Below are positions 1-64,000 of a stretch of 64,000 nt of DNA, piece by piece. The translations under genes and the position numbers were made by a program. The stretch's first letter is position 1, and each line of letters opens with the position of its first letter. Location: NCBI GenBank assembly GCA_963668695.2, contig CAXXLQ010000004.1:3776001-3840000 (forward strand), given 5' to 3'. Below the pieces are notes generated by a model. It had not been told where the DNA came from. It saw only the letters and a program-made list of their open reading frames with translations, and ran no database searches. The stretch comes from Vicinamibacteria bacterium (lineage in GTDB: Bacteria > Acidobacteriota > Vicinamibacteria > Marinacidobacterales > Marinacidobacteraceae).

Positions 1-1158
1 CGGCTCCTGCCCGACGAGGACGGACGGCTCCTCGACGCGCTCCAGCAGCTCGCCCGGGCGAACATCCCCCGCGACTGGAAGGCGTGGACCGAGTGGCAGG
101 AAGAGCACACCGAGATCCGGCCCTACCGCGGGTTCGTCTCCTTCAAGGCCGACATCCTCGCCGGAATCGATCCCAACTTCCGCGACTTCCTCCACCGGGG
201 GGTGCGGCACGAGATCCGGATCGAGGAGATCGTCTGGGGCGGCGTCAAGAAAGACGGCATCCCCGCGCTCGTCAACGCCGAGCAAATCCCGGCCGCGGAA
301 GCGACCTACCCGACGGACCGGGAGCTGGTCTTCGGGGTCAGCATCAACGGCGACTCGCGCGCCTATCCGCTCCGCATCCTGGACTGGCACGAGATGTTCA
401 ACGACGTAGTGGGGGGCGTCCCGGTTTCGCTGGCGTACTGCACGCTCTGCGGGTCGGGCATCCTGTTCGATACCCGGGTTCCCGCGCGCCGGGAACCGTT
501 CGTCTTCGGCTCCTCCGGCCTCCTCTACCGGTCGAACAAGCTGATGTACGACACCGAGACCGAATCCCTCTGGAACCAGTTCACCGGACGCCCGGTCGTG
601 GGCGAACTCACCGGGTCCGGGATCGAGCTCAAGATCCTGCCGGTGGTGATCACGAGCTGGAAGGACTGGCTCGCCGCGCACCCGGACACCACGGTGCTCT
701 CGCTCGACACCGGCTTCGACCGGAACTACCAGCCCGGACAGCCTTACGGGGCCTATTTCGCGAGCCCCGAACTCATGTTTCCGGCAGTGGTCCGCGACCG
801 CCGCCTCGACCCGAAGGACCGCATCTTCGTCCTCCGGGACGGGGACCACGAGATGGCGTGGGCCATATCGGTCTTCGGGAGCGGCGCCATCCTCCACGAC
901 CGGGTGGGGTCGCTGGATGTCGTCCTCATCGGTAACGGCGAGACCGAAACAGTGCGCGCCTACGAATCGGGCGGGCGGACCTTCACCGCGGTTGAGGGTG
1001 ATCCGGCGCGCCTCGAGAGCGACCGAGCGCTGTGGAACGTCACGGAAGACGCGCTGACCGGACCCGGGGGCGAGAGCCTCGCCCGGCTCCCGGGACACGT
1101 CGCCTACTGGTTCGCCTGGCAGAGCTACAAGGACGGACGGCCGCTGCGGGTGGAGTAG
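1..1158 (+). CDS. DUF3179 domain protein (5'-truncated by window edge)
   Basis: Frame is open from base 1. Motifs GG-x-x-KDGIPAL, RAYP...WHE-x-x-ND, YC-x-LCGSG, SGLLY-x-SN-x-LMYD-x-x-T-x-SLW-x-Q and YWFAW are typical of DUF3179. Confidence 0.85.
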   Translation, partial: RLLPDEDGRLLDALQQLARANIPRDWKAWTEWQEEHTEIRPYRGFVSFKADILAGIDPNFRDFLHRGVRHEIRIEEIVWGGVKKDGIPALVNAEQIPAAEATYPTDRELVFGVSINGDSRAYPLRILDWHEMFNDVVGGVPVSLAYCTLCGSGILFDTRVPARREPFVFGSSGLLYRSNKLMYDTETESLWNQFTGRPVVGELTGSGIELKILPVVITSWKDWLAAHPDTTVLSLDTGFDRNYQPGQPYGAYFASPELMFPAVVRDRRLDPKDRIFVLRDGDHEMAWAISVFGSGAILHDRVGSLDVVLIGNGETETVRAYESGGRTFTAVEGDPARLESDRALWNVTEDALTGPGGESLARLPGHVAYWFAWQSYKDGRPLRVE

Positions 1159-1166
1159 GTCGCACT

Positions 1167-3281
1167 ATGAACACTCGACCACGTGGGATCTCGTCTCCGG
1201 ATCCCACTCTCCCCAACCGAGGACTCAGGATGCTCTGCGGGCTCCTGCCGCTATGTCTCATCGCGGCCCTGATGATCGCGTCCTGCAATGGAGGGGAGTC
1301 CGCGGGTACGCCCGCTACGCCAACTCCCGCGCCGGCCCCGCCCACCACGCCACCCCCGCCGGACCCGCCCCAGTGGCCAAAGTTCGGGGAGTTCACGGAC
1401 TCCCAGGGTCGAACGATCACTTACGGGCTGCACGCGCAAGAGGGATGGGATCCGAGCGAATCGCGGGGCATCGTGATTTCCTTCCACGGACAAAACCAGG
1501 GGGAGCAGCACCAGTTCTCAGATACCTGGTCCGACTTCGAGAATGCGACTAGCTTCGAGCTGGGCCTGGCCATTGCCTACGTCGGCTCGCCCGTGTCCTT
1601 TCCAGAAGGCCACCCGCGCTTCCTGCTCGGGGGTTTGACCGGAAGAGGAGGAACGCGCGAGTGGAAAGAGTCAGACAATCGCCTCCTGCACGAGCTGTTG
1701 CAGAGCGGATTCGATGGCCACCTGGCCATCGACTACAACCGGATCGTGTTGCGAGGCGGTTCACAATCCACAGGCTTCCTGGCCCAGTTTTTCGAACGGT
1801 ACGCGGGAATCTACGGGGGTGGATTCCATGCCTGGTGTGGCCCATTTTGGAACAAAGGAGGGGGCTGGCACCGGCATGACGGGCTGTGGACACCAACCTT
1901 CCCGTGGTCTCCATTCTCAGCTTCCTCAGTGAGAGAGAGACTCCGGGTGTTCGTAGAAATGACGACTGGCGATTTTCTGTACGAGGGCGCCGTCGCCATG
2001 ACGCACTACTACCAGGATGTTCTTGGACTCGAAACCCGGTCCGACCTGGACGATCCCGGAGGCCATTGCGCCCTAAGCTCCACTCCCCGGAGAGAGATCT
2101 GGGAATGGCTTTCTCGCGGCGGCGACGGTGATCGTGCGCCGATCGGATCGGACGACGATATCGACGGAGACGGGATCATCAACGCCGTGGACATGGACGA
2201 CGACAACGACGGCGCCTGGGACTCGATTGACGCGCTGCCTCTGGATCCTCGTGGCTACCTCGATACAGATGGTGACGGTATCGGGAACTTCGAAGATCGC
2301 GATGCCGACGGCGACGGCGTAGACAACGCCGAGGATTCGTTTGCGTCAGACCCTCGCGAATGGTTGGATACGGACGGAGACGGCATAGGCAACAACATCG
2401 ACAACGACGATGACAATGATGGCATCCCCGATCGTACGGACGTCGATCCCTTGGAAGGAACCCGCATCAATCATCTGGCGTTTCACCCGGTTCTGACGAA
2501 TACGGACTCTCCAGGTGTTGAGCCTCGTCAACGCTCGGCTGCATTCGTTCATGTGGACAAGCCTGCGGCGTTGAGATACCCACGCGCGACGGGAGACCGG
2601 CAGTCCTATCAATATGTGAATCTCGGTAACGGACCGGATCCGCGATTCGAGATCATGATCGACAGATTCGAACGGAGGGAACCGTGTCGCGCGGTTCTCC
2701 TACCCGAGCTTTGCCAAGATCCGCCGTCTCCCTTCGCGTACTTCGAACACTATGTGGACAAGATCTATGTGGACACCAATCAAAATGGAGACCTGACCGA
2801 CGACGGACCGCCGCTGCTGCAGGCGCGGCACCGTGAAGACAATGGCTTGGATCGCGCCGCGGGCACAGTGTTGAAGGTGTCCTACGCGTCGGGCGAAACC
2901 TTGCCGTATGGCATCGCGCTCTGGAGCACGAGCAATCTCAAGAGCGGTATCGGATACGCGAGCGCCAGCGTCTGGATGGGCCATCTCCAGAGTCCTTCTC
3001 TGGAACCCTTGCTGGTGGCCATCGTGGATGGGGACGTGGACGGCACGTTCAATTCCGCGAAAGTCAGAGTGAACTCTGATTTCGGACTGGCGGAAGACTT
3101 CGTCTGCGTTGATCTGAATCGCAACAATGTTCTTGACGAGTGCAACTACCAGGAATTCAAATGGAGGGCAGCGCTGCCCGCCGGCGTCAGACCGGGCGAG
3201 ACCTTCACACTGGATGAGCAGGAGTATCGAATCGTGGTTGCGCCCACCGGACACAAGGCCGAGATTCTGCGCGTGCGCTAA
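1167..3281 (+). CDS. Putative lipoprotein: Pro-rich linker, alpha/beta-hydrolase-like domain, thrombospondin type-3 (DxDGDG) repeats, C-terminal domain
   Basis: ATG at 1167 (alternative 1230); lipobox-like IASC; PTPAPAPP linker; GGSQS...GD...GGH; multiple DTDGDG/DDDNDG repeats at about 2150-2450. Confidence 0.7.
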   Translation: MNTRPRGISSPDPTLPNRGLRMLCGLLPLCLIAALMIASCNGGESAGTPATPTPAPAPPTTPPPPDPPQWPKFGEFTDSQGRTITYGLHAQEGWDPSESRGIVISFHGQNQGEQHQFSDTWSDFENATSFELGLAIAYVGSPVSFPEGHPRFLLGGLTGRGGTREWKESDNRLLHELLQSGFDGHLAIDYNRIVLRGGSQSTGFLAQFFERYAGIYGGGFHAWCGPFWNKGGGWHRHDGLWTPTFPWSPFSASSVRERLRVFVEMTTGDFLYEGAVAMTHYYQDVLGLETRSDLDDPGGHCALSSTPRREIWEWLSRGGDGDRAPIGSDDDIDGDGIINAVDMDDDNDGAWDSIDALPLDPRGYLDTDGDGIGNFEDRDADGDGVDNAEDSFASDPREWLDTDGDGIGNNIDNDDDNDGIPDRTDVDPLEGTRINHLAFHPVLTNTDSPGVEPRQRSAAFVHVDKPAALRYPRATGDRQSYQYVNLGNGPDPRFEIMIDRFERREPCRAVLLPELCQDPPSPFAYFEHYVDKIYVDTNQNGDLTDDGPPLLQARHREDNGLDRAAGTVLKVSYASGETLPYGIALWSTSNLKSGIGYASASVWMGHLQSPSLEPLLVAIVDGDVDGTFNSAKVRVNSDFGLAEDFVCVDLNRNNVLDECNYQEFKWRAALPAGVRPGETFTLDEQEYRIVVAPTGHKAEILRVR

Positions 3282-3452
3282 GGGAACGCGACGCCGGAGA
3301 TCGTGCCTCGCGAATATCGACTCCACTGAGGGTGGAGTCGCGGCATCTCGCGGGCCGCGTTGCCGGGCGGTGTAATGGCCAGGATTCGACCTCGGGCGGG
3401 CTCCTTTCCGAGTCTGGCCTTTGCGTGAGCGAGCTCGCCTCCGATACTCGCG

Positions 3453-3899
3453 TCACCCGCGGCCGGATCCCGAGCGTCTCTCCGCATAGTCCCTGAGCGT
3501 TACCACCGTGCCGCCTGTCTCCATGGCGGCCAGCGCGTGGGCAAAACGCAGATCGGCAGTGACGAGGCGTGCATCGAGACGGTACGCCAGCGCGAGATAC
3601 AGGCAGCCATACACGGTGCGGTCATAGGCAAACGCCAGCCGCAGCGCGTCGCTGGCGAGTGACTCGTCCGGGTGCCAGGAAACCGGCATCTGCACGAGGG
3701 ACGCCAACCGGGCTCTCGCGAAGCCAAGCTCCAGTTCGCCCCGTAGTACCTTGCGCCAGAGCGCGCTTCCGACCTCTGAGGCGAGGAGGCGCGGGCAGTG
3801 CAGTCGATCCTCCCCGCTCAGCAACAACGCCGCCCGTTCCGAGTCCTCCTCTTCCGCGAACCACTTGACGGCGACGCTGGCGTCAACCACCAAGTCCAT
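3453..3899 (-). CDS. vapC: PIN-domain VapC toxin
   Basis: N-terminal LVVDASVAVKW, E in ASEV, LVTAD. The usual YD acidic residue reads YG (TVYGCLY). Confidence 0.85.
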   Translation of the reverse strand: MDLVVDASVAVKWFAEEEDSERAALLLSGEDRLHCPRLLASEVGSALWRKVLRGELELGFARARLASLVQMPVSWHPDESLASDALRLAFAYDRTVYGCLYLALAYRLDARLVTADLRFAHALAAMETGGTVVTLRDYAERRSGSGRG

Positions 3900-3902
3900 C
3901 AG

Positions 3903-4116
3903 CAGCCCGTGGGCAAAGCACCCCGCACTCTTCCCTGGAGGAGTGGCGCGCCGCGCGCGCCGGTTCTTCCGCGGGCGCGGCGCTTATCCCACGGGGTAAT
4001 GGCGCGCATCGCTTCGCGATCCGCGCCATCGTCTTTCGCGGGGAGGGGGGACCCCCTCTCCCCACACACCCCCTCCGCGCCGCAGACGGACGCAGGCAGA
4101 CCTTTCCCACAGCCCT
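3903..4116. mobile_element. MITE (subfamily B) between antitoxin and toxin
   Basis: Imperfect ends CAGCCCGTGGGCAAAG ... CTTTCCCACAGCCCT with an exact TCAG duplication at 3899-3902 and 4117-4120. The internal part resembles the reverse complement of about 49900-49985. Confidence 0.7.
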
Positions 4117-4371
4117 TCAGAAACGATGTCCGGAGTCGCGGTCTTCGCGGATCAGAATCTCCGACGGCGCCTGGGGCCTGCCCGCCGTTTCTCGGCGGAA
4201 TTCAGCGGACAGAACGCGGAAGGCGGCCCGCCGCGCCTCCAAATCGTCTCTGGCGGCCACTTCCAGGAGGTGGCGAACCTCACCCTCAAGCGAACGCTTG
4301 TTCTCAGCGGCGCGCTGCTTGAGGCGCTCGACTACTACGTCGTCGAGCCGCCGAACGTTGATCGTCGCCAT
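4117..4371 (-). CDS. FitA-like ribbon-helix-helix antitoxin
   Basis: MATINVRRLDDVVVERLKQRAAENKRSLEGEVRHLL is a FitA/Arc-type RHH; lies upstream of the PIN gene. Confidence 0.85.
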   Translation of the reverse strand: MATINVRRLDDVVVERLKQRAAENKRSLEGEVRHLLEVAARDDLEARRAAFRVLSAEFRRETAGRPQAPSEILIREDRDSGHRF

Positions 4372-4384
4372 TCGTCGCCCCTTT

Positions 4385-4409
4385 GAGTGCTATCAAAATG
4401 ATAACACTC
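4385..4409. promoter_or_regulatory. Putative FitA-type operator (inverted repeat)
   Basis: GAGTGCTATCA-AAA-TGATAACACTC, 11-bp arms with one mismatch, 13 bp upstream of the antitoxin ATG. Confidence 0.65.
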
Positions 4410-4517
4410 TGAACCACGCGGAGAGCCCCAGTACCCGGGGCCGGCAGCGCATCCGTTTATCGCGACTCTGACGTCCCGGGAACAGGGTCTCGGATCTCGC
4501 CAGCCTTTGGCTGGCGA

Positions 4518-4542
4518 TGCCGGTCTGAAGGCCGGCGCTCCC
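4518..4542. repeat. REP-like hairpin
   Basis: TGCCGGTCTGAAGGCCGGCGCTCCC abuts the peroxiredoxin stop; a related copy lies at 46111-46134. Confidence 0.5.
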
Positions 4543-5202
4543 TTACTTGTTCGGCTGGGCGACCAGGCGCAGGTAGGGCTTCGGAGCCCGCCAGCCGTCC
4601 GGATACTTCGCCCGGGCCGCTTCGTCGGAGACCGCCGGGACGATAATCACGTCGTCCCCGTCCTTCCAGTTCACCGGGGTCGCCACCTGATGGGACGCCG
4701 TCAACTGCATGGAGTCGAGCACCCGGAGAACTTCGTCGAAGTTGCGCCCGGTGGTCATCGGGTAGGTCAGGATCAGCTTGACCCGCTTGTCGGGTCCGAC
4801 GACGAACACCGAGCGCACCGTCATGTTGTCCATCGCCGTCCGGCCTTTCCGGCCGAGGGCATTGGGATGGATCATGTCGTAGAGCTTGGCCACCGCGAGG
4901 TCGTCGTCACCGATCATCGGGTAGTCCACGGCGTGCCCCTGGGTCTCCGCGATGTCGGCCTTCCAGCGCTGGTGGTCCTCGACCGGGTCCACGCTCAGCC
5001 CCATGATCTTGCAGTTCCGTCTCGCGAACTCGCCCTGGAGCCCCGCCATGTAGCCGAGCTCGGTGGTGCACACCGGGGTGAAGTCCTTGGGGTGCGAGAA
5101 GAGAATCGCCCAGCCGTCGCCGATCCAGTCGTGGAAGCTGATCGTGCCCTCGGTCGTGCGGGCGGTGAAATCGGGCGCGATGTCGCCGATGCGGATAGCC
5201 AT
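4543..5202 (-). CDS. 1-Cys peroxiredoxin (Prx6 family)
   Basis: LFSHPKDFTPVCTTE, YPMTTGRNFDE and ATPVNW motifs. Confidence 0.95.
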   Translation of the reverse strand: MAIRIGDIAPDFTARTTEGTISFHDWIGDGWAILFSHPKDFTPVCTTELGYMAGLQGEFARRNCKIMGLSVDPVEDHQRWKADIAETQGHAVDYPMIGDDDLAVAKLYDMIHPNALGRKGRTAMDNMTVRSVFVVGPDKRVKLILTYPMTTGRNFDEVLRVLDSMQLTASHQVATPVNWKDGDDVIIVPAVSDEAARAKYPDGWRAPKPYLRLVAQPNK

Positions 5203-5300
5203 GTGGTCCCCTCCTGAGGCTCTAAGAGCGCCGAGCGTTCGTCAGCACTCGGGAGAACGATAGCCCCACACCGCCAGCAGCCTGTGACACGCTTATTCCC

Positions 5301-6656
5301 ATGAGCAAGGCTGGATCGGGCGAGGGCCTGCAGCGGCGGATGGGGCTCCTCGGGGCCACCTCCACGAACATCATCGGAATGGTCGGGATCGGTCCCTTCC
5401 TGACCATCCCGCTCATGGTGTACGCGATGGGCGGGCCGCACATCATCTGGGCGTGGCTGGTCGGAGCGCTGCTCTCGCTTGCCGACGGACTCGTGTACGC
5501 CCAGCTCGGGGCTGCGCTCCCGGGGAGCGGCGGACCGTACATCTATCTGCGGGAGGCGTTTCGTCCGTTCGGACTCGGGCGGCTCATGGCCTTCCTGTTC
5601 CTCTTCCACATCCTGCTGGTGGCGCCCCTCTCGCTCGCCGGCGGCGCGGTGGGTTTCGCTGACTACGTTGGCTTCTACCTGCCGGAGTGGAGCGGGGTGC
5701 CCCACCACCTCGCCGCCGCCGGGGTCTGTGTGCTCGTCCTCTTCCTTCTCTACCGGAACATCGACTCGGTCGAGCGGCTCTCGAAGGCGATGCTGGCGCT
5801 CGTGCTCGCCACCACCGGCTGGGTGATCGTGGCCGGCCTCATCGAGAGTCCGGGACTCCCCTCGTTCGTCCCGCCGCAGGGGTTCGACGCCAGCTTCTGG
5901 CCGGCGCTCGGAGCCGGGGCGGTGATCGCGATGTACAGCTTCGGCGGCTACAACCAGGTCTGCAACATCGCCGGAGAGGTGAAGGACCCGGAGCGCAACA
6001 TCCCGCGCTCCATCCTGCTCTCCATCGCGGTAGTAGCCGTGATCTACATCGCCATGACCACCGTGATGCTCGAGCTCATCCCGTGGCAGGAAGCAGAGGC
6101 GAGCCGCACCCTGGCTTCCATCTTCATCGCCCGGACGGTCGAGGATCCCGGGCTCGCGCAACTCGCCGGGTCGGTGATCACCGCCTTGATCCTCTTCGTG
6201 GCGGTCGCCTCGGTCTTCGCCTTCGCGCTCGGCTATTCGCGGATGCCCTACGCCGCCGCCCGCGACGGACAGTTCTTCCGCATCTTCGGCAAGGTCCATC
6301 CCACCCGGGGCTTCCCCCACGTTTCCCTGATCTGGCTCATCGCGGTCTCGATCCCGTTCTGCTTCTTCAGCCTGGGCCAACTCGTAAACTGGCTCATGCA
6401 GGTCCAGATCCTCCTGCGCTTCACCTGGCAGTGCGTCGCGGTGCTGCTGATCGCCCGCTACCGGCCGGACATTCCCCAGCCTTTCCGGATGTGGCTCTAC
6501 CCGATCCCGGCGCTGCTGTCGCTCGTCCTCTGGATCGCGCTCTTCTTCACCGGGCCGCCCACCGGAGTCTGGTTCTCGCTCGGATTCCTGCTCCTGGGCC
6601 TCGCGGCCTACTGGGTCTTCCGCAGGCGGGAGGGCCACCGCACTTCCGCCGGCTGA
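5301..6656 (+). CDS. APC-family amino acid permease
   Basis: About 12 hydrophobic segments; GIGPF, AQLGAALPGSGG, GEVKDPERNIPR, R-x-x-YA-x-ARDG, PFRMWLYP. Confidence 0.9.
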   Translation: MSKAGSGEGLQRRMGLLGATSTNIIGMVGIGPFLTIPLMVYAMGGPHIIWAWLVGALLSLADGLVYAQLGAALPGSGGPYIYLREAFRPFGLGRLMAFLFLFHILLVAPLSLAGGAVGFADYVGFYLPEWSGVPHHLAAAGVCVLVLFLLYRNIDSVERLSKAMLALVLATTGWVIVAGLIESPGLPSFVPPQGFDASFWPALGAGAVIAMYSFGGYNQVCNIAGEVKDPERNIPRSILLSIAVVAVIYIAMTTVMLELIPWQEAEASRTLASIFIARTVEDPGLAQLAGSVITALILFVAVASVFAFALGYSRMPYAAARDGQFFRIFGKVHPTRGFPHVSLIWLIAVSIPFCFFSLGQLVNWLMQVQILLRFTWQCVAVLLIARYRPDIPQPFRMWLYPIPALLSLVLWIALFFTGPPTGVWFSLGFLLLGLAAYWVFRRREGHRTSAG

Positions 6657-6682
6657 ACCTGGGACGCGGGCGGCGCTTCTAG

Positions 6683-6916
6683 CAGCCTGTGGTGGAACCC
6701 GGGTGAGCGCCGAGAGCGGCCAGTTCTCCCGGTGGGGGCGAGGCGCCCGGCTGACAAGGCGCGTGAGGGAGGAATACCGAGTGTATTTCGACCGAAACGC
6801 AACGCAGAGCGCCGCAAAGCGCCAGTTCTCCCGGTGGGGGGGCGGTTCAGCCGGGATGCATCGCCGCTCGAGCCCCCACCGGGAGAACTGGGCCGGCTGG
6901 GTTTCACCACAGGCTG
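6683..6916. mobile_element. MITE (subfamily A)
   Basis: TIR CAGCCTGTGGTGGAACCC / GGGTTTCACCACAGGCTG; CTAG duplicated at 6679-6682 and 6917-6920, the latter being the stop of the adjacent gene. Confidence 0.85.
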
Positions 6917-7837
6917 CTAGCCCTCCACCCGTTTGTCGTTCCGATAAAACTCCACCCGCACTCCTCCGTTCTTCAGGTGGATGAGCCAGCGGCCCTCCCT
7001 CTTTCCCTCGACGTAATTCCCGCGGGCCACCCCGAGTCCCGGGAAGCGATGGACGAAGGCTCCGTGTTTCCTGCCGGCCACCATCGGGCCTTCCTCGACG
7101 CTGCCGCTTTCGTAGGTGAACACCCAGTTCCCCTCCGCCAAGCCGTCCACGTAGGAGCCTTCCGCCGCGTCCCCGTCCGCCCCGCGGGAAACCCACGGGC
7201 CGTGGCGCCTCCCCTCGACGAACAGCCCTTCCTCGACGCCCCCCTTGCCGTCCCCCTTGCCGTCCCCCTTGCCGTCCCCCTTGCCGTCCCGAAGCACCCA
7301 GAACCCGTCTCGCTGTCCATCGAGCAGTGGTCCTTCCTCGATTGCCCCGTCCGGGAATCGAAGGATCCAGGGGCCCTGCTGCTCACCGTCCACGTACGAG
7401 CCTTCCTCGACCTGTCCGTCAGCGCTGCGTTGGATCCAGTGCCCGTGGCGATCCCCATCCGCAAAAGGCCCTTCTTCCACCCTACCGTCCGGCCAGCGGA
7501 GGACCCAGTGGCCTTCCCGCTCGCCATCCACATAGGCTCCCTCCTCTTCCTGTCCATTCGGGAAGCGGTGGATCCAGGGCCCCACCCGCTCGCCGTCCTC
7601 GAAAGCCCCTTCCTCGACCTGCCCGTTCGGCCAGCGGAACACCCAGCGGCCGTACCGCACCCCATCCAGGTAGGTTCCTTCCTCGACCTTGCCGCTCGCC
7701 AGCCAAATGGTCCAGCGACCATGGCGCTCGCCGTCCCGGAAGCTTCCGGTCGCTTCGACCTCCTGAGCGCGGGCGCCAACCACCAGACTCCCGCTCATCA
7801 TCACCGCCGCAACCGCAGCGTTTCGCAGTGCCCTCAC
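6917..7837 (-). CDS. Secreted MORN-variant (YwqK-like) repeat protein
   Basis: Signal peptide followed by about 11 repeats of EEG-x-Y/F-x-DG-x-R-x-G-x-W-x-x-R. Confidence 0.8.
   Translation of the reverse strand: MRALRNAAVAAVMMSGSLVVGARAQEVEATGSFRDGERHGRWTIWLASGKVEEGTYLDGVRYGRWVFRWPNGQVEEGAFEDGERVGPWIHRFPNGQEEEGAYVDGEREGHWVLRWPDGRVEEGPFADGDRHGHWIQRSADGQVEEGSYVDGEQQGPWILRFPDGAIEEGPLLDGQRDGFWVLRDGKGDGKGDGKGDGKGGVEEGLFVEGRRHGPWVSRGADGDAAEGSYVDGLAEGNWVFTYESGSVEEGPMVAGRKHGAFVHRFPGLGVARGNYVEGKREGRWLIHLKNGGVRVEFYRNDKRVEG
7241..7290. repeat. 12-bp in-frame tandem repeat (DGKG x4)
   Basis: CCCCTTGCCGTC repeated four times. Confidence 0.85.
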
Positions 7838-7850
7838 ACTGCGACGGAGC

Positions 7851-9188
7851 TTATCTAAGCCTGCGGACGACGGGTACGCACCAGAAGTAGAGCGCCACGA
7901 GATCCACTCCGCGCGCGACGAGCGTCGCCCAGGACGCCGCGTACACCCCGACCATGTTGACGGGTCGAATCAGCGCCCAGAGCACAAACAGGACCGCAAC
8001 GGTTTCGATCAAGCCGGCCCAGGTGATGGCTCGGGTCTCGCCGCTCCACACGAGGAAGGCCCGATAGAAGGCGAGCAGAACCGAACACAGCGGCATCGCG
8101 ACCAGGATCTGAAGGGCGGGCACCGAGAGGTCCACGAGACTCGGCGTGAGTGCCGAAACCCCTCCGAACCAGAGGCCGGAGAGCGGAGTGAAGGCCATGA
8201 TGCCCTGCAGCACGCAGGCCACCACCCCGAGACCGACGGCGAATCGGAGCAGCGCCCGGAATCGCTGCCTGGTCCCGTCCATGAAGGCGATCGCCACCTC
8301 CTGGAAGGACAGGCCCATGCTGCGGAACAGGAAGGAAAGGGCGGCCACCACCGGATAGGTCGCGAGAGACTCGAGCGCGAGGCGCGAGTGCCCGAGGAAC
8401 AGGTTCACCAGCGGATGGATCGCGAGCGCGATTACCGAGCTCACGAGCAGCGGGATGTAGAAGTGGAGGATCTTGGGAAAGGTGAGCGGTTCGCCGCTCC
8501 TGGGAGTGGCGAGCACCTCGCGCACGCAGTCCGCCACCATGAAACGGGTCGCGATCGCTTCGACGACCACTGCCACCGAGAGCGCCGCGGCCCCGATGAG
8601 GGCTCCGGGAACCTCCGCATCGAAGAGCAGCCACGCGGTCACGCCCATGCCCGACAGACGGATGGTGGTGCCGTAGGCGATCCGCCGGGTGTGGCCGTGC
8701 CGGATGAGGAGCCCCTGGTAGAAGCGGCGGAAGCCGATGGCCGCCGGCCAGGGGAGGAGGATGAGAAGGGCCTGACGGCTCAACTCCGAGATCCGCGGAT
8801 CCAGGCCCATCACGCTCTCCGCGAGCAGCGGATAGAGCGGCGAGAGGGCCCACGCGAGCATCAGGAGCGTGAGCCCCAGGTTCAACGTCGCACCGAAACG
8901 GCGGAGCGAACGGAATGCCTCCCGATCCTTGCACAGCGCCGTGGAGGCGCTCAGGATCATGATGATCGGCGCCTCGAGGATCAGCGCGAAAGCGAAGGCG
9001 ACCCCGTAAGCGGCGAGGTTCACGGTGGCGTCGGGAAGTCGGGCAACCACCGCGGCCACCAACAGCCCCTCGACGGACATCATGATCCAGGTGGCGGCCA
9101 TCGGCAGCCAAACCCAGAAGATCCGGCTGGTGGTGAGTGGCGCTTGGGGCGGCGCCGCGACTGGGGTCTTGCCGAAGGTGGGGGTCAC
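7851..9188 (-). CDS. MATE/ANKH-like membrane transporter
   Basis: GTG start overlaps the hemW stop (GTGA); two hydrophobic halves; WLPMAATW...LAAYGVAF...EAPIIM, RRFYQGLLIR. Confidence 0.7.
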   Translation of the reverse strand: MTPTFGKTPVAAPPQAPLTTSRIFWVWLPMAATWIMMSVEGLLVAAVVARLPDATVNLAAYGVAFAFALILEAPIIMILSASTALCKDREAFRSLRRFGATLNLGLTLLMLAWALSPLYPLLAESVMGLDPRISELSRQALLILLPWPAAIGFRRFYQGLLIRHGHTRRIAYGTTIRLSGMGVTAWLLFDAEVPGALIGAAALSVAVVVEAIATRFMVADCVREVLATPRSGEPLTFPKILHFYIPLLVSSVIALAIHPLVNLFLGHSRLALESLATYPVVAALSFLFRSMGLSFQEVAIAFMDGTRQRFRALLRFAVGLGVVACVLQGIMAFTPLSGLWFGGVSALTPSLVDLSVPALQILVAMPLCSVLLAFYRAFLVWSGETRAITWAGLIETVAVLFVLWALIRPVNMVGVYAASWATLVARGVDLVALYFWCVPVVRRLR

Positions 9189-10443
9189 GCCGCGTGCCGA
9201 TCTCCAAGCGCGTCGAGATCGACCTCGCGCGCCAGTGCGTCGGCGACGGCCAAGCCCTCGAGGGTGGGCCGCACCCAACCGCCTTCCGTGTCCTCGAGCC
9301 GCACGAGGCCGCGGGTCCCCCAATCCCGGAAGAGCGCCCGATTCGCCTGCAGAACCGTCTCTCCATAGCGGGAGGCGAAATCCCCGAGGGAGAGGCCGTC
9401 CGCCATGCGGAGGCGCAGAAACAGTTCTTCGAGCGCACGCTCGCCCGGACCGAGCGCCTCCCGCCCGGCGGTGGGGGTGTCTCCGCGGAGGACTGCGTCC
9501 TCCCAGTCTTCGAAGGCCCGCCGGTTCCAGGACCGTTCCGCCCGCTCCGGCGCGAAGGAATGGGCGGATGGCCCGACGCCGAGGTACTCCACCCCGGTCC
9601 AGTACTTCTGGTTGTGGCGGGATCGAAACGCGGGAGCCGCGGCGAAATTGCATGCCTCGTAGGCCGCCAGACCGCTGTCCGCGAGGGTCTCGTGAACCAC
9701 CCGGAAGAGCGCTCCCGCGTCTTCGGAACGAGCGGTGAGGTCCTCCCCTCGGGCCTGGCGGCGACCGAAGGGCGTTCCCGGTTCGATCGTCAACTCGTAC
9801 GCGGAGAGGTGCCTCACCCCGGGCAGCACCGCTGCGGCCCTCAGTTCCGCCCGCAGGGAATCCGCCGTCTGTCCGGCGGTTCCGAAAATGAGGTCGATCG
9901 AGATCCAGGGGATCCCGGCCTCGGCGAGCCGGGAGACCGCGACCGTGACACCCGACGCGGTGTGCACGCGGCCGAGGAACCGCAGGCGGGAATCGTCGAG
10001 CGCCTGCACTCCGAGGCTGACGCCCCAAACGTCCTCGGCCGCCCACTGGCGGGCAAGACCCGGGTCGCGGACCAGATCCTCGGGGTTCGCCTCGACGAAT
10101 ACGAACGGCGACGGAGCGGCGAGGCCTCTCTCGACCGCCGCGCCGACCATCTCCCGGAAGAAACCGGCGGGTGCCAGCGACGGGGTGCCGCCCCCGAAAT
10201 ACACGGTGTCCGCCCCGAGCGGCCCATCCCCGAGTTCTGCCCGGAGTTCCAACTCGGTGAGGAGGGCCTGCCGGTAGCGCTCGAGGCGCCGGGATCCCGA
10301 CCCGCCGAGCGGCGTTACCGCGAAGTCGCAATACGGACAGATCCGCGAACAGAAGGGAACGTGAACATAGAGCCCCGGCGGCATCGATTCCGGAGCTTCG
10401 GAAGGCCGTTCGATCGTCCGGGACGTCGGGTCCGGACGTTCGG

Positions 10444-10447
<4 letters not shown>
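9185..10447 (-). CDS. hemW: Radical SAM heme chaperone HemW (HemN-like)
   Basis: GLYVHVPFCSRICPYCDF, YFGGGTPS, EANP, SLGVQ, HN-x-x-YW, YLGVGPSAH. GTG overlaps the lepA stop (alternative ATG 10384). Confidence 0.9.
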
Positions 10448-12266
<1,819 letters not shown>

Positions 12267-12270
<4 letters not shown>

Positions 12271-14129
12271 GGGCGCGCGGTAGGGACCAGCGTTACGGTG
12301 CGCCGTTCCCCGTCGCGGAGGAACACCACGGTGAGCGGCTCGCCGATCCGGGCGGCCTCCAGCGCGTTCATGTAGTCGTAGATGTTGAGGACCGGAGCGC
12401 CTGCGAACTCGACGATCACGTCTCCCTTCTGAAGACCCGCCTTCTCCGCCGGCCCGCCGGCCATGACCCCGCCGAGCATCAACCCCAGGGTCTCGGTGGC
12501 GTACTCCGGGATGGTGCCGGTGTAGGCCCGCATCGAGGCGCGTGAGGCTGCGGTCTCCGGAGCGCGTTCCACCTGGCTGAATTCGGGGACCGGATCACTC
12601 TCGGCTACCCGCCGGGCGATGAGCCCGGTGAAACGGACGATCCGCGCGAGCCCTTCGTAGTTCAGCTTTTCGGCGGTATCCGAGGGCTTGTGGTAGTCGC
12701 TGTGGGTTCCGGTGAACAGGTTGAGGGTGGGCACGCTCTCACTGTTGAACCCCGAGGAGTCGGTGGGCAGATAGGGGTCGTCCGAAAGGGCCAGGTCGAA
12801 GCCGCCCGGGATGTTGGCCCGCTCCACGAACCCCGGCCAGACGCTTGAGGAACCCATCGCCTGCACCGTGAGCCGGTTCTCGTCGAGGCGGCCCACCATG
12901 TCCAGGTTGATGTAGGCAAGAAGCTGCTCCGGTCGGATCTCGTTCCGGAGGAATGCCCGCGATCCGAGCAACCCGGATTCTTCGCCGGACCAGAAGCCGA
13001 TCAGCACCGGCCGGGCGAGCGGAGCCTCGGAGAGGCTCCGGGCCAGCGCCAGCACCGCCGCGGTCCCCGAGGCGTTGTCGTCGGCGCCCGGATGGACGGC
13101 CGCCGGACCGTGCGGATTCAGCGAGCCGCTCCCGCCCATGCCCAGGTGGTCGTAGTGCGCGCCAACGGCAACATAGGGCGGGGTGACGCTCCCATCCGCC
13201 GCCGGCAGGATGCCGATGACGTTGGCCCCGCTGCCCGGCGTTCGTTGGAGGTTCACCGACAGGGTGGCGACACCGGTGAGGGGAAATGAGCCGCCGTCCA
13301 CGTCGCCCCGGTCAAGCGCCTGCTGGACCTCGGAGAGCGTGAACCCGCTACCCGCGAAGAGCCGGTCGCCGGCCGGCCCGTCAATGGAGACGGCAAGGAT
13401 GCCCTGACTGCCCGGGGCGGCTATGTCGAAGCCGTCGGGCGCGAACTCCCCTGCCCCCTCGGACTCGGGACCGGTGACCACCACCATCGCGGCGGCGCCC
13501 CGGTCGCGGGCAGCCGTCGCCTTCGACCGGAAGTCGGCGTGACGATTCAGAATCGCCCGCGCCTCGTCCTCCACGTCGTCGGGGAAGTAGCGGAGGACGA
13601 CCACCACCTTGTCGCGTACCTCGTGGCCGGCGTAGCTGTCGTACTCATGGCCCGCGTTCTCGGGCAGGCTGATGCCGTAACCGGCGAAGAACAACTCTCC
13701 CCGGGCCTCGCCCGTCTCGGAGAACGCGAACGCGCGAACTTGGTCGCTTCCGAACCGCTTGTGTCCCCCCGCGCGCAGCGTGGATCCGAGATCCTCCACG
13801 CCGGAAATGAAGCGGAATGGAACCCCGAGATCCTCCTGTCCCGGCAGCGGCCGGGCCCCGGCGGCGTCCAGTTCGGACATCAGGTAGCGGCGGGCAGCCG
13901 CCGCTCCGGGGGTCCCCACCGCGCGACCCTCGGTGCCCGGCCCGGTCAGCGCGGCAACGTCGGTCCGCAGATCTTCCGGTGTCTGGTCTTCCGGGGTCTG
14001 GCCGAACGCCGGAGAAGGCGCCAGCGGCGCGAGCAGCAGTCCGGACGCGAGGCCGGCGGCCGCCAGACCGTGCGGAATCGCGCTGTCCCATTCCCGGGTT
14101 GGCCGGTGTGCGATGGGACGGCTGATCAT
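12267..14129 (-). CDS. M28 metallopeptidase with PA and PDZ domains
   Basis: GAHYDHLG, PGADDNASG, SGEESGLLGS, NLDMVGR, DYHKPSDT and a C-terminal PDZ. ATG at 14129 overlaps the upstream stop (ATGA). Confidence 0.9.
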
Positions 14130-15313
14130 TCCGGTGTCTCCCCGCCGCCGGCGCGAGCCGGGGCCTCGCGGAGGGCAGCCAGCGCTTCTTCGTGGTTCCA
14201 GTCGGCCAGGTAGATCTGGCCCCCGGCCCCCCCGTGGCGGCTGGACGTCCAGGCGAGTCCCGTTCCCTCCGGGGTCGGGACCGGCAGGCCATCGAACCCG
14301 TCGGTAGTGGTGATTCGGACCGGTTCCTTCTCCCCGGCGACGTCCACCATGTACACCTCGAAGTTGGTGAAACCGAGCTTGTTCGAGGCGAACAGCACGT
14401 ACTCGCCCGAGGGGTGGACGTAGGGGGCCCAGCTCATGGCCCCGAAATCGGTCATCTGACGCTGGTCGCTTCCATCCGGCCGCATCGACCAGACGTCCGC
14501 GATCAACCCGTCCTCCGAAAAGCGGCGCCAGATGATCCGGGAACCATCGGGAAAGAAGAACGGGCCGCCGTCGTATCCCGGAACATCGGTGAGCCGCCGC
14601 TGCTCGCTCCCGTCCGCCCGCATCACGTAGATCTCGGCGAAGTACGAGGGATCGATCTCGGCGAGACGCGCTTCCCGCTCGGAAAGCTCGCGCTCGAACA
14701 TGTCCCGCATCGCGGTGAAGACGATCCATTCGCCGTCCGGCGACCAGCTTCCCTCGGCGTCGTATCCGTGGGCGTCCGTGAGACGCACCATTTCTCCATC
14801 GGAACGCCGTTCGACGAAGATGTCCATGAAGGGGTCGTAGTCCCACGCGTAACGGCGTTCCTGGCCGCTCTCCCGGAACGCGATCTCCTCCTGCTGCAAC
14901 TCGACGGAACGCGGATCGAGATGCGTCGAAGCGAAGAGGATGTCGCCGTTCTTCCCCGAGATGAAGCCGCAGGTTGTCTTCCCCTGCCCGGGGGAGATTC
15001 GCCGCACGTCGCCGGTCTCCATGGAGAGCAGATAGATCTGGAAGAACGGATTCCCCGGCTCCCGCTCCGACTGGAAGACCATCTCCTTCCCGTCCGGCGA
15101 GAAGTACCCCTCGCCGGCACGCCTCCCCTCGACCGTCAGCCGCCGGATCCGGCTCAGGAACCGCGACTCGTCCTCATCCCCCTCCCCTGCGGAAACGGGG
15201 GCAGACAGGCCCCCACTCAGAGCAGCAAGCAGAGCAGCAGTCAGAGCAGCAGGCAGAGCAGCAAGGAGTACAAACACGAGGCGGCCGGAAACACGCCGCA
15301 ACGACTGGAGCAT
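14126..15313 (-). CDS. PD40/TolB-like beta-propeller protein
   Basis: AGEGYFSPDG, GYDAEGSWSPDG and GYDGGPFFFPDG repeats; N-terminal hydrophobic signal; start chosen at ATG 15313. Confidence 0.85.
   Translation of the reverse strand: MLQSLRRVSGRLVFVLLAALPAALTAALLAALSGGLSAPVSAGEGDEDESRFLSRIRRLTVEGRRAGEGYFSPDGKEMVFQSEREPGNPFFQIYLLSMETGDVRRISPGQGKTTCGFISGKNGDILFASTHLDPRSVELQQEEIAFRESGQERRYAWDYDPFMDIFVERRSDGEMVRLTDAHGYDAEGSWSPDGEWIVFTAMRDMFERELSEREARLAEIDPSYFAEIYVMRADGSEQRRLTDVPGYDGGPFFFPDGSRIIWRRFSEDGLIADVWSMRPDGSDQRQMTDFGAMSWAPYVHPSGEYVLFASNKLGFTNFEVYMVDVAGEKEPVRITTTDGFDGLPVPTPEGTGLAWTSSRHGGAGGQIYLADWNHEEALAALREAPARAGGGETPE
15218..15265. repeat. Imperfect 12-bp tandem repeat in signal peptide (xAAL x4)
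   Basis: CAGAGCAGCA-NN repeated four times. Confidence 0.7.
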
Positions 15314-15377
15314 AAGGAGAACGGGAACTGCGAATCGGCCGAACGGTAGCGGAGCACTGTACCACGCACCCCGGACC

Positions 15378-15463
15378 GCGGGGTCGCCCGGCGGCAGGTG
15401 CACACACGAGTCATGGATCACGGATCGCCGGTCACCGCCTCGGCGGGTCGAAGGTCGGCGAGG
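15378..15463. repeat. Direct repeat copy 1 (flank downstream of aminoacylase remnant)
   Basis: Aligns without gaps to 22361-22446 (GCGGGGTCGCCCGGCGGCAGGTGCA...TCACCGCCTCGGCGGG). Confidence 0.85.
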
Positions 15464-15471
15464 ACGCCAGA

Positions 15472-15938
15472 CTACTCGGAAACGAACCCCGGGCCGCGCA
15501 GCGCCTGGCCGGGAAGCGCCCGGGTGTACTCGCCCTCATCGACCACCAGGGCGCCGTTCACCAGGACGTACCGCATACCGATCGAGTAGTGGAACGGGTC
15601 TTCGAAGGTGGCCACCCCGCGGATCGTCTCCGGATCGAAGATCGCCAGGTCGGCGAAGTTGCCTTCCACCAGCGTCCCCCGCTCCTCGAGTCCCAGGATC
15701 TCCGCGGGAAGCCCGCTCAGCTTCCGAATCGCCTCCTCCCAACTCAGCAGGCCTTCTTCGCGCACGTAGGTACCGAGGAGGCGGGGAACCGTCCCCAGAT
15801 GACGGGGATGCACGAGTGGGGGAAGGTTCTCCGAGTCGAGGTCGATGGTCCCGCCATCGGTTCCACCGGCCACCCGCTCAGGCCGGCGGAGACTCCGAAC
15901 GCCCCCTCGGACATCGCGTCCCGCACCGGTCCCAACAT
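15472..15938 (-). pseudogene. D-aminoacylase remnant 1 (3' end plus an internal fragment)
   Basis: 15472-15873 is near-identical to 31352-31753; 15876-15938 matches 32375-32437; about 620 bp in between is deleted. Confidence 0.9.
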
Positions 15939-16017
15939 TCCTGAGGACCGGAGTGTTCCCGTAGTGACGGCACGCCGCCCCCGCCAGATCAGGATCCAGG
16001 CGGGGGTCCGGCTCCTC

Positions 16018-16452
16018 CTAACCGAGCCGTAGCAGACCGAATACTCCTGACGGGAGCGGCTGGGGCAGCAGTAGCCGGAAAAGCACCCAGACGAAAGCCG
16101 CAAGCGCGATCGCCATGGTGACCGAAGACAGCCAACCCTCGGCGCCCCGGATCCGCTGGAAGGCGACGACAAACAGCGCCGGACCGGCGACAAAACCCAG
16201 CGTCGCGACGAGGGCGGGAAGGGCGGCAACCCATGCGCAGGCCGATACAACCTCGGTTCCGGACGGCCCGGTGCCGGTCTCGGCTCCGTCCCCGTCCCGA
16301 TATTCCTGGTACAGCCGCCATCCCAGAACGGCGATCAGCGGCGCGAGCACCATCAGCGGGCCGCGACGCGCCTGGGCGCCGAGTGAGAGCGTCTGGATCC
16401 CCGCCAGGGCAGTCGCTGCGGCAAGCAGGGCCGTAAACGGTTGGACTCTCAT
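16018..16452 (-). CDS. tctB: TctB-like small membrane subunit
   Basis: Four hydrophobic segments, C-terminal LF-x-x-LL-x-x-PLP-x-G; ATG overlaps the tctA stop. Confidence 0.65.
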   Translation of the reverse strand: MRVQPFTALLAAATALAGIQTLSLGAQARRGPLMVLAPLIAVLGWRLYQEYRDGDGAETGTGPSGTEVVSACAWVAALPALVATLGFVAGPALFVVAFQRIRGAEGWLSSVTMAIALAAFVWVLFRLLLPQPLPSGVFGLLRLG

Positions 16453-17957
16453 CGCGGTGTTCTGCGGTGGCTCAGCAACCGCGGCAAGATTACGGTGCCC
16501 ATCACGAGCGCAGCGCCAACCAGCACCGAGGGCCGGGTCCAGAAATTCACGCGGCCGAGTTCGTGGAGCGTCATTGTGAGGCTCAGATTCACTTCGAGAA
16601 GCGGACCCAGAATGAGCGCCATCACGAAGGCGATTCGTGGCCACCCGTACCGCCGCATGCCGTAGCCAGCGATGCCGAAAGCGAAGGCCACGAAGACATC
16701 GGCCAGACGCGCTCGATAGCCCATTGCGCCGACCGCCGCGAACACGAGCACGACCGGCACGAACTGCACGCTGCGGACCGTGGCCAGGCCGGCCATCCGA
16801 CCGGCGAGCGCCAATCCGAGCAGTGACGTGATCCAGTTGGAAAGAAAAAGCGCCCAGAGCAGCCCGAACACCAGATCGAGGTCGTTCTGGAGCAGGCCCG
16901 GGCCCATCTGCAGGCCATGCACCTCGAGCCCGGTGAGTAGCACGGCCGTACCGGCGCTTCCCGGAATTCCGAGGGCGAGGGTGGTGAGCAACGAACCGCC
17001 GTCCTTCGCGTCGTTCGTTGCCTCGGGCGCCAGCACCCCGCGGACATCCCCCTTTCCGAAGCGCCCCGTCTCGCCTGCGGTGCGACGGGCCTCGTTGTAG
17101 GCAATGAAGGAGGCAGCGGTGCCCCCGATCCCCGGTATGACCCCCACCATGGTCCCGATGAGCGAACTGCGGAGGAAGACCCCCGGGAACCGAAACACCG
17201 AGAGTACGCCGTCGATCGCACTCCCCCCGAGCCCCTCCGAACCGATCCGCTCGGCGACGCGGTGACGGCGACTCGACACCAGCTCGATCGCCTCGGCAAT
17301 GGCAAAAATGCCAATGAAAGCCGGGATCAGAGGAATGCCGTCGAGCAGATAGAGCGTCCCGAACGTGTAGCGGGCCTCGGCCGAGATGGGATCGAGACCG
17401 ACAAACGATCCCATGAGCCCCAACCCGACCAGGATGAATCCCTTCACCGGGATCGTTCGGATCACGGTGGCCACCGTGAGGAGGCCCCAGACGGTGAGCA
17501 CGACCATCTCCGCGGGTCCAACCAGGTGCACAACGCTACTGATGACAGGCAGGAGCACCACCACCACCGCGATACCGACCGAGGACCCGAGCGCGGACGC
17601 AGCCGCCGAACAGGCGATCGCTTCCTTCGCCCGCCCCTGCTGCGTCATCGCATGGCCGTCAATCGCGGTCGCGGCATTCGGGGCCGTTCCCGGGATGTTG
17701 AAGAGAATCGCGGTGACCGAACCCATGAAGGTTCCGCCACCCACCAGCGCGCCGAAAACCACCAGTGCAGGCTCGAGTTCCCAGGAAAACGTCAGCGGCA
17801 CGGCCAAGGCCAACAGGGTGATGGCGCTGACCCCCGGCAACGCGGCGACGACCATGGCGGCCATCGTCGCCAGCAGCAGATAGACCGGGTTCGGCCAGGA
17901 AAGCACCAAAACGAGACCGCGCCAGGCCCCGTCGAGGACCGGCGCCAGAACCTCCAC
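16449..17957 (-). CDS. tctA: Tripartite tricarboxylate transporter permease TctA
   Basis: GSVTAILFNIPGT...ATAIDG, GVIPGIG, APEATND, LALGIPG, LILGP. Confidence 0.92.
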   Translation of the reverse strand: MEVLAPVLDGAWRGLVLVLSWPNPVYLLLATMAAMVVAALPGVSAITLLALAVPLTFSWELEPALVVFGALVGGGTFMGSVTAILFNIPGTAPNAATAIDGHAMTQQGRAKEAIACSAAASALGSSVGIAVVVVLLPVISSVVHLVGPAEMVVLTVWGLLTVATVIRTIPVKGFILVGLGLMGSFVGLDPISAEARYTFGTLYLLDGIPLIPAFIGIFAIAEAIELVSSRRHRVAERIGSEGLGGSAIDGVLSVFRFPGVFLRSSLIGTMVGVIPGIGGTAASFIAYNEARRTAGETGRFGKGDVRGVLAPEATNDAKDGGSLLTTLALGIPGSAGTAVLLTGLEVHGLQMGPGLLQNDLDLVFGLLWALFLSNWITSLLGLALAGRMAGLATVRSVQFVPVVLVFAAVGAMGYRARLADVFVAFAFGIAGYGMRRYGWPRIAFVMALILGPLLEVNLSLTMTLHELGRVNFWTRPSVLVGAALVMGTVILPRLLSHRRTPR

Positions 17958-17959
17958 GG

Positions 17960-19051
17960 CTAGTCGCTACCGCTCCGGCGGTGGTTTTCGAGCGCGCTCT
18001 GGAGGTGCGAGGCCGCCTTGCGTGCCGCCGCGATGCGGCGGCGAGCTTCAGCGGCCGGCAAGGGCGCCAAGACTTGCCCCACCCTCCTCGCGCGGTCGGC
18101 TACCGCCGGGGAGGCCGCGGCGGCAAAGACGGCGGACCCGAGGCAGCGTCGCAGGGATGGCGGCAGGCCGCGCGGGGCCGCGACGATCCTTCCAACCTGC
18201 GCCAGCGTCTGGAGGGCCCGGGCGTGCTCGCGCGAAGACGACGGATCCCGGAGCCACTCCGGACGATTCTCGATGACGGAGTCGGGGCCGCTCAGCCCGG
18301 GCACCCGCTCCTCCCCTGGCGCCGAGTCTCCCCCCTGGGTCATCCGCAACAACGGAACCAATCCCGGCACACGGGCTATGTTGTGCTCGTCAAACATGCC
18401 GCCGTCGATTTCGCCTCGCCGAATCGCCGCGAGCGTCGCGCTGGACCCTTGGTATCCCGCCACCAGACGCGTTTCGATGTCGAAGATCTCGCCGAAGAGC
18501 ACCGCCATCAGCGTGGAAGTTGCCATCGTCCCATATCGGCCGAGCACCAGTGGCTTGCGTCTTTGCAAAACCTCTTCGAAAGTCCGGACCCCGAGGCGCC
18601 TCCCCACGGCCAAGGTGAAGCGATGGTCGCGGAGGCGCGTCAACACATCGAAGTCGCGCACCAGATCCAGCGCATGGCCCGGACTGGTATAGGGGAGCAC
18701 CAGCAACCCCGACCCGTTCAAGAGCCCGATCGTACGACCGTCGGGCCGGGCGCGTGACAGCCGGTGAGCGCCCACCAGTCCCCCGGCGCCGGGAATGTTC
18801 TCGACCACCACCTCAGCGCCGAGAGCCGCCTCCAGTTCCGGTTCGAGCAGGCGCGACAACCGGTTGTACGAGCCGCCCGGCGGGGCTCCCACGAGCCATC
18901 GGATCCGCTCGCCCTCGAGTACCGGGCAGGCGCCGCGCGCCGGCGCGCCGCGCGAATCCCGGCCGGCCACGAGCGCGCCGCAGCCGGCGGCGAGGCGCGC
19001 GAGGACGGCGCGACGGGTGGTCCGGGGCCGCTCACCCCCGCGAGATTCCAT
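17960..19051 (-). CDS. tctC: Tripartite tricarboxylate transporter substrate-binding protein (TctC/Bug), Tat signal
   Basis: TRRAVL twin-arginine signal; PPGGSY, VVENIPGAGG, ARPDG-x-TIG, GYQGS, APRGLP. Confidence 0.8.
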   Translation of the reverse strand: MESRGGERPRTTRRAVLARLAAGCGALVAGRDSRGAPARGACPVLEGERIRWLVGAPPGGSYNRLSRLLEPELEAALGAEVVVENIPGAGGLVGAHRLSRARPDGRTIGLLNGSGLLVLPYTSPGHALDLVRDFDVLTRLRDHRFTLAVGRRLGVRTFEEVLQRRKPLVLGRYGTMATSTLMAVLFGEIFDIETRLVAGYQGSSATLAAIRRGEIDGGMFDEHNIARVPGLVPLLRMTQGGDSAPGEERVPGLSGPDSVIENRPEWLRDPSSSREHARALQTLAQVGRIVAAPRGLPPSLRRCLGSAVFAAAASPAVADRARRVGQVLAPLPAAEARRRIAAARKAASHLQSALENHRRSGSD

Positions 19052-19188
19052 GGGCCCTCGCCTCCCCGGCGTGAACCGCCCGACCACTCGGCCGTCTCGC
19101 CGGCGGCGTCTTCGAGCCAGTCATCCCAAGCTTCCCACCCCAAATTTGGCCCCAACGACCAATTTGAGGATCATACAACCGGATCGCA

Positions 19189-21408
19189 ATGCGTTCGCTC
19201 GCGCTTGAACTTGTCGCCGACCTGCGATCCTCGAAGCTGACGGCCGCCCTCGCTATCGGGCTCTTTACGGCGCTCCGCCGTGTCGTTTCGGCGCTGTCGC
19301 AAGCCGCGATCATCTTTTCGGGACCGCTCGCGGCTTACGTGGTGCAAGGTGCCGGACCGCTGCTGTTCGGCGCGTGCGCCCTCTCGGTGACTACCGCGCT
19401 CTTGGGAGGCTTTCGCGGAGCGATCTCAGCGCCGACCTCCGCCCCGGCCGCCGCAATGTTCACCATCGGGATCGTGGTCGGGCCCGAGCTGGCGCAGTCG
19501 CCGGACGTGGCGTTCGTCACCATGCTGGCGATCATGGGTCTTTCCTCGGTGGCCACGGCGGTCTGCTTCCTCCTGATCGGGAGGTTCCGGCTGGCGAATC
19601 TATTCCGCTTCATCCCTTATCCGGTAACCGGAGGATTCCTCGCCGGCCTGGGATGGTCCATGGTCACGGGGGGTGTCACGGCGATGTGCGGCATCGTGCC
19701 GCGCTGGGAGACCCTTCCCCTGCTCTTCGACACCAATATCCTCCTCCGTTGGGCGCCGGGAGTTGTTATCGGCCTCATTCTGCTCTTCGTCACGAAACGT
19801 TGGCGGCATTTCCTGATCTTCCCGGCGGTGGTGGTGCTCGTGACCGCGTCGTACCACGTGGTGCTGTATTCGCTCGGCATGTCCGTGGCGGAGTCCGGCG
19901 AAGCCGGCCTTCTGGTTGCCGGAATTCCGTCCGGGGCGCTTTGGCCCCCGGTCGCGCTCGGCGATCTGGCCCTCGTGGATTGGGGGGTCGTGGTGTCCCA
20001 GATTCCCGGAGTGTTGGGAGTCGTTTTGATCATGTTGGTGTATTTGGTGTTCACGGTTGGGACCGTGGAGGCCGGTACGGGGGTCGAGATGGATCTGAAC
20101 CGCGAGTTCCGCGCGGCAGGCCTGGGTTGCCTGATTGCCGGACTCGGAGGAAGTACCCCCGGTTGCGCCACTACCGGGCGCGCCCTGGTCAGCTACCTGG
20201 CCGGAGCCAACACCCGATGGACCGGAATCATCACCGGGCTCGCGGTGGGGGCGGTGATGGTCCTCGGCGGTGGCGTCCTGAACATCTTCCCGATGGCGCT
20301 GATTGGAGGGCTGATGGTTTTCGTCGGGGTCCGCCTGCTGCGTGACTGGCTGCTCAGCGCGCCGCGACGGCTGCCACGAGCGGACTTCGCCGCCGTCCTG
20401 CTGATCGCCTGCATCGTCGGCGCCGTCGGGTTCCTCGAAGGCCTTGCCGTGGGTCTGGTCGTCACCGTGATTTTCTTCGTCGTACGGTTCAGCGGCGTCG
20501 AAGTCGTTGGCGACTCGTTCACCGGCGAGGATCGCCACAGCAGGAGGATCCGCCCGGTCACCCACCGCGCCATCCTGCGGAACGAGGGAAAGCGAGTCCG
20601 TGCGTACAGTCTGCGCGGTTACCTTTTTTTCGGTAGCGCCTCCTCGCTGGGGGATCGGCTCAAGAACGCCTTGAAATCCGAACCGGCGCCGAAGTGCCTG
20701 TTGCTGGACTTCGGCGACGTGACCGGCTTCGATGTCTCGGCCATCAACGCGTTCTGCCGGGTGGTCCGGTTGGCGCGTGACACGCACACGCGCATCGTGC
20801 TCAGCGCCGCGACGGAAGCGTTCCGTTCCAGTATGCGGCGGAACCTCCCCGAGCGCTCCTCCGGGGACCTGTCCTGGGAGAGGGACCTGGATCACGGATT
20901 GGAGCGGTGCGAAGAGATCCTGATCGGGGAATGGACCCGAACTCACTCCGCGGTTGAGGAGCGGCGGGAGGCGCTTCTGGGACTGTCGTTTGACGAGGCC
21001 CTTCGCCAACTGGAACGCCAGGCCGCCTTCGAGGTGCTGGTCGATCGGTTGGAGCCCTGGTTGGAGGCCCGGACCTACGCCGCCGGCGAGAGCCTGGTGG
21101 TGCGTGGCGAGAGGCAGGAGGGTGTGCAGCTTCTGACCAGCGGCCGGGCGGTTGCGCGCTCGGATGACGACGAGACGCGCCTCCAGGAGTACGGACCCGG
21201 TGATGCGATCACTCCCCAGGCGGCTTTCGGCGATCATGTCGCCGAAACCTCGGTCGAAGCCGAAATCCCCTCCCGCACGGCGCTGATGACCGCAGCCGCG
21301 CGCCGCTCGCTGGAGGGGCAGGATCTCGCCCTGGCCCTGGCGATGGACAAGCACCTGATCGAGGCCATCCTGAAGCGGCCGGCCGGCGTTCCCGGCGCCG
21401 GGCGCTAA
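19189..21408 (+). CDS. SulP-family anion transporter with STAS and cNMP-binding domains
   Basis: RFIPYPVTGGFLAG, DLNREF, GYLFFGSA...LLDF-x-x-V-x-x-x-D-x-SA (STAS) and a C-terminal cNMP-like domain. Confidence 0.88.
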   Translation: MRSLALELVADLRSSKLTAALAIGLFTALRRVVSALSQAAIIFSGPLAAYVVQGAGPLLFGACALSVTTALLGGFRGAISAPTSAPAAAMFTIGIVVGPELAQSPDVAFVTMLAIMGLSSVATAVCFLLIGRFRLANLFRFIPYPVTGGFLAGLGWSMVTGGVTAMCGIVPRWETLPLLFDTNILLRWAPGVVIGLILLFVTKRWRHFLIFPAVVVLVTASYHVVLYSLGMSVAESGEAGLLVAGIPSGALWPPVALGDLALVDWGVVVSQIPGVLGVVLIMLVYLVFTVGTVEAGTGVEMDLNREFRAAGLGCLIAGLGGSTPGCATTGRALVSYLAGANTRWTGIITGLAVGAVMVLGGGVLNIFPMALIGGLMVFVGVRLLRDWLLSAPRRLPRADFAAVLLIACIVGAVGFLEGLAVGLVVTVIFFVVRFSGVEVVGDSFTGEDRHSRRIRPVTHRAILRNEGKRVRAYSLRGYLFFGSASSLGDRLKNALKSEPAPKCLLLDFGDVTGFDVSAINAFCRVVRLARDTHTRIVLSAATEAFRSSMRRNLPERSSGDLSWERDLDHGLERCEEILIGEWTRTHSAVEERREALLGLSFDEALRQLERQAAFEVLVDRLEPWLEARTYAAGESLVVRGERQEGVQLLTSGRAVARSDDDETRLQEYGPGDAITPQAAFGDHVAETSVEAEIPSRTALMTAAARRSLEGQDLALALAMDKHLIEAILKRPAGVPGAGR

Positions 21409-21642
21409 CCAGGCGAGGCGCCAAGGATCCAATTCCAAAGGCGGTAGCCGCCGGCCGGTTACGGAGTGAGAGCCATCGGCCTTGGGACGAGGCTTCTCGC
21501 CCGGATGGCGCCGCGGGTACGGGAACGCCGGACCTCACAGGTCGGCAACCGCCCGCCGAAGGTGGTCGAGATGCGCGACGTTGCGCGACGTCGTGTCGCC
21601 TCCTGCGCCGCAGCAAGAGCTCCCAGGTATCAGATATCCGGG

Positions 21643-22023
21643 CTACGCCTCGAGCACGCTGACCTCGTACTGCCGAATTCGGGAATCCCGGGTGACGAGG
21701 ATCAGGCCTTCCAGCTGCGCCTGGGCAATCAGAAACCGGTCGAAGGGGTTCCGGTGGTGCACTGGCAGCTTTCCTGCGTGCTCGGCATGACGGAAGGTCA
21801 GTGGCAAGTGCGAAAACCTCCGTTCCTCAACCGCCGACGCCAGGTCCGGCGGCGCTCGCAGGTCACCCTTTTCCCGTTTGACCGTGATTTCCCACGCCGT
21901 CACCGCGCTGACGAAGACGTCGTTCCGCGGATCAACGATCGCGGCCCGAGCACTCTCTCGTAGCCGCTTCACATCGGACAGCGCCCATACGAAGGCGTGA
22001 GTGTCCAGCAGCAAACGGGCCAC
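21643..22023 (-). CDS. vapC: PIN-domain VapC toxin
   Basis: LLLDTHAFVW, SAVTAWEI, HRNPFDRFLIAQA, LVTRD. Confidence 0.92.
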   Translation of the reverse strand: MARLLLDTHAFVWALSDVKRLRESARAAIVDPRNDVFVSAVTAWEITVKREKGDLRAPPDLASAVEERRFSHLPLTFRHAEHAGKLPVHHRNPFDRFLIAQAQLEGLILVTRDSRIRQYEVSVLEA

Positions 22024-22025
22024 GG

Positions 22026-22277
22026 TCAGCCTTCATCCGGGAAGATCTTCGAGTTTTCGATCTCCTCCTCGAGTTCCGGGATGGGATCGTCAAAGTTCGG
22101 AGACATCCAGATCCGCCCCTCATAGCCTCCCAGCTTCCGCTCCTCCCGGCGCTCCCGGTAAGGCTCAAGCCGCAGATACGGCTCTCCCGCCCTGGCGATC
22201 ACGACTTCCTCTCCCTCCCAAGCCAGACGCCCCAACCGGGAGAGTTGGGACTTGGCCTCGTGCATGTTTACCTTCAT
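22026..22277 (-). CDS. Phd/YefM-family antitoxin
   Basis: MKVNMHEAKSQLSRL...GEEVVIARAGEP, directly upstream of the PIN gene. Confidence 0.92.
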   Translation of the reverse strand: MKVNMHEAKSQLSRLGRLAWEGEEVVIARAGEPYLRLEPYRERREERKLGGYEGRIWMSPNFDDPIPELEEEIENSKIFPDEG

Positions 22278-22287
22278 GGACGGATTC

Positions 22288-22307
22288 CTTAGCTAAGCTA
22301 GCCTAAG
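22288..22307. promoter_or_regulatory. Putative Phd operator palindrome
   Basis: CTTAGCTAAGCTAGCCTAAG, containing the perfect palindrome CTTAGCTAAG, 10 bp upstream of the antitoxin start. Confidence 0.5.
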
Positions 22308-22360
22308 TCTTGCACAGGATTTCCGTCGCATCAAGTCGGTCAACCCCAGGGGAAATGTGC

Positions 22361-22446
22361 GCGGGGTCGCCCGGCGGCAGGTGCAGACACGAGTCATGGA
22401 TCACCGACTATCGGTCACCGCCTCGGCGGGCCGCAGGACGGCGAGG
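22361..22446. repeat. Direct repeat copy 2
   Basis: Aligns to 15378-15463. Confidence 0.85.
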
Positions 22447-22554
22447 CCATCGGTTCCCCCGGCCACGTACGGTTGGGCCAGCACCTGCCGCAGAGTGTCC
22501 TCCTCGTTGTTCCAGTCGATGACGATGCCGCGGCCCTCCTGCTCCAGGACCACG
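22446..22554 (-). pseudogene. D-aminoacylase remnant 2
   Basis: 109 bp matching 31733-31841 (VVLEQEGRGIVIDWNNEEDTLRQVLAQPYVAGGTDG) with three substitutions. Confidence 0.9.
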
Positions 22555-22633
22555 GGAATCCAGACCGCCAGACCCGTAACTTCAACAATCATCGAAAGAT
22601 ACATTCTGAGACCCTTTGACGTAACGTCCGGGT

Positions 22634-23911
22634 CTAGCCTGAATCCGTCGCCAACTCCTCTCGTGCATCCACCAGCGGGCGTGGATCGTCGGGGATGGTC
22701 CCGGGGGGAACCACCTCCACGACCGGCCGGATCTTCACCGCCTCCTGGATGCGCCCGGCCAGCCCGGCAGTGTCGACCACGCGGCCGGGTACCGCCTCGA
22801 CCCGCACGGTGAAGACGTCCCGCGCGCCTTCGGCGGACACCACCGCCTGGTAGCGCGCCACGGCCGGGTCGAGCCCCAGGGCCCCAGCCACCTCGCGTGG
22901 GTGCACGAACATTCCCCGCACCTTCACCCCCTCCCCCACCCTGCCCAGGAAGCCCGCCAGGCGGGGGTCGGGGCGGCCGCAGGGGCAGCGCGCGCGCTTC
23001 CAGGCGGAAAGGTCGCCGGTGCCGAAGCGCACCAGCGGGTAGACGTCGTTCGGGCTGGTGACCACCACCTGCCCCGTCGCCCCCTCTGCGGCCGGGCGGT
23101 CGTCTCCGGGCACCAGCACCTCGACCACCACCTGCGGTGCGACGTGCCATCCGTCCTTCTCGGCGCACTCGTACCCTAGCAACCCCGTGTCGGCTGCCGC
23201 GTAGGCCTGGTAGACGTCCACCCCGAAGCTGTCCTGGAGGCGGGCGCGTAGCGAAGGCGGCAGCGGCGCGCCCGACACCAGCGCGCGTTTGAACCCAAGA
23301 GCTTGGCCCGACTCCTCCGCCCGCTCGAGCAGGGTCAGGAGGAACTGGGGGGTGCCGGTGTACGCGGTCGCACCCACGGCACGGGCCGCCTCGATCTGGG
23401 CGGCGGCCGCGCCCACACCTCCCGAAATCACCACGCACCCGGCGGCACGCAGTCCCCCGTCAAGCATCAAGCCGCCCGGCGTCAGGTGGTACGAGAAGCT
23501 GTTGAGCACCACCTCGCCGGGACGGAAGCCAGCCACCTCGAGAGCCGCGCCCAAGCGCCAGAAGTCCGCGCCGGTCCCCTGCGGGTCGTTGATCGGCCCC
23601 GGCGAGCGATAGATGCGCGCGAGCGATCGGAGAGACACCGCAAGCATCCCCCCCAGGGGCGGATCGGCGGCCTGAAGCGCGGGCAGTTCGTCCTTGGTCA
23701 GAACCGGAATCGCCCGCAGATCGGCGACGCCGCCCACATCCTCCGGCGCAACCCCGGCCCGCGCGAGCCGCCGTCCGATCTCGCGGCTGTGCTCCGCCCC
23801 GTATGAGACCGCGCGAGCCGCGACCAGGTCCTGAAGCGCGCTCCAGTCCTCGGACGCCTTCCGCAGGGAGCCGCCGCCTGATGACGCTCGCGCTCCCCTT
23901 ACGACAGCCAC
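22634..23911 (-). CDS. Phenylacetate-CoA ligase (PaaK)-like AMP-binding protein
   Basis: IPVLTKDEL, RIYRSPGPINDP, YTGTP-x-FL, YPLVRFGTGDLS, KVRGMFVHP; start uncertain. Confidence 0.8.
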   Translation of the reverse strand: MAVVRGARASSGGGSLRKASEDWSALQDLVAARAVSYGAEHSREIGRRLARAGVAPEDVGGVADLRAIPVLTKDELPALQAADPPLGGMLAVSLRSLARIYRSPGPINDPQGTGADFWRLGAALEVAGFRPGEVVLNSFSYHLTPGGLMLDGGLRAAGCVVISGGVGAAAAQIEAARAVGATAYTGTPQFLLTLLERAEESGQALGFKRALVSGAPLPPSLRARLQDSFGVDVYQAYAAADTGLLGYECAEKDGWHVAPQVVVEVLVPGDDRPAAEGATGQVVVTSPNDVYPLVRFGTGDLSAWKRARCPCGRPDPRLAGFLGRVGEGVKVRGMFVHPREVAGALGLDPAVARYQAVVSAEGARDVFTVRVEAVPGRVVDTAGLAGRIQEAVKIRPVVEVVPPGTIPDDPRPLVDAREELATDSG

Positions 23912-24765
23912 CGCTTCCGCCGCCGATAGTGCTTCACGTCCCGGTACGACCGGCGTCCCCCATCGCCCAGTCCCAAATAGAACTCCTTCACGTCCTCGTT
24001 GGCCGAGAGCTCCTCCGCGTCGCCCTCGAGCACCACCCGTCCCCCCTCCATGATGTACCCGTAGTCGGCTACCGACAGGGCGATGCGGGCGTTTTGTTCT
24101 ACCAGGAGGATCGTGGTGCCCTCCTCGCGGTTGATGCGCTGTAAGGTTTCGAAGATCCTTTCCACGAGCCTCGGGGCCAGCCCGAGCGACGGCTCGTCGA
24201 GCAGCATCATCCGCGGGGAGGCCATAAGCGCCCGGCCCAGCGCCAGCATCTGCTGCTCGCCGCCGGAGAGGTAGCCCGCCAGCTGTCCCCGACGCTCCGC
24301 GAGCGCCGGAAAGTAGTGGTACACCTTGTCCGTTTCGGCCTCGACGGCGCGCCGGGTGCCGCGCGTGTATCCCCCCGCGAGCAGGTTCTCGCGCACGGTC
24401 AGATGCTCGAAGACCCGCCGACCCTCCAGGACCTGGAAGATGCCCTTCTCCACGATGCGGTGGGCGTCCATCCCCTGGATCTCCTCGCCGTCGAAGACGA
24501 TGGTCCCGTCCCTGACCTCGCCATCCTCCACGTAGAGCAACCCGGAGCTGGCCTTGAGGGTCGTGGTCTTGCCCGCGCCGTTAGAGCCGAGCAGGGCCGC
24601 GATCTGTCCTTCGGCCACCCGCAGCGACAACCCCCGCAGCACGAGGATCACATCATCGTAGAGAACCTCGATGTTGTTGAGGCTCAGGAGCGGTGTCGCG
24701 TCCGCGCCCGGCTGGCCATTCGGGGCTCCCGGGACGGCTTCCCCGCCGGCGGAGACATCCGTCAT
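23899..24765 (-). CDS. LIV-type ABC transporter ATP-binding protein (LivF-like)
   Basis: GSNGAGKTT, LSGGEQQML, LLDEPSLGLAP, LLVEQN; ATG overlaps the upstream stop. Confidence 0.92.
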   Translation of the reverse strand: MTDVSAGGEAVPGAPNGQPGADATPLLSLNNIEVLYDDVILVLRGLSLRVAEGQIAALLGSNGAGKTTTLKASSGLLYVEDGEVRDGTIVFDGEEIQGMDAHRIVEKGIFQVLEGRRVFEHLTVRENLLAGGYTRGTRRAVEAETDKVYHYFPALAERRGQLAGYLSGGEQQMLALGRALMASPRMMLLDEPSLGLAPRLVERIFETLQRINREEGTTILLVEQNARIALSVADYGYIMEGGRVVLEGDAEELSANEDVKEFYLGLGDGGRRSYRDVKHYRRRKRWLS

Positions 24766-26102
24766 CGCGGCGCCTGGACGAAGTCCGTGAACGGCACCCA
24801 CATCCCTCCCTCGACCCGGAAGATGCGGAGCCCCTTCGACCCGCGGTGATCCGTGGGAGTGAAGGTCACGGGCGCGGTGACCCCCCCCATGTCGTAGTCG
24901 GACAACGTCTCCAGGGCAGACTTGATATTCGCCCCGGTGAAATCCTCGCCCGCAGCGAGCACCCGCCGCATGCCCTCGGCGAACGCCGCGAAGGTCCACC
25001 ATCCCTGCGTGTACGCGTTGGTCTTCCCCTCGGGGGATTCGCCCTTCGATTCCAGATACTCCCGGATGACGCGCGTTCCCGGCACGTCCACGCTCAGGGG
25101 CGCGTACGGCATCGTCCCCATGACACCCTCGGCCGCGTCGCCGGCTAACCGGATCACCTGGGCGTTGGAACACCAGTTCAGACAGAAGAAGGTGACGTCC
25201 AGCCCCAGACTGCGCGCGTTCTTGAGAGCCACCGCCGCCGGCCCCGAAGTGTTCTGAAAGACGACGTATTGTGCGCCACTCTGGCGGATGCGCGAGAACT
25301 CGGCGGTGAAGTCGACCGCCCCGCGGGGCATTTCGTAGAGGGTCAGGTCGATGCCCAGCGCCTCTGCGAACTCCGCCCCGCCATGCCGCGCCGGCGACAG
25401 CCCGAAGGGACTCGCGTGGTGCATCAGCGCGACGACGGGCGTCCCCTCGCCGTGGTTCTCGGCGATCCATTCGAGGGCGATGCGAAACTGGTCGCTGTAG
25501 GTCGTGGCCAGCAGGAAATTGTAGGGAGCCTCCGCCGGGTCGCCCAGGCGATGCGAGAGGGACGCGGAACTGAACGGGATCTCGTCCTCGGCGATGCGCA
25601 ACCGCAGGGCCTCGGTGTCGCCCGTGCCCCATCCCATGAAGATCACCGCGCCCTCGCCGACGAACTGGCTGTACAGCTGCTCGGCGCGGTCGACCTGGTA
25701 GCCGTAGTCCTGGTAGATGAGGTCGATCGGGCGCCCCTCGATGCCGCCCTGACTGTTGATCCAGTCGGCGAAGCCGCGCACGCCGTCGCCGTAGTCGGTC
25801 CCGACGTCGGCCGTGGGTCCGGTAAGGTCGAAGATCGCGCCGACCTTGATGCTGTTGTCGTCCGACTCCGCGCCGCCGCCACCGCAGCCGACGCACAGGG
25901 ACATGGTGGCGCCGAGCGCGACCGCCCCGTCCATCCGCGCCCGCACGCGACGGCCGATGCTCCGAGCCGCAATCGCGGTGCCCATCCTCGCCCGCTGACG
26001 CCTAGAGGTCACGCGAAGGGCCGCCGCCACCAGGCGATTCCGCATGCCTGTCGTGTCACTCATCTCTTTTTTTGATCCTTCACTCATCTTGCTCGTCTTC
26101 AC
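24762..26102 (-). CDS. LIV-type ABC substrate-binding lipoprotein
   Basis: IKVGAIFDLTGPTA...WINSQGGIEGRPI, GWGTGDT, PYNF. Lipobox-like CVGC; the true start is probably downstream of 26102. Confidence 0.85.
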   Translation of the reverse strand: MKTSKMSEGSKKEMSDTTGMRNRLVAAALRVTSRRQRARMGTAIAARSIGRRVRARMDGAVALGATMSLCVGCGGGGAESDDNSIKVGAIFDLTGPTADVGTDYGDGVRGFADWINSQGGIEGRPIDLIYQDYGYQVDRAEQLYSQFVGEGAVIFMGWGTGDTEALRLRIAEDEIPFSSASLSHRLGDPAEAPYNFLLATTYSDQFRIALEWIAENHGEGTPVVALMHHASPFGLSPARHGGAEFAEALGIDLTLYEMPRGAVDFTAEFSRIRQSGAQYVVFQNTSGPAAVALKNARSLGLDVTFFCLNWCSNAQVIRLAGDAAEGVMGTMPYAPLSVDVPGTRVIREYLESKGESPEGKTNAYTQGWWTFAAFAEGMRRVLAAGEDFTGANIKSALETLSDYDMGGVTAPVTFTPTDHRGSKGLRIFRVEGGMWVPFTDFVQAPR

Positions 26103-26114
26103 TCATCGCGCTCT

Positions 26115-27188
26115 TCAGCCGGCCCGGCTCTCGCCGCGCCGGTACGCAAACGGCCACATATGAAAGTAGTCTTTTGCGTTCTCCCATAGTTTGGACAGTC
26201 CCCGGGGCTCGAAGATCAGGAAGAGGATAATCACGACCCCGAACACGGCCTGCTGCGCATAGGGGAGGAGGGACGCCGCCTGGGGCGCGATATCCTGGAT
26301 GGTCCGGCCCAGGTTGGCGATCATCGCCGGGAGCAGCGTGATCAGCGCCGCCCCCAGGAACGATCCTCGGATCGAGCCCAAGCCTCCCACGATGATCATC
26401 GCCAGAAAGACAATGCTGGTGCTTAGCGTGAAGCGCTCCCAGGTGATGATGTTGCGGTAGAAGGCGATCATCGCCCCGGCGAGCCCCACGAAGAACGATG
26501 AAGTCGCGAAGGCCAGCAGCTTGGTGCGGAAGACGTCCACCCCGATGACGCTCGCCGCGGTGTCCTGGTCGCGCACGGCCTCGAAGGCGCGTCCGATGCG
26601 GCTGCGGAAGAGGTTGGCCGCGAAGAGCGCGGTTCCGGCTGCCGTGAGCACCGCGAGCCAGTAGAAGTTGAAGTTGCTGTTCAGGCCCAGGCCGAAAAGA
26701 CGTGGCGCGGGCAGAACGATCGCCTCGGTACCGCCCGTCACCGCGGTCCAGTGGGTCATGCCCCACTCCACGATCTCCTGGGCGGCAAGCGTGGCGATGG
26801 CCAGGTAGAGCCCTTTGAGCCGGAGCGACGGGAGCCCGAAGAAGGTGCCCGCGGCGGCGGTGACAATGCAGGCGCAGAACACGCTCGCGCCCCAGGGGAC
26901 GCCGAAGTTCAGGGTCAGGAGTCCCGCGGTGTATGCCCCGATCGCCATGAAGGCGCCCTGCCCGAGGGAGATCTGCCCGGTGTAGCCCACGAGGATGTTC
27001 AAGCCGATTGCCCCCACCGTGGCAATGGCCACCTGGTTCGCCAGATCTAACCAGTAGGGACTGGCCACGAACGGAAACACGAGTACGAAGAGGGCGAAGA
27101 CCCCCAGCCGGATGCGCTGGGCGGGCCGCGGGCGGAGACCCATGTCCGACTCGTAGCGCGTGTGGAAGACGCCGCACTCCATGCTCAT
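26115..27188 (-). CDS. LIV-type ABC permease (LivM-like)
   Basis: GLNILVGYTGQISLG, LRLKGLYLAIATLA, GRAF-x-AVRD, IIVGGLGSI. Confidence 0.92.
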   Translation of the reverse strand: MSMECGVFHTRYESDMGLRPRPAQRIRLGVFALFVLVFPFVASPYWLDLANQVAIATVGAIGLNILVGYTGQISLGQGAFMAIGAYTAGLLTLNFGVPWGASVFCACIVTAAAGTFFGLPSLRLKGLYLAIATLAAQEIVEWGMTHWTAVTGGTEAIVLPAPRLFGLGLNSNFNFYWLAVLTAAGTALFAANLFRSRIGRAFEAVRDQDTAASVIGVDVFRTKLLAFATSSFFVGLAGAMIAFYRNIITWERFTLSTSIVFLAMIIVGGLGSIRGSFLGAALITLLPAMIANLGRTIQDIAPQAASLLPYAQQAVFGVVIILFLIFEPRGLSKLWENAKDYFHMWPFAYRRGESRAG

Positions 27189-27285
27189 CGGGATGTCCTC
27201 GCGCCCCTCGGGCGCTCCCCGGCTGCGACCGCGATGCGCCTACATCGGGTGAGCGCCGCCCGTCGGTCGATGCTCTGCGCTGTCC

Positions 27286-28158
27286 TCATACCCGTTCGAT
27301 GATCTCCTTTCCGAAGAGGCCGTAGGGCCGGATCATGAGCACCAGGATCAAGACCAGGTACGGGACCACCAGGTTGAGTCCGTGCCCCACGTAGAAGCCG
27401 ATGTAGACCTCGAGCAGCCCGATGATGGCGCCCCCGACCAACGCCCCCGCAATCGAGTCCAGCCCTCCGAGGATCACCACGGGAAAGACCCGCAGACCGA
27501 TGGATGCCACGTTGGGGCTCACTCCCACGATGTTGCCGAGCATGATCCCGCCGATCGCGGCGGAGGCGGCCGCCAGCCCCCAGGCAACTCCAAAGACGCG
27601 TGGGATGCTGATCCCCATGCTGAGCGCCGCCTGCTGGTCGTCGGCGATGGCGCGCATGGCGATGCCGTCCCGGGTGTAGCGGAAGAAGAGCCCCAGCCCC
27701 GCCAGCACCGCGAGGGCGATGGGAATGGAGAGCACTCGCCCGGTCGAGAGCGTCGCGGGCCCGAGCACGATGTCGCCAGCGGGCAGAAACGAGTCGAACG
27801 CGCGCGGATTCGGGCCCCAGATGGCGTTGATGGCCCCCCTGAGGACGGACGAGAGCCCGATCGTCACCATGATCATGGAGATGATGGGCTCGCCCACCAG
27901 GGGACGCAGCACCAACCGCTCGACGGCGAGCGCCACGGCGACCGCGAGGAGCAGCGTCACCAGCACCCCGAGGCTCCAGGGCAGGCCGGACTGGGTCACC
28001 GCGAAGAAGATCAGGTAGGTCCCCAGCAGGAGCAGGTCTCCCTGGGCGAAGTTGATGACATCGCTCGCCTTGTAGATGACCACGAAGCCGGCCGCCGCCA
28101 GCGCGTAGATCATCCCGGTGCTGAGTCCGGATACCGTCAGCTGGAGAAATATGTCCAT
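27286..28158 (-). CDS. LIV-type ABC permease (LivH-like)
   Basis: INFAQG, MRAIADD-x-x-AA-x-x-MGI, VILGGLDS, RPYGLFG; ATG at 28158. Confidence 0.92.
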   Translation of the reverse strand: MDIFLQLTVSGLSTGMIYALAAAGFVVIYKASDVINFAQGDLLLLGTYLIFFAVTQSGLPWSLGVLVTLLLAVAVALAVERLVLRPLVGEPIISMIMVTIGLSSVLRGAINAIWGPNPRAFDSFLPAGDIVLGPATLSTGRVLSIPIALAVLAGLGLFFRYTRDGIAMRAIADDQQAALSMGISIPRVFGVAWGLAAASAAIGGIMLGNIVGVSPNVASIGLRVFPVVILGGLDSIAGALVGGAIIGLLEVYIGFYVGHGLNLVVPYLVLILVLMIRPYGLFGKEIIERV

Positions 28159-28220
28159 GCTCAGCGGCCTCGAGCTCGCCCAAACGGTTCGCCGTATGCG
28201 ATGCGGCGGTTCGTCATCAA

Positions 28221-28417
28221 CAGCCTTTGGAGAAAGTGGCGTGAGCACCGAGAACGGCGAGGCGCCTGGCTGACAAGGCGCGTGAGGGAGGAATACCGAG
28301 TGTATTCCGACCGAAACGCAACGATGAGGGCCGCGCAGCGCCAGTTCTCCCGGTGGGGGGCCGTTTCAGCCGGGATGCATCGCCGTTCGAATGCCGCGTG
28401 ACTTTCTCCACAGGCTG
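28221..28417. mobile_element. MITE (subfamily A)
   Basis: TIR CAGCCTTTGGAGAAAGT / ACTTTCTCCACAGGCTG; flanks TCAA/TTAA at the acyl-CoA ligase stop. Confidence 0.85.
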
Positions 28418-30340
28418 TTAACCCGTTCCGTCCATCGTCTGGATGCGAAGCTCGTGCTTCACCGCCGCTGTGCGGCCGTCCTGATAGGTGATCTCGGTCG
28501 CCACCGCAACCGAATCGCCGTCTCCCTGCAGGGCGCCGATAATGTCCGCGAAGCGGCCGGCGATGTGGCGGCGCCTCACCTTGCGAGTGCGGGTCAGCTC
28601 CGCATCATCCGCGTGAAGCTCCTTGTGCAACAGCAGGTAGCGGTGGATGCGCGCCGCGGGTGGGAGCTCCTCGTTCACCTTGGCCACCTGCTCGCGCACC
28701 AGGTCGTACACCTCGGTACGGCGGGCCAGGTCGGTGAAGGTCGTGTAAGGAATGCGGCGGCGCTCCGCCCATTGTCCGGCATTCTCCATGTCGATGGCGA
28801 TCATCGCGGTTACGAACGGGGCCCCTGATCCTCCGAAGACCACCGCCTCGCCGACGTAAGGGCTGAACTTGAGTTTGTTCTCGACGAACTGCGGGGAGAA
28901 GTTGCTCCCGTCCGCGAGCCTCATCACGTCGGCCAGGCGATCGATTACGACCAGGTGGCCGTTATCGTCGAAGTAGCCCGCGTCGCCCGAGTGCAGCCAG
29001 CCGTCCTCGAGCGTCTCCGCCGTCGCCGTGGGGTTGCGGAAGTAGCCCTGAAACACAGCGGGGCTCCTGCAGAGGATCTCTCCCTGCTCCGAAATGCGGA
29101 TCTCGGTGCGGGGCAGCGGCACGCCCACCGTCTGGAAACGGATGTCGTCGTCCCGGTGAACCGCGGAGATCCCGGACACCTCGGTCTGGCCGTAGAGCTG
29201 CTTCAGGTTCACCCCGATGGCGTGGTAGAAGCGAAAGACATCGGGGCCGAGCGCGGCGCCTCCGGTGTAGGCGCGCCGCACCCTGGCGAGTCCCAACTGG
29301 TCGCGGACGGGACGGAACACCATCCAGTCGGCCAGTCGGTGGCCAACTCTCCGGGCGAAGCCGACTCTCCAGCCCTGGACGCGGGCTTCGGCACTGGCGA
29401 CGCCCTGCTTCATCGACCAACGGTAGATCCAGCGCTTGAGGCGGGTGGTGTCTTCGGCCATGACCTGCACGTCCGAGACCATGTTCTCCCAGATCCGGGG
29501 CGGTGACATCAGGAAAGCCGGCCCGATCTCGCGTGTGTCCTTGCGCGCGGTCGCCGTCTCCTCCGGGAAGTTCACCGTGAATCCCGCCAGCAACCCGCTC
29601 GCCACCGCCACCATCTGCTCGCCGATCCACGCGAGCGGAAGGAACGACACAAATTCGTCGTCCGCGTGCATCGCATCCACGCTCTCGAGCTGCGACGCCA
29701 TGGCGAGCAGGTTCTCGTGCGAGAGCATGGCCAGCTTCGGGACGCTGGTCGTGCCGGAGGTCGTACAGAGCAGCGCGATGTCGCCGGGCTGGACCGCTGC
29801 CAGCCTGCGGTCGAACTCCTCGGGCGATCGGCCATGAAGTCGGTCGCCCAGCGCTTCGACCTCCTCGAAGGAGATCAAACCTGGCGCCTGGTAGCCGAAC
29901 ATGCCGCGCGGCTCGTAGTAGACGATGTACTCGAGCCCGGGCAGCCGTTCCCGCACTTCCAGCACCTTGTCGACCTGCTCCTGATCCTCGGCCACGATGA
30001 CACGCGCCTCGGCGATCTCCAGCATGCGGGCAAGTTCGTCGGCGATGGCATCCTGATAGAGCCCCAGGGGGAGAATGCCGGCGGTCTGGGAGGCCAGCTC
30101 CGCGATCACCCACTCCGGTCGGTTGTCCCCGATGATCGCGACCCGGTCGCCTTCTTCCACGCCCAACTCCGTCAGCCCGAGTGAGAAACTCCGCACCCGC
30201 GCCAGGTACTCCGCCCAGGTGATCTCCTGCCAGATCCCGAACTCCTTCTCACGCAGCGCAACGTCGCCAGGACGGCTCGCGGCGTGATTCGCGAGGAGGG
30301 CGGGCAGGGTCTCGATCACGGTGAGTCCTCGTCGCGGCAT
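28418..30340 (-). CDS. Long-chain acyl-CoA synthetase (AMP-binding)
   Basis: TTSGTTSVPK, SFLPLAWIGE, YGQTE, GWLHSGDAG, IDR, ELTRTRKVRR; start chosen at ATG 30340. Confidence 0.9.
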   Translation of the reverse strand: MPRRGLTVIETLPALLANHAASRPGDVALREKEFGIWQEITWAEYLARVRSFSLGLTELGVEEGDRVAIIGDNRPEWVIAELASQTAGILPLGLYQDAIADELARMLEIAEARVIVAEDQEQVDKVLEVRERLPGLEYIVYYEPRGMFGYQAPGLISFEEVEALGDRLHGRSPEEFDRRLAAVQPGDIALLCTTSGTTSVPKLAMLSHENLLAMASQLESVDAMHADDEFVSFLPLAWIGEQMVAVASGLLAGFTVNFPEETATARKDTREIGPAFLMSPPRIWENMVSDVQVMAEDTTRLKRWIYRWSMKQGVASAEARVQGWRVGFARRVGHRLADWMVFRPVRDQLGLARVRRAYTGGAALGPDVFRFYHAIGVNLKQLYGQTEVSGISAVHRDDDIRFQTVGVPLPRTEIRISEQGEILCRSPAVFQGYFRNPTATAETLEDGWLHSGDAGYFDDNGHLVVIDRLADVMRLADGSNFSPQFVENKLKFSPYVGEAVVFGGSGAPFVTAMIAIDMENAGQWAERRRIPYTTFTDLARRTEVYDLVREQVAKVNEELPPAARIHRYLLLHKELHADDAELTRTRKVRRRHIAGRFADIIGALQGDGDSVAVATEITYQDGRTAAVKHELRIQTMDGTG

Positions 30341-30386
30341 GAAAGCGCCCGGCTCTCGCCGCTCGCGACCTCGCGCGAGATTCGGC

Positions 30387-31247
30387 TCACGACCGTACAT
30401 CCGTCGGTCTCCCGGCGCCCCCTGCGCCCGCCAGTTCCCGGGTGTCGGCCGCTCTCCTGCCCAGGTAGGCATCGATGACCGCAGGGTCGTCCCGGACCTC
30501 ATTCGGACTCCCCTGCGCAATCCGGCGCCCGAAATCCAGCACCACGACCCGGTCCGCGATATCCATGATCACGTCTATGTCGTGGTCGATGACCACCACG
30601 GTAACGCCCTGCTCCTCGTGAACGTCGAGGATGAACCGCGCCATCGACTCTTTCTCCTCGGCGTTCATCCCGGCCGTTGGCTCGTCCAGGAGGAGGATGT
30701 GCGGATCGAGCGCCAGAGCGCGCGCCATCTCCACCAGCCGCTGGTTTCCGTAGGCCAGATTCCCCACCACGGCGCTCCGCAGCGGCTCCAGGTTCATGAA
30801 GTCGATGACCTGCTCCACGTACTTGCGGTGCTCGATCTCCCAGCCGCGCTGGCGGCCCAGGTACAGGCCGCCGCTGAGCACGCCTCCCTTCATGTGCACG
30901 TGGCGGCCCAGCATCAGGTTCTCAAGCACCGTCATGTGCTTGAAGAGCTCGATGTTCTGGAAGGTGCGCGCGACGCCCAGCTCCGCGATGCGGTGCGGCG
31001 CGAGTCGGTGGAGCGCGTGCCGCGCCCCATCGCGGCCGGTCAGGGTGATGCTTCCCTCCTGCGGGCGATAGAGGCCGGAGACGCAGTTCAGGACGCTGGT
31101 CTTCCCCGCCCCGTTGGGCCCGATGAGGGCCAGCAGCTCGCCGTCCCGCACGTCCATCGTGAGATCCGAGAGTGAGGTCACGCCCCCGAAGCGGAGGGTG
31201 ACGCCCGAGAGTTCAAGGATGGAGTGCTCTCCGGCGGCCGGTTTCAC
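30387..31247 (-). CDS. LIV-type ABC transporter ATP-binding protein (LivG-like)
   Basis: GPNGAGKTS, ARTFQN, LLLDEPTAGMN, VIDAYLG; start chosen at GTG 31247. Confidence 0.9.
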   Translation of the reverse strand: MKPAAGEHSILELSGVTLRFGGVTSLSDLTMDVRDGELLALIGPNGAGKTSVLNCVSGLYRPQEGSITLTGRDGARHALHRLAPHRIAELGVARTFQNIELFKHMTVLENLMLGRHVHMKGGVLSGGLYLGRQRGWEIEHRKYVEQVIDFMNLEPLRSAVVGNLAYGNQRLVEMARALALDPHILLLDEPTAGMNAEEKESMARFILDVHEEQGVTVVVIDHDIDVIMDIADRVVVLDFGRRIAQGSPNEVRDDPAVIDAYLGRRAADTRELAGAGGAGRPTDVRS

Positions 31248-31276
31248 GGCTCGGTTCCTGCCCACGGGATCATTAA

Positions 31277-31305
31277 CAGCCTGTGGCAAAACTCACGCGG
31301 CCCAG
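31277..31305. mobile_element. Isolated/truncated MITE end
   Basis: TTAA followed by CAGCCTGTGGCAAAACTCACGCGGCCCAG; no matching second end found. Confidence 0.55.
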
Positions 31306-31351
31306 CGGGGTGGCGCACCCCGGCCCGCAGGGCCGCGGAATCTACGCCGGA

Positions 31352-32992
31352 CTACTCGGGAACGAACCCCGGGCCGCGCAGCGCCCGGCCGGGAAGCGCC
31401 CGGGTGTACTCGCCCTCATCGACCACCGGGGCGCCGTTCACCAGGACGTACCGCATCCCGATCGAGTAGTGGAACGGGTCTTCGAAGGTGGCCACCCCGC
31501 GGATCGTCTCCGGATCGAAGATCGCCAGGTCGGCGAAGTTGCCTTCCACCAGCGTCCCCCGCTCCTCGAGTCCCAGGATCTCCGCGGGAAGCCCGCTCAG
31601 CTTCCGAATCGCCTCCTCCCAACTCAGCAGGCCTTCTTCGCGCACGTAGGTACCGAGGAGGCGGGGAACCGTCCCCAGATGCCGGGGATGCACGAGTGGG
31701 GGAAGGTTCTCCGAGTCGAGGTCGATGGTCCCGCCATCGGTTCCACCGGCCACGTACGGTTGGGCCAGCACCTGCCGCAGAGTGTCCTCTTCGTTGTTCC
31801 AGTCGATGACGATGCCGCGGCCCTCCTGCTCCAGAACCACGTCCATGAAGGCTTCCTCAGCGGGTTGGCTCCGCATCTCCGCCACTTCTTCGACCAGCTT
31901 CCCGTTGACCTCCGGATCGTCGACGCCGAGCCGGACGCGGTGCCAGCCGATGTTCGCCAGGTAAGGCGGCTCGGTGACGAAGTCGCCGGCGATGCGCTCG
32001 CGCACCTCGGGATCGCGCAGCCGTTCGAGCATCGCTTCGACGCCGCCCTCCTGCGCCCAGGCAGGGATGTAGTCGCTGAGTCCGGTGATGCCCCAGGTAT
32101 AGGTGTAGCTGTCTCCGGTGATCTTGAGGCCTCGATCCCGGGCTTCGTCGATGATGGCGAGGAAGGTGTCCGCCTCGGTGGAGGAGATCGAATTCAGGTG
32201 GAAGAAGTGGACCGGGGCGCCCGATCGTTCGCCGATGGCGATGGCCTCGCGGATCGCTTCCGGGTCGGTGCCGTTCATGGTGCGGGCGTGGTTTGCGAAG
32301 ATGCCGCCAACCGCGGCTGCCTCAGAGACGATGGCGGCGAGCTCATCGGTCGACATGTAGATGTTGGGCACGTAGCTCAGGCCGGCGGAGACTCCGAACG
32401 CCCCCTCCGACATGGCGTCCCGTACCAGTCCCAGCATCTGCTCGAGTTCCTCGTCGGTGGGCGCGCGGTCCTCGTAGCCCAGGACGTAGGCCCGGACCGT
32501 TCCGGAGGCGACGTAGGACACCACGTTGATCGCGATGCCGGTTTCCTCCAGGTAGTCGAGGAACCCGCCCAAGGTCTCCCACTTCCCCTCCAGTTCCTCA
32601 GGCAGGGTGCTCTCGATCCGGCCGCCCCGCGGACCCATCGAGAAGGTCTCCCCATAGATCTCGGTCGTGAGTCCCTGAAACGCGAACGAAGGACCCTGGC
32701 CGCCGTCGAGCAGGCGCCGGACCTCGGAGTGGCTGTGCATGTCGATGAACCCGGGGGCCACATAAAGGCCGGCGGCATCGATCGTCCGTTCCGCCCTGCC
32801 GTCGATTTCGCCGATCGCAACGATGCGATCCCCGTCGATGGCCACATCGGCGACGACGCCCGGCGCCCCGCTCCCGTCGAAGACGGTGCCCCCCCGGATC
32901 ACCAGGTCGTAGTCGGGCGCGCAACCGGGGAGGCACACCGCCAGCACGAGACCGGGCCAAGGAATAAGTTGCCGCACGCGTCCCCGTGCCAT
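31352..32992 (-). CDS. N-acyl-D-amino-acid deacylase family lipoprotein
   Basis: Lipobox LPGC; YDLVIRGGTVFDGSG, PGFIDMHSHS, HPRHLGTVPR, ADLAIFDP, VLVNG. Confidence 0.9.
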   Translation of the reverse strand: MARGRVRQLIPWPGLVLAVCLPGCAPDYDLVIRGGTVFDGSGAPGVVADVAIDGDRIVAIGEIDGRAERTIDAAGLYVAPGFIDMHSHSEVRRLLDGGQGPSFAFQGLTTEIYGETFSMGPRGGRIESTLPEELEGKWETLGGFLDYLEETGIAINVVSYVASGTVRAYVLGYEDRAPTDEELEQMLGLVRDAMSEGAFGVSAGLSYVPNIYMSTDELAAIVSEAAAVGGIFANHARTMNGTDPEAIREAIAIGERSGAPVHFFHLNSISSTEADTFLAIIDEARDRGLKITGDSYTYTWGITGLSDYIPAWAQEGGVEAMLERLRDPEVRERIAGDFVTEPPYLANIGWHRVRLGVDDPEVNGKLVEEVAEMRSQPAEEAFMDVVLEQEGRGIVIDWNNEEDTLRQVLAQPYVAGGTDGGTIDLDSENLPPLVHPRHLGTVPRLLGTYVREEGLLSWEEAIRKLSGLPAEILGLEERGTLVEGNFADLAIFDPETIRGVATFEDPFHYSIGMRYVLVNGAPVVDEGEYTRALPGRALRGPGFVPE

Positions 32993-33191
32993 TAGCGGCG
33001 CCCGCTTCCGGGAAGCGCCGCGGTCCCGGGATCCGTCAGGACCACGTGGGGAAGGAGGTCGTCCATCGCCAGGTCGGCGCGGCGGACGATCCGGGGGGGC
33101 AATCCGGGGGGGCAAGGTCGGGATGATGTCGGAATCTAACACCTCATCGGTGTTGCCGGCGAAGAGCCGCCCGAGGAACGCGGTGATGCTG

Positions 33192-34427
33192 CTACCTCTC
33201 CAGAGGCGCCGGGTCCGGTGCGCCTCCACCGCTGTCAGCCCAGCGCATCGCGGCAAACGCTGCCGCCCCGAAGACGGCAAAGGCGCCGATCTGGATATAC
33301 ATGGTCCCGTCGAAGCTTTGGCCCACGAGCGCACCGAAAAACACCGCAATGAACGTGGAGAGCGAAGCGACGACTGCCGCTCCCACGCCCGCGAGGTGGC
33401 CGAGGGGCTCCATCGCGAGCGCATTGAGATTCCCGAAAAGCACGCCGCAGCACAGGAAGACGACGAGCAGGTAGGCCATGAAGAGCCAGAACGGAGGCAG
33501 GCCATCGAAGGCGAACAGCACCGTCCACGCCGCAACCGACGCCAGTGTGAAGGTCACCGTCGCCGCCATCGAGAGCCGGTGCATCCCGTGCTTCATCACG
33601 AGGCGGCCGTTCACGAGCGAGGCGCCGCCGATCGCGAGCGCCAGCACTCCGAACCAGACCGGGAAGAGCGCCCCGGTTTGGTAGGCGTCCTGGAAGATCT
33701 GCTGGGCCGAACTCAGGTAGGCGACGAACGGCGCAAACACGCACCCGGTGGCGAGGGTGTAGCCGAGCGCGGCCCGGATTTTCAGGACTTCCAGAATGCC
33801 CCTGCCGATGTCCCGCAAAGAGAAGGGTCGCCGGCGGGCGGCGGGCAGGGTTTCCGGCTGGCGTATCGCAAACCACGCAAAGGTGATCGCGGCGATCGCG
33901 AAGAACGTGGTGAAAATCGCGCGCCAGCCTCCGAGCCACAAGATCCCCTGGCCGAGGGCCGGGGCAACGGTGGGAATGAGGATGAATACGGCCATCACGA
34001 ACGACATGAGACGAGCCATTCGGCGGCCTTCGTACTGATCGCGCACCAAGGCCAGGGTCACGATGCGCGGTCCCGCGGCCCCGATGCCCTGCAGGATCCG
34101 GCCCGCGATCATCGCCTTGAACGTGGGTGCGAAGATGCTCACGAGGCATCCGGCCATGAACAGGACGAGGCCGGCATGGATGGCGGGCCTTCGTCCAATG
34201 CGGTCCGAGAGCGGGCCGAAGAGCATCTGGCCGAGGCCGAGCCCCACGAACAGAGCCGTGATGACGAACTGGGTGTCGTTCGGGCGCGGCACCCCGAGGT
34301 CGCGGCCGATCGCGGGCAGCGCCGGCAGCATCGTGTCGATCGCGAGCGCGACGAGCGACATCAGGAGGGCGATGAGGGGAACGAACTCGCCGAGACGAAG
34401 GGCCGGCCCGTCCGCCGTCCGGCTCAT
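33192..34427 (-). CDS. Bcr/CflA multidrug efflux MFS transporter
   Basis: ALAIDTMLPALP, GPLSDRIGRRP, GRILQG, VRD, APALG, WRAIF, PETL. Confidence 0.92.
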   Translation of the reverse strand: MSRTADGPALRLGEFVPLIALLMSLVALAIDTMLPALPAIGRDLGVPRPNDTQFVITALFVGLGLGQMLFGPLSDRIGRRPAIHAGLVLFMAGCLVSIFAPTFKAMIAGRILQGIGAAGPRIVTLALVRDQYEGRRMARLMSFVMAVFILIPTVAPALGQGILWLGGWRAIFTTFFAIAAITFAWFAIRQPETLPAARRRPFSLRDIGRGILEVLKIRAALGYTLATGCVFAPFVAYLSSAQQIFQDAYQTGALFPVWFGVLALAIGGASLVNGRLVMKHGMHRLSMAATVTFTLASVAAWTVLFAFDGLPPFWLFMAYLLVVFLCCGVLFGNLNALAMEPLGHLAGVGAAVVASLSTFIAVFFGALVGQSFDGTMYIQIGAFAVFGAAAFAAMRWADSGGGAPDPAPLER

Positions 34428-34565
34428 ACGCTCACCTTGCCGTCCGATACGGTCTGGTTTGCCGCCAGCCCGATCGGAACCCGCGAGCACCGGGGCCGGG
34501 ACCGGTCAGGGGGTACAGGCGTCACCGGTCGCCGAACGCACCGCTCGAGGGTCCGAAATCGCCTG

Positions 34566-35903
34566 CTACTGCGGGGGTTTCGGACGCGACCGGTACTTCT
34601 CGTAGAGCTGCAGGTGCCGGTTGTCGAGCGAGACCGGAACTCCGTTCACGAAGACGTGTTCCACCTCGGTGCGGATCTCGAGCGGGTCCCCGTTGACCAC
34701 GATCAGGTTCGCGACTTTCCCCTCCTCCAGGGTTCCGAAGTCGGCCTCCAGTCCGAAGAGCTGCGCGGGAACCAGGGTGATCGCGCGGATCGCGGCGTCC
34801 GCTGGCAGCCCGTAACCGACCGCGTGCCCTGCCTCATACGGCAGGAGCCGTGAGTTCGAGGACCCGAAGCTCGCGAAGGCCACCGTTACGCCCGCCGCGT
34901 GCAGTTCACCCGGGGTCGTGAAGGGCCGGTCGTAGGGATCGTCCTCCTCCCCGGGCAGCCTCTGGGTCGGCCCGAGAATCACCGGGACGGCGTTCTCGGC
35001 GAGAAGCTCCTTCACTTTCCAGGCTTCGTTTCCGCCGAGCAGGATCATCTTCACCCCCTGCTCCTTCGTGAACTCGACGGCGTGGCGGATCTCCCGAGCG
35101 CCCTGCGCCAGGATCAGCAGCGGCATTTCACCCCCGACGACCGGACCGAGGGCAGCGAGCCGGATGTCACGCTCCCGCGCATCGGCTTCGCCAGCGGCCG
35201 CGTAGCGGCGCGCCGCGTCCAGCACTGCCGCCAGTTCCGCCACCGCCCGGTCGTATTCCTCCTCGGCCTCGCGGAAGGGCCGCCGTCCGCCCCCGAACGT
35301 GCCCGGGTTGAACGTCCGCGTCGAGTAGGTCGGCCAGGTCAGGACCATCCCCGCGGACGCGTCGATATCCATCTCTTCCACGGTCCAGCCGTCGAGGTGG
35401 ACGATGGACGCCTGGCCGCTGATGCCGGCCCCACCGCCGCCGAAGCCTCCGAGCCGGCCCGGAGCCACCACCGCATGAGTAATGCCGTTCGCGCGCGCAA
35501 CCGGCAGGTGCTCACTCGAGGGATGGATCGCGGTCGCCGCCTTCAGATGCGGGTTCATCTCGCCCAGTTCGACGGTGTCCACCGTCGCGCTGACGGAGCC
35601 GATCTCGGTGAGGCCGAGCTGGCTCACCGAGTCCATCATGCCCGGATAAACGTCGAGCCCGGAGGCGTCCACCACCGTCGCTCCCGCCGGCGCCGAGATC
35701 TCGTCGCCGATCTCGACGATCCGGCCGTCCCGGATCAGAATGGATCCCGACTCGATGGGCGCCGCTCCCTCGACCAGGGTGTGGATTCGCGCGTTCTTGA
35801 TGAGCCAGGACTCTTCTTCCTGAGCCGTCGCCAGACCGCCCGCGAGTGCGAGCGCCAGCGGAACCGCGGCGAGCCGAAGCCCGCTCTTCCCAAGACCGGT
35901 CAT
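34566..35903 (-). CDS. Amidohydrolase-family protein lacking the HxH metal ligands
   Basis: VDASGLDVYPGMMDSVSQLG, ARANGIT, GTLEEGKVANL; ATG overlaps the upstream stop. Confidence 0.85.
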   Translation of the reverse strand: MTGLGKSGLRLAAVPLALALAGGLATAQEEESWLIKNARIHTLVEGAAPIESGSILIRDGRIVEIGDEISAPAGATVVDASGLDVYPGMMDSVSQLGLTEIGSVSATVDTVELGEMNPHLKAATAIHPSSEHLPVARANGITHAVVAPGRLGGFGGGGAGISGQASIVHLDGWTVEEMDIDASAGMVLTWPTYSTRTFNPGTFGGGRRPFREAEEEYDRAVAELAAVLDAARRYAAAGEADARERDIRLAALGPVVGGEMPLLILAQGAREIRHAVEFTKEQGVKMILLGGNEAWKVKELLAENAVPVILGPTQRLPGEEDDPYDRPFTTPGELHAAGVTVAFASFGSSNSRLLPYEAGHAVGYGLPADAAIRAITLVPAQLFGLEADFGTLEEGKVANLIVVNGDPLEIRTEVEHVFVNGVPVSLDNRHLQLYEKYRSRPKPPQ

Positions 35904-37303
35904 CGCCGGACTCCTTCCCGCGGTCCCCGCGGGCCGGGCCTGCCGGGGCCGGGCCTGCCGGGGCCGGGCCTGCCGGGGCCGCGCTCGGCGTCGTCCCCCT
36001 CGGACAGCTTCTCTTCGAGTTCGGCGCGTTCGGCGGCGGCACTCTCCCGCATCGCCAGATCCTGCTCGCGGCTGAAGAGCATCTCCCCATCCACGAAGGT
36101 CATCTGGTTCACCGCGTAGGTGCTCAGCGGATGGCGGTCGAAGACCGCCAGGTCCGCGTCCTTCCCCACCTCGATCGAACCGATCCGGTCCCCGACCCCG
36201 AGCTGAATCGCCGGGTTGATGGTGATCATGCGGAGCGCCTGTTCCTCGGTCATGCCGCCCCACTTCACGGTCTTGGCGGCCTCCTGATTCAGGTGCCGGG
36301 CTTCCTCCGCGCTGTCGGAGTTGATGGATACCAGAATCCCCCGTTCGGTCATGAGCGCCGCGTTGTAGGGAATGGCGTCGTAGGCCTCGACCTTGTAGCC
36401 CCACCAATCCGAAAACGTTGAAGCCCCTGCCCCGTGCGCCGCGATCTCGTTCGCCACCTTGTAGCCCTCGAGCACGTGCTGGAGCGTCGCGATCCGGAAC
36501 CCGAATTCCTCGGCGAGCCGCAGGAGCTGCAGGATCTCGTCCTGCCGGTAGCAGTGGGCATGCACGAGGCGCTCGCCCTCCAGAATCTCGACGAGCGGCT
36601 CGAGTTTCATGTCCCGCCGGGGCGGCAACACCCGCTCGCCGCGGGCCTTCGCCGCCTCGTAGTCGGCGAACTCCTGGCGGTAGGCCTCGGCGTCGGTGAA
36701 CGCCTGCCGGATCACGTCCTGGACCCCCATTCGGGTTGCCGGATAACGCCGCTCGACTCCCGCCGGCATGCCGCGGGACCGCTTCGGGTTCTCGCCGAGC
36801 GCGAACTTGATTCCCGGCGGAGCCCCCTCGAACACGAGCCCTGCGGCATCCGCTCCCCAGCGGTGCTTGATGACCACGTTCAGGCCGCCGATCGGGTTTG
36901 CGCTCCCGTGGAGGATGTTCGAAGTGGTCACCCCGCCCGCCAGCTCCCGGTAGATGTTGACGTCGTAGGGATCCACCACGTCACCGGTCCCGGTCATGGA
37001 GGAGACCGAGACGCTCCCCTCGTTGATGGACTCGGCGGCGATGTGCGAGTGGGCGTCGATGATGCCGGGCATCACGAACATCCCGTCGGCCTCGATCACC
37101 TCGGCCCCCGCCGGGACCTCGACGCTCGCCCCCACTTCCGCGATCTTCCCGTCCCGGATCAGGATCGCTCCCGGAGACAGGATCCCCTCGGTCACGGTGA
37201 GCACCGTCGCTCCCCGGATCACGGTGGTTGCCTCCTGAACGGGGGCGGCGGCAAGCGGCGCGGCGGCGAGCGCCGCCGTCAGAAAAAGACTCTTCAGTCG
37301 CAC
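35900..37303 (-). CDS. Amidohydrolase-family protein
   Basis: MPGIIDAHSH, KFALGENPK, HAHCYR, QHVLEGYK, NSDS, GSIEVGKDADL. Confidence 0.9.
   Translation of the reverse strand: MRLKSLFLTAALAAAPLAAAPVQEATTVIRGATVLTVTEGILSPGAILIRDGKIAEVGASVEVPAGAEVIEADGMFVMPGIIDAHSHIAAESINEGSVSVSSMTGTGDVVDPYDVNIYRELAGGVTTSNILHGSANPIGGLNVVIKHRWGADAAGLVFEGAPPGIKFALGENPKRSRGMPAGVERRYPATRMGVQDVIRQAFTDAEAYRQEFADYEAAKARGERVLPPRRDMKLEPLVEILEGERLVHAHCYRQDEILQLLRLAEEFGFRIATLQHVLEGYKVANEIAAHGAGASTFSDWWGYKVEAYDAIPYNAALMTERGILVSINSDSAEEARHLNQEAAKTVKWGGMTEEQALRMITINPAIQLGVGDRIGSIEVGKDADLAVFDRHPLSTYAVNQMTFVDGEMLFSREQDLAMRESAAAERAELEEKLSEGDDAERGPGRPGPGRPGPGRPGPRGPREGVRR
35931..35980. repeat. 15-bp in-frame tandem repeat (PGRPG x3)
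   Basis: GGGCCGGGCCTGCCG repeated three times near the C-terminus. Confidence 0.8.
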
Positions 37304-37307
37304 TTCG

Positions 37308-38810
37308 TTACTCCTCGCTCCCGCTCGGGGCGGAGCGGCCCGCGGCCGAACGTTCGGGCTCGTCGTCTTCGGTCTCGGCTTCGTCCTCCGCGTCCGGGCG
37401 GTGAATCACTCCGTCCACAAACACCGTTTCGACCCTCGCCCCGTCCTCGAAAATGTCCCCGTCCGCGACTAGCAGGTTGGCGATCCGCCCTGTCTGGAGC
37501 GTCCCAACCCGGTCCGCCACCCCGAAGATCTCCGCCGGGGCCAGAGTGAGCGCGGTCAGCGCCGCCTCCCGGCCGAGGCCGCGCTCGACGGCCTTCCGGA
37601 CCGCCGCGATATCGCCGCCGGAACTCCCGGCGGATGCACCGCGCTCGCGCGGCCCTCCGCCCGCTTCCGGGCCCTCCCCCAGGTAGAAGGCGAAACGGAC
37701 GCCGGCCGCGGCGAGCGCTGCGGGGCCGGCTGGCGCCTGGTCGCGGAGGCGAAGGGTGCGCAGCGGAATCTCCGCTTCGGGGTCTGCCTGCGGATCGGCC
37801 TTCGGCCAATTCAGATCCACCAGGATGGGCACGCCGTGCTCCTTCAGGAACTGCGCGGATTCCCCTGCCTCGTGGCCCCCGTAGAGGACCGGGCGAATAC
37901 CGAACTCTTCCGCGAGCCCCACCATCCGGCGCACTTCCTTGTCGAGGCTCGCCGGCAGCAGCACCGGCTGGTCACCGGAAGCCGCCGCGGCGAGCGGGGC
38001 GAGGGTCCGGTCGTAACGCGGCCGCACGAGGCCCGCCGGATCCTCTTCGTACATGCGCCAAACCTCGCCGTAGTGCGAAGCGTCGAGGAAGAGCTGCCGC
38101 AGGTAGGCGATCACCCCCATCAGGGAACCGGGGAAGGAGCGGAAACCGCGCGTCCCGAGCCGGACCACCACCGCCACGTCCGGAGCGACCACCAGATCGC
38201 GTGAGTCGACTCCTTCGGGGCCGGCCAGGTTCAGCAAGGCTGCCCGGCCCGAGACGATCCCGTCCGGCGGCGCCGAGACCGCCGAGGTAAACCCGGTGCT
38301 CCGGCGCGCCGCGATCCGTTCGTCGCTCGCCCGCAGGTCGTCGGCGGCGAGTCGCCAGGAGAAGGTGTCGGGCCGGTCCTCGGGCCCCCGCGAAGGAGGC
38401 GGCGGCGATGGCGCGCCCGCGGGTGGCGCGCCCGCGCCTGCGGCGCGCGGCCCCCGGGCCGGACCCGCCGTCGAATCCCCGCCGAGGCCGAGATCGCTGA
38501 GCGCAGTGATGAAACCCGGATAGACGTGCTTCCCGGCCGCATCCATTCCGGCAGCCCCGGCCGGGACCTCGCCGCCCGCCTCGACCGAAACGATCAGCCC
38601 GTCCCGGATTACCACGGTGGCTCCCTCCAGGACGGTCCCGTCGCCGACGTGGACCATGCCCCCGGTGATAGCCCAGGCCCGCGGGCCCCGGTCGGCCACC
38701 TCCCGGGAGGAGAGCTGGGCGGCCGCGGTCGCCGGCCCTGCCGCGAAGAAGAGCACCGCCAGCGGTGCAAGCAGGCGGGAGGCGCGCCGCCGGAGGTTTC
38801 GTCTCGCCAT
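37308..38810 (-). CDS. Amidohydrolase-family protein lacking the HxH metal ligands
   Basis: AAGKHVYPGFITALSDLG, FPGSLMG, GTLQTGRIANL, VFVDG; signal peptide. Confidence 0.8.
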   Translation of the reverse strand: MARRNLRRRASRLLAPLAVLFFAAGPATAAAQLSSREVADRGPRAWAITGGMVHVGDGTVLEGATVVIRDGLIVSVEAGGEVPAGAAGMDAAGKHVYPGFITALSDLGLGGDSTAGPARGPRAAGAGAPPAGAPSPPPPSRGPEDRPDTFSWRLAADDLRASDERIAARRSTGFTSAVSAPPDGIVSGRAALLNLAGPEGVDSRDLVVAPDVAVVVRLGTRGFRSFPGSLMGVIAYLRQLFLDASHYGEVWRMYEEDPAGLVRPRYDRTLAPLAAAASGDQPVLLPASLDKEVRRMVGLAEEFGIRPVLYGGHEAGESAQFLKEHGVPILVDLNWPKADPQADPEAEIPLRTLRLRDQAPAGPAALAAAGVRFAFYLGEGPEAGGGPRERGASAGSSGGDIAAVRKAVERGLGREAALTALTLAPAEIFGVADRVGTLQTGRIANLLVADGDIFEDGARVETVFVDGVIHRPDAEDEAETEDDEPERSAAGRSAPSGSEE

Positions 38811-38843
38811 GGCGGGCGAGTCTGTCCGAGCGGCGGGTAGCGG

Positions 38844-39458
38844 TCAACCGGGGTGGGCCCCTTGCCGCACCGAACTCGGCAGACTGGGGCACGAAGCCGC
38901 CCTTTCTTTTCCAATCAGGGCCACGACTTCAGAAAGCCGCTCCAAGGGAACGCCCATCCGAGCGCGCTGCAACGCGGCCACGATGGCGTCAACCTGACCG
39001 GCTTGACCCAGCGCGGTCCTAACGGCGGGATGAAGCAGCAGATCCACGGTAGAAACGACCGCAGTACCCGGGAAACGCTCTGCGCAGATCCTCCGCGCCT
39101 TCTTCTCGTCCATCATGGCTGCGCGACCGTACGCCGCGGCATACGCGACGGTCGCCGCCTCCCCGTCGCCGAGGGTGTCCTGTGCACGCCCTTCGGCCAG
39201 AGATATCTGGATTGTGGCGCCCTTGCCGATCTCCACTACCCGGCACGCTCCCGTGCAAACGAGCGCCTCAAGACCTGTGATATCTCGGTGTCCCCGGTTT
39301 CGTCCGGCCTGTAGTTCGAACCGCACCGACTCGGTCACAACGGGCGGCGAGGGGAAGAGTCGGAAGATCTCCTCGGCTCGACCCGTCGCGTTCAGGTTGA
39401 TGATCGCACTGGTATCCGCGACGATCCTTCGCCACGACTCAGGCAGGGAGTGCAACAC
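38844..39458 (-). CDS. PIN-domain protein (DUF3368-like)
   Basis: IVADTSAIIN, VVTESVRFEL, LGDGEAAT and MDEKKARR give the acidic PIN tetrad. GTG at 39458 overlaps the end of the upstream gene. Confidence 0.75.
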   Translation of the reverse strand: MLHSLPESWRRIVADTSAIINLNATGRAEEIFRLFPSPPVVTESVRFELQAGRNRGHRDITGLEALVCTGACRVVEIGKGATIQISLAEGRAQDTLGDGEAATVAYAAAYGRAAMMDEKKARRICAERFPGTAVVSTVDLLLHPAVRTALGQAGQVDAIVAALQRARMGVPLERLSEVVALIGKERAASCPSLPSSVRQGAHPG

Positions 39459-40623
39459 GCTCCGCAGCTTCGGCTTTCTCCTCCTCGGCGCCTTCCACAA
39501 GCTCGCGGACGGCTAACCGATCGAGCGCGAGCAGATCGGCGAGCTGGCCCTCGCTGTACAGATCGCGTTTCCACGCCTCTCTGACGAGGAGGCCGACCCG
39601 CGTCGGAACAATGCCCCCGCCGGAATCGGGAGTGCGCCCCTCGTCCGGCGGATGTCCGATCACGTCTTCGAACTGAGCATCTGTGATCCCGCCGTTGTCC
39701 TGAAACCAATCCCACGTCCCCTTCCTGACGACCCGCAGCTCCTCGAGGCGGCGCACCATCGCCTCGCGGGACACCGCGAACGAGTGCGCCAGCAGAATCA
39801 CATGGCGCCGCGTCAGATGGGACTGCCCGGCCGTCAGTTCACCAAACCGTTGGCGGACGGCCCGGCCAGGGGTCAGGAACGACCGCGCGAAAGCGGCCGC
39901 GTACTGTTCTTCGCGCGACCGCGAAATGTCCTGTTCCACCAGAAGTTCCGCTTCCTCCCGTGTCGTGATGAAGTGTCCGAGCTCGTGCGCGCCGGTCTGG
40001 GCAATACGGCCCCTTGGATGGTTTGCATTGAGCAGCACACAGGCGCCGGCGGCTTCGGTGTAAGCGAACAACCCGGAAATCGTGCTCACCAGCGGTCGCA
40101 AATAGACTCGCATTCCGACCTGCAACTCCAGGAACGTCACCATATCCAGAACCGGACCCGCCCCTAGCCCGAACCATGACCGCAGATCTTGGGCGTCCTC
40201 TTCCGCCTGCGCCGCGACATCGCCCGGAAGAATCTGCTTCTCCCGCGGATAGCGCTGCCTGCGCTGAATTCCGAGAACATTCTCCAGTTCCACTTCCGCA
40301 CTGACGAGCCGGCTTAGCAACTGCGCGGCGTCCTCCCTGGCCTCTTCGGAACTCTTCGGGAGCTTGCGGAATCGGGGCGCGAGGTCCAGGTGGACTGCCT
40401 CCCGCCGCAGGATCGCGTTTACGGAGACTCCGCACAGGTGTGCAAGCCTCTGGATCTCATCGCTCCGAATGCGACGTTTCCCCTGTTCGATAGCTACCAG
40501 CGTGGTTCGCGCGACCCGAATCCTCTCGGCGGCGTCGCTCTGGCGCAAACCACGCGCTTCCCGGATCGTTCGGAGTCGCCTGCCGATTTCCTGGTCCGAC
40601 AGTATCGGCGAGCCAATAGACAT
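39439..40623 (-). CDS. XRE-HTH plus ImmA/IrrE (M78) Zn metallopeptidase
   Basis: IGRRLRTIREARGLRQSDAA...IEQGKRR HTH; ISG...NANHP...AHELGH, E-x-x-A-x-x-FA-x-x-FL-x-P, FAVS-x-x-A-x-x-RRL. ATG at 40623 in a TGATG overlap. Confidence 0.92.
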   Translation of the reverse strand: MSIGSPILSDQEIGRRLRTIREARGLRQSDAAERIRVARTTLVAIEQGKRRIRSDEIQRLAHLCGVSVNAILRREAVHLDLAPRFRKLPKSSEEAREDAAQLLSRLVSAEVELENVLGIQRRQRYPREKQILPGDVAAQAEEDAQDLRSWFGLGAGPVLDMVTFLELQVGMRVYLRPLVSTISGLFAYTEAAGACVLLNANHPRGRIAQTGAHELGHFITTREEAELLVEQDISRSREEQYAAAFARSFLTPGRAVRQRFGELTAGQSHLTRRHVILLAHSFAVSREAMVRRLEELRVVRKGTWDWFQDNGGITDAQFEDVIGHPPDEGRTPDSGGGIVPTRVGLLVREAWKRDLYSEGQLADLLALDRLAVRELVEGAEEEKAEAAERVALPA

Positions 40624-41978
40624 CAGTTCAAAGCTCCCCACTCTCGGATGAATGAGCGGCTGCCCAGCGACGCCAGGTAGTTCACCCACTCCTCTCGATG
40701 CTTCTCGAACATCTCACGAATACGCTTCTCTACTTCCTCTACCTCCAGTTCCAAAACAGGAGCGAGGCTTGCGGCATGAGCCCCAATCGTCTCGGTTTCC
40801 TCCGCGATCTCCGCCATTCGCCGCATATGCAATGTCCCCGCAATTGCGTACTCTCGATACCGTTCGTTGAGCTTCGTAAATCCGGGATCCACCGCCTCCT
40901 CTAGCGACTCCGCCGACATGTTCACGCAAACGTACGTTCCTCCCGGCTCATCGAGACCGGCCGCATGAACGCTGAGGCGTCTCAACATACATGCCGCGCA
41001 CACACCGCAGTGCCTCCACGAACCGGCGATGGAACTCCACCGACCGTCGCGCCAGCAGGACTTGGCGTCCTTCCATGCCTCAGTTTCCGCGAGGCGCGCG
41101 TACTCTGAGAGCGTCTCTCCCTTCGTAGCCCACAGACGAGGAAACCTGTATCGGACATCCGATCCCAGCAAGGCCTTCAGGAACGACTCCATCCGCCGCG
41201 TGAAGAGCGGGTGGCTCCGATAATCCTGATATGAATGCCCCACGGTTGCCAGTACAGGTCCGAGCACACCCTGTCCGCTTTCCGGACAGATTACGCGTGG
41301 CGAGTTTGTCAGATAGGCCGCAAGCCCAGAGATCAAAGCAAACTTGAACCCTCTACTCCGTCCGCTCGTTTCTCTGCGAAGCTTGTTAGCCGAAAGCGAG
41401 TAGGGAACCTTAATGAAAGGCGTCTTTTCCGAGTATTTGAAATGCGACCCTCGCTCAACCCGAACGAGAACCAGTTGTTCACCTAACCGATTCCTTTCGA
41501 TCCCGGACACGGCCAGGGAATCCAAGCCAGCACTGTATGGCAGACAGGCTCCCCTCGGTACTGAGAACTCTAGGTATCCACGTCTTGGCTCGGTCTGCTC
41601 TTCGCTCCTGGCGCAGAATGAGAACTCCCAAACGTCCCCCGTAAGGAACCCGAGTGCAGAACAGAGTGAACGGACTACGTCTGGAGCCTCCCAGCGCGCC
41701 GGATCGTGTACAGGAACGTGAACGCACAGGTGACGCGCCCAGCCAAGCGACGGGCGGCGACCGACAGAATCCGCGTATTCGACGGCGGCGCAAACTGCCA
41801 TCGCGTCATAAATCACGGCTTCCCACCTTGCCAGCGCGAAACGTCGCAGCGCCTCGATCGAAAACTTGAAGTCCTTTCGGTGCTGGAAGGCGATCCAGCC
41901 GCGCGGGGCTCGTCCGTCCTTCTCGAGAACTGCAACCCTAGTAAGCGGCAGCCGACCCGCTTTTCGCTTACCGCTCAC
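40623..41978 (-). CDS. QatC-like QueC-family (7-cyano-7-deazaguanine synthase-like) protein
   Basis: N-terminal extension AD...GWAR...LGFLTGDVWEF; PP-loop YSAGLDS; RSRGF, PESG, RSHP, TKGE; Zn site SC...HCGVCAACMLRR. GTG at 41978 in a GTGA overlap. Confidence 0.85.
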   Translation of the reverse strand: MSGKRKAGRLPLTRVAVLEKDGRAPRGWIAFQHRKDFKFSIEALRRFALARWEAVIYDAMAVCAAVEYADSVGRRPSLGWARHLCVHVPVHDPARWEAPDVVRSLCSALGFLTGDVWEFSFCARSEEQTEPRRGYLEFSVPRGACLPYSAGLDSLAVSGIERNRLGEQLVLVRVERGSHFKYSEKTPFIKVPYSLSANKLRRETSGRSRGFKFALISGLAAYLTNSPRVICPESGQGVLGPVLATVGHSYQDYRSHPLFTRRMESFLKALLGSDVRYRFPRLWATKGETLSEYARLAETEAWKDAKSCWRDGRWSSIAGSWRHCGVCAACMLRRLSVHAAGLDEPGGTYVCVNMSAESLEEAVDPGFTKLNERYREYAIAGTLHMRRMAEIAEETETIGAHAASLAPVLELEVEEVEKRIREMFEKHREEWVNYLASLGSRSFIREWGALN

Positions 41979-42499
41979 AACGGAGGTCCTTGCTCCAACC
42001 CCTTCCGCTGCGGCGGCCGGGATGGGTTTAGTGCCCCAGCGCCACCCCGGACTAGGCGCTTCGCAAGCGCAGAGCAATCGTACGCGCGGTGGATTTCACC
42101 TAAACGCCCAAGCGCACGGCCTGCTCTCACATCGTTCCGGTGTCGGAGGCAATGCTCTTCCATGCTCCACATGCGTCGGCGCAGGAAGTCGGCCAGAGCA
42201 GCTGCCACAGCCCGTTCACGCGTGGCCAGACTGGGGGGAGCGCCGTTCTGAAGTCGCTGAATGTGTTCGATCATGATGTTTCCGAGAGCGCTTGGGCCGC
42301 ACCCGCCGTCCACGTCAACGTCAGGTTGAACGAGCCAAGGGCGGAAGAGCGCCTTCGGAAGTTGGCTGCAATCCGTGGTCAGGGCGTAGTCCAGCGCCTC
42401 AACGTTCTCTACCAGAGGACGGGCGGCATTCTCAGCGCGCCTCAGGATTTCGCGCCACAGCTTGGACAGAGGCAGGCTACTGTGGGGGCCGTCACTCAT
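41975..42499 (-). CDS. Hypothetical protein (MSDGPH N-terminus), first gene of the QueC operon
   Basis: 174-aa ORF whose stop overlaps the QueC start; no recognisable domain. Confidence 0.7.
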   Translation of the reverse strand: MSDGPHSSLPLSKLWREILRRAENAARPLVENVEALDYALTTDCSQLPKALFRPWLVQPDVDVDGGCGPSALGNIMIEHIQRLQNGAPPSLATRERAVAAALADFLRRRMWSMEEHCLRHRNDVRAGRALGRLGEIHRAYDCSALAKRLVRGGAGALNPSRPPQRKGLEQGPPL

Positions 42500-42503
42500 G
42501 ATA

Positions 42504-42532
42504 TGTCAGCATATCACATATCGTCTCTGACA
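42504..42532. promoter_or_regulatory. Putative promoter/operator of the QueC operon
   Basis: AT-rich patch with TGTCAG-N17-CTGACA; the minus strand reads TGA-TATGCT (extended -10-like) 8 nt before the ATG. Confidence 0.45.
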
Positions 42533-42771
42533 ATGTCGAATATGCCTTGGAAGCAGAGGATTGACTCCAGAGGCCGTTCAAGACATGCCCATCGGGACCC
42601 TGCAGCGAACCTCAGGAAGGGAGCCTGATGGAATGGCCAACCGAGTTCGGGGCAATGACACTGTCTGTTCCGCCGCCCTCCGGGCGGCGGTCCCGGCCGT
42701 CTCCGCCACCAACTCGCCCACAGCTCGGTCCTTGGCCCTCCCCTCCCCACGCGTAAGATTCCGGCCGCCTC

Positions 42772-44301
42772 GTGCCTCGTTTCTATCTGACCACCGCCAT
42801 CGACTACGTCAACTCGCCGCCGCACCTCGGCACGGCCTACGAGAAGATCACCGCCGACGTGATCGCGCGCTTCAAGCGGAGCGCGGGGTACGACACCCAC
42901 TTCCTGATGGGGGCCGACGAGCACTCCCTCAACGTGCGCCGGAAGGCTGAAGAACAGGGCCTCGATCCGCTGGACTACTGCGCCAAGATGGAGGACACCT
43001 TCCGCGCGGTCTGGGCGAAGCTCGACGTCTCCTACGACGAGTTCATCCGCACCACCGAGAAGCGCCACCACCTGGGGGTCCAGAAGCTGCTCGAGGCGAT
43101 TCGCGCGCGGGGCGGCATCTACGAGGGAACGTACGAGGGCTGGTACTGCGTCTCCTGCGAGGCCTTCAAACAGGAGAAGGATCTTGAAGACGGCACCTGC
43201 CCCCTCCACCGGGCAAAGCCGGACTGGATCTCCGAGAAGAACCACTTCTTCCGCCTCTCGGCGTACCGCGACCGGCTGCTCGAGCTCTACCGGGACCAGC
43301 CGAGCTTCATCGAGCCCGAGACCCGGCGGAACGAGCTGACGAACGTCCTCGAAGCGGGGCTCCTCGATCTTTCGGTCAGCCGGCCGAGCACCGGCTGGGG
43401 GATCCCGGTGCCTTTCGACGACGCCAGCGTGGTGTACGTCTGGTTCGACGCGCTCATGAACTATCTCTCGGCAACCGGTTACGGGACCGACGAGGAAGGC
43501 TGGGAGGAGCGCTGGCCCGCCGACCTCCACATCGTGGGCAAGGACATCACCCGCTTCCACGCCGTGATCTGGCCGGCCATGCTGATGGCGGCCGGGCTTC
43601 CCATCCCCCGGCAGGTCTTCGGGCATGGCTTCGTGAACTTCCAGGGAGAGCGGATGAGCAAGTCGCTCGGAACGGCAGTGGACCCGCTCGAAGCGAGCGA
43701 CCACTTCGGCCCCGACCCGCTCAGACTCTTCCTGGTCCGCGAAGTCCAGTACGGACAGGACGGTGACTTCTCCTGGGATCGTTTCGAGGCGCGTTACGAC
43801 TCGGATCTCGCCAACGCGCTCGGGAACCTGGTCAGCCGCATCACCTCGATGGCCGCCCGCTATCGCGATGGCCGGCTGGCCGCTTCGGCCCGCTCGGCTC
43901 TTCCCGAAATCTCGACCCGGGCGGTCGCCGACTACCGCGAGGCGATGGAGGGACTTCGTCTTCACGACGGGGCGGCCGCCGCCTTCCGGATCGTGGGGGC
44001 GGTCAACGAATTCCTGACCTTGCGCGCTCCCTGGAAGCTCGCCAAGGATCCGGACGCCGGAGAGGCGCTCGACGAAGCTCTCTACGAAGCCGCGGAGGCA
44101 ACCCGGATCGCCGCCGTCCTTCTCCATCCGGTCATGCCGAAGTCCACCGCTCGCATTCTTGAACGCTTGGGCGGCGCGTCCGCCGATCCGATCCGCTTCG
44201 ACGAGCACGCCGTCTTTCAGGGAGCCCGGGTCCTCGCCACGCAGGCGGGGGCACCCCTCTGGCCGCGGCTCTCCACCCGGCGATCAGGAAACCGGGGGTA
44301 A
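42772..44301 (+). CDS. metG: Methionine--tRNA ligase (short form, no C-terminal OB domain)
   Basis: FYLTTAIDYVN...HLGT, GADEH, YEGWYC, YVWFDAL-x-NY, GKDI-x-RFH, RMSKSLG, LANALGNL. Confidence 0.97.
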   Translation: MPRFYLTTAIDYVNSPPHLGTAYEKITADVIARFKRSAGYDTHFLMGADEHSLNVRRKAEEQGLDPLDYCAKMEDTFRAVWAKLDVSYDEFIRTTEKRHHLGVQKLLEAIRARGGIYEGTYEGWYCVSCEAFKQEKDLEDGTCPLHRAKPDWISEKNHFFRLSAYRDRLLELYRDQPSFIEPETRRNELTNVLEAGLLDLSVSRPSTGWGIPVPFDDASVVYVWFDALMNYLSATGYGTDEEGWEERWPADLHIVGKDITRFHAVIWPAMLMAAGLPIPRQVFGHGFVNFQGERMSKSLGTAVDPLEASDHFGPDPLRLFLVREVQYGQDGDFSWDRFEARYDSDLANALGNLVSRITSMAARYRDGRLAASARSALPEISTRAVADYREAMEGLRLHDGAAAAFRIVGAVNEFLTLRAPWKLAKDPDAGEALDEALYEAAEATRIAAVLLHPVMPKSTARILERLGGASADPIRFDEHAVFQGARVLATQAGAPLWPRLSTRRSGNRG

Positions 44302-44537
44302 CAGCCTGTGGTGAAACCCACGCGGCCCAGTTCTCCCGGTGGGGGCTCGAGCGGCGATCCATCCCGCCTGAACCGCCCCCCCACCGGGAGAACTGGCGCT
44401 TTGCGGCGCTCGACGTTGCGTTTCGGTCGAAATACACTCGGGCCAGTTCCTCCCTCACGCGCCTTGTCAGGCGGACCCCCACCGGGAGAACTGGGCCTCA
44501 CCGCTCTCGGCGCTCACCCGGGTTCCACCACAGGCTG
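44302..44537. mobile_element. MITE (subfamily A, inverted relative to the 6683 copy)
   Basis: TIR CAGCCTGTGGTGAAACC / GGTTCCACCACAGGCTG; GTAA duplicated at 44298-44301 (metG stop) and 44538-44541. Confidence 0.88.
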
Positions 44538-44573
44538 GTAAGCGGGCAGGCCACGGCTCGCGGCGCCTCGGGA

Positions 44574-45839
44574 GTGGCGATGACCTCCAGCGCCGCCAAT
44601 CCCTTCTCGCGGAACTGGTTGATGGGGTTCCGGGCGGACCTGATCTGGATCATCCTCTCGGCCGGCATCGGTTGGGCCTACCTGGCGCTCATCCTCGGGG
44701 TGGGCGCCGGGCTGGACAACCCGCTCCGGGACGCCTTCGCCACCCTGCGGGTCGGGGACTTCGCCCTCCCGGTGAGCCTGGGACTGGTAGTGGTCACGAG
44801 TTGGGCGGTGCTGCTCGACGCGCCGCACCTGTTCGCCACCCTGGCCCGCACGGTGCTGGATCCCGAGGAATGGCGCCTTCGTGGCGGGGTGCTGCTGGCT
44901 TCGTTCGGCTTCTTCCTGCTTGGCCCGGCCCTCATCCTGGCCCCCCGGCTGCTGGCTTCCGCCGGCGTCCTCCCGTCCGGCTGGCAAACCGCCGGAAGTG
45001 TCGTCTTCCTGGTCTTCTTCCGCCTGTGGGCGTACTACCACGTGGTTCGCCAGCACTGGGGGTTCTTGCGGCTCTACGCCCGCCGGAATCCGGCGGCGGA
45101 GGACGAGTTCGAGTTCCGTGCGGATCGGATCGTCTTCCCGATCGTCTTCTACCTGCCGATCGGGTGGTTCCTGACGGCTTCCTGGTACGCGGAGAGCGGG
45201 CTGCCGGAACTGGGGTTCGCCACGGAGGTGGGCGGCAGCACTCTCGGGTCCTGGCTCCACCTCCCGATCGGGTCGCTCTGGCTCCTGACCGTGATCGGCT
45301 ACGCCGCCTTCCAGTGGCGCCGCTACCTGCGGGGCAAGCCAAGGAATCTCCCCAAGCTGCTCCTGCTCGCCGCCACCGTGCCGCTCCACGCCGCGGCGTT
45401 TTCAAACCCGCTTCTCGTCCTCTTCGTGGTGCCGCTGGTCACCGCCGGCCACAACCTCCAGTACCACCGGTTCGTCTGGGACTATGCCAAGCGGCGCTAC
45501 CGCGCGGGACGGAGCGCCGCTGCCTTCTCGTTCCGTAGTCCGGCGCTCTACTTCGCGCTCGGGCTGGTGTTCACCTTCCTCGCTTACCGGGGACCCCTGG
45601 TCCACTCGATGAGCGGGATGCTCTCCGGGCTGCTCAACGAGGTGCTGCTGCCCCTGGCAGGTCTGGTGGCCGGGGCTCCGGGTGACGGAGGGGGCGCCTT
45701 GGGAGCCGAGGTGGTAGCGGCTTCACTCCTCGGCTGGGCAATGCAGCACTACTACCTCGACGCCCGCATTTGGCGGGTCTCGAAGGACGAACGTCTGCGG
45801 AAGGTGCTCGATTCGCCCGTCTCTGCGGCCCATTCCTGA
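44574..45839 (+). CDS. Polytopic membrane protein with four His motifs
   Basis: Many TM segments; DAPH, YHVVRQHWG, HNLQYH, HYYLDARIW. Confidence 0.75.
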   Translation: MAMTSSAANPFSRNWLMGFRADLIWIILSAGIGWAYLALILGVGAGLDNPLRDAFATLRVGDFALPVSLGLVVVTSWAVLLDAPHLFATLARTVLDPEEWRLRGGVLLASFGFFLLGPALILAPRLLASAGVLPSGWQTAGSVVFLVFFRLWAYYHVVRQHWGFLRLYARRNPAAEDEFEFRADRIVFPIVFYLPIGWFLTASWYAESGLPELGFATEVGGSTLGSWLHLPIGSLWLLTVIGYAAFQWRRYLRGKPRNLPKLLLLAATVPLHAAAFSNPLLVLFVVPLVTAGHNLQYHRFVWDYAKRRYRAGRSAAAFSFRSPALYFALGLVFTFLAYRGPLVHSMSGMLSGLLNEVLLPLAGLVAGAPGDGGGALGAEVVAASLLGWAMQHYYLDARIWRVSKDERLRKVLDSPVSAAHS

Positions 45840-46110
45840 CACCGGCCGGGAGCGGCCCCGGCGAGCACCGCTCGCAAGGGACAGGTCTGCGGATCTCGCT
45901 GGCCTCCGGCCAGCGGTGCCGGTCTGAATGAAGGTCCCTACATTCCGCCAAACTCTGGGATTCCCGCCGAGAAGGGGCCACCTCGGAACTCGGGGTCCTT
46001 CCCGCCGCCCGCCTCCGGCGGGCTGTGCCGACCGGAGGTCGGCGTTCCAAGCCGTCCCCGCACTTCTTCGCGTTGGAGTTACGGGAGTCTCGCTCCCCTG
46101 CGGGGAGCGG

Positions 46111-46134
46111 TGCCGGTCCAAAACCGGCGCTCCC
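46111..46134. repeat. REP-like hairpin
   Basis: TGCCGGTCCAAAACCGGCGCTCCC, 3 bp past the creatininase stop; related to 4518-4542. Confidence 0.5.
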
Positions 46135-46137
46135 GGT

Positions 46138-47010
46138 CTACCGCTCCAGGGATTTCCGGAACGCTTCGATCGTAATCTCCGCCCGGCGCGCCACCATCGC
46201 CTGCCCGTTCGCAATCGTCTGATCGAGCGGGTCGAGCGAGACGCCGTTGATCTCGAAGAGGCCGGCCGCCCGACGTTCGCGCGCCCGGATCGTTCCCGGG
46301 TCCACGGTCGCCATGATCGCGTCGTAGTGATAGTCGTCGTGGATCCCGGCTCGCGACGCGGATTGGACGTCCGGCTCCTGGTGCACCCCGAGTTCCTTGA
46401 GCTGTTCGAAGCTCCAGATGTCCTCCCGGTAGTACTCGAGGATGTGATGGAGGCGTACGCCGGCATGCGGCGGTTCGGCGTTCCAGCGCTCCGCAACCGC
46501 GGCCATTCCGCGCTGGTTCCCGCCGCTGTCACCGATCATGAGGATGTCGGTGAACCCACTGGTCGCCAGGCTTCGCGCCACGTCGGTGAGGACCATCTCG
46601 AAGGTCTCCGGGGTGAGGCTGAAGGTCCCCGGGAAGCGCATGTGCCCGGTCGGGGGGTCGTGGTCCCCTTCGGGCACGAGCTTGACGATGGGAGCGACCA
46701 GCGCGTTGCCCAACCGCCGGGCGATCGCTTCGGTGGTGGCCCGGAGCACCACGTTGTGCTTCCCGGTGACCACGTAGGGACCGTTCTGCTCGATGCCGCC
46801 GGTGGCGACGATCGCGGTGGTTGCACCGTCGGCGATCCGGTCGCGCACCTCCATCCAGGTCAGCTCTTCAATGAAGACGCTGTCAAACGCCGCGATGGGC
46901 CGCTCGGCGTCGAGCGCGTTCCAGGGATGATCCTGGGCTCCGCCGCCGCAACTGAGCGTTGCCACCGAAAAAAGAAGAACGAAAAGGCACCGAACGGACA
47001 TGGGGACCAT
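46138..47010 (-). CDS. Creatininase-family lipoprotein
   Basis: EELTWMEV, TGGIEQNGP, GKHN, FPGT-x-SL, GDSGGN, GIHDD; lipobox TLSC. Confidence 0.85.
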   Translation of the reverse strand: MVPMSVRCLFVLLFSVATLSCGGGAQDHPWNALDAERPIAAFDSVFIEELTWMEVRDRIADGATTAIVATGGIEQNGPYVVTGKHNVVLRATTEAIARRLGNALVAPIVKLVPEGDHDPPTGHMRFPGTFSLTPETFEMVLTDVARSLATSGFTDILMIGDSGGNQRGMAAVAERWNAEPPHAGVRLHHILEYYREDIWSFEQLKELGVHQEPDVQSASRAGIHDDYHYDAIMATVDPGTIRARERRAAGLFEINGVSLDPLDQTIANGQAMVARRAEITIEAFRKSLER

Positions 47011-47067
47011 TGTTGGCGGAGAAGGCCCGTAGCGCAACCGCATCGCGGGTCCAACCCGCGCCCGCCG

Positions 47068-48180
47068 CTACGCGGGAAAGACCGGCACCGGCCCCGCGGG
47101 ACGAAGACCCACCCGCTGTCCCGGCCGGAGGAGCCCCTGCCAGATCTCTCGCGCCGGAGACCGTGCGGCAATGGAGTTTCCCGAGGGAAGACGCGCCTCG
47201 ATGAGCTGGAAGGCTCCGTGGAACGATGTCCGGGTCAGCACCGCGGAGGTGGCCGCGGCGCGCTCTTCGTCCACGAAGGGCTCCACCAGCAGCCCGTCGA
47301 GCGGCAGGAGGACCTCGACCGGACCCCGGGGCGGCGCTTCACCGGAAGCCGGCGCCAGGATCTCGACCCGACCAATCTCGCAGACCGCAGTCTTGCCGTC
47401 GCTCTCGCCCGGGAGGAAGTTGGTCTCCCCGAGAAACTCGGCGCCGGCGCGGCTTCCGGGATCCCGGGCGAGTTCCTCGGGCCTTCCGGAACGGACCACC
47501 CTCCCGTCCAGCAGGAGAACGACCTGGTCCGCGAGCAGAAACGCCTCTTCCCGGTCATGAGTAACGAGTACCGCCGTCGTACCGAGGCGCCGGAGGAGTT
47601 GCGCCACTTCCTCCCGCACGCCCGCCCGGCGGGGCGCGTCGAGGTTCGAAAACGGCTCGTCCAGCAGCACCACCGCCGGCTCGGGGGCGAGGGCGCGCGC
47701 GAGCGCCACCCGTTGCTGTTCTCCACCGGAGAGTTCGTGGGGCCGCTGCCCTGCCATTTCCGACAACCCGACCATCTGGAGAGCGCCCCAGGCACGCGAC
47801 AGACCCGCCGGTCCCGGCACTCCGAAGGCCACATTCCCGAGGGCGGAGAGATGCGGGAAGAGCGCGTATTCCTGGAACACGAGACCCACCCGCCGCGACT
47901 CCGGTGGAACGAACACGCCCTTTCCGCTCACCGTCCGCCCCAGCAGCCGCACTTCTCCCGCGTCCGCCGTTTCCAGACCGGCCACGATGCGGAGCAGGGT
48001 TGTCTTCCCCCCGCCGCTCGGCCCCAAGACGGCGGTCAGGCTGCCGGAAGGGACATCCAGATCCACTCCGGCCAGCACCGTGCGGTCCGGATCCCGATCC
48101 CCGTTGCCGCGAAAGCGTTTTTCAATCGCCCGGCAACAAAGCGCCGGTTCGTGGGCAGCGTCGCCGCCCGCACCACTCAT
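47068..48180 (-). CDS. fbpC: Fe3+ ABC transporter ATP-binding protein
   Basis: GPSGGGKTT, VFQEYALFPHL, LSGGEQQRVALARAL, LLDEPFSNLD, VTHD. Confidence 0.85.
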   Translation of the reverse strand: MSGAGGDAAHEPALCCRAIEKRFRGNGDRDPDRTVLAGVDLDVPSGSLTAVLGPSGGGKTTLLRIVAGLETADAGEVRLLGRTVSGKGVFVPPESRRVGLVFQEYALFPHLSALGNVAFGVPGPAGLSRAWGALQMVGLSEMAGQRPHELSGGEQQRVALARALAPEPAVVLLDEPFSNLDAPRRAGVREEVAQLLRRLGTTAVLVTHDREEAFLLADQVVLLLDGRVVRSGRPEELARDPGSRAGAEFLGETNFLPGESDGKTAVCEIGRVEILAPASGEAPPRGPVEVLLPLDGLLVEPFVDEERAAATSAVLTRTSFHGAFQLIEARLPSGNSIAARSPAREIWQGLLRPGQRVGLRPAGPVPVFPA

Positions 48181-49769
48181 CAGCGCACCGCCGGACGAAG
48201 TGGACGTCCCGGACGCAGGACGACGAGAAGCGCCACCGCGCAGAACAGGAGCAGGATCAGCGAAGCGGCCGCCGCCCGGCCGAGTTCAACGTTCTCAGCC
48301 GCACTCCAGACGGTGGTAGCGAGAGTGGTGTATCCGGTGGGCGCCAGCATGAGGGTGGCGGGCAACTCCTTGACGCTGGTCAGAAACACGAGGGCGAGTC
48401 CCGACGCCAGGCCGGGGCCGAGCAGGGGCAGCGTAATCTGCAGATGGCGGCGCATCCAGCGGGCGCCCAGGGAACGCGCCGCGTCGTCGAGCCGCGCGCT
48501 GAGCGGCGCGAGGGTGGCCTCGATCGGCGCGATCGCCTGCGGCAACATGTGAACTGCGTACGCGAAGACCAGCAGGGCCAGCGTCTGGTAGAGGAAGGGC
48601 GCCAGGTTCACCGCGAAAAAGACGAGCGACAGGCCGACGACGAGTCCCGGCAAACCGAAACCGATGTGCGAGATGGCACGGAGGGCGGAACTCCGCGGCG
48701 AGGGGAAGCGGACCGTCAGGAAGGCCACCGGGATGGCGAGCGCGGTCGTCACAACCGCGGCGAGCAGCGATACGAGTCCCGTTCGTCCCAGCGCGGGAAC
48801 GAGCCCGGTCACCGCCCCGACAGGGGCCTGGACCAGCCAGTAGACACAGACCCCGACCGGAAGGACGAGCGCCGGCAGCAGAACCAGGAGGCACAGGAGC
48901 AGCCCCGCCCACTTCCAGCCGCCGAGCGCGTGGATGCGGGGCGGCCGGGCTTGCACGGCCCCGGGAGACGGGCCCGCGGAACTCTCGAACCGCCTGGCGG
49001 CGGCGAGCACCAGGAGGGTCGCGAACACCAGCAGGAGGGCGAGCCCGGCCGCCGTGTGGCGGTCCAGCGATCCGCGGAGCTGGTTGTAGATGGCCCAGGT
49101 GAAGGTCTCGTAGCGCAGCAGCGAGACGGCTCCGAAGTCGCTCAGGGTGTAAAGCGCCGCGAGCAACCCGCCCGACAACAGGGCCGTCGACAAGAGCGGC
49201 AGGGTCACCCGGGTGAAGCGCCGCCAGCGGCTGGCGCCGAGCACTTTCGCGGCATCGTCGAGCGATCCATCCAGAACCGCAAACCGCGCACGGGCCGCCA
49301 GATACACGTAGGGGTAGTTGAGCAGCACGAGAACCAGAAAGGCGCCGGGGAAACCGTAGATCTCCGGAAGCCGTTCCCACCCCGTGAAGGGTTCCAACGC
49401 GCGTTGGAGCAGCCCCCGCGGGCCGAGCGCGGTAGCCACGGTAAAGGCCGCCACGTACGACGGCACCGCGAGCGGCAGCGCCAACAGGCCGGTCAGGATT
49501 CGCCGGCCGGGGAGGTCGGTCCTCGCAGTGAGCCAGGCCAACGGCAGCCCGAGCCCGGCGGCCCCCGTCGCCACCGCTGCGGTCAGGAGGAGGGTCCTGC
49601 CGGCGATTCCGATGCTGCGCTCTCTCAGCAGCACGTCGAACAATCCGCCGCCGCCCAGCGCCCGTCCCGCCAGATAGAGGAGCGGCAGGATGCACATCGC
49701 CGCGACAAAGATGCCCGAGGCCTGGAGAAGCCGGGAAGGCGGGCGGCTCCACCGGGCCGGAGCGCTCAT
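48180..49769 (-). CDS. fbpB: Fe3+ ABC transporter permease
   Basis: Two permease halves; LPLAVPSYV, YPYVYL, SDFG, KELPATL. Confidence 0.88.
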   Translation of the reverse strand: MSAPARWSRPPSRLLQASGIFVAAMCILPLLYLAGRALGGGGLFDVLLRERSIGIAGRTLLLTAAVATGAAGLGLPLAWLTARTDLPGRRILTGLLALPLAVPSYVAAFTVATALGPRGLLQRALEPFTGWERLPEIYGFPGAFLVLVLLNYPYVYLAARARFAVLDGSLDDAAKVLGASRWRRFTRVTLPLLSTALLSGGLLAALYTLSDFGAVSLLRYETFTWAIYNQLRGSLDRHTAAGLALLLVFATLLVLAAARRFESSAGPSPGAVQARPPRIHALGGWKWAGLLLCLLVLLPALVLPVGVCVYWLVQAPVGAVTGLVPALGRTGLVSLLAAVVTTALAIPVAFLTVRFPSPRSSALRAISHIGFGLPGLVVGLSLVFFAVNLAPFLYQTLALLVFAYAVHMLPQAIAPIEATLAPLSARLDDAARSLGARWMRRHLQITLPLLGPGLASGLALVFLTSVKELPATLMLAPTGYTTLATTVWSAAENVELGRAAAASLILLLFCAVALLVVLRPGRPLRPAVR

Positions 49770-49780
49770 TGTTTCCGGAA

Positions 49781-49985
49781 AGGGCTGTTCATGAGTGACT
49801 CATCACCGTGGCCAGTGCGGCCGTTCGGCGCTCCCCGGCGTAGAGGGCCAGAGGAGTCGGTGCCGGAGACCTGCCGGGCCGCTACCTCGCGGCGCGCAGC
49901 GCCGCGGGGGTGGGATTGGGATGCGGGGAGGGGTGTCCCCTCCCCGCAAAAAACGACGTCGCGAATCGCGCCGCGAATCGCGACA
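49781..49985. mobile_element. Partial MITE (subfamily B)
   Basis: Begins AGGGCTGT like the reverse complement of the 4116 end; CCCCTCCCCGC-AAA-ACGA-G-CGCG-ATCGCG core shared with 3903-4116. Confidence 0.55.
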
Positions 49986-49989
49986 TCAG

Positions 49990-50474
49990 CAGCCGGTGGG
50001 CAGAGTGGCGTGAGCACCGAGAGCGGTGAGGCGCCCGGCTGACAAGGCGCGCGAGGGAGGAGCCCCCACCGGGAGAACTGGCCCGAGTGTGTTTCGACCG
50101 AAGCGCAACGATGAGCCACGCGAAGCGGGGCGGCCAGTTCTCCCGGTGGGGGCCAGCCGGGATGCATCGCCGCTCGCTTCCGGAGCGGGGCGCCAGCACC
50201 GCGGAGACCCCGGAGCGGAAGAGACGGGGGACGGGAGCACCCGACCCCCATCCCTCTTGACTCGGGCTTCCGGAGCGGGGCGCAAGCACCGCGGAGACCC
50301 CGGAGCGAGAGGGATGGGGGACGGGAACACCCGACCACCATCCCTCTTGACTCGGGCTTCCGGAGCGGGGCGCAAGCACCGCGGAGACCCCGGAGCGAGA
50401 GGGATGGGGGACGGGAACACCCGACCACCATCCCTCTTGACTCGGGAATGCCACGAGACTCTGTCTACAGGCTG
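49990..50474. mobile_element. MITE (subfamily A) carrying three 90-bp modules
   Basis: Ends CAGCCGGTGGGCAGAGT / ACTCTGTCTACAGGCTG; same internal blocks as 57233-57969. Confidence 0.8.
50176..50445. repeat. 90-bp tandem repeat x3
   Basis: Units start at 50176, 50266 and 50356 (GCTTCCGGAGCGGGGCGCAAGCACCGCGG...CCATCCCTCTTGACTCGG). Confidence 0.92.
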
Positions 50475-50477
50475 CTT

Positions 50478-50568
50478 GCCCGTGGGGAACGCGCCCCGCA
50501 TGCAGCGAACTCGGCAACTGTGTCGTGTCCTTCATGTGGCGGTGATGCGGGGTGCTTTCCCCGCGGGC
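50478..50568. repeat. 24-bp inverted repeat / mini-element after the fbpA stop
   Basis: GCCCGTGGGGAACGCGCCCCGCAT ... ATGCGGGGTGCTTTCCCCGCGGGC; the arms resemble the 3903 element end. Confidence 0.65.
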
Positions 50569-50570
50569 GA

Positions 50571-51611
50571 TCAGATCGCCCCGACTTCGCGGAGGAGATC
50601 GAGCGTTCCCCGCAGGTCGTCCAGATCCCCGAGTTCGAGGTCCGGCGGATTGATTTCGGAGAGGGGCGTCACCGCGGGATCGGTAGGGATCCCCTCAACC
50701 AGCGGATACTCGAACGTTTCCCGGGCGAAACGCTCCTGCACCGATTCCGTGAGCAGATAGGCCAGGAACCGCTCGGCGGCTTCGGGGTTGGCCGCCGTGT
50801 TCACCACCCCGCCGCCGGAGATGTTGATGAGGCCTCCGGCTCCTCCTCCCGCCGGGCTCACGGTCCGCGCGGCGAACTCCGGTCCCTGCTGGACCAGGAA
50901 GCGGAAGAGGTAGTAGTGGTTCGACAGCGCCAGCTCCACTTCCCCGTCCGCAACCGCCTGGTAAATCGCCGAGTTGTTCGGGTAGGCCACCGGGTCGTTG
51001 GCCAGTACTCCTTCGAGCCATTCCCTGGCAGCGTCCTCTCCCTCGAGCCGCCGGACGGCCGTCACGAACGCCTGGAAGGATCCGTTCGTCGGCGCCCAGC
51101 CGATGCGGCCTTTCCAGCGAGAATCGGTCAGACCGTGGATCGTGTCCGGCAGATCCTCGGGGGTCAGGAGTTCGGTGTTGTAGACGAACACCCGGGCGCG
51201 GCCGGTGGTGCCCACCCAGCGCCCGTTCGGATCCCGGAAACGGGATGAAACCCGATCAAGGATCGACTCGGGAAGCGGACTCAGACGGCCTTCGCTCGCC
51301 AATTGGCCAAGGGCTCCCGCGTCTTGACCGTAATAGACGTCCGCCGGACTCTGGTCGCCCTCTTCGAGAATCTGGGCCGCGAGGTCCGCGGTCCCGCCGT
51401 ACCGGATCTCCACCTGGATCCCCGTCTCCTCCTGAAACGCCTGAACCACCGGCCCGACGAGCGACTCTCCTCGGCCACAATAGATGGTCAGGGTCTCGGG
51501 CTCGGGAGTGCCAGTGCAGCCGGCAACGGCGGTGAGGACAATTGCGGCGGCTCCAAGCTTCCCGAAATCGGTCGCCGAGAGCCGCTTTGTGATACTGAAA
51601 ATGGCTTTCAT
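50571..51611 (-). CDS. fbpA: Fe3+ ABC transporter substrate-binding lipoprotein
   Basis: Lipobox VAGC; LTIYCGR, EEGDQSPADV, RARVFVYN, APTNGSFQAF, NHYY (iron Tyr pair), EYPL. Confidence 0.9.
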   Translation of the reverse strand: MKAIFSITKRLSATDFGKLGAAAIVLTAVAGCTGTPEPETLTIYCGRGESLVGPVVQAFQEETGIQVEIRYGGTADLAAQILEEGDQSPADVYYGQDAGALGQLASEGRLSPLPESILDRVSSRFRDPNGRWVGTTGRARVFVYNTELLTPEDLPDTIHGLTDSRWKGRIGWAPTNGSFQAFVTAVRRLEGEDAAREWLEGVLANDPVAYPNNSAIYQAVADGEVELALSNHYYLFRFLVQQGPEFAARTVSPAGGGAGGLINISGGGVVNTAANPEAAERFLAYLLTESVQERFARETFEYPLVEGIPTDPAVTPLSEINPPDLELGDLDDLRGTLDLLREVGAI

Positions 51612-51630
51612 AGTTGATAACTCTACCAAA
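51596..51630. promoter_or_regulatory. Possible Fur-type boxes at the fbpA start
   Basis: TGAAAATGGCTTTCA followed by TGATAACTCTACCA, in an AT-rich patch at the head of an iron uptake operon. Confidence 0.4.
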
Positions 51631-51675
51631 ATTATTCCGCCGGCGCGTTTCTTGCTAACACCACCTTCGCACCCC

Positions 51676-52776
51676 ATGCCAACCCGGACACTTGCGTCAG
51701 CCGTCCTGGTGGCCGCTCTGTTCGCAGGCCTCGCCGAGGGTGCCCAGATCGAGCTGGAACGGCGGATCTCGGCGGTCTACCGGACGGCCAGCCCCGCGGT
51801 CGTGAACATCACCGCTGAAATCCAGAGCTACGACTGGTTCCGGGGCCAGGTCACCCAGCAGGGCACCGGCTCCGGGTTCGTCTACGACGGCCAAGGGCAC
51901 ATCGTCACGAACTACCACGTCGTGGAGGCGGCCGATCAGCTTCAGGTCACCTTCTCCGACGGCGAAGTGCGCGATGCCCGGCTCGTGGGAGCCGATCCCT
52001 CGAACGATCTTGCGGTCCTCGAAGTGGCGGCCGGCGCCAACGATCCGGAACCCTTGGCGCTCGGAGACTCCGACGCCCTCGAAGTAGGGCGGTTCGTGGT
52101 GGCCATCGGACATCCCTTCGGCCTCGACCAGACCTTGACCACCGGAGTCGTGAGCGGCCTCGGCCGCATCATCGAGAGTCCCGATCGGGGATTCATCGGC
52201 GAGATCATCCAGACCGACGCGGCCATCAATCAGGGGAACTCCGGAGGGCCCCTGCTAGACCTCGATGGACGGGTGGTCGGTGTAAACAGCGCCATCGTGA
52301 GCCCCACCGGGACCTCCGCGGGAATCGGGTACGCCATTCCCGCCGCCACGCTGGCGCGCGTCGTGCCGGAACTGATCCGGAACGGCCGATACCCGCACCC
52401 CCACCTGGCGATTTCGGTCCAGGAGATCAACGAGCAGTTCGCGGCCTACTTTCGCCGGGTCGGAATCGCGGCCCCCCCGGAGGGAGGTCTCATGATCCGG
52501 GCGGTCGCGCGGGGCGGGCCCGCGGACCGCGCCGGGCTGCGCGGAGCGGGCCAGGTTGGACGAATCGGCAACCTGCGGATCCGCTACGGCGGGGACTACC
52601 TACTGGCGGTAGACGGACATGCCGTAGGTACGGAGCGCGACCTCCTGCTTCTCCTCGAAACGAACTACCGGGTAGGTGACGAAGTCGGCCTGCGGCTCTG
52701 GCGCGACGAGCGCGAACTGGAGGTACGGGTCCAGCTCATCGACCGCGACACCGTCGTGCGCAGGCGGCGCCGGTAG
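51676..52776 (+). CDS. HtrA/DegP-type trypsin-like serine protease with PDZ domain
   Basis: GTGSGF, TNYHVV, DLAVL, QTDAAINQGNSGGPL and a PDZ domain; ATG at 51676. Confidence 0.93.
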   Translation: MPTRTLASAVLVAALFAGLAEGAQIELERRISAVYRTASPAVVNITAEIQSYDWFRGQVTQQGTGSGFVYDGQGHIVTNYHVVEAADQLQVTFSDGEVRDARLVGADPSNDLAVLEVAAGANDPEPLALGDSDALEVGRFVVAIGHPFGLDQTLTTGVVSGLGRIIESPDRGFIGEIIQTDAAINQGNSGGPLLDLDGRVVGVNSAIVSPTGTSAGIGYAIPAATLARVVPELIRNGRYPHPHLAISVQEINEQFAAYFRRVGIAAPPEGGLMIRAVARGGPADRAGLRGAGQVGRIGNLRIRYGGDYLLAVDGHAVGTERDLLLLLETNYRVGDEVGLRLWRDERELEVRVQLIDRDTVVRRRRR

Positions 52777-52784
52777 AACGCTAG

Positions 52785-53088
52785 CAGCCTGTGGTGGAAC
52801 CCGGGTGAGCGCCGAGCCCGGGGAGGCCCAGTTCTCCCGGTGGGGCCAGTTCTCCCGGTGGGGGCCCGGCTGACAAGGCGCGTGAGGGAGGAGCCCCCAC
52901 CGGGAGAACTGGCCCGGGTGTATGCCGACCGAAACGCAACGATGAGCGGCGCGCAGCGACGCGGTTCAGCCGGGATGGATCGCCGGCCGAACGCCGCGTG
53001 GGTTTCACTACCGGCTGTTTGGCCGGGATGGATCGCCGGGCGAGCCCCCACCGGGAGAACTGGGCCGCCTGGGTTTCACCACCGGCTG
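52785..53088. mobile_element. MITE (subfamily A, composite)
   Basis: Ends CAGCCTGTGGTGGAACCC / GGGTTTCACCACCGGCTG; flanks CTAG/CTAA at the SSS stop; an extra internal end-like motif at about 53002-53017. Confidence 0.85.
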
Positions 53089-54825
53089 CTAACTCCGGGC
53101 GGATAGCAGCCGGGTCAGCGCGAAGGCGGACGCCAGGGCGAGGAGAGCCCAGGACAGGGTGATGGCGAGACCGCGTCCGAAGAGCAGCGCCCCGCTCCCG
53201 AAGAGCACGGAATAGACCATCACGCAGGCCACCGGCCACGCGAGAAAAGCGCGGGTGACGGGCTCGGGGCGCAACCGCGTACGAACGTAGGCGGCGTCCC
53301 AACCGGGACGCGGTGGCCGGGTTCGCTCGACGAAAGCGTCGAGCGTCTCCTTCGACTCGGCCGGGGTCACCAGAGTTGCGCCTACCCAAATCACCGTAGT
53401 GGCGGCCAGGCCGATCACCAGTCCCCGAATCGAGCCCGGCTGGATCCCAAGAAGCGGAAGGGACACCGCCACCCCCAGCGATCCCGCCATGCCGGCGATC
53501 TCGCTCCAGGCGCTGATGCGCCACCACAGCCAGCGCGCGATGAAGAGCGGCCCGGTACCGGCCCCGATCTGGAGCAGCAACCCGAAGCCTCCCCGCGCGG
53601 TGTCGATGAAGAGCGTGAGCAGTCCGGCCGCCGCCATCAGGAGGATGGTGGCGGCGCGCGCTACCGCAACGGATTCGCGAGCTCCGGCGGCGGGCCGGAA
53701 GAACCGCCGGTAGACGTCCTCCACCACATAGGAGGCGCCCCAGTTGAGGTGGGTGTCCACGGTGGACATGTAGGCCCCCGCGAGCGAAGCGGCGGCCAGA
53801 CCCAGGAGTCCGGGCGGCAGGAGCCGGAGCATGAGGGGATAAGCGAGGTCGTCGCCGACAAGCGCCGGGTCGAGGCCGGGCAGCGCATCCCGGAGAGCGG
53901 CCAGATCCGGATAGACGGCCAGTGAGGCAAGGGCCACCAGGATCCAGGGCCAGGGTCTCAGGGTGTAGTGGGCGATGTTGAACCAGAGCGTCCCCCGGAG
54001 CGCGTCCTTCTCGCTCCGGGCGGCCAGCATCCGCTGGGCGATGTAACCGCCCCCCCCGGGCTCCGCTCCCGGGTACCAGACGCTCCACCACTGGAGCGCC
54101 ACCGGCACCACGAACAGGACCGCGAATGCTTCGGTCCCGGTCGGTGGAACGATGGCGAGGCGGTCCCCGAACTGCTCCACCAGCCCCGAAAGACCACCCA
54201 CCGCCGGGTGTCCGAGCGCCCAGACCGCCGCCACCACGGCCCCCACCATGGACAGGACGAACTGCAGGAGGTCGGTGACCACCACTCCCCAAAATCCCGC
54301 GACCACCGCGTAGGCGGCCGCCAGCACGCCGGCGATCAGGACGGCGGTCGACTTGTCCAGTCCGAAAAGTACGCCGCCGATCTTGGCGCCCGCGAGGGTG
54401 ACGGTGGCAATGACCACGCAGTTGAAGAAGACCCCGAGATACACCGCGCGGAATCCGCGCAGGAAGGCGGCCGGTTTTCCCGAGTAGCGGATCTCATAGA
54501 ACCCCAGGTCCGTCGTGAGCCGACTCCGCCGCCACAGCGGCGCGAAGACAAACACCGTGAGCATGCCGGTGATGCAGAAGGCCCACCACGCCCAGTTGGC
54601 GGCCACGCCGTTCTGCCGGACAAGTTCGGCGACCAGGTTCGGGGTATCGGTCGAGAAGGTGGTCGCCACCATCGAGGTCCCGAGCAACCACCAGGGAAGT
54701 CGCCGCCCGGCGAGAAAGAAGGAATCGCTGTCCTTCGCCGCGAAGCGGACCGCCCACAGACCAATGGCGAGCACCGCAGCCAGATAGAGCCCGAAGACGA
54801 TCCAGTCCAGCCCGCCGAAAGCCAT
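53089..54825 (-). CDS. Sodium:solute symporter family protein
   Basis: FFLAGRRLPWW, SMVATTF-x-x-DTP, TDLLQF, QRMLAARSE, AYMST-x-D-x-x-LN. Confidence 0.92.
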   Translation of the reverse strand: MAFGGLDWIVFGLYLAAVLAIGLWAVRFAAKDSDSFFLAGRRLPWWLLGTSMVATTFSTDTPNLVAELVRQNGVAANWAWWAFCITGMLTVFVFAPLWRRSRLTTDLGFYEIRYSGKPAAFLRGFRAVYLGVFFNCVVIATVTLAGAKIGGVLFGLDKSTAVLIAGVLAAAYAVVAGFWGVVVTDLLQFVLSMVGAVVAAVWALGHPAVGGLSGLVEQFGDRLAIVPPTGTEAFAVLFVVPVALQWWSVWYPGAEPGGGGYIAQRMLAARSEKDALRGTLWFNIAHYTLRPWPWILVALASLAVYPDLAALRDALPGLDPALVGDDLAYPLMLRLLPPGLLGLAAASLAGAYMSTVDTHLNWGASYVVEDVYRRFFRPAAGARESVAVARAATILLMAAAGLLTLFIDTARGGFGLLLQIGAGTGPLFIARWLWWRISAWSEIAGMAGSLGVAVSLPLLGIQPGSIRGLVIGLAATTVIWVGATLVTPAESKETLDAFVERTRPPRPGWDAAYVRTRLRPEPVTRAFLAWPVACVMVYSVLFGSGALLFGRGLAITLSWALLALASAFALTRLLSARS

Positions 54826-54900
54826 TAGCCTGCCAAACCGTAACCGAACCCCACGGCCGCCCCCGACCGACCTTGACCGCGCCCTAAACTCCCGTTCCTG

Positions 54901-55779
54901 ATGCGGGTGGCGACACTCCTCTGGATCTCGCTGGCGTTAGCAGCCGGTGGACAAAGTCAGGCCTCCGCCCAGGAAATTCAGATCGGGGGAAGGCGGGCTG
55001 CGGAAGCGCTGCTCGCGCGGGTGCTGGAACACCGCGAGGCCGTGCGGCGGCTGGAAGGCCGGCTGACCTTCCGGCAACTGATCACGACCGAAGCCCTCGA
55101 CGAACAGCGGAACGTCGTCTCCACCGCCAACGCACTCTACGAATACGAGCCGGTGTTCGGCCGTCACCTCTGGAAGCTGCTCGAACTCGACGGCGAGGCG
55201 ATCGGCGGGCGGCGGTTCCGCCGGGAAGAGCGGCGTTACCGGCGGGCCGTCGAAGCGGCAAAGGAGGAGGCCGAAGAGGACCGCCTGGCCCTGGAACGCC
55301 AGGATCCGGACTACGAAGTCCTCCCCAAGAACGGAATGGACCTCTTCTACGAGATCGCGAAGGACGCGCTCGAGCTCGAGATGTTCGAGGGAGAACTGTT
55401 CCGGGGCGCTACCTTGCGCGGCCGGCCCATGCAGATTGTGCGCTTCCGGCCTCGGCCGGGGTTCGAAGACGCTCCCAACCGGATGATGTCGGTCGTGTCC
55501 AAATGCGCGGGCGAGCTATGGGTGGATCCGGAGAGTCTGCAGATCGCCCGGGTTCGGAGCGTCCTCCAGCAGGACGAGAACTTCGTTGCCGGCCTCTTCG
55601 GGCGTCTCCACCGCGGGACGAGCGCCGAGGTGGAAAGCCAGTTCGACGGAAGGATCTGGCTCCCGCAGCGAGTGACCATGACGGTGGACGCCCGGATGTA
55701 CTTCATCCGCAGGATTCGCCGGCGGGTCCACTACGACTTCCTGGGTTTTCGTTCGTTCCCGCCGCCCACAGACCGGTAG
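54901..55779 (+). CDS. Secreted hypothetical protein (LolA/RseB-like beta-fold suspected)
   Basis: Signal peptide; F-x-PR, GELWVD and WLP motifs as seen in lipoprotein-sorting-like proteins. Confidence 0.6.
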   Translation: MRVATLLWISLALAAGGQSQASAQEIQIGGRRAAEALLARVLEHREAVRRLEGRLTFRQLITTEALDEQRNVVSTANALYEYEPVFGRHLWKLLELDGEAIGGRRFRREERRYRRAVEAAKEEAEEDRLALERQDPDYEVLPKNGMDLFYEIAKDALELEMFEGELFRGATLRGRPMQIVRFRPRPGFEDAPNRMMSVVSKCAGELWVDPESLQIARVRSVLQQDENFVAGLFGRLHRGTSAEVESQFDGRIWLPQRVTMTVDARMYFIRRIRRRVHYDFLGFRSFPPPTDR

Positions 55780-55798
55780 CATTATCTGTTCGTCGGCC

Positions 55799-56548
55799 AT
55801 GCTCACCCTCACCCCACTCGAAGGGATCCCGGAAGTCGAACCCGGATGCGATCTGGCCCACCTGCTGCTCGACGGCATGCTCCGAGCGCACCTGGACCCC
55901 GCCGACGGCGACATCCTCGTGGTGTGCCACAAGGTCGTTTCCAAGGCGGAGGGCCGCCTGGTCCGCCTCGACCGCATGCGGCCTTCCAAGATCGCCCGCG
56001 CCTGGGCCCGCGCGAACGGACGGGACGAACGCGAGGTCCAGGCAGTAATGGGCGAGGCGCACAGCATCGTCCGGGTGCAGCGCGGGGTTTTGATTACCCA
56101 GACCCGTCACGGCTTCGTGTGCGCCAACTCGGGCGTGGACCGCTCGAACGTGCCCGAAGGCCATGTGTGCCTGCTGCCGGAGGATCCCGACCGTTCGGCA
56201 GGCGAGCTTGCCGCGCGGCTGTCCTCAGCGACCGATGCGGCCCTGGGAGTCGTCATCACCGATACGTGGGGCCGTCCCTTCCGGTTGGGAGCGATCAACG
56301 TGGCCATCGGGATCGCGGGCGCCTGCTCGCTCCTCGACTATCGGGGGCAGCAGGATCCTGCCGGCCGCACACTCCGGTCGGCGACGACCGCCGTGGGAGA
56401 CGAGTTGGCGGCAGCCGCGGGCATCGTGATGGGCAAGTTGAGGCGAATTCCGGCGGTCCTGGTAAAGGGGTTCCCGTCGGATCCGGCTGGACAGCGCGGC
56501 ACCGGGGCTTCGCTGATTCGCGACCGCGGGGAAGACCTCTTCCAGTGA
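55799..56548 (+). CDS. cofE: Coenzyme F420-0:L-glutamate ligase
   Basis: GIPEV-x-PG-x-DL, KVVSKAEGR, HGFVCANSGVD-x-SN, LLPEDPD-x-SA, DTWGRPFR-x-G, DELAAAA, DLF. Confidence 0.95.
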   Translation: MLTLTPLEGIPEVEPGCDLAHLLLDGMLRAHLDPADGDILVVCHKVVSKAEGRLVRLDRMRPSKIARAWARANGRDEREVQAVMGEAHSIVRVQRGVLITQTRHGFVCANSGVDRSNVPEGHVCLLPEDPDRSAGELAARLSSATDAALGVVITDTWGRPFRLGAINVAIGIAGACSLLDYRGQQDPAGRTLRSATTAVGDELAAAAGIVMGKLRRIPAVLVKGFPSDPAGQRGTGASLIRDRGEDLFQ

Positions 56549-57285
56549 GCGGCCCCCGCTTCGCGGTGCTGGGCGGGAGCGGACGGTTCGGACTCGGGCT
56601 CGCGTGGAGGCTTGCGGTCGGCGGAGCCGAGGTGGTGATCGGCTCCCGCGATGAGGGCCGAGCCATGGACGCCGCGACTCGAGTCCGCCGCGGGCTGGAT
56701 CCCGCGGGCGGCGCTCCTTTCCCGGAACAGGAACTCACTGTGTCCGGGACGACCAATCTGGCGGCGGCGGGCGCTGCAGAAACAGTGTTTCTCAGCGTGC
56801 CTTTTTCCGCGCAGGAGGTCCTGCTGCACGAGGTCGGCCCCGCGCTCGAATCGAAAATGGTCATCTGCTGCGCCGTGATGTGGCCACCGGGTTCACGGCC
56901 GGAGACCTCAGCAGCCGAAGAAGCCGAGCGGACCCTCCGCCGGACGGGCGCCCGGAAGGTCCGCATCGCCGCCGCCTTCCAGACGATCGCCGCCGGCGTC
57001 CTGCGGCGCCTGCCGGAGCCGGCCTCCCGGGACGCATCACCGGATGTCCTCGTATTCGCCGACGAACCGGCGAACTGTGAGGCCGCCGCCCGGGCGGCGG
57101 CGTTCTCCGGGTTGCGGGCGGTACCCACCGGACCGCTGCGAGGATCCCGCGTCGCCGAGGCCGCCCTCTCGTTACTGATGGAGCTGAACCGGGGTCCCGC
57201 GCGCCACGCCGGGCTGATGGTCACCGGTCTGGCAGCCGGTGGGCAAAGTCACGTGAGCACCGAAAACGGTGAGGCGCCCGGCTGA
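56545..57285 (+). CDS. npdG: NADPH-dependent F420 reductase (Fno/NpdG-like), C-terminus altered by MITE
   Basis: VLGGSGRFG-x-GLA-x-R, IGSR, N-x-x-AA, SVPF, SAAE, AAFQTI; GTG overlaps the cofE stop. Confidence 0.8.
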   Translation: MSGPRFAVLGGSGRFGLGLAWRLAVGGAEVVIGSRDEGRAMDAATRVRRGLDPAGGAPFPEQELTVSGTTNLAAAGAAETVFLSVPFSAQEVLLHEVGPALESKMVICCAVMWPPGSRPETSAAEEAERTLRRTGARKVRIAAAFQTIAAGVLRRLPEPASRDASPDVLVFADEPANCEAAARAAAFSGLRAVPTGPLRGSRVAEAALSLLMELNRGPARHAGLMVTGLAAGGQSHVSTENGEAPG

Positions 57286-57969
57286 CAAGGCGCGCGAGGG
57301 AGGAGCCCCCACCGGGAGAACTGGCCCGAGTGTATTTCGACCGAAGCGCAACGACGAACGAAGCGTAGCGAAGTGCTTCAGCCGGGATGCATCGCCGGTC
57401 GCTTCCGGAGCGGGGCGCAAGCACCGCGGAGACCCCGGAGCGAGAGGAATGGGGGACGGGGACACCCGGCCCCATCCCTCTTGACTCGGGCTTCCGGAGC
57501 GGGGCGCAAGCACCGCGGAGACCCCGGAGCGAGAGGGATGGGGGACGGGAGACACCCGACCCCGATCCCTCTTGACTCGGGCTTCCGGAGCGGGGCGCAA
57601 GCACCGCGGAGACCCCGGAGCGAGAGGAATGGGGGACGGGGACACCCGACCACCATCCCTCTTGACTCGGGCTTCCGGAGCGGGGCGCAAGCACCGCGGA
57701 GACCCCGGAGCGAGAGGAATGGGGGACGGGGACACCCGGCCACCATCCCTCTTGACTCGGGCTTCCGGAGCGGGGCGCAAGCACCGCGGAGACCCCGGAG
57801 CGAGAGGAATGGGGGACGGGGACACCCGGCCACCATCCCTCTTGACTCGGGCTTCCGGAGCGGGGCGCAAGCACCGCGGAGACCCCGGAGCGAGAGGAAT
57901 GGGGGACGGGGACACCCGGCCACCATCCCTCTTGACTCGGGAATGCCGCGTGACTTTGTCCACAGGCTG
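57233..57969. mobile_element. MITE (subfamily A) carrying six 90-bp modules
   Basis: Ends CAGCCGGTGGGCAAAGTCACG / CGTGACTTTGTCCACAGGCTG; flanks CTGG/CTAG. Confidence 0.85.
57401..57940. repeat. About 90-bp tandem repeat x6
   Basis: Units start at 57401, 57490, 57581, 57671, 57761 and 57851; same unit as 50176-50445. Confidence 0.95.
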
Positions 57970-57997
57970 CTAGACGCCTGAGCGGTCTCGCGGAAAC

Positions 57998-59098
57998 ATG
58001 GAATCCGGATTCGGGGCGAAGCGGCTTCTCCTGGCGGCGCTCCCTTTCGTCGGAGCAGCCCTCATCCTCGCGCTCCTCTTCCGCCGGATCCCGCCGGACC
58101 GGATTCTGGATGCGCTGTCGGGAGCCGATCTGCTCCTCTTCTTCGCGGCGCTTCTTCCGGTATCCATCCTCTACGTCTTGCTCGACGGCGCCCTCCTGAC
58201 GGCGGTGCTCCGCTGGTTCCACCCTCCCGGGATCAGCTTCCGCGACTCGCTCGCGGTTCGCGCGGTCGACTACCTGGTTTCGCTCTGGAACGGGCGCGCC
58301 TCACAGGCCGCCATGGTGGGCACCCTGGGACGGCGCTTCGAGGCTGCCGAAAACAGCCCGAAATCGCACGCGAATTCCGGCTATTGGGAGTGCGCCGGGA
58401 CAATCCTCTTTCTCGACCTCTGCCAGCGCGCCCACCTCCTCTTCTGGGCCGCCGGGGGCGCCGTGGTACTCGGGAGCGAGGCGCCGGACCACGTCCCCGC
58501 CGCTGCCGCACTGGGGTTCGCCGGCCTCTGCCTGCTGGTCGCGTTCCTGCGGGGACGCCTCAAGAGCGCCGGCCTCGGACCTCCGCGCTGGAGGTTGCTG
58601 CGATCGCTGCGGAGGGCCACTCCGAAACACTATCTGTGGGTACTCGCGTTCAAGGCGCCCCTCATCGTCGCCGCCGCCGTGGGACACCACTTCGCCCTCG
58701 GGACCTTCGGCATCCAGATTCCGGTGGGCTCTCTCCTCGCCACCCTCCCGATCATCTTCCTCGCGGGCGCGCTGCCGATCGCGGTGGCGCGCATCGGAAC
58801 GAGCCAGGCCGCCTGGCTCTTTTTCCACGCCGGAGCGGCCGCCGCCTCACCGGGTGGAGAAGCCGCCCTGCTCGCCTACAGCCTGTCCGCCCACCTGACC
58901 TTTCTGCTTCTGAACGCTGCGCTCAGCGCGCCGTTTCTTCCGGCGGCGTGGCGCACCATCCGCGGCGCTTCCCGGGCGGGTTCTCCCGGTGGGGGTCTGC
59001 TCGGGAGAAAACCCGACGAGCCCGGAGGTGGATCCGCTACGGGATCCGCCGGTACACGCTCCGGAGAAGCACCGGATCCCCTCTCCGTGGCATCTTGA
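57998..59098 (+). CDS. Lysylphosphatidylglycerol synthase TM / flippase-like membrane protein
   Basis: About 8 TM segments; LPI-x-x-x-x-GALPI-x-V-x-x-IGT-x-QAAW motif; low-complexity tail overlaps the convergent gene. Confidence 0.65.
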   Translation: MESGFGAKRLLLAALPFVGAALILALLFRRIPPDRILDALSGADLLLFFAALLPVSILYVLLDGALLTAVLRWFHPPGISFRDSLAVRAVDYLVSLWNGRASQAAMVGTLGRRFEAAENSPKSHANSGYWECAGTILFLDLCQRAHLLFWAAGGAVVLGSEAPDHVPAAAALGFAGLCLLVAFLRGRLKSAGLGPPRWRLLRSLRRATPKHYLWVLAFKAPLIVAAAVGHHFALGTFGIQIPVGSLLATLPIIFLAGALPIAVARIGTSQAAWLFFHAGAAAASPGGEAALLAYSLSAHLTFLLLNAALSAPFLPAAWRTIRGASRAGSPGGGLLGRKPDEPGGGSATGSAGTRSGEAPDPLSVAS

Positions 59099-59711
59099 GT
59101 TCGGTGCGCACAACGAGCACGTCTTCCGTGGCCTGAAGGGTGCGGAACACTTCGAGCTTTCCCGTCGGCAGCTCCCGGACCTCCCGCACCCGCACGATGC
59201 CGCCGCGGAATTCGGCCGCACTGGTGAATTTCCCTCCACGCCCGTCTTCCCGGACGTGTTCCTCGCCGTCCAGGTAGAGGATCTGGACCCGCTCGTCGAG
59301 GACGAGCCGCAATTCGCCGCCACCCGATTCGATCTCCAGCAGATCCGGCAGGCTCAGCAGGCTGTTTCCACCACCGCCCGGGCCACCGCCGGCACCACGT
59401 CCGCCCATCCCTCCCCGGCCCATCCCACCCGGCGGCCCGGACCTCGCTCCCCGACCCCGGCGCCCGCCGCGGCCGCGACCCTCTTCTTCGCGGGCTGCGG
59501 CCCGCTGCATCACCTCGGCGGGGTCGTCGCTCTCTTCGGGGTCGAGTTCCCAAATACCCGCCAGGAGCGCCAGCTCCTGTCCGGATTCCGGGCCGGATCC
59601 GGAGGTCGCCGGCGAGGCGAGCGCGACGACGGCCACGCACACCAGCAGGGCCGCAAGAGCCGGAGCGGGCGCAAGGCGCGAAATCGTGTCCGGGGAGGCG
59701 GAGATCGTCAT
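59037..59711 (-). CDS. Secreted hypothetical protein with Gly/Arg-rich insert
   Basis: Signal-like N-terminus, G-x-WELD-x-x-x-SD, GGMGRGGMGG tract, C-terminal VYRR. Confidence 0.65.
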   Translation of the reverse strand: MTISASPDTISRLAPAPALAALLVCVAVVALASPATSGSGPESGQELALLAGIWELDPEESDDPAEVMQRAAAREEEGRGRGGRRGRGARSGPPGGMGRGGMGGRGAGGGPGGGGNSLLSLPDLLEIESGGGELRLVLDERVQILYLDGEEHVREDGRGGKFTSAAEFRGGIVRVREVRELPTGKLEVFRTLQATEDVLVVRTELKMPRRGDPVLLRSVYRRIP

Positions 59712-59850
59712 TGCGCCGAGTCTAGGCGCAAGGTCCGTACCACCGGTTTTTTGGCGGCCGGAGAAAGCGGACTTGCCGCGTCCCGGGGTCCGTTTGACCC
59801 GGGTTCGGAACCCTCCATACAATCACCTCTTCGGAGATGCTGACGCCCCT

Positions 59851-61797
59851 ATGTTGACCCCTGTACGCGTGGGCTTGATCACCGCTGCGGCGATGGTCTT
59901 CCCTCTTTCCGCGGTGGCGCAACCACCGACGAGCCAAGGCACACCGGACCAGCAGGAAGACCCACAGGAAATTCAGGATCGGCTGGCCGATCGGGCGCAC
60001 CGGATCGCCGCTGAAGGCGAGACGGCGGGCGAGAAGGCGCGCCGGGCGATCGCCGCCGCGGGCCGGCTGCCGCGCGGCGCGGGCGCCGCCGCCGACCCGG
60101 TCAGCCAGGTTCTTCCACGGCGCACCCTGGTGGACGAGATCCTCGGAGCGCAACAGGAGGCGCTGGGAATCCCCCACGCCGCTCCGAGTTCCGACGCGGC
60201 CTTCCTCAGGCGCGCCATGCTCGACGCCACGGGACTCATTCCCACGCCGGAAGCAATCCGCGCGTTCCTCGCCGACGACCCTCGCGACAAACGGACGCGG
60301 CTCGTGGACGAACTGGTGGGTACGGATGAATTCGCGGAGCAGTGGGCGTGGTTCTTCGGGGATCTCTTCCGCCTCGCCCACCAGGTAGGCGCGGTTCGCA
60401 ACCCGTTCCAGAGCTGGATCAAGGAGTGGCTCACCACCGACCGGCCCTACGACGAGGTGGTACGCGACCTCCTCACCGGAGTGGCCAAGGCGCACGGGAG
60501 CGTTCCTTCGCTGGCGTTGCTGGCGCGCGCGCACCAGGTCAAGAGCCGGATCGTCATGGGTCCGGACGACTACTCCATCCACAACCGGCTGGACGCGATC
60601 GACCAGTTCAACGTAGACGTTTCCCGGATCTTCCTTGGCATCAACACCTCCTGCTTCTCCTGCCACGACGGCGCGGCGCACCTCGAGCCAATGAACGAGT
60701 GGCTCTCGAAGCGAACCCGCGAGGAGTTCTATCGGCACTCGGCGTTTATGGGCAATGCCCGGCAGATCACGACCTGGGACGATCGGTCGAAGAACGTGGT
60801 GGTGGATCTGCTCGTGGACGATCTTGCCAAGGGGTACGACACTGGAAACGACGCGCCGTACCACACCCTCTCCGAGGGACGCTTCCCCCGTCTCGAGGGG
60901 CTCGCTTACGAGCCCGCCTTCCTGCTGACCGGGGAGACGCCCCGCCCGGGGGAAAACCCTCGGGACGAGCTGGCCCGGATGCTCACCGAACACCCGCAGT
61001 TCGCGCGCGCCACCGTGAACCTGGTCTGGGGCAAGCTGATGACGGTCGCCTTCGTGGAGCCGTACAACGCCTTCGATCTCGACCGGCTGGGACGGCTGGC
61101 CGCCGGCGAGGAGGATGCCCTGCCCCCACGTCCCCTGAATCCCGAACTCATGGACGCGTTGGCCGAGGACTTCCGGCAGAGCGGCTTCAGCTTCTGGCAC
61201 CTGGTCAAGACGATCATGAAGTCAGAGACTTACGGCCTGTCGCCCCACTTCGATGGGGACTGGGACGAAGCCTGGACCGGCTACTACCCCCGCCGCTATG
61301 TCCGGGTGCTGACCGGGCCGGAGCTCGTGGACTCGCTGGCGCGCGCCACCGACGTCCCCACGGAGTTCTCGTTCGCCGGAACGACCGTCGGGCGCGTCAA
61401 GGAACTCACCACGCCCTCCGATCTCGGAGGGCGGCGCGGGCGCGGCGAGGGCGCGGAGGTGGACGCTCTCATGCAGAGCTTCTTCCAGAGCAACCGGATG
61501 ACCCCGGCGCCGGTCGGGAACCGCGGTTCGATCCTGCAGGCGCTGCTCATGATGCAGTCGGGGGTCGTGAACCGCCGGGTCTCCAGCGAGTCCGGAGGGC
61601 GGGTGGCCGACCTGCTTGCTTCGGACAAGGCCGACGGAGATTTCGTCAACGAACTGTTCCTGGGGACGCTCGGACGCCTGCCGACGGCGGCCGAAGCGGA
61701 ACTCGGCGCCGCGCAGCTCGCCGAGGACCGCCACCAGGGCGCCCAGAACCTGCAGTGGGTGCTCGTCAACTCTCCCGAGTTCCTCCTGAACCACTGA
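59851..61797 (+). CDS. DUF1549/DUF1553 (PSD1-type) domain protein
   Basis: D-x-x-FLRR-x-x-LD-x-x-G-x-x-PT, DKR-x-x-LVD-x-L, FLGI-x-x-x-C-x-x-CHD, NPEL-x-D-x-LA-x-DF, W-x-L-x-NS-x-EF-x-x-NH. Confidence 0.88.
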   Translation: MLTPVRVGLITAAAMVFPLSAVAQPPTSQGTPDQQEDPQEIQDRLADRAHRIAAEGETAGEKARRAIAAAGRLPRGAGAAADPVSQVLPRRTLVDEILGAQQEALGIPHAAPSSDAAFLRRAMLDATGLIPTPEAIRAFLADDPRDKRTRLVDELVGTDEFAEQWAWFFGDLFRLAHQVGAVRNPFQSWIKEWLTTDRPYDEVVRDLLTGVAKAHGSVPSLALLARAHQVKSRIVMGPDDYSIHNRLDAIDQFNVDVSRIFLGINTSCFSCHDGAAHLEPMNEWLSKRTREEFYRHSAFMGNARQITTWDDRSKNVVVDLLVDDLAKGYDTGNDAPYHTLSEGRFPRLEGLAYEPAFLLTGETPRPGENPRDELARMLTEHPQFARATVNLVWGKLMTVAFVEPYNAFDLDRLGRLAAGEEDALPPRPLNPELMDALAEDFRQSGFSFWHLVKTIMKSETYGLSPHFDGDWDEAWTGYYPRRYVRVLTGPELVDSLARATDVPTEFSFAGTTVGRVKELTTPSDLGGRRGRGEGAEVDALMQSFFQSNRMTPAPVGNRGSILQALLMMQSGVVNRRVSSESGGRVADLLASDKADGDFVNELFLGTLGRLPTAAEAELGAAQLAEDRHQGAQNLQWVLVNSPEFLLNH

Positions 61798-61816
61798 AGC
61801 CCCTGGATGTGTCTTT

Positions 61817-63229
61817 ATGTGTAGTCACGAACCCCGCGTCGCCGACCTCTTCCCGGCTCGCCGGGAAGTCCTGAAACTCGGAGGCTTGGCGCTGGCCGGA
61901 ACCTTCGCGAACCAGGTCATCTGGCCGCTCCAGGCCCACGCGAACGGCAAGGCGAATCCGCGCCGGACCGCCCGCTATTGCATCTTCATCGAGATGGGCG
62001 GGGCGATCAGCCCCATGGACACCTGGGACTTCAAAGAGACCCGCTGGACCCCCACGGACCTCGACATGGTGCAGATCAACGACGAGGTTTCGCTGTCGCG
62101 CGCGCTGTTCCCCACCCTCGTGGACCGCGTCGACGAGGTCGCCTTTGTCCGCTCCATGCGGGCGCCCGAGCTGATCCACTTCAACGGTCAGTACCACACC
62201 CAGACCGGCAGGGCTCTCAACGTGGCGCTCGCCCGGGAAATCCCCGCCTTCGGAAGCATCATCGCTGCGGAACTCGACAAGGAACGGCGCGAAACGGACA
62301 GCTTTCCGACCTACGTCAGCACCTACCTGACGCGGGCGCGCGCCGGCTCGATCGGCGCCGGCTTCCTGCCCACGCGGTTCTCCGGCCTCGATCTGGATCC
62401 CACGACGGTCTTCGACTCCTTCGGAGGCGACGTGGAAGGCAGCCGCCGGGTTCTGGAGGAGCGCTTCCGCCTGCTGAACCAGATGGCGGAGGTCTCCATC
62501 CCGGAGCGGGCCTCGCTGGGCGACAAGGAAGACGACTACCGCGCCTACTACCAGTCGGCCTACGAGCTGCTCACCGACGAACGCTGGCCCAAGCTCTTCG
62601 CCGCGAGCGAGGAGGACAAAGCGCGCTATGGCGCCGACGAGTTCGGGCTTGGCTGCATCCTCGCGCGCAACCTGATCGAGGCCGATGCCGGCACCCGATT
62701 CATCTATATCTACGACGGCGACAAATGGGACCACCACTCCGGCATCTTCGACCGGTCGCGCCAATGGAACCACTACACGACCTGTCCGCGGCTGGACAAG
62801 GGCTTCACCTCCCTGCTCACCGACCTCGGCGCCCGGCCGGGCAGCGAGCCGGGCACGACGTTGCTGGACGAGACCCTGATCGTGGTCACCAGCGAGTTCG
62901 GCCGCACTCCGGAAATGAATCCGGTGGCCGGCCGGGATCACTACCGTTTCGCCTACGCCACGATGTTTGCGGGCGGCGGCGTTCAGGGTGGCCGCGTCGT
63001 CGGGCGGACCAACGAGGATGGTTCCGAAGTCGTTGATCCCGGCTGGAAACACGCCGGGCAGCCGTTCATGGACAACACGGTGGCGACCATCTATTCAGCG
63101 CTCGGCATCGACTGGAGGAAGTCGGTCCGCAACACCCCCTCGGGCCGCGAATACATCTACGTGGATTCCGTCTCCCTCGGCGGGTCGGAGATGATGTTCG
63201 ACGACGAGATCGCCGAGATCTTCGCCTGA
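61817..63229 (+). CDS. DUF1501 domain protein (Tat-exported, sulfatase-like fold)
   Basis: ARREVL Tat signal; M-x-GA-x-S-x-x-DTWD-x-K, WDHH, SEFGRTP, GRDH, FAGGGV-x-GG. Confidence 0.9.
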   Translation: MCSHEPRVADLFPARREVLKLGGLALAGTFANQVIWPLQAHANGKANPRRTARYCIFIEMGGAISPMDTWDFKETRWTPTDLDMVQINDEVSLSRALFPTLVDRVDEVAFVRSMRAPELIHFNGQYHTQTGRALNVALAREIPAFGSIIAAELDKERRETDSFPTYVSTYLTRARAGSIGAGFLPTRFSGLDLDPTTVFDSFGGDVEGSRRVLEERFRLLNQMAEVSIPERASLGDKEDDYRAYYQSAYELLTDERWPKLFAASEEDKARYGADEFGLGCILARNLIEADAGTRFIYIYDGDKWDHHSGIFDRSRQWNHYTTCPRLDKGFTSLLTDLGARPGSEPGTTLLDETLIVVTSEFGRTPEMNPVAGRDHYRFAYATMFAGGGVQGGRVVGRTNEDGSEVVDPGWKHAGQPFMDNTVATIYSALGIDWRKSVRNTPSGREYIYVDSVSLGGSEMMFDDEIAEIFA

Positions 63230-63273
63230 TCCCGACCACGCGGGTCCGCTCGGAAGTTCACTGACCGGCGGCG

Positions 63274-64000
63274 ATGGGAGAGCGGCGCCGGATTCCCGCC
63301 ATCCGCAAACTCGTCACGGCGCTGCTGGCGGCGACCCCTCTCCTCACAGAGACGGCGGCACCGGCGTTCGGGAACGAACCCCCGCCGGCGCATTGCAGCG
63401 ACGATCGCGCCGAGAACATCTGCTGGGTCCCGCCCGGGGACTTCTGGATGGGGAGGACCCGGCTCTGGCTGATTGACGAGATCCACTGGCAGACCCGGGA
63501 CCGGGTGGACGCCCGGCCGGTGCACCGGGTCACGCTCCCCGGCTTCTGGATGGACCAGAAGGAAGTCACCCAGGAGTCCTATCGGGAATTCACCCTCTCG
63601 ACCGGGCGGCCCGAGCCCTTCCACTGGCGACAGGGTTTCCCGGAGGACAAGGCGCACCTCCCGGTGTACAACGTGAACTGGAACGACGCGCACGACTACT
63701 GCGCCTTCCGGAGAAAGCGCCTGCCGACCGAGGCCGAATGGGAAAAGGCGGCGCGCGGCGGCCTTGAGGGAGCGTCGTGGTCCTGGGGGGATCAGTATCG
63801 GCCCGACCCCGAAGAAGACTCGCCGGAGGGGACCCGGCTTCCCCCGCCGGCGCGGATCGGCCACCCGGGGGCGCCTGCCGCAGTCGCTTCCTTCCCGCCG
63901 AACGGGTACGGGCTCTATGACATGGTCGGCAACATCGCCGAGTGGGTCGCGGACGGCTACGACCTCGGGTACTACGCCGTGAGCCCGCCCGTGGACCCGC
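63274..64000 (+). CDS. FGE-sulfatase (SUMF1/EgtB) domain protein, 3'-truncated by window edge
   Basis: Not in the ORF track (no stop in window). Manual translation gives G-x-FWMG, PVHRV, EVT, PV-x-NVNW-x-DA, KRLPTEAEWEKAARGG, PNGYGLYDMVGN-x-x-EW. Confidence 0.9.
   Translation, partial: MGERRRIPAIRKLVTALLAATPLLTETAAPAFGNEPPPAHCSDDRAENICWVPPGDFWMGRTRLWLIDEIHWQTRDRVDARPVHRVTLPGFWMDQKEVTQESYREFTLSTGRPEPFHWRQGFPEDKAHLPVYNVNWNDAHDYCAFRRKRLPTEAEWEKAARGGLEGASWSWGDQYRPDPEEDSPEGTRLPPPARIGHPGAPAAVASFPPNGYGLYDMVGNIAEWVADGYDLGYYAVSPPVDP

What the first reader, a model, noticed from the sequence alone, without database searches (positions are those of the whole stretch)
38844..42499. Candidate undescribed defence system: unknown ORF + QatC-like QueC + XRE/ImmA peptidase + PIN nuclease
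Seen: four same-strand genes joined by stop/start overlaps (GTGA at 41975-41978, TGATG at 40621-40625, about 20-bp overlap at 39439-39458). They are visibly more AT-rich than the flanks and sit between metG and an amidohydrolase operon. The QueC protein is about 450 aa, roughly twice a housekeeping QueC, with the extra N-terminal domain (GWAR...FLTGD-x-W), PP-loop SAGLDS and C...CxxCxxC Zn site. Known: such enlarged QueC enzymes occur in anti-phage QatABCD and type IV CBASS, where they attach a deazaguanine to a partner protein's N-terminus. HTH-M78 peptidases act as antitoxins or sensors in RosmerTA-type and IrrE/CapP systems. Here there is no QatA ATPase, TatD or CD-NTase; a peptidase/PIN pair occupies their place. 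Inference: a distinct system in which nucleobase modification and proteolysis gate a PIN RNase effector. I cannot tell from sequence alone whether this architecture is already catalogued.
Basis: partly seen in the sequence, partly recalled or inferred. Interest (0 to 1): 0.9.

Follow-up and report, generated by a model that had tools for sequence, protein, structure and literature searches.

The report
Four-gene Qat-like peptidase–PIN defence cassette
This is a compact, mobile four-gene unit found in many bacterial phyla that joins the protein-modifying core of a known anti-phage system to a protease-controlled RNA/DNA-cutting toxin, a combination that I could not find described anywhere.

Summary
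Four intact minus-strand genes (window 42499-38844) overlap at each junction. They form a 3.9-kb low-GC insert between an amidohydrolase gene and metG. A second copy of this region in the same assembly lacks the insert.

The genes are:
- a 174-aa helical protein of no known family, with a near-invariant N-terminus (MSDGPH..LP....W);
- a 451-aa QatC-like QueC-family enzyme;
- an XRE-HTH/M78 peptidase (RmrA-like);
- a PIN nuclease.

All four genes occur in the same order in 80 of 80 related loci examined (343 were detected among 185,579 species genomes). These span Alphaproteobacteria, Gemmatimonadota, Acidobacteriota, Nitrospinota, Chloroflexota and others, plus 25 plasmids. They usually lie among defence or mobile-element genes and carry a conserved palindromic operator over the promoter.

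A controlled complex prediction places the small protein's tail in the enzyme's QatC-specific groove, as QatB sits in QatC. The small protein shows no detectable homology to QatB. The enzyme keeps the canonical YPDxR base-recognition motif that QatC has lost.

Best reading: a new Qat-family variant in which a QatBC-like core is coupled to a Rosmer-like peptidase/PIN toxin-antitoxin pair. The chemistry and the trigger are inferred, not shown. I found no description of this architecture in print.

The parts
38854..42743 (-). Whole inserted unit: the four genes plus their promoter region, 3,890 bp.
   Evidence: The other copy of this region in the same assembly (G000 C4:42772-47488, 97-98% identical flanks) has 88 bp here instead. 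GC is 0.57-0.64 against 0.67-0.77 in the flanks.
42500..42743 (-). Promoter/operator region. It holds palindrome cores GACAnTGTC at 42529-42537 and 42657-42665, and a further half-site CTGACAT at 42509-42503 just before the ATG.
   Evidence: TGACAnTGTC(A), overlapping a TTGACA -35 box, lies 46-51 nt before the ORF1 start in most loci. It is present in 71 of 74 loci with 130 nt or more upstream, and 64 of 74 also have the second TGACA half-site. Binding by the XRE domain is inferred.
41975..42499 (-). ORF1: a 174-aa all-helical partner protein (QatB analogue). It has an N-terminal MSDGPHSSLPLSKLW tail, an EEH motif and a C-terminal GLExGP motif.
   Evidence: [quoted passage not shown] Synonymous codons vary freely in the motif. 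No Pfam, PADLOC, NCBIfam or PDB sequence match. AF2 mean pLDDT is 86. Predicted to bind the enzyme: ipSAE 0.88 against 0.00 for the best control.
40623..41978 (-). QatC-like QueC-family PP-loop enzyme, 451 aa. PP-loop S149-x-G151-x-D153-S154, Zn site C308/C324/C327/C330, Y250-Q-D252-Y-R254.
   Evidence: PADLOC QatC 2.9e-28. NCBIfam QatC 104 bits, below the 280 cut-off. The family profile matches PDB QatC 9vlk_A at 2.8e-24 and 9zee_B at 4e-22. hhalign to canonical QueC aligns YxDYR with YPDCR, probability 96.5%.
39439..40623 (-). XRE-HTH + M78 (ImmA/IrrE-type) zinc peptidase, 394 aa, with H213-E-L-G-H217. Putative autorepressor and antitoxin.
   Evidence: Pfam HTH_31 7.8e-13 and Peptidase_M78 8e-12. 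PADLOC RmrA 9e-24 and capP 1.4e-13. It is the most conserved of the four proteins, with mean column identity 69% and an invariant HExxH.
38844..39458 (-). PIN-domain nuclease, 204 aa, with an extra C-terminal helical part. Putative toxin/effector.
   Evidence: Invariant D15, E48, D98, E100 and D117. Weak Pfam PIN hits in 10 of 35 members, best 1.3e-4. AF2 mean pLDDT 95. The Foldseek top rows are nearly all VapC/PIN chains (prob 1.00, target-normalised TM up to 0.69, best E 3.8e-3). PADLOC PDC-S70 7e-9.

Best explanation
**What it is.** A self-contained, horizontally mobile, autoregulated four-gene immune (abortive-infection type) cassette of the Qat family.

**Proposed mechanism.**
1. ORF1 and the QatC-like enzyme form a complex equivalent to the QatB-QatC core. 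ORF1's invariant N-terminal tail lies in the enzyme's QatC-specific groove, next to the active site.
2. The enzyme, using ATP at its PP-loop, activates a carboxylate and joins it to ORF1. The carboxylate is most likely 7-carboxy-7-deazaguanine, since the canonical YPDxR recognition motif is kept.
3. The XRE-M78 protein represses the operon through the TGACAnTGTCA operator and holds the PIN nuclease in check, as an RmrA-type antitoxin does.
4. On infection, a change in the state of the ORF1-enzyme complex is passed to the peptidase. Its cleavage activity removes the repression and neutralisation, freeing PIN to degrade nucleic acid and stop phage production.

**Shown here.**
- The gene set and its strict linkage.
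- The homologies and intact catalytic motifs.
- The operator.
- The mobility.
- Model support for an ORF1-enzyme complex.

**Inferred.**
- The modification and its chemistry.
- HTH binding to the operator.
- Antitoxin function of the peptidase.
- The link between the two halves.
- The PIN target.
- The phage phenotype.
For: **One unit.**
- All four genes are in one order in 80 of 80 loci.
- Stop/start overlaps are conserved.
- There is a single conserved promoter/operator, in 71 of 74 loci.
- In 401 sampled Alphaproteobacteria, the 6 genomes with a strong enzyme hit are the same 6 with a strong PIN hit on the same contig. The spacing was checked in G442 (about 1.16 kb). A 7th PIN hit lies at a contig end.
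- The window's insert is exactly the four genes plus promoter.

**Qat-like core.**
- Enzyme homology to QatC.
- It shares the QatC cluster motifs listed in PMC13329287 (section read): D-x4-R...WxR, GDxWxxxF, RxRxxxF, ExG, HP, P-x4-TK and the CGxCxxC..RR Zn site, all visible.
- Complex prediction gave a score of 0.88 in 3 of 3 runs, with the best of 3 controls at 0.00. That mark was reached by 58 of 80 solved complexes and 2 of 110 mismatched pairs. The runs share at least 78% of contacts, and partner pLDDT is at least 73.
- In that model, ORF1 residues 5-13 touch enzyme residues 77-81, 110-116 and 244-251. ORF1 helices 68-119 touch the C-terminal extension (372-404). This is the same layout described for QatBC (PMC13279940, Results read).
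- The N-terminal motif is under protein-level selection: all four Pro and all four Gly codons are used.

**Base-recognition motif.** The YxDYR motif aligns with the canonical YPDCR.

**Toxin-antitoxin half.**
- RmrA, capP and capH profile hits.
- The PIN fold and acidic residues.
- ImmA-type antitoxins paired with PIN toxins are reported in NetFlax (PMC10440598, passages read).

**Defence context.**
- 21 of 33 loci have a restriction, Abi, HEPN, GmrSD, AAA_21 or toxin-antitoxin type gene among the two nearest ORFs on each side.
- 10 of 33 have an integrase, resolvase, transposase, relaxase, TraG or antirestriction gene.
- 26 of 33 have either (no background control was run).
- 25 plasmids carry the cassette, 14 of them conjugative. 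Neighbours there include Eco57I-type restriction-modification, DUF262 and a Lit family protein.
Against: - No experiment supports any step.
- ORF1 has no detectable homology to QatB: PADLOC gives nothing at E up to 10, the PDB profile search gives no QatB at E up to 10, and hhalign against 3 QatB-type sequences gives probability 0.8%.
- ORF1's N-terminus is MSDGPH, not the MGTS/MGGS glycine motif needed in Qat and type IV CBASS.
- In a divergent version of the cassette, residue 2 is Q or H (4 of 4 proteins). The initiator Met would probably stay, so a free small N-terminal residue is not universal.
- Residues 2-4 of ORF1 are not among the confidently placed contacts.
- QatBC structures exist, so the complex model may lean on memory for the enzyme side.
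- The window's genome (91.7% complete) has no QueC and no QueE by two models. Mesorhizobium sp. SB112 also has neither. A host-made CDG substrate is therefore not always at hand.
- QatC activity itself has not been reconstituted in vitro (PMC13279940).
- The defence-island evidence has no matched background.
Confidence: 0.45

Rival explanations
1. Same four-gene unit, wired differently. The XRE-M78 protein is only a transcriptional switch: a fused CapH/CapP or ImmR/ImmA-type repressor-protease that derepresses the operon on a stress signal. PIN is an accessory effector that takes the place of QatD and is controlled directly by (modified) ORF1, not by the peptidase.
For: The palindromic operator lies over the -35 box. 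There are capH (3.6e-7) and capP (1.4e-13) profile hits. QatBC alone suffices for defence against some phages, and QatD is an accessory nuclease (PMC13279940; PMC13434339). Passages of PMC10440598 describe ImmA cleaving the repressor ImmR.
Against: The best profile hits are to RmrA antitoxins (9e-24) and to the spr1629 repressor/antitoxin family. The peptidase and PIN genes overlap by 20-26 nt in 69 of 71 loci, typical of toxin-antitoxin coupling. In three loci with a truncated or frameshifted ORF1 or enzyme gene (L016, L060, L075), the peptidase and PIN genes are still intact. That fits an addictive pair, but three cases are few.
Confidence: 0.2
2. A four-component addiction (toxin-antitoxin) module whose main role is to stabilise plasmids, ICEs and genomic islands rather than to defend against phage.
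For: It is carried on 25 plasmids, 20 of them conjugative or mobilizable. Integrases, resolvases or relaxases lie nearby in 10 of 33 loci. It includes an autoregulated promoter and a PIN toxin.
Against: A simple stabilising pair needs neither a 451-aa ATP-dependent enzyme nor its dedicated partner, yet both are kept in 80 of 80 loci. The closest relatives of both halves (Qat, Rosmer) are experimentally anti-phage (PMC13279940, PMC10440598). In the window the cassette sits in the chromosome between housekeeping genes, with no mobility gene.
Confidence: 0.15
3. Two independent systems, a minimal QatBC-like pair and a Rosmer-like pair, that merely travel together.
For: Each half resembles a system that works alone (QatBC: PMC13279940; RosmerTA: PMC10440598).
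Against: The enzyme stop and peptidase start overlap by 4 nt in 54 of 71 loci. Only one conserved promoter was seen. Association is reciprocal in the unbiased sample: 6 of 6, and 6 of 7 with the exception at a contig end. The architecture persists in a version only 27-36% identical.
Confidence: 0.05
4. A metabolic QueC paralogue acting in 7-deazaguanine (queuosine or DNA-modification) synthesis.
For: RefSeq names it 7-cyano-7-deazaguanine synthase. The YPDxR motif is kept. In Thalassospira australica the cassette lies 1 kb from queC-queD-queE.
Against: It scores 16 bits on TIGR00364, against a cut-off of 150. It is twice the canonical length. No QueD, QueE, TGT or DpdA gene lies in 79 of 80 loci (tblastn with the Thalassospira QueC/D/E). 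Four of five hosts checked carry a separate canonical QueC. E. coli QatC fails to complement a queC deletion (PMC13329287).
Confidence: 0.02

Closest known systems
QatABCD anti-phage system, specifically its QatB-QatC core (PDB 9vlk, 9zee; PMC13279940, PMC13376578, PMC13639016)
   Same: An enlarged QueC-family enzyme with N- and C-terminal extensions and the QatC cluster motifs. The gene just upstream encodes a small helical protein with a strongly conserved N-terminal tail. That protein is predicted to insert its tail by the active site and to pack its helices on the enzyme's C-terminal extension. Both systems have four genes and lie in defence islands.
   Different: - The partner is not detectably homologous to QatB and starts MSDGPH, not MGTS.
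- The enzyme keeps the canonical YPDxR motif where QatC has T-x-T.
- The enzyme scores far below the NCBIfam QatC cut-off and forms its own clade.
- There is no QatA (KAP NTPase) and no QatD (TatD). An XRE-M78 peptidase and a PIN nuclease follow instead.
- A published survey of about 630 Qat clusters lists no such variant (PMC13434339, passages).
RosmerTA (RmrT/RmrA) and NetFlax ImmA-antitoxin/PIN-toxin pairs (PMC10440598)
   Same: An HTH + M78/ImmA peptidase protein overlaps a toxin gene. PIN-like toxins are among the reported partners. It also has a defence context.
   Different: Here the pair never stands alone in the clade examined. It is fused into an operon behind a QatBC-like pair and shares that pair's promoter. 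The PIN protein matched no RmrT model at E up to 10 (only PDC-S70).
Type IV CBASS Cap9/CD-NTase deazaguanylation (10.1101/2025.04.06.647259)
   Same: A QueC-family enzyme that keeps the Y-x-D base-recognition motif and acts on the N-terminal tail of the partner protein encoded beside it. The CD-NTase motif M(G/S)G(G/S)GG tolerates Ser at position 2.
   Different: Cap9 is minimal (about 185 aa), whereas this enzyme has the QatC-type extensions. There is no CD-NTase, Cap10 (TGT) or cyclic-nucleotide effector.
CapH/CapP, ImmR/ImmA and IrrE/DdrO repressor-protease switches
   Same: An XRE-type HTH plus an M78 metallopeptidase, with an operator over the promoter of the controlled operon.
   Different: The two functions are fused in one 394-aa protein encoded inside the operon, with a conserved extra C-terminal region. 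No separate repressor is present. What it cleaves is unknown. (CapH/CapP and IrrE/DdrO biology is recalled; only the profile hits come.)
QatB-S24 peptidase fusion with QatC, noted earlier in this scan on another genome (e1-1229350)
   Same: A QatBC-type core coupled to a protease domain.
   Different: There the protease is a LexA-type S24 domain fused to the QatB-like protein, with two genes and no PIN. I did not check that note.

Membership tests
QatABCD | QatC: a QueC-family enzyme with QatC-specific N- and C-terminal extensions, scoring above the curated family cut-off. | tested here: not met
   Clear homology (PADLOC 2.9e-28; PDB QatC 2.8e-24) and the shared cluster motifs. But NCBIfam NF041925 gives 104 bits against a cut-off of 280, and the family forms a separate clade (quick tree, SH-aLRT 96).
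QatABCD | QatB partner with a conserved MGTS N-terminus. | tested here: not met
   Two bona fide loci fetched here do start MGTS (L089, L090). ORF1 starts MSDGPH in the window and M(S/T)DGP in 80 of 80 loci. No homology to QatB was found.
QatABCD | The partner forms a complex with the enzyme, with its tail at the active site. | tested here: inconclusive
   A model only: ipSAE 0.88 against a best control of 0.00 (the mark was reached by 58 of 80 solved and 2 of 110 mismatched pairs). Residues 5-13 sit in the groove; residues 2-4 are not confidently placed.
QatABCD | QatC invariant T278/T280 in place of the Y/D base-recognition residues. | tested here: not met
   The family has Y250-x-D252-Y-R254, aligned to the canonical YPDCR by hhalign (probability 96.5%). 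The T-x-T feature is taken from PMC13279940.
QatABCD | QatA (KAP NTPase) and QatD (TatD nuclease) in the operon. | tested here: not met
   Genes 3 and 4 are an HTH/M78 peptidase and a PIN nuclease. No KAP_NTPase or TatD Pfam hit appeared among 130 flanking ORFs of 33 loci.
RosmerTA | RmrA: an HTH + M78/ImmA peptidase antitoxin. | tested here: met
   17 RmrA profiles hit, best 9e-24 over residues 37-321 of the 416-aa form scanned. Pfam HTH_31 and Peptidase_M78 hit. HExxH is invariant. Antitoxin activity itself was not tested.
RosmerTA | A two-gene toxin/antitoxin unit with an RmrT toxin. | tested here: not met
   The architecture is always four genes (80 of 80). PIN matches no RmrT model at E up to 10.
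Type IV CBASS | CD-NTase plus Cap9 plus Cap10 (TGT-like). | tested here: not met
   None of the four proteins hits a CD-NTase or TGT family.
Canonical QueC (TIGR00364 / PF06508) | Score above the curated cut-off, about 220-aa length, SGGxDS loop, YPDC motif and Zn cysteines. | tested here: not met
   TIGR00364 gives 16.1 bits against 150.3, and Pfam gives 18.9 against 22. The protein is 451 aa and its loop is SxGxDS. The YxDYR motif and the Cys cluster are kept.
PIN-domain nucleases (VapC-like) | PIN fold with the conserved acidic residues. | tested here: met
   The Foldseek top rows are nearly all PIN/VapC chains (prob 1.00, target-normalised TM 0.55-0.69, best E 3.8e-3; none at E <= 0.001). 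D15, E48, D98, E100 and D117 are invariant. Pfam PIN hits are below cut-off. Nuclease activity was not tested.

The most novel reading that the evidence does not exclude
The cassette is a metabolite-triggered guard against phages that make 7-deazaguanine DNA.

- The enzyme keeps the canonical CDG-recognition motif, yet it is maintained in hosts that lack QueC and QueE.
- In such hosts its substrate would appear only when an infecting phage brings its own QueD/QueE pathway.
- Ligation of that phage-made base to ORF1 would then flip the peptidase switch and release PIN.

A related bold option: the invariant Asp3-Gly4 of ORF1, not the alpha-amine, is the site acted on. That would be a third, chemically new QueC-family protein modification.
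Probability: 0.07. Interest if true: 0.9.

Novelty: new variant of a known kind. Interest (0 to 1): 0.72.

Why it matters
How QatBC stops phage is an open question. The reaction has not been reconstituted, and neither the role nor the downstream target of modified QatB is known (PMC13279940).

This cassette is a natural re-wiring of that core. It has a partner protein with a different tail. Its enzyme still carries the canonical base-recognition motif, so it may be easier to assay with CDG. Its output is explicit and easy to score: a peptidase-controlled PIN toxin.

It would link protein nucleobase conjugation to toxin-antitoxin control. It also extends the Qat family to at least 343 species genomes and 25 plasmids that current annotation labels as 'hypothetical protein / 7-cyano-7-deazaguanine synthase / XRE regulator / hypothetical protein'. 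Copies exist in cultured, tractable bacteria.

Tried and rejected
**ORF1 fold and family**
- Foldseek against the PDB found nothing at E <= 0.001.
- VIA-align wide gave a best Z of 6.2, which is background for helical proteins. QatB may not be in those libraries.
- A PDB sequence profile search found no QatB at E up to 10.
- The ESM Atlas gave only sub-threshold viral hypothetical clusters.
- Pfam on 34 members gave only scattered single chance hits.
- hhalign against a thin three-sequence QatB alignment gave probability 0.8%.

**Other searches that found nothing**
- Earlier scan notes by place and by sequence: nothing.
- Rfam on 38700-44700: no match at E <= 0.1.
- Phage records: no tblastn match to the enzyme.
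- The search for related loci with the divergent enzyme (L097) found only its own MAG.

**Read laying**
- Only contigs were available, so no transcript ends or expression levels can be read.
- Short RNA-library contigs from 3 runs of 2 studies lie on parts of the enzyme gene and on the peptidase/PIN junction at 95-99% identity. DNA carry-over cannot be excluded, so I count this only as a weak hint of expression.
- Parts without cover mean nothing.

**Insert ends.** I saw no direct or inverted repeats by eye at the insert ends.

**C-terminal GLDEGP motif of ORF1.** I considered that it is conserved only as the ribosome-binding site of the next gene. That explains part of it: the second Gly uses GGG or GGA in 56 of 61 loci. 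The first Gly uses all four codons, so protein-level selection acts too.

**Literature**
- Searches found no paper describing this architecture.
- The passages or sections I read of PMC13279940, PMC13376578, PMC13639016, PMC13329287, PMC13434339 and 10.1101/2025.04.06.647259 do not describe it either.
- Supplementary tables were closed. Table S2 of PMC13329287 (neighbourhood Pfam counts for the QatC cluster, of which only about 34% sit beside qatA/qatD) may already list M78 or HTH neighbours.

Full report
**1. The observation**

Four ORFs lie head to tail on the minus strand:
- ORF1, 42499-41975 (174 aa);
- a QueC-like protein, 41978-40623 (451 aa from GTG);
- an HTH/peptidase protein, 40623-39439 (394 aa);
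- a PIN-like protein, 39458-38844 (204 aa from GTG).

GC drops to 0.57-0.64 inside the cassette, against 0.67-0.77 outside. The flanks are metG (593.8 bits) and two amidohydrolase-family genes.

**2. What each gene is**

*Gene 2 (enzyme)*
- It hits PADLOC QatC (2.9e-28) and NCBIfam QatC (104 bits, far below the 280 cut-off). It hits canonical QueC only at 16-19 bits.
- A 16-sequence family profile finds the solved QatC chains 9vlk_A (2.8e-24) and 9zee_B (4e-22), and nothing else in the PDB.
- The family alignment has:
  - an invariant PP-loop, S149-x-G151-x-D153-S154;
  - the Zn cysteines C308, C324, C327 and C330;
  - the motifs that PMC13329287 (section read) lists as defining the QatC cluster: D..R..WxR, GDxWxxxF, RxRxxxF, ExG, HP, P-x4-TK.
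- Unlike QatC, it keeps Y250-x-D252-Y-R254. hhalign places this on the canonical YPDCR motif of four housekeeping QueC proteins (probability 96.5%, E 7.5e-10). In QatC these base-recognition residues are two invariant threonines (PMC13279940).

*Gene 3 (peptidase)*
- It has an XRE-type HTH and a Peptidase_M78 domain.
- It hits 17 RmrA profiles (best 9e-24), capP and capH, and the spr1629 repressor/antitoxin family.
- HExxH is invariant. It is the most conserved of the four proteins (69% mean column identity).

*Gene 4 (PIN)*
- It has no Pfam hit above cut-off.
- 10 of 35 family members give weak PIN hits.
- D15, E48, D98, E100 and D117 are invariant.
- The AF2 model (mean pLDDT 95) is matched nearly only by VapC/PIN chains.

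*Gene 1 (ORF1)* matches no family in any library.

**3. A single, widespread unit**

*Linkage*
- A scan of one genome per species (185,579 species) found 343 loci encoding a relative of the enzyme; the best 80 were kept.
- tblastn found the peptidase in 79 of 80 and PIN in 77 of 80. The misses are loci where the contig ends.
- ORF1 was found in 74 of 80 by tblastn. The other six were recovered by their N-terminal motif or by direct reading, giving 80 of 80.
- Junction overlaps are conserved.

*Reciprocal association*
- In an evenly drawn sample of 401 alphaproteobacterial genomes, the six with a strong enzyme hit are the same six with a strong PIN hit, on the same contig. I checked the spacing in G442: it is about 1.16 kb, the length of the peptidase gene.
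- A seventh PIN hit sits at a contig start.
- Weaker hits of either protein do not co-occur.

*A more distant version.* A version 27% (enzyme), 36% (peptidase) and 28% (PIN) identical, with the same four genes, exists in a Thiotrichaceae MAG.

*Taxonomic spread.* Carriers include Alphaproteobacteria, Longimicrobiales/Gemmatimonadota, Acidobacteriota, Nitrospinota, Chloroflexota, Geomonas and Janthinobacterium. The enzyme tree does not follow taxonomy.

**4. Mobility**

- The last ~158 kb of the window's contig repeats its first ~148 kb at 97-99.5% identity. This looks like two haplotypes joined in a circular assembly.
- One copy carries the cassette. The other has 88 bp in its place. The insert is window 38854-42743, that is, the four genes plus 244 bp of promoter region. 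The host flank supplies the last codons of PIN.
- In the same genus this intergenic spot is empty in G315 and G318. In G310, G313 and G317 it holds other inserts of 7.7-9.8 kb.
- 25 plasmids carry the cassette: 14 conjugative, 6 mobilizable, 5 non-mobilizable. RefSeq labels the genes as hypothetical protein, 7-cyano-7-deazaguanine synthase, HTH/XRE regulator and hypothetical protein.
- No phage record matches.

*Neighbourhoods.* I scanned 33 loci (130 ORFs, the two nearest on each side). These were the first 33 of 62 loci with long enough flanks; four more were dropped for a size limit. From:
- 21 have restriction, AbiE, HEPN, GmrSD, AAA_21, HipA, Fic or RES neighbours;
- 10 have integrase, resolvase, transposase, relaxase, TraG or antirestriction genes;
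- 26 have either.

I ran no background control for these counts.

**5. Regulation**

- A palindrome, TGACAnTGTC(A), overlaps a TTGACA -35 box and lies mostly 46-51 nt before the ORF1 start. It is present in 71 of 74 loci.
- A further TGACA half-site lies next to the ribosome-binding site in 65 of 74 loci.
- The pattern is almost confined to these positions: 162 pattern matches (each full palindrome matches in both orientations) in 980 kb of loci.
- The window has cores at 42529 and 42657 and a half-site just before the ATG. It has no obvious ribosome-binding site.
- The encoded XRE domain is the obvious candidate binder. This is an inference.

**6. ORF1 as the enzyme's partner**

*Conservation*
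- ORF1 proteins are only 20-35% identical to the window's copy.
- Even so, all of them start M(S/T)DGP(H/W/Y/V)(R/K)SLP....W(K/R).
- The codons of this motif vary freely: all four Pro and all four Gly codons are used. Selection therefore acts on the peptide.
- This parallels the MGTS...P..W tail of QatB (PMC13279940). I saw that tail in two bona fide qatABCD loci (L089, L090).

*Structure and complex prediction*
- The AF2 model is all-helical (mean pLDDT 86).
- The controlled complex prediction supports binding:
  - score 0.88 in three runs, best of three controls 0.00;
  - the mark was reached by 58 of 80 solved complexes and 2 of 110 mismatched pairs;
  - at least 78% of contacts are shared between runs;
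  - partner pLDDT is at least 73.
- In the model, ORF1 residues 5-13 lie against enzyme residues 77-81 (the WxR motif), 110-116 (FLTGDxW) and 244-251 (the loop leading into YxD). ORF1 helices pack on the C-terminal extension. This is the arrangement reported for QatBC.

*Caveats*
- A like complex has been solved, so part of the score may come from the model's memory.
- ORF1 has no detectable homology to QatB. I therefore call it an analogue, not a member.

**7. Mechanism and its weak points**

*Best reading (0.45).* A QatBC-like modification and sensing core is coupled to a Rosmer-like repressor/antitoxin-peptidase and a PIN effector.

*Support for the toxin-antitoxin half*
- NetFlax reports ImmA-type antitoxins with PIN toxins (PMC10440598).
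- In three loci with a truncated or frameshifted ORF1 or enzyme gene (L016, L060, L075), the peptidase and PIN genes remain intact.

*Against simple N-terminal deazaguanylation*
- Position 2 is Ser or Thr here. This is allowed in the CBASS motif M(G/S)G(G/S)GG (10.1101/2025.04.06.647259).
- It is Q or H in the divergent subfamily (4 of 4 proteins), where Asp3-Gly4, His6, Pro and Trp15 are what stay conserved.
- The window's genome (91.7% complete) has Tgt and a PTPS-family gene but no QueC and no QueE.
- Mesorhizobium sp. SB112 also lacks both.
- Four of five other hosts have a canonical QueC. Four other Gemmatimonadota-type hosts have below-cut-off QueE-type matches (E 1e-17 to 1e-23).

So either the substrate is not always CDG, or it comes from outside the host. 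That is the basis of the bold reading that phage-made deazaguanine precursors are the trigger.

*Expression.* Evidence is weak: short contigs in three RNA libraries of two studies lie on the enzyme gene and on the peptidase/PIN junction.

**8. Comparison and novelty**

- The cassette works like Qat in its first half and like Rosmer in its second. It fails the membership tests of each: no QatA or QatD, no MGTS QatB, an enzyme below cut-off and without T-x-T, and not a two-gene toxin-antitoxin unit.
- A published census of about 630 Qat clusters lists only qatABCD and truncated forms (PMC13434339).
- The QueC-family network paper says only about 34% of its QatC cluster sits beside qatA/qatD, and does not describe the rest in the main text.
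- My six paper searches found no description.
This hints that protease coupling recurs.

I rate it a new variant of a known kind, of fairly high interest, because it offers a tractable read-out for the unresolved QatBC mechanism.

Noticed in passing
window 44299-44540: A 242-bp MITE-like element just after metG. It has 21-nt terminal inverted repeats (90% complementary) and perfect internal 19-22-nt inverted repeats. It is present in dozens of copies at 70-92% identity in this genome and its genus relatives. No Rfam match.
   Followed up: partly
whole window (G000 C4:3776001-3840000): The last ~158 kb of the 3.91-Mb contig repeats its first ~148 kb at 97-99.5% identity. This is probably two strain haplotypes joined in a circular assembly, and it would explain the 9.3% contamination estimate. 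The window lies inside this duplicated part.
   Followed up: yes
window 38854-42743 and the same site in G310, G313, G315, G317, G318, G319: The amidohydrolase|metG intergenic spot is a variable insertion hotspot in this genus. It is empty in G315 and G318. It holds a 1.5-kb insert in G319 and 7.7-9.8-kb inserts in G310, G313 and G317. G317's insert includes a 70%-identical peptidase/PIN stretch. I did not annotate the other inserts.
   Followed up: partly
L050:9076-12157 (Thalassospira australica chromosome): The cassette lies about 1 kb upstream of, and in the same orientation as, the host queC-queD-queE operon, with a methyltransferase gene between them. This was the only one of the 80 loci with Que genes nearby, so it may be coincidence.
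   Followed up: partly
L098:4137-7053: A QatC-type protein of 712 aa (229 bits to NF041925) with about 300 extra C-terminal residues. The protein encoded just upstream (262 aa) starts MGHVRLGVLPRTKAWK, a tail that resembles both the QatB and ORF1 tails. There is no QatD-like gene right after it. This may be another Qat variant.
   Followed up: no
L097:4012-7649 (Thiotrichaceae MAG, GC 38%): A divergent version of the same four-gene cassette. Its ORF1-like protein starts M(Q/H)DGIHKNAPVPKxWK, and it has a related repeated operator (ACAATGTTAT) upstream.
   Followed up: partly
ORF1 C-terminus, window 41975-42010, and 61 of 74 related loci: A conserved C-terminal G-(L/I/V)-D-(E/D)-G-(P/V)-x-L motif echoes the N-terminal DGP. 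It is explained only partly by the ribosome-binding site of the next gene. Its role is unknown; it could be a peptidase site or a second docking tail.
   Followed up: partly
L002, L010, L011, L016, L019, L026, L029, L038: AbiEi/AbiEii genes are among the two nearest neighbours in 8 of 33 loci, mostly directly upstream and divergent. This is a recurrent pairing that may reflect a shared island in related rhizobia.
   Followed up: no
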